NCBI GenBank assembly: GCA_020351745.1
Contig: CP070665.1
Span: 1,180,129-1,207,809 of the forward strand
Length of the DNA stretch: 27,681 nucleotides
Source of the DNA: Candidatus Heimdallarchaeota archaeon
GTDB taxonomy: Archaea; Asgardarchaeota; Heimdallarchaeia; Hodarchaeales; Hodarchaeaceae
Reading direction: 5' to 3'
Made by a program: the position numbers and the translations under genes. The stretch's first letter is position 1. Each line of letters begins with the position of its first letter. The notes beneath the pieces were generated by a model. That model had not been told where the DNA came from. It searched no databases and saw only the letters and a program-made list of their open reading frames with translations. This document shows positions 1 through 27,681 of the stretch, in pieces.

Positions 1-467
1 AGCTTCAATCTGACTTGTCAGCAGAAAAAAATAAGTTAGGAATATTAGAAACCGAAAAGACCAACCAAACAACTACTCATCATTCATTAGAATTAGAACT
101 TGCATCATTACAAACTATTCATGATGAACTAAAACCACAGTTTGAAAACCGCATGAAAATCATTAACCAAGAATTTGAACGATTAAAAAAGGAAAAAAAT
201 CTAATTGCAAATAGATTCCAGGCAATTCGGATTCTTTGTTCCAAAGACTACATCCAAAGTCCTGAGGTGGGATTGGTAAAATTCTTGGCTAAAAAGCCAA
301 GTCCAAACTCCACTATAACAGAAATTCGTTCAGCATTAGGTATGGATCTGAATACATTGAATTCAGTCTTAAATGGATTAGCTGTCAGAAAAGTTCTTGA
401 CTTCAACGAATCGACAGGAAATATCACACTCGTAACTAAAATTGATTTATTTGACAGGGAGGTTTAA
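1..467 (+). CDS. coiled-coil protein with C-terminal winged-helix-like domain (5' partial)
   Basis: The frame is open to the window edge with no upstream stop, and the first listed start is only a TTG at 15. The N-terminal part is K/E/L/Q-rich and heptad-like. The C-terminal segment LVKFLAKKPSPNSTITEIRSALGMDLNTLNSVLNGLAVRKVLDFNESTGNITLV reads as an HTH plus wing. The stop at 465-467 lies 2 nt before the next ATG. Confidence 0.6.
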   Translation, partial: LQSDLSAEKNKLGILETEKTNQTTTHHSLELELASLQTIHDELKPQFENRMKIINQEFERLKKEKNLIANRFQAIRILCSKDYIQSPEVGLVKFLAKKPSPNSTITEIRSALGMDLNTLNSVLNGLAVRKVLDFNESTGNITLVTKIDLFDREV

Positions 468-469
468 TC

Positions 470-1204
470 ATGGATACAGATACTTTAAGAGAAAAATTCA
501 TCAGAAGTGAAGAAGCGCTGAGTCGCTTGGCTGATGATACGAAGCAGTTAGTCTTCACTCGTGTTCAAGATTTACGTGGGTCAAAAGATTATCTTGAAAC
601 TCTCATTAAAGAGAAGGAAGCCGTTGATACTCAGATCACAGAACATGAAGCAAAGATTTCTTCCCTTCAAGATGAAATTAATAACCAAGCAAATCTAAAG
701 GATGATCTGGTTAGAAAACAAGCAAGCACTGCTCAGGAGCTAGAAGCAAAAAAAGTGAGGGTAGAAGAACTTCAAATCGAGAAAACCAAGAAGGATGAAG
801 ATCTTCAAACTATTAATACTAAAATTACAAATATCAAATCTGAAATTTCTCAAAAAAGAGAAAAAATTGCTACTTTAACAAAAACCAATAAAGATCTTGA
901 AATGAAGCTGAAAACCGAAATTGACACAAAAGAAGCCGAGAATAATGAACTAAAAAATGAACTTGAAACGCTGAAATCAGACAATGCGGTCATTTCGTTT
1001 CTCCTAGAAGAATCAGCTGAAGATATTCCTGAAGTAGACATTCTTGCAGCAGTAATGAATCTAGAACGAACCACAAAAGAGCAATTGAAAGAAACACTTG
1101 AAGGACAGATCTCTCCAGTAATAATTACTCGCACTCTTGGGCGTATGGCTGAAAAGAATTTACTTAACTATGATGAATCAAACGATATCATCTCCTTCCG
1201 ATAA
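470..1204 (+). CDS. coiled-coil protein with C-terminal winged-helix-like domain (paralogous architecture to the upstream ORF)
   Basis: ATG at 470 is preceded by GGGAGG (457-462). About 170 aa are charged coiled-coil sequence (EELQIEKTKKDEDLQTINTKITNIKSEISQKREKIATL...). The C-terminus ILAAVMNLERTTKEQLKETLEGQISPVIITRTLGRMAEKNLLNYDESNDIISF looks like a wHTH. No specific family was recognised. Confidence 0.65.
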   Translation: MDTDTLREKFIRSEEALSRLADDTKQLVFTRVQDLRGSKDYLETLIKEKEAVDTQITEHEAKISSLQDEINNQANLKDDLVRKQASTAQELEAKKVRVEELQIEKTKKDEDLQTINTKITNIKSEISQKREKIATLTKTNKDLEMKLKTEIDTKEAENNELKNELETLKSDNAVISFLLEESAEDIPEVDILAAVMNLERTTKEQLKETLEGQISPVIITRTLGRMAEKNLLNYDESNDIISFR

Positions 1205-1228
1205 GAAGCTTAAGGGGATGTATTCTAT

Positions 1229-2257
1229 TTGTCAACAGTTTTAACGAAAGAGAATGAATGGATATTTTATAGATCCCTGAAATCAGGAAATTTACAGTGT
1301 ATAGCCTGCCCCAGACATTGCCAACTTTCAGATAACGAAATTGGTTGGTGTGGGGCACGGATCAACAAAGACGGAAGAATTATCCCCCGCACTTACGGTT
1401 TAATTTCATCACTTGCAATTGATCCCATTGAAAAGAAACCACTTTATCATTTTCTTCCAGGAACTGGTATCTTATCAATTGGCTCCCATGGATGTAATAT
1501 GGGTTGTATCCATTGTCAGAATTACTCAATATCAATGAATCGAAATATTTCTTCTCTAAGAAAAATGATGCCAGAAAAACTTGTACAAACAGCTCTTGCC
1601 AAGAATATTCCATCGATAGCCTCAACCTACAATGAACCAATGATAGCTTTTGAATATGTACGGGATATTGCAGAAATTGCACATAAACACAATTTGAAGA
1701 TGGCTGTTGTTGACAATGGCTATATTACAAAGAGATTAGCTGAAAAACTGGGGAAATTGATCGATGCGGCAAATATTGATGTTAAAGGATTTTCCTCTGA
1801 CTTTTATAAGGAAATTTGCAGTTCACCTTCATGGAAACCAGTATTAAAAACTTGTGAGATCTTTCATGAACTGGGGGTTCACCTAGAGATTACAAACTTG
1901 GTAATTCCAACAAAAAATGACTCAATTGATATGATCAAAGATATGTGTGAATGGATTGTGAACAATCTAAGTCCTAATGTGCCTTTGCATTTCTCACGTT
2001 TCCATCCGGATTATAAACTTCGTAATTTGCCTTTCACACCCATTGAAACATTAGAAGCAGCATATAGTGTTGCAAAGGATGTTGGTCTGAATTACGTCTA
2101 TTTAGGAAATGTGAGGAGTCGTAAGGGTAATGATACTTATTGTCATCAATGTAACCATCTTTTAATTCAACGATCGGGGTTCTATACATCGATCCAAGAT
2201 TTAGCGGATGGAAAATGTAATAAATGCCAGACCACCATTCCTGGTGTTTTTTCCTGA
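1229..2257 (+). CDS. amrS: AmmeMemoRadiSam-system radical SAM enzyme (PflA-like activase fold)
   Basis: It has the N-terminal Cys cluster CIACPRHCQLSDNEIGWCGAR. DPIEKKPLYHFLPG is followed by the radical-SAM CX3CX2C motif (GCNMGCIHCQNYSIS). A C-terminal Cys pair is present (CHQCN...CNKCQ). The only in-frame start is TTG at 1229. Confidence 0.85.
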   Translation: MSTVLTKENEWIFYRSLKSGNLQCIACPRHCQLSDNEIGWCGARINKDGRIIPRTYGLISSLAIDPIEKKPLYHFLPGTGILSIGSHGCNMGCIHCQNYSISMNRNISSLRKMMPEKLVQTALAKNIPSIASTYNEPMIAFEYVRDIAEIAHKHNLKMAVVDNGYITKRLAEKLGKLIDAANIDVKGFSSDFYKEICSSPSWKPVLKTCEIFHELGVHLEITNLVIPTKNDSIDMIKDMCEWIVNNLSPNVPLHFSRFHPDYKLRNLPFTPIETLEAAYSVAKDVGLNYVYLGNVRSRKGNDTYCHQCNHLLIQRSGFYTSIQDLADGKCNKCQTTIPGVFS

Positions 2258-2272
2258 ATTAGGCAATAACTA

Positions 2273-2719
2273 TTATGTAGTATTTACTATCAGGTAAGGA
2301 ATTTCTATTATTTTCTCGTCTAAAAGCGCAAAAATGGCTAACTTTGGATCTTGTTCTTCGTTTCCAATATTACCAATTAACCACAAGTATGGGTAAGGCC
2401 AATAACGCATAAAATTAAGATCTTTTAGGGATGGATAGAGTCTAGCTCCATCAGGATGACTATGAAATATCCCTACAAGTACTTCTCCCTTTTCTTCATG
2501 GTATTGAATCTCTTTGTACAATACTTCATAATCCAAAGAAAAACTAAAAGGTGAATCGTCTAAATTCTTCACTGATACAAAATTTTCTATTATAATTTTA
2601 TCTTCCTCATGGATTCCAAAACTAAGGCCAACACTTTCAATTGTAGGATTTTCTTTGAGAACCTGCATTATTTGATTATAAGCAGGGGTAAATATTACCA
2701 CTGTTTGTATTTGCACCAT
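2273..2719 (-). CDS. JAB/MPN (JAMM) family metalloprotease
   Basis: GIFHSHPDGARLYPSLKD matches the JAMM HxH...SxxD metal site. It has 8 rather than the usual 7 residues between HxH and Ser. A candidate upstream catalytic Glu is present (ESVGLSFG). At 148 aa it is the size of stand-alone archaeal JAMM proteins. Confidence 0.75.
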   Translation of the reverse strand: MVQIQTVVIFTPAYNQIMQVLKENPTIESVGLSFGIHEEDKIIIENFVSVKNLDDSPFSFSLDYEVLYKEIQYHEEKGEVLVGIFHSHPDGARLYPSLKDLNFMRYWPYPYLWLIGNIGNEEQDPKLAIFALLDEKIIEIPYLIVNTT

Positions 2720-2907
2720 ATGATTACCCTTTTCTCGAATCTAATAAAGCAATTTTTCCGTTAATATAATTTAAGCATTAAGATATCTAGAAAATCACTA
2801 TAATCAAAGAATCATCAAAACGATTTGAGCTTTGTTGTAAAGTCCATCCATCCAACATTAAACCTTATTACATGAGTTCTAGGAATATACCAGTCACCTG
2901 CTAGTCT

Positions 2908-4290
2908 TCAGGGATAGTCAGGAAGAATTTCATATTCTGATAATATTGTGGCTTTCTTACCAATATCTCCGAGAGCTTGGGAATACTTATGTTGCGCTTG
3001 AGGTTCTCCATGGATTGCATAGACCATAGAGGGCGAGCAGTAACGAACCATCTGGATTAGGCCTTCTAATGAAGAATGACCTGAAAACTCAAATCTTTTG
3101 ACTTCTAGCGCTAGATGTATTTTAAATACTTCTCCAAATCCATTATCTAATAACAGGTTCTTTTCTCCAGAAATAATATCTGACCCAAGAGTCCCTTCAA
3201 CCTGATATCCAACGATATACAGGCCATTAAGAGGATTACGTCCTCCAAATCGAAGATAATCATAAACAGGACCTCCCTCAAGCATTCCAGAGGTTGTCAG
3301 AATTATGCTTGCCTTTTCCTGAGAAACCAATTTTTCACGTTTTTTTCCTCTCCTGCCTTTATATGAAACTTCATCTACTGTTTTAAGCCCATCATGTTCA
3401 AAAGGAGTTCTATAACCTCTTTCCTTTAACTCAATGAGAATACGTGGTGAAACCCACTTTTTGTTTAGATATTTTTGATAAACTGAATTCATGTCCAAAA
3501 TCATTCCATCAATATAAAGGGGAAACTTATGAAGAAAAGAATCAAAATCGCTTGTTAAGTACGCTTGAATTTCCTGGCTTCTTCCTAATGCAAATGAGGG
3601 AATGATTGCTTTTCCGCCTCGTGAATAGCACTTTAACAATGATTTTGTTAAATCTGATGTAGCCATTTTCCTGTTACTGCTTATTTTTCGATTTGCATTC
3701 GTTGTTTCAGTTAATAACACATCAATAGGGTCATCAGGATCGGGATAAACCATTGGATCATGATAAGGAGTTTTGGCATCATTGAAGTCCCCTGTATATA
3801 AAATTCGTGTCCCTTCCCAATCAATAAGGATAGCTGCGCTTCCTAAAATGTGGCTAGCATCAATAAATTCAGCAGAAATTCCAGGTGCGATCCGAAATCT
3901 TCGATGATACTCATATGTCTTACTTTTAGCGAGAGCTGAATGTATATGAGAAATCCCATAATGATGTGGACCCTCAATTTTCAAATGATCTTTCCAGAGT
4001 ATATCCACGATCTCTTTTGTAGGTGAGGTCATAAGTACTTGACCTTGGTATCCAGCCCGATAAAGAGCTGGAACATAAGCAGAATGATCAATGTGGGCAT
4101 GAGAAAGTAAAACAGACAAGATTTCCTCGCAAAATTTATCCACCCCTTCAGGAGGTGTTGAAAGCAGGCCACTCCTCCTAGGATGGAGCTGGATGCCAGC
4201 ATCTAAGAGGATACGACGATCACCATCAGAAATCATAACACACGACTTTCCCACAGAATCAGAAGCACCGAATACCATTATTTCTAACAT
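2908..4290 (-). CDS. metallo-beta-lactamase / beta-CASP ribonuclease (aRNase J / aCPSF2-like)
   Basis: MBL motifs are present: ILLDAG, HAHIDHSAYVP (HxHxDH), DASHILGSA and YTGDFN. Beta-CASP motifs are present: LLTETTNA (A), FSGHSS (B) and AIHGEP (C). The 460-aa length and lack of KH domains argue against aCPSF1. Confidence 0.8.
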   Translation of the reverse strand: MLEIMVFGASDSVGKSCVMISDGDRRILLDAGIQLHPRRSGLLSTPPEGVDKFCEEILSVLLSHAHIDHSAYVPALYRAGYQGQVLMTSPTKEIVDILWKDHLKIEGPHHYGISHIHSALAKSKTYEYHRRFRIAPGISAEFIDASHILGSAAILIDWEGTRILYTGDFNDAKTPYHDPMVYPDPDDPIDVLLTETTNANRKISSNRKMATSDLTKSLLKCYSRGGKAIIPSFALGRSQEIQAYLTSDFDSFLHKFPLYIDGMILDMNSVYQKYLNKKWVSPRILIELKERGYRTPFEHDGLKTVDEVSYKGRRGKKREKLVSQEKASIILTTSGMLEGGPVYDYLRFGGRNPLNGLYIVGYQVEGTLGSDIISGEKNLLLDNGFGEVFKIHLALEVKRFEFSGHSSLEGLIQMVRYCSPSMVYAIHGEPQAQHKYSQALGDIGKKATILSEYEILPDYP

Positions 4291-4578
4291 ATTTCGTTTG
4301 GTCTCCGAAAATATTTTTTAGTCTACGACATTAAAATTCCTTCTGGGAAAGAAATTTTGTGCTTTGCCTTCAGATAACAGTAAGTTTCGAAAAATGCATT
4401 CAAAGGTATTTCTCCGCTGTAAATGGTATTTTGACGAATAACAATAGGAAAATAAAGCAAAAAAGCCTATCTTGTGACATTTTATCGATTAACCGAGAAA
4501 ACTACCTACAAATACGAATAAGGAATAGATTTTGAATTGAAAAACTGCCTTCTTCTAAGGAAAAGTCTAAAAGGGAAT

Positions 4579-5316
4579 ATGATATACTTATCCAATCGAG
4601 TGAAGATGGCAGTTGATCCTCAGCAAGTACCTATTTCAGGAATACCAATCGGTATTTTTTTAATGTTCATTGGTTCTTTATTTGACCAACCAGTTATATA
4701 CAACATTGGATTCCTCATATTTCTCGGTTCTATTGTAATTGTATTTGTACAATGGTTGGTAAGTGGAGGAGTTGCTGAGTTACTTAATTGGCTTCCAATA
4801 ATTATGATTCTGGCAATTGTCCTGACATTGAGCAGTGATTTTGTATCACGATCCGAAGAAACCCAGCTGTTCACTTGGCCCTTGATTATATTCGTATTAA
4901 TCATCATTATTGCATTCTTTAGTACACAGGGGGGAGATTTAAGTTTTATTATGCCTTTTTTACCCATAGTCCTTGGTATAGGAATTTTAGGAGTTGCAGG
5001 GGGCTTGGTACTGTGGAATGATGCCATTCGCGGGTTAGCGTATAGTATTGGTTTCTTAGGGATTTTAATAATGCTAATTTGGTTTAGAGTTCGCGGATCA
5101 CAAAAAATGATTCCTGTAGCAGGGGAACGCACACATTTGATTGGCATGAATGGAATAACAATTTCAGTAATCACTCCCACTCAGGAGGGAAAGGTGAAGT
5201 TAGGTAGTGCAATTTGGAAGGCACACTCTGATAGACCAATTAATGAGAATGAGGCAATTAAAGTCGTCGGAATCGCTGAAGATCAACTTATCCTTAAGGT
5301 GGAACCACTAAAATGA
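4579..5316 (+). CDS. NfeD-like membrane protein (multi-TM N-part plus C-terminal OB-fold)
   Basis: Several hydrophobic helices are followed by GKVKLGSAIWKAHSDRPINENEAIKVVGIAEDQLILKVEP, typical of the NfeD C-terminal beta-barrel. The start is uncertain: TTG 4537, ATG 4579 (preceded by AAGGGA) and ATG 4606 are all in frame. No SPFH/stomatin partner is adjacent. Confidence 0.7.
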   Translation: MIYLSNRVKMAVDPQQVPISGIPIGIFLMFIGSLFDQPVIYNIGFLIFLGSIVIVFVQWLVSGGVAELLNWLPIIMILAIVLTLSSDFVSRSEETQLFTWPLIIFVLIIIIAFFSTQGGDLSFIMPFLPIVLGIGILGVAGGLVLWNDAIRGLAYSIGFLGILIMLIWFRVRGSQKMIPVAGERTHLIGMNGITISVITPTQEGKVKLGSAIWKAHSDRPINENEAIKVVGIAEDQLILKVEPLK

Positions 5317-5424
5317 TTATTTGTGGTAACCATTAAATGAAAAATTTGACAGAATTCTTTTATCAATTGCTACAAAATCAAACAAAACTACAAATTAATC
5401 AAAAATAACACATAAAACCATACT

Positions 5425-5498
5425 GGGCCGGTGGTCTAGCTCGGTATGACGCGTCCCTCACACGGACGAGGACACTAGTTCAAATCTGGTCCGGCCCA
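5425..5498 (+). tRNA. tRNA-Val (anticodon CAC), no encoded CCA
   Basis: A hand-folded cloverleaf works throughout. Acceptor stem GGGCCGG/CCGGCCC with discriminator A; D arm GTCT-AGCTCGGTA-TGAC. Anticodon stem CGTCC/GGACG with loop CTCACAC; variable loop AGGAC. T arm ACTAG-TTCAAAT-CTGGT. An A/T-rich TATA-like run lies about 20 nt upstream. Confidence 0.9.
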
Positions 5499-5606
5499 CT
5501 ACTTATTTACTTTGTATAATATGATTTGCAATAAATTGGATCATTACTATTTAATATTCGATTAGATCAGTATATAGGTTCGCCTCATCCTTTATTTTCG
5601 CTGGCT

Positions 5607-5648
5607 CTCACACGGCGGGAATCGATGGTTCAAATCCGTCCCGACCCA
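5607..5648 (+). tRNA. orphan tRNA 3'-half-like element (positions 32-73 only; anticodon-loop sequence CTCACAC)
   Basis: The order is loop CTCACAC, stem strand GGCGG, variable GAATC, an intact T arm GATGG-TTCAAAT-CCGTC, acceptor 3' strand CCGACCC and discriminator A. Spacing is identical to the 3' part of the neighbouring tRNA-Val. No matching 5' acceptor strand (GGGT[CT]GG) or D arm lies upstream or elsewhere in the window. TATATA at 5571-5576 sits about 25 nt before 5600. Confidence 0.45.
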
Positions 5649-5677
5649 TTGGCAACTTTTGCATATACTGAATTTTC

Positions 5678-7885
5678 TTATGAGTCAAACGCTTCCAAAA
5701 TGTAAGAATAGATATCCTTTTCTTTACCTTTCGATACTTGTTGTAATCTTCTAACGATCAATTCTGGAGTTGATTTGGCGTATTTATAGTATATTGGAGT
5801 TCTATTCACTATTAGTTCTAGATCTTCTGACAGTCCATGTGCTTCAATCCCATCGATCCGTAGCTTTTCTTTACTATATTTGGCTATTAATTGTGCTAGG
5901 TGAGTCACAAATACTCCAACAGAATCTGAAGATCGGCCTAACAAATCTAAGAATGCTGCTATTACCCGGGCTGATGCACCTGGTTCTGACATACTCTCCA
6001 TTTCGTCAGCTAATACCAATCTTGAATGTGGGCTCATTATCATTTGCGATAATGTCTGTAATGTGGTTTCAAAAGCGCCCGCATCCATCTGTCCAGAGGC
6101 CTTGCGATAGTAGTGTAACTCTTTGAAACCCCCAATAGATCCTTTTTTACATGGAATGGGAAGACCCATTTGCCCAAGAATTACCATCACTGCGATAGAA
6201 ACAATTAATGTTGTTTTTCCTCCACTATTAGCCCCTGACAAAAGAATAATTCTTTCCCCATTGACACTACCAGCAATCTTACCAAGTTCTCCTATTGCAT
6301 AAGATACAGGTTCAACATGTAAGACTCCCCGCTGTTCTTGCTGGATTAAAAACAAGTTTCGACCATCTTCCACGAGTAATCCTGTACCCTGTCCCTCAAC
6401 AAGTCGTGGTAAAACCAAATTATACGAAAGAGTAAACTTTCCAATCATTAAATGGTAATCCAATTCTAACATATAGTTTAACGCCGATTTAGCTATATCC
6501 TCAAATTGTTTTAGGGATTTAGCTAGTGTTACTTTTAGTTCAAAAGACTTAATCGCTCGTCTTTGGCGTAAATAATTTTTAATCCGATTTACTACCTCGT
6601 CAACTGGATCAACAGGATACCTCAATTCTCTTGGAAAAATACCGACAAGGAAGTCAATTTCATCGCTTTTCAAATCTAATCTTTTTATGAGTTTTTCTTC
6701 TGCTCTTGTGATTATTTCTTCAACTGCTAAATACAACTCATCATCAAGGTACTCACGAAGTTCTGCTTTCCCAGTGTCTCCTGAGTATCTACGATCCTCT
6801 TCGGTTATCCCTTTGAGAAGAGCAAGGATCTTTTCTCCTTCTAAGTGAACAGTTGTATCCTGAAGCTTTTTTTCTAGTTCTTCATTTAATCCAATCAAAA
6901 CTTCACTTAATTTGTTTTCAAAGGTTTGTTCCGCCCTTAAAAGACGTGAATACTCCTCGTTAAACTTTTGTGTTGGTTCACCTGATTCTTCTAGATTTAC
7001 GAGCTCATTCCCCATTTTTATAAGCATTTCAAGGTTGATTTCGCCAAGAAGCGCAGTTAATTCCAACGAAGGGAGTGTTTGAAGTAATTGAGCCATTCTA
7101 GAAATTGATTCAAGGGCTATTTTATTCCGAGCAAAGAAACCAAGTATTTTTTCTGGGATAATCTGAATTAAATCATTACGCTGACTCTCTGAAATTGTGA
7201 TTGTATTAGACAGCTCTTCTTCAATCAATATATCTGAACCAATCCAAATAACTTCATCATAACCTCCAATGATTTCTGAAACCTGTTCAGATTCTTCGAT
7301 TAAGAGGATTTCACAATGATTCCCAACTTCATTAGCTGTTAGCTCTTCATAAATCTCCCTATCAGCAGTTGCAATGATTCGCGATGCTGTATCTAGTTGG
7401 TTAACCTGTTCTTTAAGAGGTGAGAGATTTCTGAGCAATATGTCGTAATCTTTGAAAGAATAAGGAGAAGCTTGTATTAAAGTGACCAATTTTTGTGCCC
7501 GATGGGTAGTTTCTTGCCTCTCCCGAATTTTTTCCAAAGCTGTAATTGGTAAAGGAAAAAACAAGTATAATTTTGATCTGGAGTAAATGGTATTGGCAAA
7601 TTTTGAAATAATATCTGTTGTTCGGTTGTAAAGTAAAATAGCGTCTTCTGTCTTAAGAAAATTCTGTATCCGTTCACCAGTCTCCTGAAAATGAAGGTTA
7701 CGACATAAACTTAAGGCAAACCGCTCACCAATTCCCTCGATAGAGGATATTTCTGCTATTCTGGATTCACGTAATGCCGTGAGAGCAGCCATTTCGCCCC
7801 CAAAATATACTTTCAGTTTTTCTTCAACTGAAGGGCCAATTCCACGTATTTCTCGAAGATTTATTACACTCAAAGTAGGTTCCAT
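5678..7885 (-). CDS. MutS-related ABC-type ATPase (MutS domain V only) with N-terminal helix-hairpin-helix motifs
   Basis: The C-terminal region has the MutS-type P-loop LLSGANSGGKTTLIVSIA, then GAFETTLQ, Walker B VLADEMESMSEPG and FVTHL. The N-terminus carries HhH-like LREIRGIGPSVEEKL and IEGIGERFA. A long helical middle region is present, and no mismatch-recognition or Smr domain was recognised. Confidence 0.75.
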   Translation of the reverse strand: MEPTLSVINLREIRGIGPSVEEKLKVYFGGEMAALTALRESRIAEISSIEGIGERFALSLCRNLHFQETGERIQNFLKTEDAILLYNRTTDIISKFANTIYSRSKLYLFFPLPITALEKIRERQETTHRAQKLVTLIQASPYSFKDYDILLRNLSPLKEQVNQLDTASRIIATADREIYEELTANEVGNHCEILLIEESEQVSEIIGGYDEVIWIGSDILIEEELSNTITISESQRNDLIQIIPEKILGFFARNKIALESISRMAQLLQTLPSLELTALLGEINLEMLIKMGNELVNLEESGEPTQKFNEEYSRLLRAEQTFENKLSEVLIGLNEELEKKLQDTTVHLEGEKILALLKGITEEDRRYSGDTGKAELREYLDDELYLAVEEIITRAEEKLIKRLDLKSDEIDFLVGIFPRELRYPVDPVDEVVNRIKNYLRQRRAIKSFELKVTLAKSLKQFEDIAKSALNYMLELDYHLMIGKFTLSYNLVLPRLVEGQGTGLLVEDGRNLFLIQQEQRGVLHVEPVSYAIGELGKIAGSVNGERIILLSGANSGGKTTLIVSIAVMVILGQMGLPIPCKKGSIGGFKELHYYRKASGQMDAGAFETTLQTLSQMIMSPHSRLVLADEMESMSEPGASARVIAAFLDLLGRSSDSVGVFVTHLAQLIAKYSKEKLRIDGIEAHGLSEDLELIVNRTPIYYKYAKSTPELIVRRLQQVSKGKEKDIYSYILEAFDS

Positions 7886-7946
7886 TCATATTTGATAGTT
7901 AATTTGAGAGAGTTTTGAATTACCTTTATGCCTTTTTTCTGAGTCT

Positions 7947-8858
7947 TTAGATTTTTGTGATTCTTTCTGCTGTGACTAGCTCAATGAATTTATGAACCTC
8001 TGAATATGAACAATGATCAGAATAAGGAAAAAAGTGCACATCTAAACGTTTTTTACGTAAGCGTGCGGACCAACCGGTAGGAGAGATTCGCAATGCATCT
8101 GACATTTTAGCTTGATTTTGCTTTTTAATTCCATACAATCCCTCTACCATTCTACGACTTCCAACAAACACTCCTGAATCTGTATCATTAGTGAAAATAT
8201 CCCATTCTCCTCCAATTTCTTTGTAGACTCGAACCTTCTGATCTAAAGCCCAAATCTTTATTTTCAACGCTTCGCTAATTGTCTTAAGTAACAGTTCTTT
8301 CCCTATCTGATAAGCAGAGATCCACACATCTCTTTCTGGATAGTTTTCATCCTGTAGGATTAATGAGATAATTTGTGAAATTAATACTTCCCTTGATGGA
8401 AATTGAAAAATTGGGTCTTTTCCATAAGTATAGTCAACCCAGAGATGATTAGCTCCTTTAATCAAACTAAGTTCATCAAGAATTGGTGATCCTAGCCTAA
8501 AATCACCTGTATACACCTCTTTTAATCCTTCTTTTGATTCGATGACATAAATTATACTACCCAGACAATGATTGGCATCCAATGCGTGAACAATAAATTT
8601 ATCGAAGTCTAAGGATTGATTAGGTTTAATTACAAGGCATTTTTCTTGGGGGATACCATAAAGTACCCTTATGACGGCTTCTGTTTCCTTAGAACAAACT
8701 ATCGTAGCATCAGGATCAGTTAAACTTGATTTGAGACCAGATGTATGGTCAGAGTGAGCGTGGGACAAGAAAAAATATCCTGAAGAAGGTTTCCGACGAG
8801 CGCGACGACGAAATGGGAATTCATCGAAATAACTTTGAGCAATCGTTGAAAATACCAT
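7947..8858 (-). CDS. SNM1/PSO2/Artemis-type metallo-beta-lactamase (DRMBL) nuclease
   Basis: YFFLSHAHSDHTSGL is the HxHxDH motif in the SNM1-like context F..D.F...fLtHfHsDH..GL. LDANHCLGS and YTGDFR are present. The C-terminus FPYSDHCSYSEVHKFIELV resembles the SNM1 VPYSEHSSY.E...F motif. GGAGGT lies 8 nt upstream of the ATG. The gene sits 61 nt upstream of the MutS-like gene on the same strand. Confidence 0.75.
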   Translation of the reverse strand: MVFSTIAQSYFDEFPFRRRARRKPSSGYFFLSHAHSDHTSGLKSSLTDPDATIVCSKETEAVIRVLYGIPQEKCLVIKPNQSLDFDKFIVHALDANHCLGSIIYVIESKEGLKEVYTGDFRLGSPILDELSLIKGANHLWVDYTYGKDPIFQFPSREVLISQIISLILQDENYPERDVWISAYQIGKELLLKTISEALKIKIWALDQKVRVYKEIGGEWDIFTNDTDSGVFVGSRRMVEGLYGIKKQNQAKMSDALRISPTGWSARLRKKRLDVHFFPYSDHCSYSEVHKFIELVTAERITKI

Positions 8859-9111
8859 TTAATACCTCCATTCAGGTATAAAGCCACATAAACTAAGTAG
8901 GATTCAACTTCACCAAATTTGGGGAGTAGATCCTTTTCCTTAATTACTACAAGAGCTGAAATCGATCTTGAAATATCCATTATTGTGATAAGGATCAGAA
9001 GTACTTCATTTTTAATATCAATAAAACATTAATGTTTTCATGTATTGAAATCAAGATGTGAGGGGAGAGAATTAATAAGGATGGGAGCATAACTCAATGA
9101 ACATAAATCAG

Positions 9112-9117
9112 AAAAAA
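9112..9117 (-). terminator. T6 run downstream of the 5S unit
   Basis: The minus strand reads ...GGCGCCAUAUCUAC-UUUUUU-CUG directly after the 3' arm of the processing helix, consistent with archaeal oligo-T termination. Confidence 0.5.
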
Positions 9118-9126
9118 GTAGATATG

Positions 9127-9301
9127 GCGCCTAATGATAAGGAGGCTCTGTTTCCGGGTTCGGAATGAGACCGGGTGTAACTCAGGCCCTTTGACCGAGC
9201 AATACTCAGCTTTTCGATGTTCCCGTTGGCTCGCGCACAACAGTACAGATCGAAACGGAACCTAACTTAACTTCCGGCAGAGTCTCGCAGGTTATTGGCG
9301 C
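9127..9301 (-). promoter_or_regulatory. flanking processing helix with relaxed bulge-helix-bulge motif enclosing the permuted 5S
   Basis: The 5' flank (9301-9278, GCGCCAAUAACCUGCGAGACUCUG) pairs with the 3' flank (9150-9127, CAGAGCCUCCUUAUCAUUAGGCGC). The paired blocks are GCGCC/GGCGC, AAU/AUU, GAG/CUC and CUCUG/CAGAG. Next come a 3-nt AAA bulge (9153-9151), a 4-bp CCGG/CCGG helix (9277-9274 with 9157-9154), an AA(G) bulge (9273-9271) and GUU/AAC. Confidence 0.6.
9152..9271 (-). rRNA. 5S rRNA, circularly permuted gene order (3' half encoded before 5' half)
   Basis: Read on the minus strand, 9271-9211 gives GUUAAG-UUAGGUUCC-GUUUCGAUCUGUACUGUUGUGCGCGAGCCAACGGGAACAUCGAAA, which covers the helix II 3' strand, helix V, loop E, helix IV and a GCGA tetraloop. 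Next comes GCUGAG-UAUUG-CUCGGU (9210-9194), where helix I is closed as a hairpin. Then 9193-9152 gives CAAAG-GGGCCUGA-GUUACACCCGGUCUCAUUCCGAACCCGGAA, covering loop A, the helix II 5' strand and helix III/loop C. Hand-pairing supports helices I, II, IV and V. The blocks ACACCCGGUCUCAUUCCGAACCCGGAA and GUACUG..GUGCGCGAGCC..GGGAA match archaeal 5S sequences recalled from memory. The total length is 120 nt. Confidence 0.8.
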
Positions 9302-9351
9302 ACTACAGTTGTAGTCGCGGCTACAAACCGAAAGGAGCGCATTCAAGAGCC

Positions 9352-9360
9352 TTTAAATAT
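9352..9360 (-). promoter_or_regulatory. TATA-like box upstream of the 5S transcription unit
   Basis: The minus strand reads ATATTTAAA. This is about 50 nt upstream of the processing helix and predicts a start site near 9330-9340. No experimental support. Confidence 0.4.
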
Positions 9361-9385
9361 TCACCGTTAACCAGAGATTCTTAGA

Positions 9386-10198
9386 ATGAATTGGTCAGAG
9401 TGGAAGAAAAACTACTATCAGATAATTGGGCAGTTAGGTTTCGATATTGAGGCTGATGAACAATCAGCAGAACTATTAGAAACATATCTAGTCAAATTAA
9501 ATCCTGCTAAAAAATATCAAGTCCTCCAAAAATTAAAAACAATACTTCAAAAGCCAGTGATTATTGCAGGAGCTGGCCCCTCATTAAAAAGAGACTTTTC
9601 AGCTATCTTTTCAGGTCTTTATTCAAGCATGGTTATATCAGACTTTCATACGATCGCTGTTGATGGTGCAACAACATTATTCAATCAAAAAAATGTTATT
9701 CCATCTATAGTGGTCACCGATCTTGATGGTGATTTAACTGCCATCAGTTGGGCCATTGAAAAAGGCGCTTTGACATTAATTCATGCCCATGGTGATAATC
9801 AACAACGGATTTCTTGGTTTCTTAATGAATATCAAGAAGTCATTGCTAGAAACAATGTATGGGGAACTACTCAGTGTGAACCAGGACAAGTCCTTTTCAA
9901 TTTTGGGGGGTTTACTGACGGTGATCGTGCGATTTTTATGGCATTTCATTTTCAATCCCCTCTAATCGGATTAATTGGTTTTGATTTTGGTACCCAAATC
10001 GGTGAATATAGCACACTAAACTCCCCCATTAAGAAAACACAAGTAAAAAAACTCAAAAAATTCCGAATTGCCTTAAACTTAATAGCTACTTTTCATTCCC
10101 AACATAAGGGACTTCGTTACAATTTAACTTACCAAGGACAGCAAATTTCAGGATTTCCAAAAGCTACTATAACTAGCTTTCTAAGGAATTGGTTCTAA
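9386..10198 (+). CDS. mptE: 6-hydroxymethyl-7,8-dihydropterin diphosphokinase, MptE-like (DUF115)
   Basis: Motifs match the archaeal MptE/DUF115 pattern as I recall it: W..Y..I...GFD...D at the N-terminus, IIAGAGPSL, VDGAT, VVTDLDGD, HAHGDN, FGGFTDGDRA and GFDFG. Its 3' end overlaps the convergent PTPS-like gene by 26 nt. Confidence 0.75.
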   Translation: MNWSEWKKNYYQIIGQLGFDIEADEQSAELLETYLVKLNPAKKYQVLQKLKTILQKPVIIAGAGPSLKRDFSAIFSGLYSSMVISDFHTIAVDGATTLFNQKNVIPSIVVTDLDGDLTAISWAIEKGALTLIHAHGDNQQRISWFLNEYQEVIARNNVWGTTQCEPGQVLFNFGGFTDGDRAIFMAFHFQSPLIGLIGFDFGTQIGEYSTLNSPIKKTQVKKLKKFRIALNLIATFHSQHKGLRYNLTYQGQQISGFPKATITSFLRNWF

Positions 10199-10697
10199 TA
10201 GTATAATCAGCGCGATAATAGGATTTTTCCCAAATTGTAACCTTAAGAGCTTGGATCCTTTCCCAAAAAGTTTCCTTTTTCAAGTAAATTTGAATTTTCT
10301 CCCCTAATAATCTTGCTAATGTTTCTGCAGTGACATTAGTGCAATCTAAGAGTTTTATTTCTGCTTTAGGAATGGAATATAATCGTTTCCCATAAACAAT
10401 TTCCAGGTTATCCTTGTTTTCATGGATTTTCATATTTTTGTTCTTTGAAGGAAGCAACACAAAATGATCCCACTCTGTGAGGACTTCTGAAAGCATATTT
10501 TCAAGAAAGACAAAGTCAACAATCATGTCATGAATGTCCATGCTTCCTTCGACCTCTATTCCAACTAGATAGTTATGACCATGAAGGCCTTCTTCGTAAT
10601 GATCGGAAACTAAAATGTGTGCAGCACTAAAATGTGCAGAGATTCTATCGATAGCAACGGAACTTGAGATGTGTTTCTGGTTCAATACATAAATCAA
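10173..10697 (-). CDS. 6-pyruvoyl-tetrahydropterin synthase family protein (PTPS/QueD fold, Glu in place of the catalytic Cys)
   Basis: FSAAH...EEGLHGHNY supplies the three Zn-binding His of COG0720 enzymes. The position 4 residues before HGH, which is Cys in QueD and PTPS-II, is Glu here. The start lies 6 nt after the trxB stop on the same strand. Confidence 0.75.
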   Translation of the reverse strand: MIYVLNQKHISSSVAIDRISAHFSAAHILVSDHYEEGLHGHNYLVGIEVEGSMDIHDMIVDFVFLENMLSEVLTEWDHFVLLPSKNKNMKIHENKDNLEIVYGKRLYSIPKAEIKLLDCTNVTAETLARLLGEKIQIYLKKETFWERIQALKVTIWEKSYYRADYTIRTNSLES

Positions 10698-10703
10698 CCG
10701 TTA

Positions 10704-11666
10704 CTAAGCTTCTTCGCCATACCAGTCCCCACCCCTCATATCTAGGAAGGCAGAGATTGCAGCAGTTGTACCCTCACCAACAGCAACCGAGATTTGCCCT
10801 TGTCCTGGAGTAATGTCGCCACAGGCATAGATCCGGGGAATGTTCGTACGTTGCTTTTCATCAACTTTGATTAATCCCTCATCTGTCAAATTAATGCCAA
10901 TTTTCTTTGCTAATTCGTTATTGGGGAGAATTCCAATAGAAATAAAAACTGCCTTTACTCGAAGATCGCTTTCTTCTCCTGTCTTTACGTTTTTTAAAGA
11001 GATTTTTTTAACTCCACCTGCTTCGCTTCCGTGTATTTCTGTAACGATAGAGTCCCAAATCATATTAACCTTTGAATTATCAAGGATTTCCCTTTGAAGT
11101 GATTCCTCTGCACGTAATCGGTCACGACGATGAATCATATAGACCTCACGAACAACATTATCGAGATAAAGAGCTTCTGTGACAGCAGAGTTTCCACCTC
11201 CCACTACTGCTACTTTTCTAGCTTTGTATAGAGGGCCATCACATGTCGCACAATAAGATACCCCTTTAGCTTCAAATTCCTTTTCACCTGGAATATTTAA
11301 ATGACGATGAGAGGTACCAGTTGCTATAACGATAGCTTTTGCTTTAAAATTACCCGTAGTTGTCGTAACCACTAGTGGAACTTGATCAGTTCTGATATCT
11401 GTTACCTCCACTAATTCTCGAACCTCTGCTCCAAATTTTTCTGCCTGTTTTCGCAATTTCTCTGCGAACTCAAGACCAGAAATTTCAGAAAAACCAGGAT
11501 AATTCTCTATAATTGGAGTGACTGCTGCCAAGCCTCCTACTGCCTCTTTTTCAAGTACTATTGTTTTCCAACCCATACGTGAACCATAAATAGCAGCAGC
11601 CATTCCTGCTGGCCCAGCACCAACTATAATCATATCATACTCGTTGTTATCAGGGGTACTTTCCAT
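10704..11666 (-). CDS. trxB: thioredoxin-disulfide reductase
   Basis: It has the FAD motif [14 protein letters not shown], the redox-active CATCDG, the NADPH motif [15 protein letters not shown] with HRRDRLRA, and the C-terminal ACGDI. The 320-aa length is typical of low-Mr TrxR. Confidence 0.9.
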
Positions 11667-11984
11667 GATGGCTTACTCTCCACCTAAAAATAAATTAGGT
11701 GATTTTATGATTATGATGTAAAGATCTTAATATTAACTTTTTGTGATAATTGAAGGTAACAAATCTAAGGTGAATAATTATATTTGGATACAAAAAAATG
11801 AGGTTGATTCAAAAAGAAGGTTCCTTCAAGCTTTTTGTCTTAAAGATTGAATGTGTTTTTAAGGTAAAGCTCCAGATTTTACATGTAGAAGTAATAGTAA
11901 TTTATCAAGCAAAAGAGTATAATATTTTGAACACTTATTGGATCACAGATTATTCATTTAAATTAAGAACGGTTGCCACAAACA

Positions 11985-14630
11985 ATGGAATTGATAAAGT
12001 CTTCAACATCTGAGATTTCTTTCTATATTGACACAACAAAGGTATCGATTTATGAACAGGATTTCATTTTGATTACAGATTCTAAAAAAACTCCTCAGCA
12101 ACAATATCTAGCTCAAATTACACACTTAATTCAAACTAAAGGAGAGGAAATAAAAGGTACAGCCATTATTCTTGGAGAAATCGACTCTGAGAATTTCTCA
12201 CTTTCACCCTGCAAGTTTCCAATTTCTTCACAAGCACAAATCCAACACCCACCTAAAGGACTAGTTTCAAAGATTATCTCCTATCGTGGTGACCAAGGAA
12301 TTTATTTAGGGGATGTTGTTACTTTTGACAAAAATACAGACCCTTTTCTTATATCACCAAAATTTTTGGAACGGCATGTACTCTGTGTTGCCAGTACTGG
12401 TGCAGGAAAATCGTACAGTGTTGGTGTTTTATTAGAAGAAATTATTATGAAGTTTAATACTGCTGCTGTCTTATTATTCGATATCCACAACGAATATTGG
12501 GGATTAGCTCAACCAAATGATGGGATAGAGATTGAGCAACTAGATTATGAGGACTATTCCCCTCGGGGATTTCAGGATAACATTCTCCTTTTTGAAAAAG
12601 ACAGTTTAGGCTTAGGAGAGCGCTTTGATTTACCACGACTGCGTAGATTGACCGAATTAACAGCTGCACAAGAGAATTCTTTATCGAATATTATCACAGA
12701 ACCAATTTTATTGGAAGAGCTTATCTCATTGATTCAAGATTCTGATATCCATAGTTCTACACGAGAAACTCTAATTTCAAAGATTTATTCCTTAAAAAAC
12801 CTGAATCTTTTTGAAAAAGAGCTGGATTTGGAGAACCTTATCCGTCCAGGACAGATCTCGATTGTTCGTCTAGATAAATTTGTTGATGATCGAAAATGTA
12901 ATCTCTTAGTAAATGAAATCCTTACTCAGGTATTTGAGAAGAAGATCCAAGGTGATTTAGTACGCGAAAATGAAATTGTGCTTGTTATTGAAGAAGCGCA
13001 TCGTTTCGCCACTACAAATGAGATTCTTACAAAAATTTCTCGGGAAGGACGAAAATTTGGTATTTATGAAATTCTCATCTCACAACGACCAGCTGATTTC
13101 CCAGATAACATTATTGCAAATATGAATACATTAATTGCGCTAAGAATAAGATCTGATAAGGATATGAATAAAATTCGATTGATGGAAGGAATAAGTACTG
13201 AAATTGTGTCAAGGCTGCCTCATCTTATTAGGGGAGAAGCTCTAATTGTAGGATTACAAAGAGGGAGCCAAAGTCCTATTAAAATTCGTGTACGTCCCAG
13301 GTTAACAAAACATATAGATCCACAGGAAGATAAAATGCCTGAAACGATCCCCCGTTATGAAGGAATGACAAAAATAATTCAGTTAAAAGCTGTTTCTGAT
13401 CTTCCTACTGATGAGTTCAGTACAACAACATTAGATTCATCTGAGATTGAACTAGATGAAAGTAAACCACTAACGAGGGAGATTGAAGCGTTTAGTTATA
13501 AAGATCTAACGAATTTACTTGCGTGTAAACACATTCTAATTCTTCATAAAAGAACAGGAATTTGTATATTTGATCTTGGAATTACTATGTTGAAAATAGA
13601 TCCTCAACTAGTTTCAGGATTTCTAAGTGCAATTTCAGGGCTCTTTAGTGAACTTAAGGAAGATCTTGTTAAAGAGAGGACAATTTTGCGAATATTCACT
13701 GAAGAAATTGGAGATCGTGCTTTTAAAATTGTCACAGTAGAGGGAACCAACTCTGTTGCTGCTGTCATCCTAGATCGAACTCCAAAGTACTTAAACATCC
13801 TAAAACGACGAATTAGAAATTTTTCATATGATTTTGAAACAGAATTTGGAACCATTCTTGAAGAATTCGTTGGTGTTATGGACGATTTTGCTCCAACAAT
13901 AGAAATACTTGATCAGCATCTAGGTTTATCCTTAATAACTCCACTCCAAATCAATCGATCTTATAAAGGAGAGATCTCTCATCCCGAACTATTTGAGATT
14001 ATTCGGAAACAAGTAGACCAACTTGCAATAACTGAAGGATTATTCGCTCAAGAGATCGTTAATCAATGTCTTTTGGATTCAGATTTCAATTTCCGAGAAA
14101 TTACAGAAGTAATTATTTCATATCTTCAAGAAAAGGTTCTTGTACTTTTAGATCAAAACCGAACATTACCAAGGTTCGTCTCTACCCTTCCACCAGCAGA
14201 TCTGCAACAACCAAAGCTTGAAGAAACTCTATCTGAAGAACCAACTCTTCCTGAAGTATCAGAATATGTTTCAGATGAACCAATAGAAATCGGAGAAGTA
14301 GACATCAACTGGTTTACCACGCTCATCCCTGAAATACAAACAAATTCTCTTCCAGAATCGCTTATATCTGATATATTAGAACGAGACTTAATATTTGAAT
14401 CAGAATTCAGAATTAAAGCTACTTCAATTCATGCAATAACTTATTCCGAATCAGATTTATTACGTTGGGCTACTTTAATGTCTCAAAAAGGATTTGAAAT
14501 CTATTTAAAAGCCACAAATCCTTTGAATGGTGTAAAAATTACCCTGAAGACAGATCTTACTACAATCATTTGCTCAATTGCCCAATTAAATACTGGGGAT
14601 TATTGTTTTATCATTGGAGAGGTTGAATAA
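11985..14630 (+). CDS. HerA/FtsK-like (DUF87) ATPase fused to a ~430-aa C-terminal extension containing a longin/roadblock-like domain
   Basis: The N-terminus is HAS-barrel-like (YEQDFILITD...GTAIILGEID). Walker A is VASTGAGKSYS, Walker B is VLVIEEAHRF, and ISQRP is present. The extension holds HILILHKRTGICIFDL...DPQLVSGFLSAISGLFSEL...AAVILDR...FSYDFETEF. The start is taken at ATG 11985; a TTG at 11973 is also in frame. No NurA, Mre11 or Rad50 gene is nearby. Confidence 0.75.
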   Translation: MELIKSSTSEISFYIDTTKVSIYEQDFILITDSKKTPQQQYLAQITHLIQTKGEEIKGTAIILGEIDSENFSLSPCKFPISSQAQIQHPPKGLVSKIISYRGDQGIYLGDVVTFDKNTDPFLISPKFLERHVLCVASTGAGKSYSVGVLLEEIIMKFNTAAVLLFDIHNEYWGLAQPNDGIEIEQLDYEDYSPRGFQDNILLFEKDSLGLGERFDLPRLRRLTELTAAQENSLSNIITEPILLEELISLIQDSDIHSSTRETLISKIYSLKNLNLFEKELDLENLIRPGQISIVRLDKFVDDRKCNLLVNEILTQVFEKKIQGDLVRENEIVLVIEEAHRFATTNEILTKISREGRKFGIYEILISQRPADFPDNIIANMNTLIALRIRSDKDMNKIRLMEGISTEIVSRLPHLIRGEALIVGLQRGSQSPIKIRVRPRLTKHIDPQEDKMPETIPRYEGMTKIIQLKAVSDLPTDEFSTTTLDSSEIELDESKPLTREIEAFSYKDLTNLLACKHILILHKRTGICIFDLGITMLKIDPQLVSGFLSAISGLFSELKEDLVKERTILRIFTEEIGDRAFKIVTVEGTNSVAAVILDRTPKYLNILKRRIRNFSYDFETEFGTILEEFVGVMDDFAPTIEILDQHLGLSLITPLQINRSYKGEISHPELFEIIRKQVDQLAITEGLFAQEIVNQCLLDSDFNFREITEVIISYLQEKVLVLLDQNRTLPRFVSTLPPADLQQPKLEETLSEEPTLPEVSEYVSDEPIEIGEVDINWFTTLIPEIQTNSLPESLISDILERDLIFESEFRIKATSIHAITYSESDLLRWATLMSQKGFEIYLKATNPLNGVKITLKTDLTTIICSIAQLNTGDYCFIIGEVE

Positions 14631-14712
14631 TGCTTTAGAAGTATTTTAGGTAGTAAATTGAATATATACAATCAATGGGCTGAATTTTGTGCATAGCAAT
14701 TAATAAAGTTCT

Positions 14713-17361
14713 CTATCCAGGAGAGAAAACATCGTCTATAGTTTCTATATCGCCTTTAAAAATTTCAAGATCTCCTAACCATGTTGGAAGAGTCTTAGCA
14801 TATTTTTCCTCAAAATTTGTTAGAAACTCGTTAAGCTTTTTACGCAATTCAGAGGATGTACTATCCGCAAAAATAGCGGCAAAAACCCACTTTGCATATT
14901 CAATAGTTAGAACCACGTCACCGTGATCTATAGTTTTTAATAGCTGTTCACTTCGTACCGCTTCTTTTGCAAAAGAAGTAATAGCAGAGAATAGACCGGC
15001 TACTAGTGCTGGTTCGACTAGTGACTCCGCTGCAAAAGTGTGTGATAGAACAGCACGTCCATCAAGCATCATAATATGGAGTGAGTCAATCGTTACTTCT
15101 TCAAAAGAGTATGAAAATTCTCTATGCAATATTGTAAGTATTTGATTGAATGGAACTTCAATATCAAAAGTTAATTCGTCTAGAATTCGATGAATCTCAG
15201 CTGGTGTCAATCCACTTTTTGTTGGTAATTCATCAAAATGCTCTATTTTTCCAGTAATCGCCTCCCGGAGTTGCTGACCATTCTCGATTGATAACCAGGC
15301 TTCATCCATCCTCTGTTTTAATTCAGGATCATCAATATACGTTGCTCCAACCAGAATCATATCCGATTTGCTTGTCAATTCGCCTAAACTAGGGAGTCTT
15401 CCCATATCAGAAAAAATCGACTTGTGCTGGATTTTTTCTTCTCCCTCTTTACCACTTTTCTCTGTTCTGACATGAAATTTCCGCTTAACTAAAAACAAAA
15501 TAGCGCCATAGGTCATTATTATCGCAAAAGGATGCAAAAGATTATAGGGAATGGATAGAAGCCCGAGGAAGGTTCCTCCCTGACCTTTCCAGATCACAGA
15601 AATCTGACGTAATTCTGGGATAATAAACAGTACATCATTAAAGGCACCTTCTTTCCAGCTTGTTGTATACCATTTCAACCTTTCCTCTCCCCCAGCAAGA
15701 CCAGCTGTGAGAGTGTTAAATGGAGGTATTAAAGGAAAACCGCCAAGAACAAAAATCGCATTTCTTAAGCCTAAGAATTGATATAGGCCATTATAATACA
15801 CGCCATCATAATACAAGACTGCATCATACCACAAGAATATCAAAAAACTAACAGAAACTATTGATAAATATGTAACTAATGTAGTTACAAATACACTCCA
15901 ATTCCATCTTCTAATAAATAAAATAAATGCAGCACACAAGAAAAAGCTAGCATAATTCAAAGTAAACCAGAAGAATGTCTCATATTGAACAGTATCAATA
16001 TGTCGGGGATATAAACCTTTGAGAATATTGTAATAAACAAGAAAACCAACAGCTAGTAATAAACCAATAATTACCCCCATTGCGCCTGATTTTGCAATAT
16101 TAGCTATATTAACTCGTTTAAATGCCATTTTGAGATTTTTGAATGTTTCAATGAACTTGATGAACAAGTAAATTGAAAAAGGTTCGAAAATATCTAGAAA
16201 GAGCACAAAAAATACTGAAACCATTATGAAATATACCACGAAATAGGAAACCACAAAGATTTGATCGGTATACTCGAATAAGAAGAGAATAACAGCGAGA
16301 CCTGACGTAAATAAACCTACAGTTGATAAGCTCTGAACCATTGCAACGTAAAGCTGATTACCTAAGAATTTACCCTTTCTTGACAAGCGACTTGCTTTAA
16401 TAAGGTAAACACTAAATACAATTGAAGCAACATAAGCAAAAAAGATCTCCAGAAAGTGTCCCATGGCAGTTCCTTGCAATAAACTCGGGTTTTCAGTTTC
16501 CCCGAGCAAGCGTAAGATCGTCATAAGAAGAAATAGCGTGATAGGAAGGATTGCGATGAGTACTTTCAATAATTCCCTTTCATTCCCCCACTCCTTTTCT
16601 TTCACCCGTTTTGTTATTTCTTGAAAAGGTGAAACCTCCATTTCAAATTGAATCTCTTGTAATCGTTGAGTAACACTACGTATTTCTGTTAATTGTTGTT
16701 TTAAGTTAATAATGTCTTTTTCTAATGTGTTAATTTCACGGGTAATCTCCGAAATCTCATCTTCACTGGCAAACTTTTGTTTATTCTGAAGAATCTTAAT
16801 TTCCTCTACATTCTGCCTTAATAATCGCCTGAGTGGTTTTCTTTCATTTTGTCGCTCACCCCAAGTCTGGTACAATAATATTGCCATCGAAATGATAGGA
16901 GAAATGCCAAATACAAACGCTAAAATTATGATTGGATAATATAAGTAATTAACAATTGAATTGACAAAATGTTGGAACATATACTTAACCAATAAAGGTA
17001 ATCCTGGTAAACCAATTGATGTTAAAATGGAATTTATTGTTTCTTCGTCAACAGCAGCCGAATCCCAAGTGGTACTATAGGTTCCCTCCCATCCTTCTGT
17101 TCCTGAGACAGGATAATACTCCTGATCCATATATTGAGTAGGATTTGGTACAAAAGAGTTCAAGATACTGGGGAAGATGAAATATGCCAAATAAAAAACA
17201 ATAAAGCCAATAAAAGCGCGATTAAAAATGATCGCAAGAATATTTTCATCCTTTCGCCGTGTGTAGAGATAAGGTAAGAATAAAATTATTATGGGGGAAA
17301 AAGTGAGGAGTAAAGAGGTAAAAAGATTAATGGGGACCATTAATGAGTCTATCGATACCAT
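14713..17361 (-). CDS. large polytopic membrane protein with an internal coiled-coil loop and a C-terminal cytoplasmic longin/roadblock-like domain
   Basis: It has more than 12 hydrophobic helices. A charged coiled-coil insert is present (EEIKILQNKQKFASEDEISEITREINTLEKDIINLKQQLTEIRSVTQRLQEIQ). The soluble ~230-aa C-terminus ends in HIMMLDGRAVLSHTF...EPALVAGLFSAITSFAKEAV...AAIFADS...LNEFLTNFEEKY. No named family was recognised. Confidence 0.7.
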   Translation of the reverse strand: MVSIDSLMVPINLFTSLLLTFSPIIILFLPYLYTRRKDENILAIIFNRAFIGFIVFYLAYFIFPSILNSFVPNPTQYMDQEYYPVSGTEGWEGTYSTTWDSAAVDEETINSILTSIGLPGLPLLVKYMFQHFVNSIVNYLYYPIIILAFVFGISPIISMAILLYQTWGERQNERKPLRRLLRQNVEEIKILQNKQKFASEDEISEITREINTLEKDIINLKQQLTEIRSVTQRLQEIQFEMEVSPFQEITKRVKEKEWGNERELLKVLIAILPITLFLLMTILRLLGETENPSLLQGTAMGHFLEIFFAYVASIVFSVYLIKASRLSRKGKFLGNQLYVAMVQSLSTVGLFTSGLAVILFLFEYTDQIFVVSYFVVYFIMVSVFFVLFLDIFEPFSIYLFIKFIETFKNLKMAFKRVNIANIAKSGAMGVIIGLLLAVGFLVYYNILKGLYPRHIDTVQYETFFWFTLNYASFFLCAAFILFIRRWNWSVFVTTLVTYLSIVSVSFLIFLWYDAVLYYDGVYYNGLYQFLGLRNAIFVLGGFPLIPPFNTLTAGLAGGEERLKWYTTSWKEGAFNDVLFIIPELRQISVIWKGQGGTFLGLLSIPYNLLHPFAIIMTYGAILFLVKRKFHVRTEKSGKEGEEKIQHKSIFSDMGRLPSLGELTSKSDMILVGATYIDDPELKQRMDEAWLSIENGQQLREAITGKIEHFDELPTKSGLTPAEIHRILDELTFDIEVPFNQILTILHREFSYSFEEVTIDSLHIMMLDGRAVLSHTFAAESLVEPALVAGLFSAITSFAKEAVRSEQLLKTIDHGDVVLTIEYAKWVFAAIFADSTSSELRKKLNEFLTNFEEKYAKTLPTWLGDLEIFKGDIETIDDVFSPG

Positions 17362-17667
17362 TATTTTTCATCCTACATTAAATGATTTTGATTACAAAGA
17401 TCCTTGATCGGAAATGAAATATATTCCTTCCTTTTTATATTTTGCATTAAAAATTATACTTACAATTTTTTTTATGAAGATTGTCATCTTGATTTAAAAA
17501 ACTATTCTAACCTAGTTAAAATGTTCACAGCATATTATTTACCAAGTTTGTAGCCTAGCCTTAATGTGGAATCAATTTTTATCTTTAAGACAACTAAAAA
17601 AAGAAACGTACAATAGATTAAGGTTAATATCAATAAAATTATAAAAAAAAGAGAGAGAAAAAGAAGA

Positions 17668-19491
17668 TTAGTGGCGTCGTTTGCGGGTTAATGCATACAA
17701 TGGAGGAAGTATTATTAAAACAGAGAGAATCTCGAATCCTGGGACACCATCTTCGCTACTACTTGGGGGAGGGCCTTCAGTCTCTTCTGTTGTTGTCGTC
17801 GTCTCGGGAGGTTGGGCAGCCAATGCTGCTATAGCTGAATATGTAGGATCGTGAATGATTTCTCCACCATGCCACTCTGGAAATTCAGTCCCTATAAAGT
17901 AAAGCGTATCACTAAGTAAATCTTCGACACTGGTTGCTATATCTGTTAGTTGTAGCGATAATTGTGTTGCCATCCACTCTGTGAATAGATACGACATACC
18001 AAGTTCAACTATAAAGTATTCTTCAGCAACACCTTCAGTATCCCAGTTAGACCAGTCATTATGATCTAAAACTCGTATTACAACATCACGATCAACATCT
18101 GGGTTGATGTCGGGCCAGATATCATCTAATCCTTGCAGCTTGTAGGTGTCTTTGTCAGTAAATGCAGTAAAGAAGTAAGTGTTACCACCTGTGTAGATCC
18201 CAACTTGATTGTCAGCTTCATCTGTAGTATCGTTGAATCCTGCATCTATCTCCTCTGCTCCAAAGGTGTTCGTTGCAGTCGCTACTGTTAAACCAAAGCC
18301 GTCTGCCTCTTTCATTCGTCTTTTTGCGTCATCACCCACATAACATGCTAGTTCAGGTAAAGTAATTGTGATTTCTGCCGATAATGTAATATCAATACCA
18401 TAAGCGGAGAGGTCTAATCCTTGTACTTCTAAAGGAACGTCGAAGGTATATGAAGGCTGGGCTAGGAAGCCGTTAATACCAGTAGGAATCGTAGTCTCAT
18501 TTACTATTAGAAAGTTAGTTTCTCCAATGTAGTAGTGAGATGTCACGGTTCCTTCAACGTATGTGTTGGCACCAGTAAATTCTTGTGTTTCGAACTCATA
18601 TACATATGCGAGATAATCTAGTACAGAGGCAGCAACAATATCCTGGCCAAAAATGATGCCTCCAGTATCAAGGTCTTCCATTCCAAGAATATCTATCCCG
18701 TTTGGCACTGCATCGATCTTTTGCCAGAGTACCAACATATTGGTGTAGTTCATACCAAACATAAACCCATCGTCTGTTTCATCGAAAATCGGTGAGTAGC
18801 CAAAGTTTCCGACCTCATATTCAGTTTTTCCATCTAAGGCATTATTTATGCCTTCAATTAATTCCTGTATACTGAATGTATAGCCTAAATAGAGATCATC
18901 CTCTGTATCCAGTTTGGCAGGATCTGATCCTGTACCCATCCTATAGGCTATCAGCGCCATAAAGTTGTTGGTAACAAAAGTATCTTGTGAACCCATGTAA
19001 GCAGGGGTTGTATAATGCTGTACTAGCTGTTGAAAGGGAGCAGTGGCATTTACGTGGAAAATAGTTTTATCTAACGCGGGCTTCAAATCGATAAGTGGCT
19101 GCAACAGATCATATGCCTCTAAATAGCCTTCTATGGTTGGATGTAACAGATCACGGAATGTGAGTTCATGTTCGAATTTTTCTAACGCAGAATACGCGGT
19201 TTCAATCCCTGTATCATTCATGTAAGCTAGATAAAACTGCAGATCTTCTAACTCATTTCTGTCACCAATATCAGCATCTGGATCTAATAGATCTCTAATT
19301 AAATCAGGATCATCTGGTTGTGGGTCATAGATATCTTTTCCATCACCAACAAGATCCAGTTCAATCGCAAAATGGTCTTCACTGAAGTCAGGTCCGGCCC
19401 ACTCTGTTGGTGAAGCCTGAGCTGGGACTGTGAAAATCAGAACCATTATCAGCATTATTCCTGAAATTCCTAAATAAATTTTCTTTTTCAT
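17668..19491 (-). CDS. secreted surface protein with PGF-CTERM archaeosortase-type sorting signal
   Basis: The N-terminal signal peptide is MKKKIYLGISGIMLIMVLIFTVPAQA. A Thr/Ser/Pro linker (PPETTTTTEETEGPPPSSSEDG) is followed by VPGFEILSVLIILPPLYALTRKRRH, i.e. PGF, a TM helix and a basic tail. AGGTGAT lies 8 nt upstream of the ATG. Confidence 0.8.
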   Translation of the reverse strand: MKKKIYLGISGIMLIMVLIFTVPAQASPTEWAGPDFSEDHFAIELDLVGDGKDIYDPQPDDPDLIRDLLDPDADIGDRNELEDLQFYLAYMNDTGIETAYSALEKFEHELTFRDLLHPTIEGYLEAYDLLQPLIDLKPALDKTIFHVNATAPFQQLVQHYTTPAYMGSQDTFVTNNFMALIAYRMGTGSDPAKLDTEDDLYLGYTFSIQELIEGINNALDGKTEYEVGNFGYSPIFDETDDGFMFGMNYTNMLVLWQKIDAVPNGIDILGMEDLDTGGIIFGQDIVAASVLDYLAYVYEFETQEFTGANTYVEGTVTSHYYIGETNFLIVNETTIPTGINGFLAQPSYTFDVPLEVQGLDLSAYGIDITLSAEITITLPELACYVGDDAKRRMKEADGFGLTVATATNTFGAEEIDAGFNDTTDEADNQVGIYTGGNTYFFTAFTDKDTYKLQGLDDIWPDINPDVDRDVVIRVLDHNDWSNWDTEGVAEEYFIVELGMSYLFTEWMATQLSLQLTDIATSVEDLLSDTLYFIGTEFPEWHGGEIIHDPTYSAIAALAAQPPETTTTTEETEGPPPSSSEDGVPGFEILSVLIILPPLYALTRKRRH

Positions 19492-19702
19492 TGCTTAAGA
19501 TCACCTTTAATTGGACACTCGTTGATGAAACTCGTCTCTGGGAAGTTCTGAGTTGCATCAAAAGTCGAGTACTTAGTCTAAGAGCTATGCATTATTCATC
19601 CTTTAAAAAAATGTGCGAAACAAAAATCCGCCAAAAAGAGTAAAAAATGTTTTTTAAATCTCTTAAAACCTTGTTTTTAAGGAAAATAAATGATATTCAA
19701 GT

Positions 19703-19729
19703 ATAAAAAATCGGTTCCAACCTTGTTGG
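19703..19729 (-). terminator. hairpin plus T-run terminator after the 544-aa surface-protein gene
   Basis: The minus strand reads CCAAC-AAG-GUUGG (19729-19717), followed after 6 nt by UUUUUU (19710-19705). It lies about 30 nt downstream of the stop at 19761. Confidence 0.5.
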
Positions 19730-19760
19730 ATTGTAATGACCTTCTTAACTTAATTTCTGA

Positions 19761-21395
19761 TTAGTGGATGAGGAATACTCCTTTTCTAGAGTTTTTTAGG
19801 AATTTTTTTCCCCTTCTTCCTCGTTTAACAGTGACTACCAGAATTAGAAGCCCTAATAGCACTGATACTGTTGGAGTGAGTGTGATTTGACTCATTTTCG
19901 ATTTGGCGGAAGAAACTGGAGAGATTTTGACTGCATACTGTATTGGATTAATTTTGAAACGTAACCCTGACCATTCTAGCAATTGAAAATCTTGTATATA
20001 TTGTGCTGAAGTCAGATCTAACCCTCCCTTATTTATAATTTCACTGGTTCCTAATGTAGATATCTCAGGATTTGCTACAAAACGTTTGACACATTCAGCA
20101 ATCAGCTCTTTTAGTAAGGATGTTTCTTGTTGGAATAAAAGATTGTCTGCAAATCCACTCTGTTGGTTCAATGCAATAACTCGCGTTTCCATTGGAACTA
20201 GGGAGATTTCATTTGTACTGTCTTCCTGAATTATAGCAAAATTCCGGCCCTTAACCTGGGTTGAGAATAATGTTCGTTCATCGTGAAATACTGAAATTTC
20301 ATCTTTCACAAGAAAATCCGACTTTGTAAGTTCTGCTGTTGTTCTATCCTGACCATCAATAACTACCTGAAGATCATCTATTGCTTGAGTTCCGTTCAAT
20401 ACACCAATGTTTTGTGCTGTGATAAGGGAGAATGAAATATCAGAAAAGCGTTGTAAACGTTGTGATATATCTAAACCTTGATACCACGAGAATGTCTCGT
20501 TTATTGGAATTAAATCCTTGAAATTCTCGTGTATCTCGTAATAAAAAGCATTTACCCAGCTATAGTCTTGTGGTAACTCCTCATTAATGATCAAATTCAT
20601 TACATTTCCTATTGAAATCTCTGACAGAGTCTCCACTCCAGAAGTTCCATAATGTGAGTATTTTCTTATATTAAGAGAGAAAGATATGTTATCAAACTGG
20701 ACAATCATGAAATGTTCAGCAATCTCCAATCCAAAATAATCTAAAGCGACACCACTAGTTTGGAATAGAAAGGTCAGATTGGAATATGTCAGATCGATTT
20801 GTAGCTCGTTCACAGATTCTTGGATCATTATGGAAGTTTCTACTGTCAAATTAAATGAGTATTCTTCGCTATTAGGTATTAAAAACTCTAAAAATTCTAA
20901 TGGTACATTAGCATATCCAAGCTGATAATCTTTAGGATTAAATCCGCTTCCATTTACCTTTAGTGCCATCCCAAGAAAGTCTTGTCCTAAAATGACATCC
21001 TCTCCTGTAGGAAGAGAGAACTGATGTAAATATTTCACGAAGGGAGCTGTAGATTGCCATTCTATTGAATCAATTAAGATGTCTTGTGTCCGCTTCACCT
21101 GTTCTAAAGCCAGAAATGCTGATTTGATATCTTGCGCTTCGTATCCTATTAAAGACATGATATTATCTTCTTCGAAGTCTGGGTCATTCTCATTTGTAAC
21201 ACTTGATTGATTTAGTAAATCATTGATTATTCGTAATGCTTGATCTTTAGAAACGCTAGGATTATAATCAAACTTCACACCAAACAAGTTTTTGTCAAAA
21301 AATGAGTCTAGCTGAATAAATTGATAAGTGGTTACCCTCACACCTGATACAGTACTTCCTATTATAATTAGTACTAAAAAAGCACCTAATAACAA
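19761..21395 (-). CDS. membrane-anchored extracellular protein, distant paralog of the PGF-CTERM protein
   Basis: It has an N-terminal hydrophobic segment and a C-terminal TM plus basic tail (VSVLLGLLILVVTVKRGRRGKK). Blocks alignable with the 607-aa protein include FLALEQVKRTQ vs YSALEKFEHEL, STAPFVKYLHQFSLP vs ATAPFQQLVQHYTTP, and DYQLGY vs DLYLGY. The only available start is TTG at 21395, so the start is uncertain. Confidence 0.65.
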   Translation of the reverse strand: MLLGAFLVLIIIGSTVSGVRVTTYQFIQLDSFFDKNLFGVKFDYNPSVSKDQALRIINDLLNQSSVTNENDPDFEEDNIMSLIGYEAQDIKSAFLALEQVKRTQDILIDSIEWQSTAPFVKYLHQFSLPTGEDVILGQDFLGMALKVNGSGFNPKDYQLGYANVPLEFLEFLIPNSEEYSFNLTVETSIMIQESVNELQIDLTYSNLTFLFQTSGVALDYFGLEIAEHFMIVQFDNISFSLNIRKYSHYGTSGVETLSEISIGNVMNLIINEELPQDYSWVNAFYYEIHENFKDLIPINETFSWYQGLDISQRLQRFSDISFSLITAQNIGVLNGTQAIDDLQVVIDGQDRTTAELTKSDFLVKDEISVFHDERTLFSTQVKGRNFAIIQEDSTNEISLVPMETRVIALNQQSGFADNLLFQQETSLLKELIAECVKRFVANPEISTLGTSEIINKGGLDLTSAQYIQDFQLLEWSGLRFKINPIQYAVKISPVSSAKSKMSQITLTPTVSVLLGLLILVVTVKRGRRGKKFLKNSRKGVFLIH

Positions 21396-21428
21396 TGTTT
21401 TCCATGTAGTTAAGTGGTGTTCCCTCGT

Positions 21429-22919
21429 TTAAGCTACCTCCAAATGGCTTTTTAACCATGTCAATCGCTTTGGGCCGATAATATACTTGGATCGTTTTTT
21501 CTCTTTTAGTGTAATTATAATTCCTAACTCAACTAATCTCTTTATGTGGTGTTGTACGCTGGAGTGGTGAACATCGATTTCTTGTGAAATTTTTGATAAT
21601 GGTAACGGTTTTCCTTTCCTTATCAACACTCGACAGAGTTCTTTAGCTACATCACTTTTTAGCGCCAAAGCAATTTCCGATATTTGCACAGATTTCGCAC
21701 CAATTAAATAGAAAATATGATATTTCCCAATTTTCTCGTGTGTTATCAAATTAAAGTCGTCTAATGCTTGTAAGTGCCATAACAAGGAAGAAATTCCACA
21801 CCTCACTTCACGTTGTATCTCACGTAAATGAGCACCCTGCTCCCCTTTCAGCTCCAGATAATCTACAATTTGACCTCTCAATTCATTTTCCAGTAGTTCG
21901 GCTTCATTGATTCGTCGTCTTTGTGGTGAGTAAGTAATATGAGCAATGAATAAAAATAAGCTCATAAAAGCTCCGACTACGATTTCACGGATTTTAGAAA
22001 CAACTCCTACTTTTATCAAGACGATAACAGATAAAACGGCTGCAATCACTACAAGGCCAATTGCTGCTATCTGATCTACTCCTCCTAGTTGAGGATAAAT
22101 GTTATTATTGTCTGAAGGTAAGTTTCCTATTGTCAATTGTGCAAGTTGCCCTAACAGGTCAACCACATTTTTTGGAGACTCTATTCCTACTCCAAGTAAC
22201 CTAAACTCGGATCTTTTCTCTTCTGAATTCATTTCAATCGCAAAACTAACCACAATTACCCGATTGTCTACCCTCCAAATTCCTGACTTCAAGTCTCCCA
22301 AGATAGGTTCTACTTCGGGCGCTGTAATCTCCGCTAGCATCTGTGATTGGTTGTCTACCTCCACCCATGCAGTACTACCATTAAAATCAAAGGTTGTTTT
22401 ACTCACATTTATAATGGATAATTGATCCTCTACTAAGATCAATTCCTGTTCTACTAATGATCCATTAACTGGATATACAATTGGGGCATAAGCGGCGATA
22501 CCCAAATGTGTTAAATCCTGTAATGGGGTCTCATTAAAATAACGATTCATTACAAAGATTCCCCTCTCTATATGCTTCCATTCATTGATATCACCCATAA
22601 ATGTCAAATCTAGAGGTAATGGCAATTCGTTGACCCACCAAATCGCTGTAACACTTTTATTGTCAAACAGAAATGTTGAATTAGTTTGGACTTCAGAAAT
22701 GTTGTAATAATTTGCTACTCTCCCTGATACCCCCACCATCTCTTGGCTTAACTTTTTATCCATAGCAGAACCATAAAATACAGCTATTGTGCCTTCTTCT
22801 GACTCTCCATTACCTATTACTCCCATCATTGATAATGTACCACTTATTAATAGTAATCCCCCTATTAAAAATATTCTTAAAACTGTTGGCCGGTAAAGGT
22901 TTCGTTTTTGCCTATCCAT
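21429..22919 (-). CDS. membrane-anchored protein with an extracellular domain and two C-terminal cytoplasmic winged-helix DNA-binding domains
   Basis: The N-terminus has a basic anchor (MDRQKRNLYRPTVLRIFLIGGLLLISG). About 250 aa follow with many N-x-S/T sequons, then TM segments (IAAIGLVVIAAVLSVIVLI, VVGAFMSLFLFIA). Two ArsR/TrmB-like wHTH units follow: IVDYLELKGEQGAHLREIQREVRCGISSLLWHLQALDDFNLI and LCRVLIRKGKPLPLSKISQEIDVHHSSVQHHIKRLVELGII. Confidence 0.7.
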   Translation of the reverse strand: MDRQKRNLYRPTVLRIFLIGGLLLISGTLSMMGVIGNGESEEGTIAVFYGSAMDKKLSQEMVGVSGRVANYYNISEVQTNSTFLFDNKSVTAIWWVNELPLPLDLTFMGDINEWKHIERGIFVMNRYFNETPLQDLTHLGIAAYAPIVYPVNGSLVEQELILVEDQLSIINVSKTTFDFNGSTAWVEVDNQSQMLAEITAPEVEPILGDLKSGIWRVDNRVIVVSFAIEMNSEEKRSEFRLLGVGIESPKNVVDLLGQLAQLTIGNLPSDNNNIYPQLGGVDQIAAIGLVVIAAVLSVIVLIKVGVVSKIREIVVGAFMSLFLFIAHITYSPQRRRINEAELLENELRGQIVDYLELKGEQGAHLREIQREVRCGISSLLWHLQALDDFNLITHEKIGKYHIFYLIGAKSVQISEIALALKSDVAKELCRVLIRKGKPLPLSKISQEIDVHHSSVQHHIKRLVELGIIITLKEKKRSKYIIGPKRLTWLKSHLEVA

Positions 22920-23065
22920 GCTCTACTTGCACCATCATTTTATCATTCCCATTTAGATAAAAAAAATCTTTCCGAACCAATTTTCCGCAATCTGAATACA
23001 AAGAAATTCAGAGAAGACAGACTTTATACTTTGATATCAAAAGCTCTCTCAAGAGGAGATATACC

Positions 23066-23572
23066 ATGTCAAAACAATTATTTCGCACTTATCTGACAGC
23101 CCCATGGAAGACAGAATATGTTAAACGTAAGAAAGATCCCCATAAGTGTATTCTTTGTGCTATTGCCCAAAAAACAGCAGGAGTAGAAGCGTGGGAAGTG
23201 TATCGTGATGATCAAATCATGGTTTTGCTCAATTGTTTTCCTTATAATCCTGGACATCTCTTGGTTTCACCTTTAGAGCATTATGAGGATTATGAGGCGG
23301 TACCAATAGAATTAGTTACTCATCTTGCTATTTTACTACAACGAGGAATTAAATTGTTAAAAATCACTCATCAACCAAGAGCATTTAATATTGGATTAAA
23401 TCTTGGAAATGCGGCGGGAGGAAGCGTAAAACATTTACATTGGCACATTGTCCCTCGCTACTTTGGAGATTTAAATTTTATGGAGATATTAGAATCAAGA
23501 GTATTGGTTGAAACCCTCGAACAAACAATAACCAAATTAAGACAACATGCTAGTATTTTACTCTCAAAATAG
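23066..23572 (+). CDS. HIT-family nucleotide hydrolase/transferase (Ap4A phosphorylase-like branch)
   Basis: The histidine triad VKHLHWHIVPRYFGDLNFMEIL is present. Upstream motifs are HKCILCAI and LNCFPYNPGHLLVSPLEH. GAGGAG lies upstream of the ATG. Confidence 0.8.
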   Translation: MSKQLFRTYLTAPWKTEYVKRKKDPHKCILCAIAQKTAGVEAWEVYRDDQIMVLLNCFPYNPGHLLVSPLEHYEDYEAVPIELVTHLAILLQRGIKLLKITHQPRAFNIGLNLGNAAGGSVKHLHWHIVPRYFGDLNFMEILESRVLVETLEQTITKLRQHASILLSK

Positions 23573-23788
23573 AAGATAGGCTGTTTTTCTTGTTCTAATA
23601 AAATGCTAGATGACTATTAATAGGTGCTAGTTTACATAGAAAATCATTATTTGAAATTTCAAAGCAATTTATTTTTGTATTGAGAAACTATTATAATGAA
23701 AAGTTTAAGTAATATGTAATTCATTTTTCAACAAGTCAATTTCTGACATATTGAATATATAAAAAAACTTAATGGAGAAAGAAGAATC

Positions 23789-24235
23789 ATGAAAATCCTC
23801 AAATTATATCACAAAAAACGTGCGGTCAGTCCTATTTTGGCTGCAATTCTATTGATTGGACTTGCAATAGTTGCAGGCGCAGCTTTATTTTTTGTTATAA
23901 TACCAATGATCACTACCAGTACGAAGGTAGAATTTCAAGGAATTCCTATTTTTACCAATGGTACAGCAAAAATTGAACTCAAGAGTACAGGTACTAAAAG
24001 CGTAACAATAACAGACATAAAAATTGAGGCAAATAATGGTTCCACAACATGGCCAGAAGCCCAATTTGATTTTACTGAATTTTCGATGGATACTGGACAA
24101 GGAGATATACTAACATATACTTTTGATGAAGAAATCGCTGGTACAATAACTAAGTGGAGAGTCACAGTCTTATTTAGACCCTCTGATGATGCTGAAGCAA
24201 CTCCTTCGACTTTATCCAGAGAGTTTAACCCTTAA
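23789..24235 (+). CDS. archaeal type IV pilin-like protein (class III signal peptide, DUF1628-like N-terminus)
   Basis: The N-terminus YHKKRAVSPILAAILLIGLAIVAGAALFFVI matches the K/R-[AG]-[VI]-SP-[VI] prepilin-peptidase context followed by a hydrophobic helix. A small beta-rich C-terminal domain follows. GGAG lies upstream of the ATG, and a T-rich tract follows the stop. Confidence 0.75.
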   Translation: MKILKLYHKKRAVSPILAAILLIGLAIVAGAALFFVIIPMITTSTKVEFQGIPIFTNGTAKIELKSTGTKSVTITDIKIEANNGSTTWPEAQFDFTEFSMDTGQGDILTYTFDEEIAGTITKWRVTVLFRPSDDAEATPSTLSREFNP

Positions 24236-24422
24236 AATAATCTACCTTTTTCTTTTCATTTTTCTGATTCAGATCATCTGTTCTGATGAGGCATTACTAA
24301 AAGAATAAGGCATTTATTCAACTGATCCCCTTCTCTCTTTTTATTTTTTGAGATTTCTTTCCCTTGTTCTATTATATATCTGATTCTTGAAAAAAAATAA
24401 TACTGAAATTATATTGGTCTGA

Positions 24423-24899
24423 TCATTTAAGACGAGATGCCTCGGCTCGACTTCGGACATATTTATTTATGACCATCTTTCCATCTGTCAAAATTCGTCT
24501 CATATTTTCTTCAAAACTCTCCCAATACTTAATTAATGTCTCTCGTTGGTCTATCATTTCCACCATTTCGGTATTAAGGAAAAATGAGATTTCATATCCT
24601 TCCTCTGGTTCTCGAATAACCTTGACTCGAGGCCCAGGATTTCGCCATAACTCATTTCGAATTCTATCGAAAATAAATTGTTCAACAGGATCATTAAAGT
24701 GAAGTTTGAGAGAAACAATAGCTGAATTGCCTTGTTTTATTAATTGACCGTTTTCAAATGACGTAATTTCGCGGGGAACCGTTTCACAGACTTCACATTC
24801 AGAACAAAGAACACATATAGGTTCGACTCCAGTTCTATCGCAATTGACGGATTGTAATGCTAAATTAGATTCTAACAATGGCAAATAAGATTCATCCAA
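24423..24899 (-). CDS. hypothetical protein with N-terminal CX8CX2CX2CX2C cysteine cluster
   Basis: The ORF is clean with no competing frame. The cluster CDRTGVEPICVLCSECEVC suggests Fe-S or Zn binding. The start is TTG at 24899, and there is no in-frame ATG until far downstream. No family was recognised. Confidence 0.5.
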   Translation of the reverse strand: MDESYLPLLESNLALQSVNCDRTGVEPICVLCSECEVCETVPREITSFENGQLIKQGNSAIVSLKLHFNDPVEQFIFDRIRNELWRNPGPRVKVIREPEEGYEISFFLNTEMVEMIDQRETLIKYWESFEENMRRILTDGKMVINKYVRSRAEASRLK

Positions 24900-24941
24900 A
24901 TTAGAGTTTTTTCAATTGATTGAATTTGCTCTCCCCTTTAT

Positions 24942-24990
24942 AATCAATGGCATTTATTGATCAATCAATTAAAATTGGCACCTAATCAAT
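24942..24990. repeat. three direct AATCAAT boxes phased at exactly 21 bp in the promoter region of the Cys-rich gene
   Basis: AATCAAT occurs at 24942-24948, 24963-24969 and 24984-24990. Inverted copies are ATTGATT at 24915-24921 and ATTGAT at 24956-24961. Confidence 0.5.
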
Positions 24991-25028
24991 TGAATGCAAG
25001 TATAAGAGAAATTTTTGCTTACATTAAA

Positions 25029-25448
25029 TTAAAATTCTCTCACTTTTAACATTTTGGTCTTAGTTGAGGTAATAAGATAATGCATTAATCCAAGTTTGAC
25101 TTTAGGTTTTGTGATCAGTACAAGAATTGTACTTCCCACACTAGAAATCAAGCCTAAACCAAGGGGGGTCTGAACATGAATAAAATTTATTTCATTTCCT
25201 AAATTAAGCTGAACACAAGCTCCAGCAAAAGTACTGACGATTCCAGCGACCATGGCCGACACCAATGTTTCAACTTCCTCGGATATAGGGGTAGTTCGGG
25301 CACACAAGATAGGAAAACCTTCTTCGCTGACTAAAAGTGCCTGCTCCACCCCTTGAACAGCACCAAGACCATCTAAAATCTTTTGAATCTTTTCTGTGGA
25401 AGAAGATTCATCGTCTCTATCAATAGTGACATGATCATACGTTGCCAT
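25029..25448 (-). CDS. Roadblock/LC7 (MglB-like) domain protein
   Basis: GVEQALLVSEEGFPILCA...EEVETLVSAMVAGIVSTFAGACVQLNLGNEINFIHVQTPLGLGLISSVGSTILVLITKPKVKLGLMHY follows the Roadblock/LC7 alpha-beta-alpha pattern. The start is taken at ATG 25448; a GTG at 25457 is also in frame. Confidence 0.8.
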   Translation of the reverse strand: MATYDHVTIDRDDESSSTEKIQKILDGLGAVQGVEQALLVSEEGFPILCARTTPISEEVETLVSAMVAGIVSTFAGACVQLNLGNEINFIHVQTPLGLGLISSVGSTILVLITKPKVKLGLMHYLITSTKTKMLKVREF

Positions 25449-25623
25449 ATCAATCACTTGAACTATAGTTCTACACTTTCACAAAATTTAACGCTCTCTA
25501 TCATTTTTAAGCTCCTGAATTTCTTGACAACTCGTTTTGTAAAAACTTGGGGAGACATTAAAACAAAGAGAAGAATTTATTATGCTTTATTTGACGAGGC
25601 AATTAGACACTGAGGTTCTCGTA

Positions 25624-25806
25624 ATGAGTGAAATCATCCGAATGCAAAGATGTAATCCTTGTCAAGTTGCTGTCATGCCTAGTCAACATGGAACGACACG
25701 ATTTCCTTGTCCTTCTTGTGGAATGATCCCCATAATTCGTTGTGAGCGGTGTCGAAAATTGGGGAACCGATATACTTGTCCTAATTGTGGATTCACAGGG
25801 CCTTAA
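25624..25806 (+). CDS. small Zn-ribbon protein (COG2888-type, the usual aEF-1beta neighbour)
   Basis: Four CxxC pairs are present: CNPC, CPSC, CERC and CPNC. It is about 60 aa from the internal ATG at 25624 (the listed ORF begins at 25582). It lies directly upstream of aEF-1beta, as in many archaea. Confidence 0.75.
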   Translation: MSEIIRMQRCNPCQVAVMPSQHGTTRFPCPSCGMIPIIRCERCRKLGNRYTCPNCGFTGP

Positions 25807-25876
25807 TGTCATTTTGTTTAATATTATCAAGGCTATTCGATAATTCACTGTGTACATAGCTAATTGAGGTACAATC

Positions 25877-26164
25877 ATGTCTAATGTTCTATCGATATTG
25901 AAAATAATTCCTACTTCTCCAGAAGTAAATCGTGATGAGGTTGTTTCTCACGCGCAAACGGATTTAATAAAAGATTTGGATTTAGAAATACTGAAGAAGG
26001 AAGAGGAACCACTTTTCTTTGGTTTATATGCTATAAAACTCTTTGTAAAGACAGCTGACTCTGATGAAGGAACCGAGGCCCTTCAAAAATTTGAGGATCG
26101 TCTCATAACCATGGAAGAAGTGGACAATTGCGAAATTGAACTTCAAACAATAATTGATTATTAG
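25877..26164 (+). CDS. translation elongation factor aEF-1beta
   Basis: At 95 aa it has ILKIIPTSPEVNRDEV..., EEEPLFFGLYAIKLFVKTADSDEGTEALQKFEDRLITMEEVDNCEIE. This matches the archaeal EF-1beta pattern (V.P.spevdl..l....i......e.iaFGl.al.l.v...d.eg.td.le..l..iegV.s.ev). Confidence 0.85.
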   Translation: MSNVLSILKIIPTSPEVNRDEVVSHAQTDLIKDLDLEILKKEEEPLFFGLYAIKLFVKTADSDEGTEALQKFEDRLITMEEVDNCEIELQTIIDY

Positions 26165-26191
26165 ATTCACAATGGAATTTAGAATTACTCC

Positions 26192-26198
26192 TTTTTTT
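26192..26198 (+). terminator. T7 run after the aEF-1beta gene
   Basis: CUCC-UUUUUUU-GGGG lies 28 nt downstream of the stop codon. Confidence 0.45.
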
Positions 26199-26337
26199 GG
26201 GGTGATGAAGCATAAGAATTATCTCATCATCTAGAGATAATATTAATAGGATTAAATAGAAACTAATTTTAAACAGGGATTTGGATAACTAGACTAGATT
26301 TCAGTACTTTGTTGAACGATTTAAAAAGTTGAGAAAT

Positions 26338-27681
26338 TTGGCAAAAGAAGTCGTATTAAAGGTTGCAGAGGCCAGACAACGTGATGTAGGACGGGGCAAA
26401 ATCCGTATGGATGATATCAACATGCGTGAAATTGGTATCACGACTGGTGACGTTGTTGAGATTCGAGGAAGACAGAAAACAGGAGCTATTGCTTGGCCTG
26501 CTTACATTGAAGATCAAGGGGCTGGTATAGTACGAATGGACGGAATTATTCGTAGGAATGCAAAAGTATCATTAGAAGAGAATGTTCGTATTCGAAAAGC
26601 CCAGATAAAAGTTGCTAAAACCGTCAATATTGCACCAACTCGCCAAATTTCCCTCGATTATGGCTTTGAGGCTTTTGTCAAGCGAAAGTTACTGGGATAT
26701 CCTGTTTCCAAGAATGACACTGTTCTCATCCCAATTCTAGGTAGGTCAATACCATTTGTTGTAAATTCAACAACGCCAACAGATATTGTACTAATCACCG
26801 ATACTACAAAGCTTAATGTCTCAGAAAAACCAGTCTCAGAAACAGAAACTGGAATGCCAGGGGTTAGTTATGAAGATATTGGTGGTTTATCAGATGCAAT
26901 TCAGCGAATTCGTGAAATGGTTGAGCTACCGTTGAAACATCCTGAACTCTTTAAAAAATTAGGAATTGATCCACCTAAAGGAGTTTTGCTACACGGACCA
27001 CCTGGAACTGGCAAAACACTCATTGCTAAAGCAGTTGCTAATGAATCAGAGGCCCATTTTATTCCAATTCAAGGGCCTGAAATCATGTCCAAGTTCTATG
27101 GTGAATCGGAAGCAAGACTGCGCGAAATATTCAAAGAAGCGGAAGATAATGCTCCAAGTATAATATTTATTGATGAAATCGATGCTATCGCTCCTAAACG
27201 AGAGGAAGTCACTGGTGAAGTCGAACGTCGAGTTGTTGCACAAATTTTAGCCTTGATGGATGGATTGGAAAGCCGAGGAGAGACAATTGTCATTGGAGCG
27301 ACCAATCGACCCAATGCGGTTGATCCTGCATTGCGTCGTCCTGGTCGTTTTGATCGTGAAATTGAAATCGGAGTTCCAGACATGAATGAACGCTTAGAAA
27401 TCCTTCAGATTCACACTCGAAGAATGCCAGGAATAGAAGCTGTTGATACAGAGAAACTTGCATTTATAACACATGGGTTTGTTGGTGCTGATCTTGCAGC
27501 TTTAGGTCGTGAAGCTGCGATGAAAAAGCTGCGCGAAATCCTACCTGAAATCAATCTAAGCGAGGATACAATCCCGCCAGCAGTACTTGATAATTTAAAA
27601 GTAGAGGATCGACATTTTGAGGATGCCTTAAAGGAGATTCATCCCTCTGCGATTAGAGAGGTATTTATTGAGGTACCAAAC
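26338..27681 (+). CDS. cdc48: Cdc48/VCP/p97-type AAA+ ATPase (3' partial, runs off the window)
   Basis: This ORF is absent from the ORF track because it has no ATG and no stop in the window. The frame opens after TAG at 26290. It translates as (M)[25 protein letters not shown]..., the Cdc48 N-domain. The D1 domain has [22 protein letters not shown] (Walker A), [12 protein letters not shown] (Walker B), [25 protein letters not shown] and [11 protein letters not shown]. Candidate starts are TTG 26338 and TTG 26329. Confidence 0.9.

What the first reader, a model, noticed from the sequence alone, without database searches (positions are those of the whole stretch)
9127..9301. Circularly permuted 5S rRNA gene inside a BHB-bearing processing helix, predicting a circularised or re-ligated 120-nt 5S
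This is the only strongly GC-rich island outside the tRNAs. On the minus strand it contains near-perfect archaeal 5S blocks in swapped order. The 3' half comes first: GUUAAG, the helix II 3' strand, helix V UUUCGAU/AUCGAAA, loop E GUACUG, and helix IV GUUG/CAAC capped by a GCGA tetraloop. The 5' half follows: loop A, the helix II 5' strand and ACACCCGGUCUCAUUCCGAACCCGGAA. Where a normal 5S has its free ends, helix I is closed as a hairpin (GCUGAG-UAUUG-CUCGGU, 9210-9194). The new ends fall inside helix III/loop C, and both carry CCGGAA (9277-9272 and 9157-9152). The sequences outside the ends pair with each other (16 bp in four blocks between 9301-9278 and 9150-9127). At the junction they form helix CUCUG/CAGAG, a 3-nt AAA bulge, a 4-bp CCGG/CCGG helix, an AA(G) bulge and GUU/AAC. 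That is a relaxed bulge-helix-bulge, the substrate of the archaeal splicing endonuclease, which is known to excise and circularise pre-16S/23S rRNA and introns. Cutting in the two bulges and ligating joins ...CGAACCCGGA(A) to (A)GUUAAG..., which is exactly the canonical contiguous 5S loop-C sequence, and yields 120 nt. A TATA-like box (9352-9360) and a T6 run (9112-9117) bracket the unit. Standard 5S covariance models would give only two partial, mis-ordered hits, so the gene could be reported as missing. I do not recall a description of a permuted 5S rRNA gene matured this way.
Basis: partly seen in the sequence, partly recalled or inferred. Interest (0 to 1): 0.92.

Follow-up and report, generated by a model that had tools for sequence, protein, structure and literature searches.

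The report
Circularly permuted archaeal 5S rRNA gene
This Asgard (Hodarchaeales-type) archaeon encodes its 5S ribosomal RNA with the back half before the front half, flanked by a tRNA-intron-like cutting signal, so the working molecule probably has to be cut out and joined end to end, which explains why standard tools report no 5S gene here.

Summary
On the minus strand, 9271-9152 is a 120-nt 5S rRNA in swapped order: 3' part, helix I closed by a small loop, then 5' part.

- **Why tools miss it:** Rfam finds no 5S at gathering score. Each half alone matches RF00001 (26.8 and 18.3 bits). A model built from the rotated sequences hits a canonical archaeal 5S full length (70 bits).
- **Conservation:** The same arrangement, promoter-like box, T-run and gene neighbourhood occur in 19 further distinct loci. 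These come from Hodarchaeales/Heimdall-labelled genomes and metagenomes, including two closed chromosomes.
- **Covariation:** It supports the rotated 5S fold (19 of 38 pairs compensatory), the closed helix I and the leader-trailer stem.
- **Cutting signal:** Leader and trailer form a bulge-helix-bulge at the junction. Two relatives carry compensatory changes in its 4-bp helix. Symmetric cutting and ligation restore ...CCCGGAA|GUUAAG....
- **Weak points:** There is no RNA data. In the window, thermodynamic folding prefers a rival pairing of the palindromic CCGG. Nine of 19 sequences have an A·C mismatch in the central helix. Whether the circle is the final form is unknown.
- **Prior work:** I found no description of this in the searchable literature. 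The closest precedent is the permuted SRP RNA of Thermoproteus.

The parts
9352..9360 (-). TATA-like promoter box (ATATTTAAA). It lies about 85 nt upstream of the 5' cut site.
   Evidence: Read directly. An A/T-rich box at the same distance is conserved in all aligned loci. Its function is inferred.
9278..9333 (-). 5' leader of the precursor. The start near 9330 is inferred from the TATA distance. It contains a small conserved hairpin (UUGUAG 9326-9321 with CUACAA 9314-9309) and the 5' strand of the processing stem.
   Evidence: Alignment A1. Hairpin arms differ between relatives yet stay complementary, by my reading (not counted). The transcription start was not determined.
9278..9301 (-). 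5' strand of the leader-trailer processing stem. It comprises GCGCC, AUAA and GAG-A-CUCUG.
   Evidence: Pairs with 9150-9127. RNAalifold recovers the stem independently. In the 9 bp next to the BHB, 5 pairs show compensatory changes.
9274..9277 (-). Leader CCGG, the 5' strand of the 4-bp central helix of the bulge-helix-bulge.
   Evidence: Pairs with 9157-9154. Across 19 sequences two of the four pairs show compensatory changes: L025 CUGG/CCAG and L029 CCGA/UCGG. Nine of 19 have A·C at the fourth pair.
9271..9273 (-). 5' bulge AAG. The predicted cut lies between 9272 and 9271, so G9271 would be the first nucleotide of the excised RNA.
   Evidence: Geometry read from the sequence. L025 has ACG here, and only a cut after the second bulge nucleotide restores AA|GUUAAG. 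The cut position is inferred.
9152..9271 (-). The 120-nt 5S rRNA in permuted order. This is the proposed excised and end-joined molecule.
9204..9271 (-). 3' part of the 5S. It runs GUUAAG, helix II 3' strand, helix V, loop E GUACUG, helix IV with GCGA loop, then helix I 3' strand.
   Evidence: RF00001 model positions 50-114, 18.3 bits. Helices II, IV and V covary.
9194..9210 (-). Helix I closed as a hairpin: 7 bp with loop AUU at 9203-9201. A normal 5S has its free ends here.
   Evidence: 4 of 7 pairs are compensatory across 19 sequences. The loop varies in sequence and length from 3 to 6 nt.
9152..9200 (-). 5' part of the 5S. It runs helix I 5' strand, loop A CAAA, helix II 5' strand, helix III and loop C, ending ...CCGAACCCGGAA.
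   Evidence: RF00001 model positions 1-53, 26.8 bits, E 2e-4.
9151..9157 (-). CCGG (9157-9154) is the helix III 3' strand and also the 3' strand of the BHB central helix. It is followed by the 3' bulge AAA (9153-9151). The predicted cut lies between 9152 and 9151.
   Evidence: The AAA is invariant in all 19 sequences although its third A belongs neither to the 5S nor to the stem. The MFE folds of L025 and L029 show stem, 3-nt AAA bulge and 4-bp helix.
9127..9150 (-). Trailer, the 3' strand of the processing stem. It comprises CAGAG-C-CUC, UUAU and GGCGC.
9112..9117 (-). T6 run, a likely archaeal transcription terminator.
   Evidence: Read directly. A T-run at the same place occurs in the aligned relatives. 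Function is inferred.

Best explanation
Window 9360-9112 (minus strand) is a self-contained transcription unit for the organism's functional 5S rRNA, encoded in circularly permuted order.

The inferred pathway has four steps:
1. **Transcription.** A precursor of about 220 nt is made: leader, 3' part of the 5S, helix I closed by a 3-nt loop, 5' part of the 5S, then trailer.
2. **Folding.** Leader and trailer pair into a long stem. Its inner end is a bulge-helix-bulge: CUCUG/CAGAG, a 4-bp CCGG/CCGG helix, and 3-nt bulges AAG and AAA on opposite strands. The handedness is the same as in tRNA-intron BHBs.
3. **Cutting.** The tRNA-splicing endonuclease EndA cuts after the second nucleotide of each bulge and releases 9271..9152.
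4. **Joining.** The RNA ligase RtcB joins A9152 to G9271. This rebuilds the universal ...CCCGGAA-GUUAAG... segment of helix III.

The product is a covalently closed 120-nt 5S. Most likely it enters the ribosome as a circle, because the loop closing helix I carries no conserved processing signal.

Shown here: the permuted gene order, 5S identity after rotation, conservation and covariation of the 5S fold, the closed helix I and the processing stem, and BHB geometry with compensatory changes.

Inferred: transcription limits, EndA cleavage, ligation, and the circular final state.
For: **Identity**
- Each half matches RF00001 on its own: 26.8 bits for model 1-53 and 18.3 bits for model 50-114.
- The rotated sequence folds into the 5S three-way junction.
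- Model R1, built from rotated sequences, finds a canonical archaeal 5S full length at 70 bits and a bacterial one at 34 bits.

**Selection**
- There are 19 distinct aligned sequences, plus L031 detected with R1. They come from GTDB genomes, JGI metagenomes and syntenic contigs, including closed chromosomes CP070760.1 and CP070695.1.
- All share the same order, a TATA-like box, a T-run and, with few exceptions, the neighbours MptE-like and DRMBL.
- The rotated 5S fold is 97.5% paired with 19 of 38 pairs compensatory. None of 500 shuffles reaches this, and slid controls give 25-50% paired.
- The precursor fold including the BHB is 95.2% paired with 24 of 46 pairs compensatory.
- The closed helix I has 4 of 7 compensatory pairs.

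**BHB**
- The leader 4-mer tracks the complement of the helix III 3' strand: CCGG/CCGG, CUGG/CCAG in L025, CCGA/UCGG in L029.
- The rival pairing to the helix III 5' strand has no compensatory change and more breaks.
- In L025 and L029 the ensemble probability of the BHB central helix is 0.90 and 0.88. Their MFE folds show stem, AAA bulge and 4-bp helix.
- The third A of the 3' bulge is invariant.

**Machinery and context**
- Asgard archaea have (alpha-beta)2 EndA with the L1 loop that allows relaxed BHBs (PMC5829648).
- Circular 16S and 23S transcripts have been observed in Asgard archaea (PMC12918454).
- The same mechanism was shown experimentally for the permuted SRP RNA of Thermoproteus tenax (PMC4731332).
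- Standard models miss the gene in every permuted locus tested, while canonical controls score 71-94 bits.
- No 5S could be predicted in closed Heimdallarchaeum genomes (PMC8813620).
Against: - There is no transcript, junction-read or enzymatic evidence.
- In the window and other loci where all three 4-mers are the palindrome CCGG, ViennaRNA prefers pairing the leader CCGG with the helix III 5' strand. In the window that pairing has probability about 0.95, the BHB about 0.003, and the BHB-constrained fold is 5.3 kcal/mol worse.
- Nine of 19 sequences have A·C at the fourth pair of the central helix, so their motif is relaxed rather than canonical.
- The inner helix GUU/AAC is invariant and is not in the MFE folds of L025 and L029.
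- Support for the BHB over the rival pairing rests on two divergent sequences.
- I could not scan the whole genome of this organism, or the two closed chromosomes, for a colinear 5S.
- The Heimdallarchaeum statement concerns a related family, not these genomes.
Confidence: 0.8

Rival explanations
1. The permuted gene is functional and is processed through a circular intermediate. The circle is then re-opened in or near the helix I loop. The ribosomal 5S would therefore be an ordinary linear molecule with normal ends, as happens with permuted tRNAs.
For: - Permuted tRNA genes of Cyanidioschyzon are expressed through a circular intermediate and pieces end up in the correct order (cited in PMC4267664).
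- Circular pre-16S and pre-23S are generally thought to be re-linearised (PMC12918454).
- All the evidence for the permuted gene and the BHB applies equally here.
Against: - The helix I loop is only 3-6 nt and varies freely: AUU within UAUUG, AAUUA, GUU, UUU, ACUU.
- It has no second BHB and no room for a tRNA-like or other recognisable processing element.
- The permuted SRP RNA of Thermoproteus stays circular.
- Circular 23S is reported inside ribosomes of some archaea (PMC12918454).
Confidence: 0.12
2. The permuted gene is functional but the ends are never joined. The ribosome would carry a linear, permuted 5S with a nick in helix III between A9152 and G9271, held together by base pairing. 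This resembles the permuted mitochondrial 5S of brown algae.
For: - Brown-algal mitochondrial 5S is permuted in the final product too, with helix I replaced by a closed hairpin (PMC4267664).
- The helices flanking the break (helix II, and helix III outer and inner) could hold a nicked molecule together.
Against: - The break lies inside the most conserved part of the molecule, not at the junction loop as in brown algae.
- The flanks form a BHB whose products, a 2',3'-cyclic phosphate and a 5'-OH held side by side, are the natural substrate of RtcB.
- The Rfam scan, which covers the whole library at E up to 10, returned no family other than RF00001 at this element, so no separate permuted mitochondrial 5S family matched.
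Confidence: 0.05
3. The locus is a decaying or rearranged 5S pseudogene, or an assembly artefact. The working 5S would be a normal gene elsewhere in the genome.
For: - I could not scan the rest of this genome.
- One relative (L007) does carry a truncated, mutated extra copy next to the intact one, so rearrangements do occur at this locus.
Against: - Twenty independent loci from many assemblies and projects show the identical architecture, so an assembly artefact is excluded.
- Compensatory changes in every helix, a conserved promoter box and a conserved terminator show purifying selection on a structured, expressed RNA.
- No canonical 5S occurs in the window or in any fetched flank.
Confidence: 0.03

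Closest known systems
Circularly permuted SRP RNA gene of Thermoproteus tenax and T. uzoniensis (Plagens et al. 2015, eLife, PMC4731332)
   Same: - An essential, universally conserved structured RNA whose canonical gene seemed to be missing.
- The 3' part is encoded before the 5' part in one transcript.
- Leader and trailer fold into a BHB at the junction.
- Cutting is by an (alpha-beta)2 splicing endonuclease and joining is attributed to RtcB.
- The new ends lie next to a functionally important conserved loop.
- The product is a circle.
   Different: - The RNA here is 5S rRNA, a component of the ribosome itself.
- The lineage is Asgard (Hodarchaeales-type), not Thermoproteales.
- Nothing has been tested experimentally here, whereas RNA-seq junction reads, Northern blots and in vitro cleavage exist for Thermoproteus.
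Permuted mitochondrial 5S rRNA of brown algae and other stramenopiles (Valach et al. 2014, NAR, PMC4267664)
   Same: - It is a 5S rRNA whose helix I is closed as a hairpin rather than formed by the two ends.
- It is missed or under-scored by the standard model.
   Different: - There the new ends sit at the three-way junction between domains alpha and gamma.
- The RNA stays permuted and linear in the final product.
- No BHB or ligation is involved.
- Here the break is in helix III next to loop C and is flanked by a BHB that predicts rejoining.
Permuted tRNA genes (Cyanidioschyzon merolae, Soma et al. 2007, as cited in PMC4267664; also some archaea, from my own knowledge)
   Same: - The 3' half lies upstream of the 5' half.
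- A BHB forms from the flanks.
- A circular intermediate is made by the tRNA-splicing machinery.
   Different: - tRNA circles are re-opened at the acceptor stem by RNase P and tRNase Z, which recognise the tRNA body.
- No equivalent signal is visible at helix I of this 5S.
BHB processing stems and circular forms of archaeal 16S and 23S rRNA, including the post-transcriptionally permuted 23S of Pyrococcus and Thermococcus (PMC7758197, PMC12918454)
   Same: - A long leader-trailer helix carries a BHB.
- EndA excises the RNA and it is circularised.
- Circular rRNA can be retained in ribosomes.
- Circular 16S and 23S have been seen in Asgard archaea.
   Different: - Those genes are colinear, and the ligation junction lies outside or at the edge of the mature sequence.
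- The literature states that 5S does not take part in this pathway.
- Here the gene itself is permuted and the junction rebuilds an internal conserved segment.

Membership tests
5S rRNA (Rfam RF00001) | Covariance-model score at or above the gathering score (38 bits) on the genomic sequence as encoded. | tested here: not met
   No hit at gathering score in the window or in any permuted locus tested. The best forced hit is 21.4 bits.
5S rRNA (Rfam RF00001) | Sequence and structure match to the 5S model once the order is restored. | tested here: met
   The halves score 26.8 bits (model 1-53) and 18.3 bits (model 50-114), with inter-half pairs uncredited. Model R1, built from rotated sequences, hits canonical 5S genes full length at 70 and 34 bits. 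The rotated sequence itself could not be given to cmscan.
5S rRNA (Rfam RF00001) | Three-way junction with helices I-V, loop A, loop C (CCGAAC) and loop E (GUAC...GGGAA), about 120 nt, maintained by covariation. | tested here: met
   The MFE fold of the rotated sequence has this shape. The fold is 97.5% paired with 19 of 38 pairs compensatory in 19 sequences. The length is 120 nt.
BHB-dependent circularly permuted RNA genes (permuted SRP RNA, permuted tRNA) | The 3' part is encoded upstream of the 5' part within one transcription unit. | tested here: met
   The order is shown. A single TATA-like box and a single T-run bracket the unit in all loci. That these mark transcription limits is inferred.
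BHB-dependent circularly permuted RNA genes (permuted SRP RNA, permuted tRNA) | Leader and trailer pair so that two 3-nt bulges on opposite strands, 4 bp apart, sit exactly at the ends of the mature sequence. | tested here: met
   The geometry was read from the sequence. The stem has 5 of 9 compensatory pairs and the central helix has 2 compensatory pairs. P(BHB helix) is 0.9 in L025 and L029. Caveats: the motif is relaxed (A·C) in 9 of 19 sequences and is not the MFE in the window.
BHB-dependent circularly permuted RNA genes (permuted SRP RNA, permuted tRNA) | Cleavage by the splicing endonuclease and ligation, seen as junction-spanning reads or circular RNA. | not testable with these tools
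   No transcriptome or enzyme assay was available.
BHB-dependent circularly permuted RNA genes (permuted SRP RNA, permuted tRNA) | The host encodes EndA with suitable specificity and an RtcB ligase. | not tested
   Neither gene was identified in the window (10 of its 21 larger ORFs were scanned against Pfam). The literature reports (alpha-beta)2 EndA with the L1 loop in Asgard archaea, including a Heimdallarchaeote, and circular rRNAs in Asgard archaea.
Permuted organellar 5S rRNA (Valach et al. 2014) | Helix I is replaced by a closed hairpin, the ends lie at the alpha/gamma junction, and the RNA stays linear and permuted when mature. | tested here: not met
   The closed helix I is present. 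However, the ends lie in helix III, not at the junction loop. No 5S-type family other than RF00001 was reported by the E-value scan.

The most novel reading that the evidence does not exclude
Hodarchaeales-type Asgard archaea are among the closest known archaeal relatives of eukaryotes. They may have no colinear 5S gene at all and may build their ribosomes with a covalently circular 5S rRNA, made from a permuted gene by the tRNA-splicing endonuclease and ligase. At least one lineage (L024) would additionally splice a BHB intron out of loop C. If so, this would be the first natural circular 5S, the first rRNA gene permuted at the DNA level in archaea, and the explanation for 5S genes reported as missing from Heimdall-group genomes.
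Probability: 0.5. Interest if true: 0.92.

Novelty: new variant of a known kind. Interest (0 to 1): 0.88.

Why it matters
- **A gap in the record.** 5S rRNA is regarded as the easiest rRNA gene to find, and reviews state that it does not take part in the archaeal circularisation pathway.
- **An essential dependence.** A whole clade that depends on the tRNA-splicing machinery to assemble a ribosomal RNA shows that this machinery has an essential second job.
- **Annotation and quality scoring.** It gives a concrete reason why 5S is scored as missing in these genomes, which affects MIMAG quality calls and annotation pipelines.
- **A natural experiment.** It provides a test of whether a ribosome can use a 5S with no free ends.
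- **Easy to test.** The case can be checked directly with existing Asgard enrichment cultures and metatranscriptomes.
- **A practical tool.** A covariance model of the permuted form would recover these genes.

Tried and rejected
1. **Leader as a relic of a duplicated 5' half.** R1 aligned window 9333-9204 'full length' by using the leader as a pseudo-5' half. Local alignment of leaders to 5' halves, and of trailers to 3' halves, is no better than shuffles in all 11 loci. In L025 and L029 the leader 4-mer is the complement of the 3' strand, not a copy of it. I rejected the idea as undetectable. An origin from a BHB intron plus rearrangement fits better but remains speculation.
2. **Chance pattern hits.** L001 (Victivallales) and L011-L014 and L016 are chance matches. 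L005, L017 and L019 are ordinary colinear 5S genes, and I used them as positive controls.
3. **Rival pairing of the leader CCGG with the helix III 5' strand.** Thermodynamics favours it in the palindromic loci. It has no compensatory support and is impossible in L029. I kept it as a caveat rather than the functional fold.
4. **Exact look-up of the window's MptE-like protein.** It is not on record. I inferred the organism instead from 88% DNA identity over 8 kb to a Hodarchaeota MAG.
5. **Literature.** Nine full-text searches found no permuted or circular archaeal 5S. A search for the engineered circularly permuted E. coli 5S paper did not retrieve it, so I do not rely on it.
6. **Outgroup homologue.** The DRMBL homologue at 33% identity (L030) has no 5S nearby, so it does not extend the range.
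Full report
**1. What is in the sequence**

I read window 9450-9000 on the minus strand and re-extracted every coordinate by script.
- CCGGAA occurs at 9277-9272 and at 9157-9152.
- GCUGAG-UAUUG-CUCGGU lies at 9210-9194.
- ATATTTAAA lies at 9360-9352 and T6 at 9117-9112.
- 9271..9152 is 120 nt.
- The flanks 9301-9278 and 9150-9127 pair in four blocks (5+4+3+5 bp with one A·C).
- The stretch is the most G+C-rich 175 nt of the window (0.53 against a mean of 0.36). Coding stretches reach 0.50, so calling it the 'only' island overstates the case.

**2. Is it a 5S rRNA?**

Rfam at gathering score finds only tRNA-Val (5425-5498) in the window.
- A permissive scan gives one forced RF00001 hit of 21.4 bits (cut-off 38). 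Only model positions 1-55 are really aligned.
- When I cut the region so that truncated alignment was allowed, 9150-9204 matched model 1-53 at 26.8 bits, E 2e-4.
- 9203-9273 matched model 50-114 at 18.3 bits. All pairs between the two halves went uncredited.

The rotated sequence (9199..9152 joined to 9271..9205) folds by MFE into the canonical three-armed 5S.

cmscan cannot take an artificial sequence, so I ran the reciprocal test instead.
- I rotated 11 homologues in silico (A3) and built model R1 with the canonical 5S structure.
- The best hit was the ordinary colinear 5S of a nanohaloarchaeon (L005), full length at 70 bits, E 6e-16.
- A bacterial 5S (L017) scored 34 bits.

The rotated molecule is therefore a genuine 5S.

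**3. Relatives**

- **GTDB species genomes.** A pattern that only a permuted gene can satisfy (GGAAGTTAAG, 85-115 nt, CCGAACCCGGAA) gave 8 loci. Six carry the same arrangement and are labelled Hodarchaeota, Heimdallarchaeota, Promethearchaeota or similar. They include closed chromosome CP070760.1.
- **JGI metagenomes.** A second pattern left both junctions unconstrained. It added four distinct loci plus one duplicate (L015, identical to L003).
- **Organism.** The window is 88% identical over 8 kb to a Hodarchaeota MAG (L003). The gene order TrxR, PTPS, MptE-like, 5S, DRMBL, MutS-like is shared.
- **Syntenic contigs.** The DRMBL neighbour served as a handle. It has 62 protein clusters, nearly all with Hodarchaeales or Heimdall labels. 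It brought in nine more distinct syntenic loci with a permuted 5S, including closed chromosome CP070695.1 (L031). L023 duplicates L022.
- **Outgroup.** An outgroup homologue (L030) had no 5S nearby.
- **Standard annotation.** No permuted locus tested gives a 5S hit at Rfam gathering score. The three colinear controls score 71-94 bits.
- **Shared signals.** All loci share an A/T-rich TATA-like box about 85 nt upstream of the junction and a T-run 30-45 nt downstream.

**4. Covariation**

All counts below are on 19 distinct sequences (alignment A5).

| Structure tested | Cells paired | Compensatory pairs | Shuffles reaching this | Slid controls |
|---|---|---|---|---|
| Rotated, mature 5S fold | 97.5% | 19 of 38 | 0 of 500 | 25-50% paired |
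| Precursor fold with stem and BHB | 95.2% | 24 of 46 | 0 of 500 | 26-51% paired |

- The 9 bp of the leader-trailer stem next to the BHB have 5 compensatory pairs.
- The closed helix I has 4 of 7 compensatory pairs. Its arms differ between relatives but stay complementary, for example GAGU/GCUC, GAGC/GCUC, GAAG/CUUC and GGGU/ACCC.
- The loop closing helix I varies freely in sequence and length, from 3 to 6 nt.
- RNAalifold, given no structure, recovers the outer stem, helix I hairpin and helices II, IV and V.

This excludes a pseudogene or an assembly artefact.

**5. The bulge-helix-bulge**

The pairing reads as follows:
- 5' strand: CUCUG-CCGG-AAG-UU.
- 3' strand: AAC-CCGG-AAA-CAGAG.

Each strand reads, 5' to 3', helix, 4 bp, 3-nt bulge, helix. 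From my knowledge of tRNA introns at position 37/38, this is the handedness of canonical BHBs.

A cut after the first or the second bulge nucleotide gives the same ligated product, CCCGGAA|GUUAAG, in nearly every locus. In L025 the 5' bulge is ACG, and only a cut after the second bulge nucleotide restores AAG. I recall this as the EndA register (own knowledge).

There is a real difficulty. CCGG is a palindrome and occurs three times: in the leader, in the helix III 5' strand and in the helix III 3' strand.
- ViennaRNA pairs the leader with the helix III 5' strand in the window at probability 0.95.
- The BHB has probability 0.003, and the BHB-constrained fold is 5.3 kcal/mol worse.

Two divergent relatives break the palindrome and so decide between the pairings.
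- L025 has leader CUGG, 5' strand CUGG and 3' strand CCAG.
- L029 has leader CCGA, 5' strand CCGA and 3' strand UCGG.
- In both, the leader is the complement of the 3' strand. That gives compensatory C-G to U-A and G-C to A-U changes.
- The rival pairing has no compensatory change and cannot form in L029.
- The predicted probability of the BHB central helix is 0.90 in L025 and 0.88 in L029.
- Their MFE folds show stem, 3-nt AAA bulge and 4-bp helix.
- The third A of the 3' bulge belongs to neither the 5S nor the stem, yet it is invariant.

Remaining weaknesses:
- Nine of 19 sequences have A·C at the fourth pair, which makes their BHB relaxed.
- The inner GUU/AAC helix never varies and is not in those MFE folds. 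The native helix III outer pairs may serve as the inner helix instead.

**6. Mechanism and context from the literature**

- Asgard archaea, including a Heimdallarchaeote, carry (alpha-beta)2 EndA with the L1 loop. This is the type that cuts relaxed BHBs (PMC5829648).
- Circular 16S and 23S transcripts are seen in Asgard archaea (PMC12918454).
- The same paper states that 5S is not part of the circularisation pathway.
- The permuted SRP RNA of Thermoproteus tenax is the direct precedent. It has a leader-trailer BHB, is cut by recombinant (alpha-beta)2 EndA, gives junction reads and has a circular final form (PMC4731332).
- Brown-algal mitochondrial 5S also has a closed helix I. Its ends lie at the junction loop and it is never rejoined (PMC4267664).
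- Wu et al. could not predict a 5S gene in closed Heimdallarchaeum genomes 'using various approaches' (PMC8813620). This fits the present finding but concerns a sister family.
- A survey of unusual prokaryotic 5S genes has no permuted case (PMC7812874).
- Nine full-text searches found no description of an archaeal permuted or circular 5S. The library lacks most subscription journals, so prior description cannot be fully excluded.

**7. Verdict**

| Claim | My estimate |
|---|---|
| The locus is the functional 5S gene in permuted form | about 0.95 |
| It is matured by BHB cleavage and ligation | about 0.8 |
| The circle is the final ribosomal form | about 0.5-0.6 |

The last estimate rests on the variable 3-6 nt loop at helix I, which offers no visible re-opening signal.

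The mechanism class is known from permuted tRNA and SRP RNA. Its application to a ribosomal RNA, in the Asgard clade nearest to eukaryotes, appears new.

**8. Side observations**

- **L007.** It carries a truncated, mutated second copy 290 nt upstream of the intact gene.
- **L024.** It has a 30-nt insertion in loop C. The insertion folds as a relaxed BHB: UCCG/CGGG with bulges AAA and AAC. Its removal would restore CAUUCCGAA|CCCGG exactly, so it looks like an intron inside a permuted 5S.
- **Origin.** Such an intron suggests the permuted gene arose from an intron-bearing ancestor by rearrangement within the intron. That would explain why the leader is complementary to the exon strand. This is speculation.

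Noticed in passing
L024:2041-2256 (minus strand), contig JBHLRO010000030.1 of GCA_048882505.1: This permuted 5S carries a 30-nt insertion inside loop C (CAUUCCGAA[AGAUAUGAAGGAAUUUCUUCAUUCCGGGAA]CCCGG). It folds into a 4-bp helix UCCG/CGGG flanked by AAA and AAC, plus an inner hairpin, which is a relaxed BHB. Cutting after the second bulge nucleotide on each side would restore the canonical loop C exactly. It looks like an intron in a 5S rRNA gene, which I do not know from any archaeon. The gene is also inverted relative to its neighbours in this locus.
   Followed up: partly
L007:3131-3275 (+), contig CAZALJ010000016.1: A truncated second copy lies about 290 nt upstream of the intact permuted 5S. 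It has the TATA-like box, leader, 5' side of the BHB and the 3' part of the 5S up to helix IV. Loop E is mutated (GUACUG to GUAUUG), and unrelated sequence follows. It is probably a decaying relic of a local duplication or rearrangement. The intact copy there has a different promoter-proximal sequence.
   Followed up: partly
window 9326-9309 (minus strand) and the equivalent leader positions in relatives: The leader holds a small hairpin just after the presumed transcription start (GGUUUGUAG-loop-CUACAAC). Its arms differ between relatives yet stay complementary (GUUUGU/ACAAAC in L002 and L018; GUUUG/CAAAC in L009 and L020). Its role is unknown. It may guide folding of the processing stem or protect the 5' end.
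   Followed up: no
window 5678-11666 and loci L002-L031: The gene order thioredoxin-reductase-like, PTPS, MptE-like, 5S, DRMBL-family metallo-beta-lactamase, MutS-domain-V protein is conserved across all Hodarchaeales-type loci fetched, with small local exceptions in L024, L027 and L029. DNA identity between loci falls as low as about 67%. The DRMBL protein family seems confined to this clade: 61-95% identity, then a drop to 33%.
   Followed up: partly
window 14713-17361 (-) and 17668-19491 (-): Two long ORFs of 882 and 607 aa have no Pfam match at E 1e-5.
   Followed up: no
window 2908-4290 (-): A beta-CASP / RMMBL metallo-beta-lactamase RNase (aCPSF-like) is encoded about 5 kb from the 5S gene. 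There is no evidence that it is connected with 5S processing.
   Followed up: no
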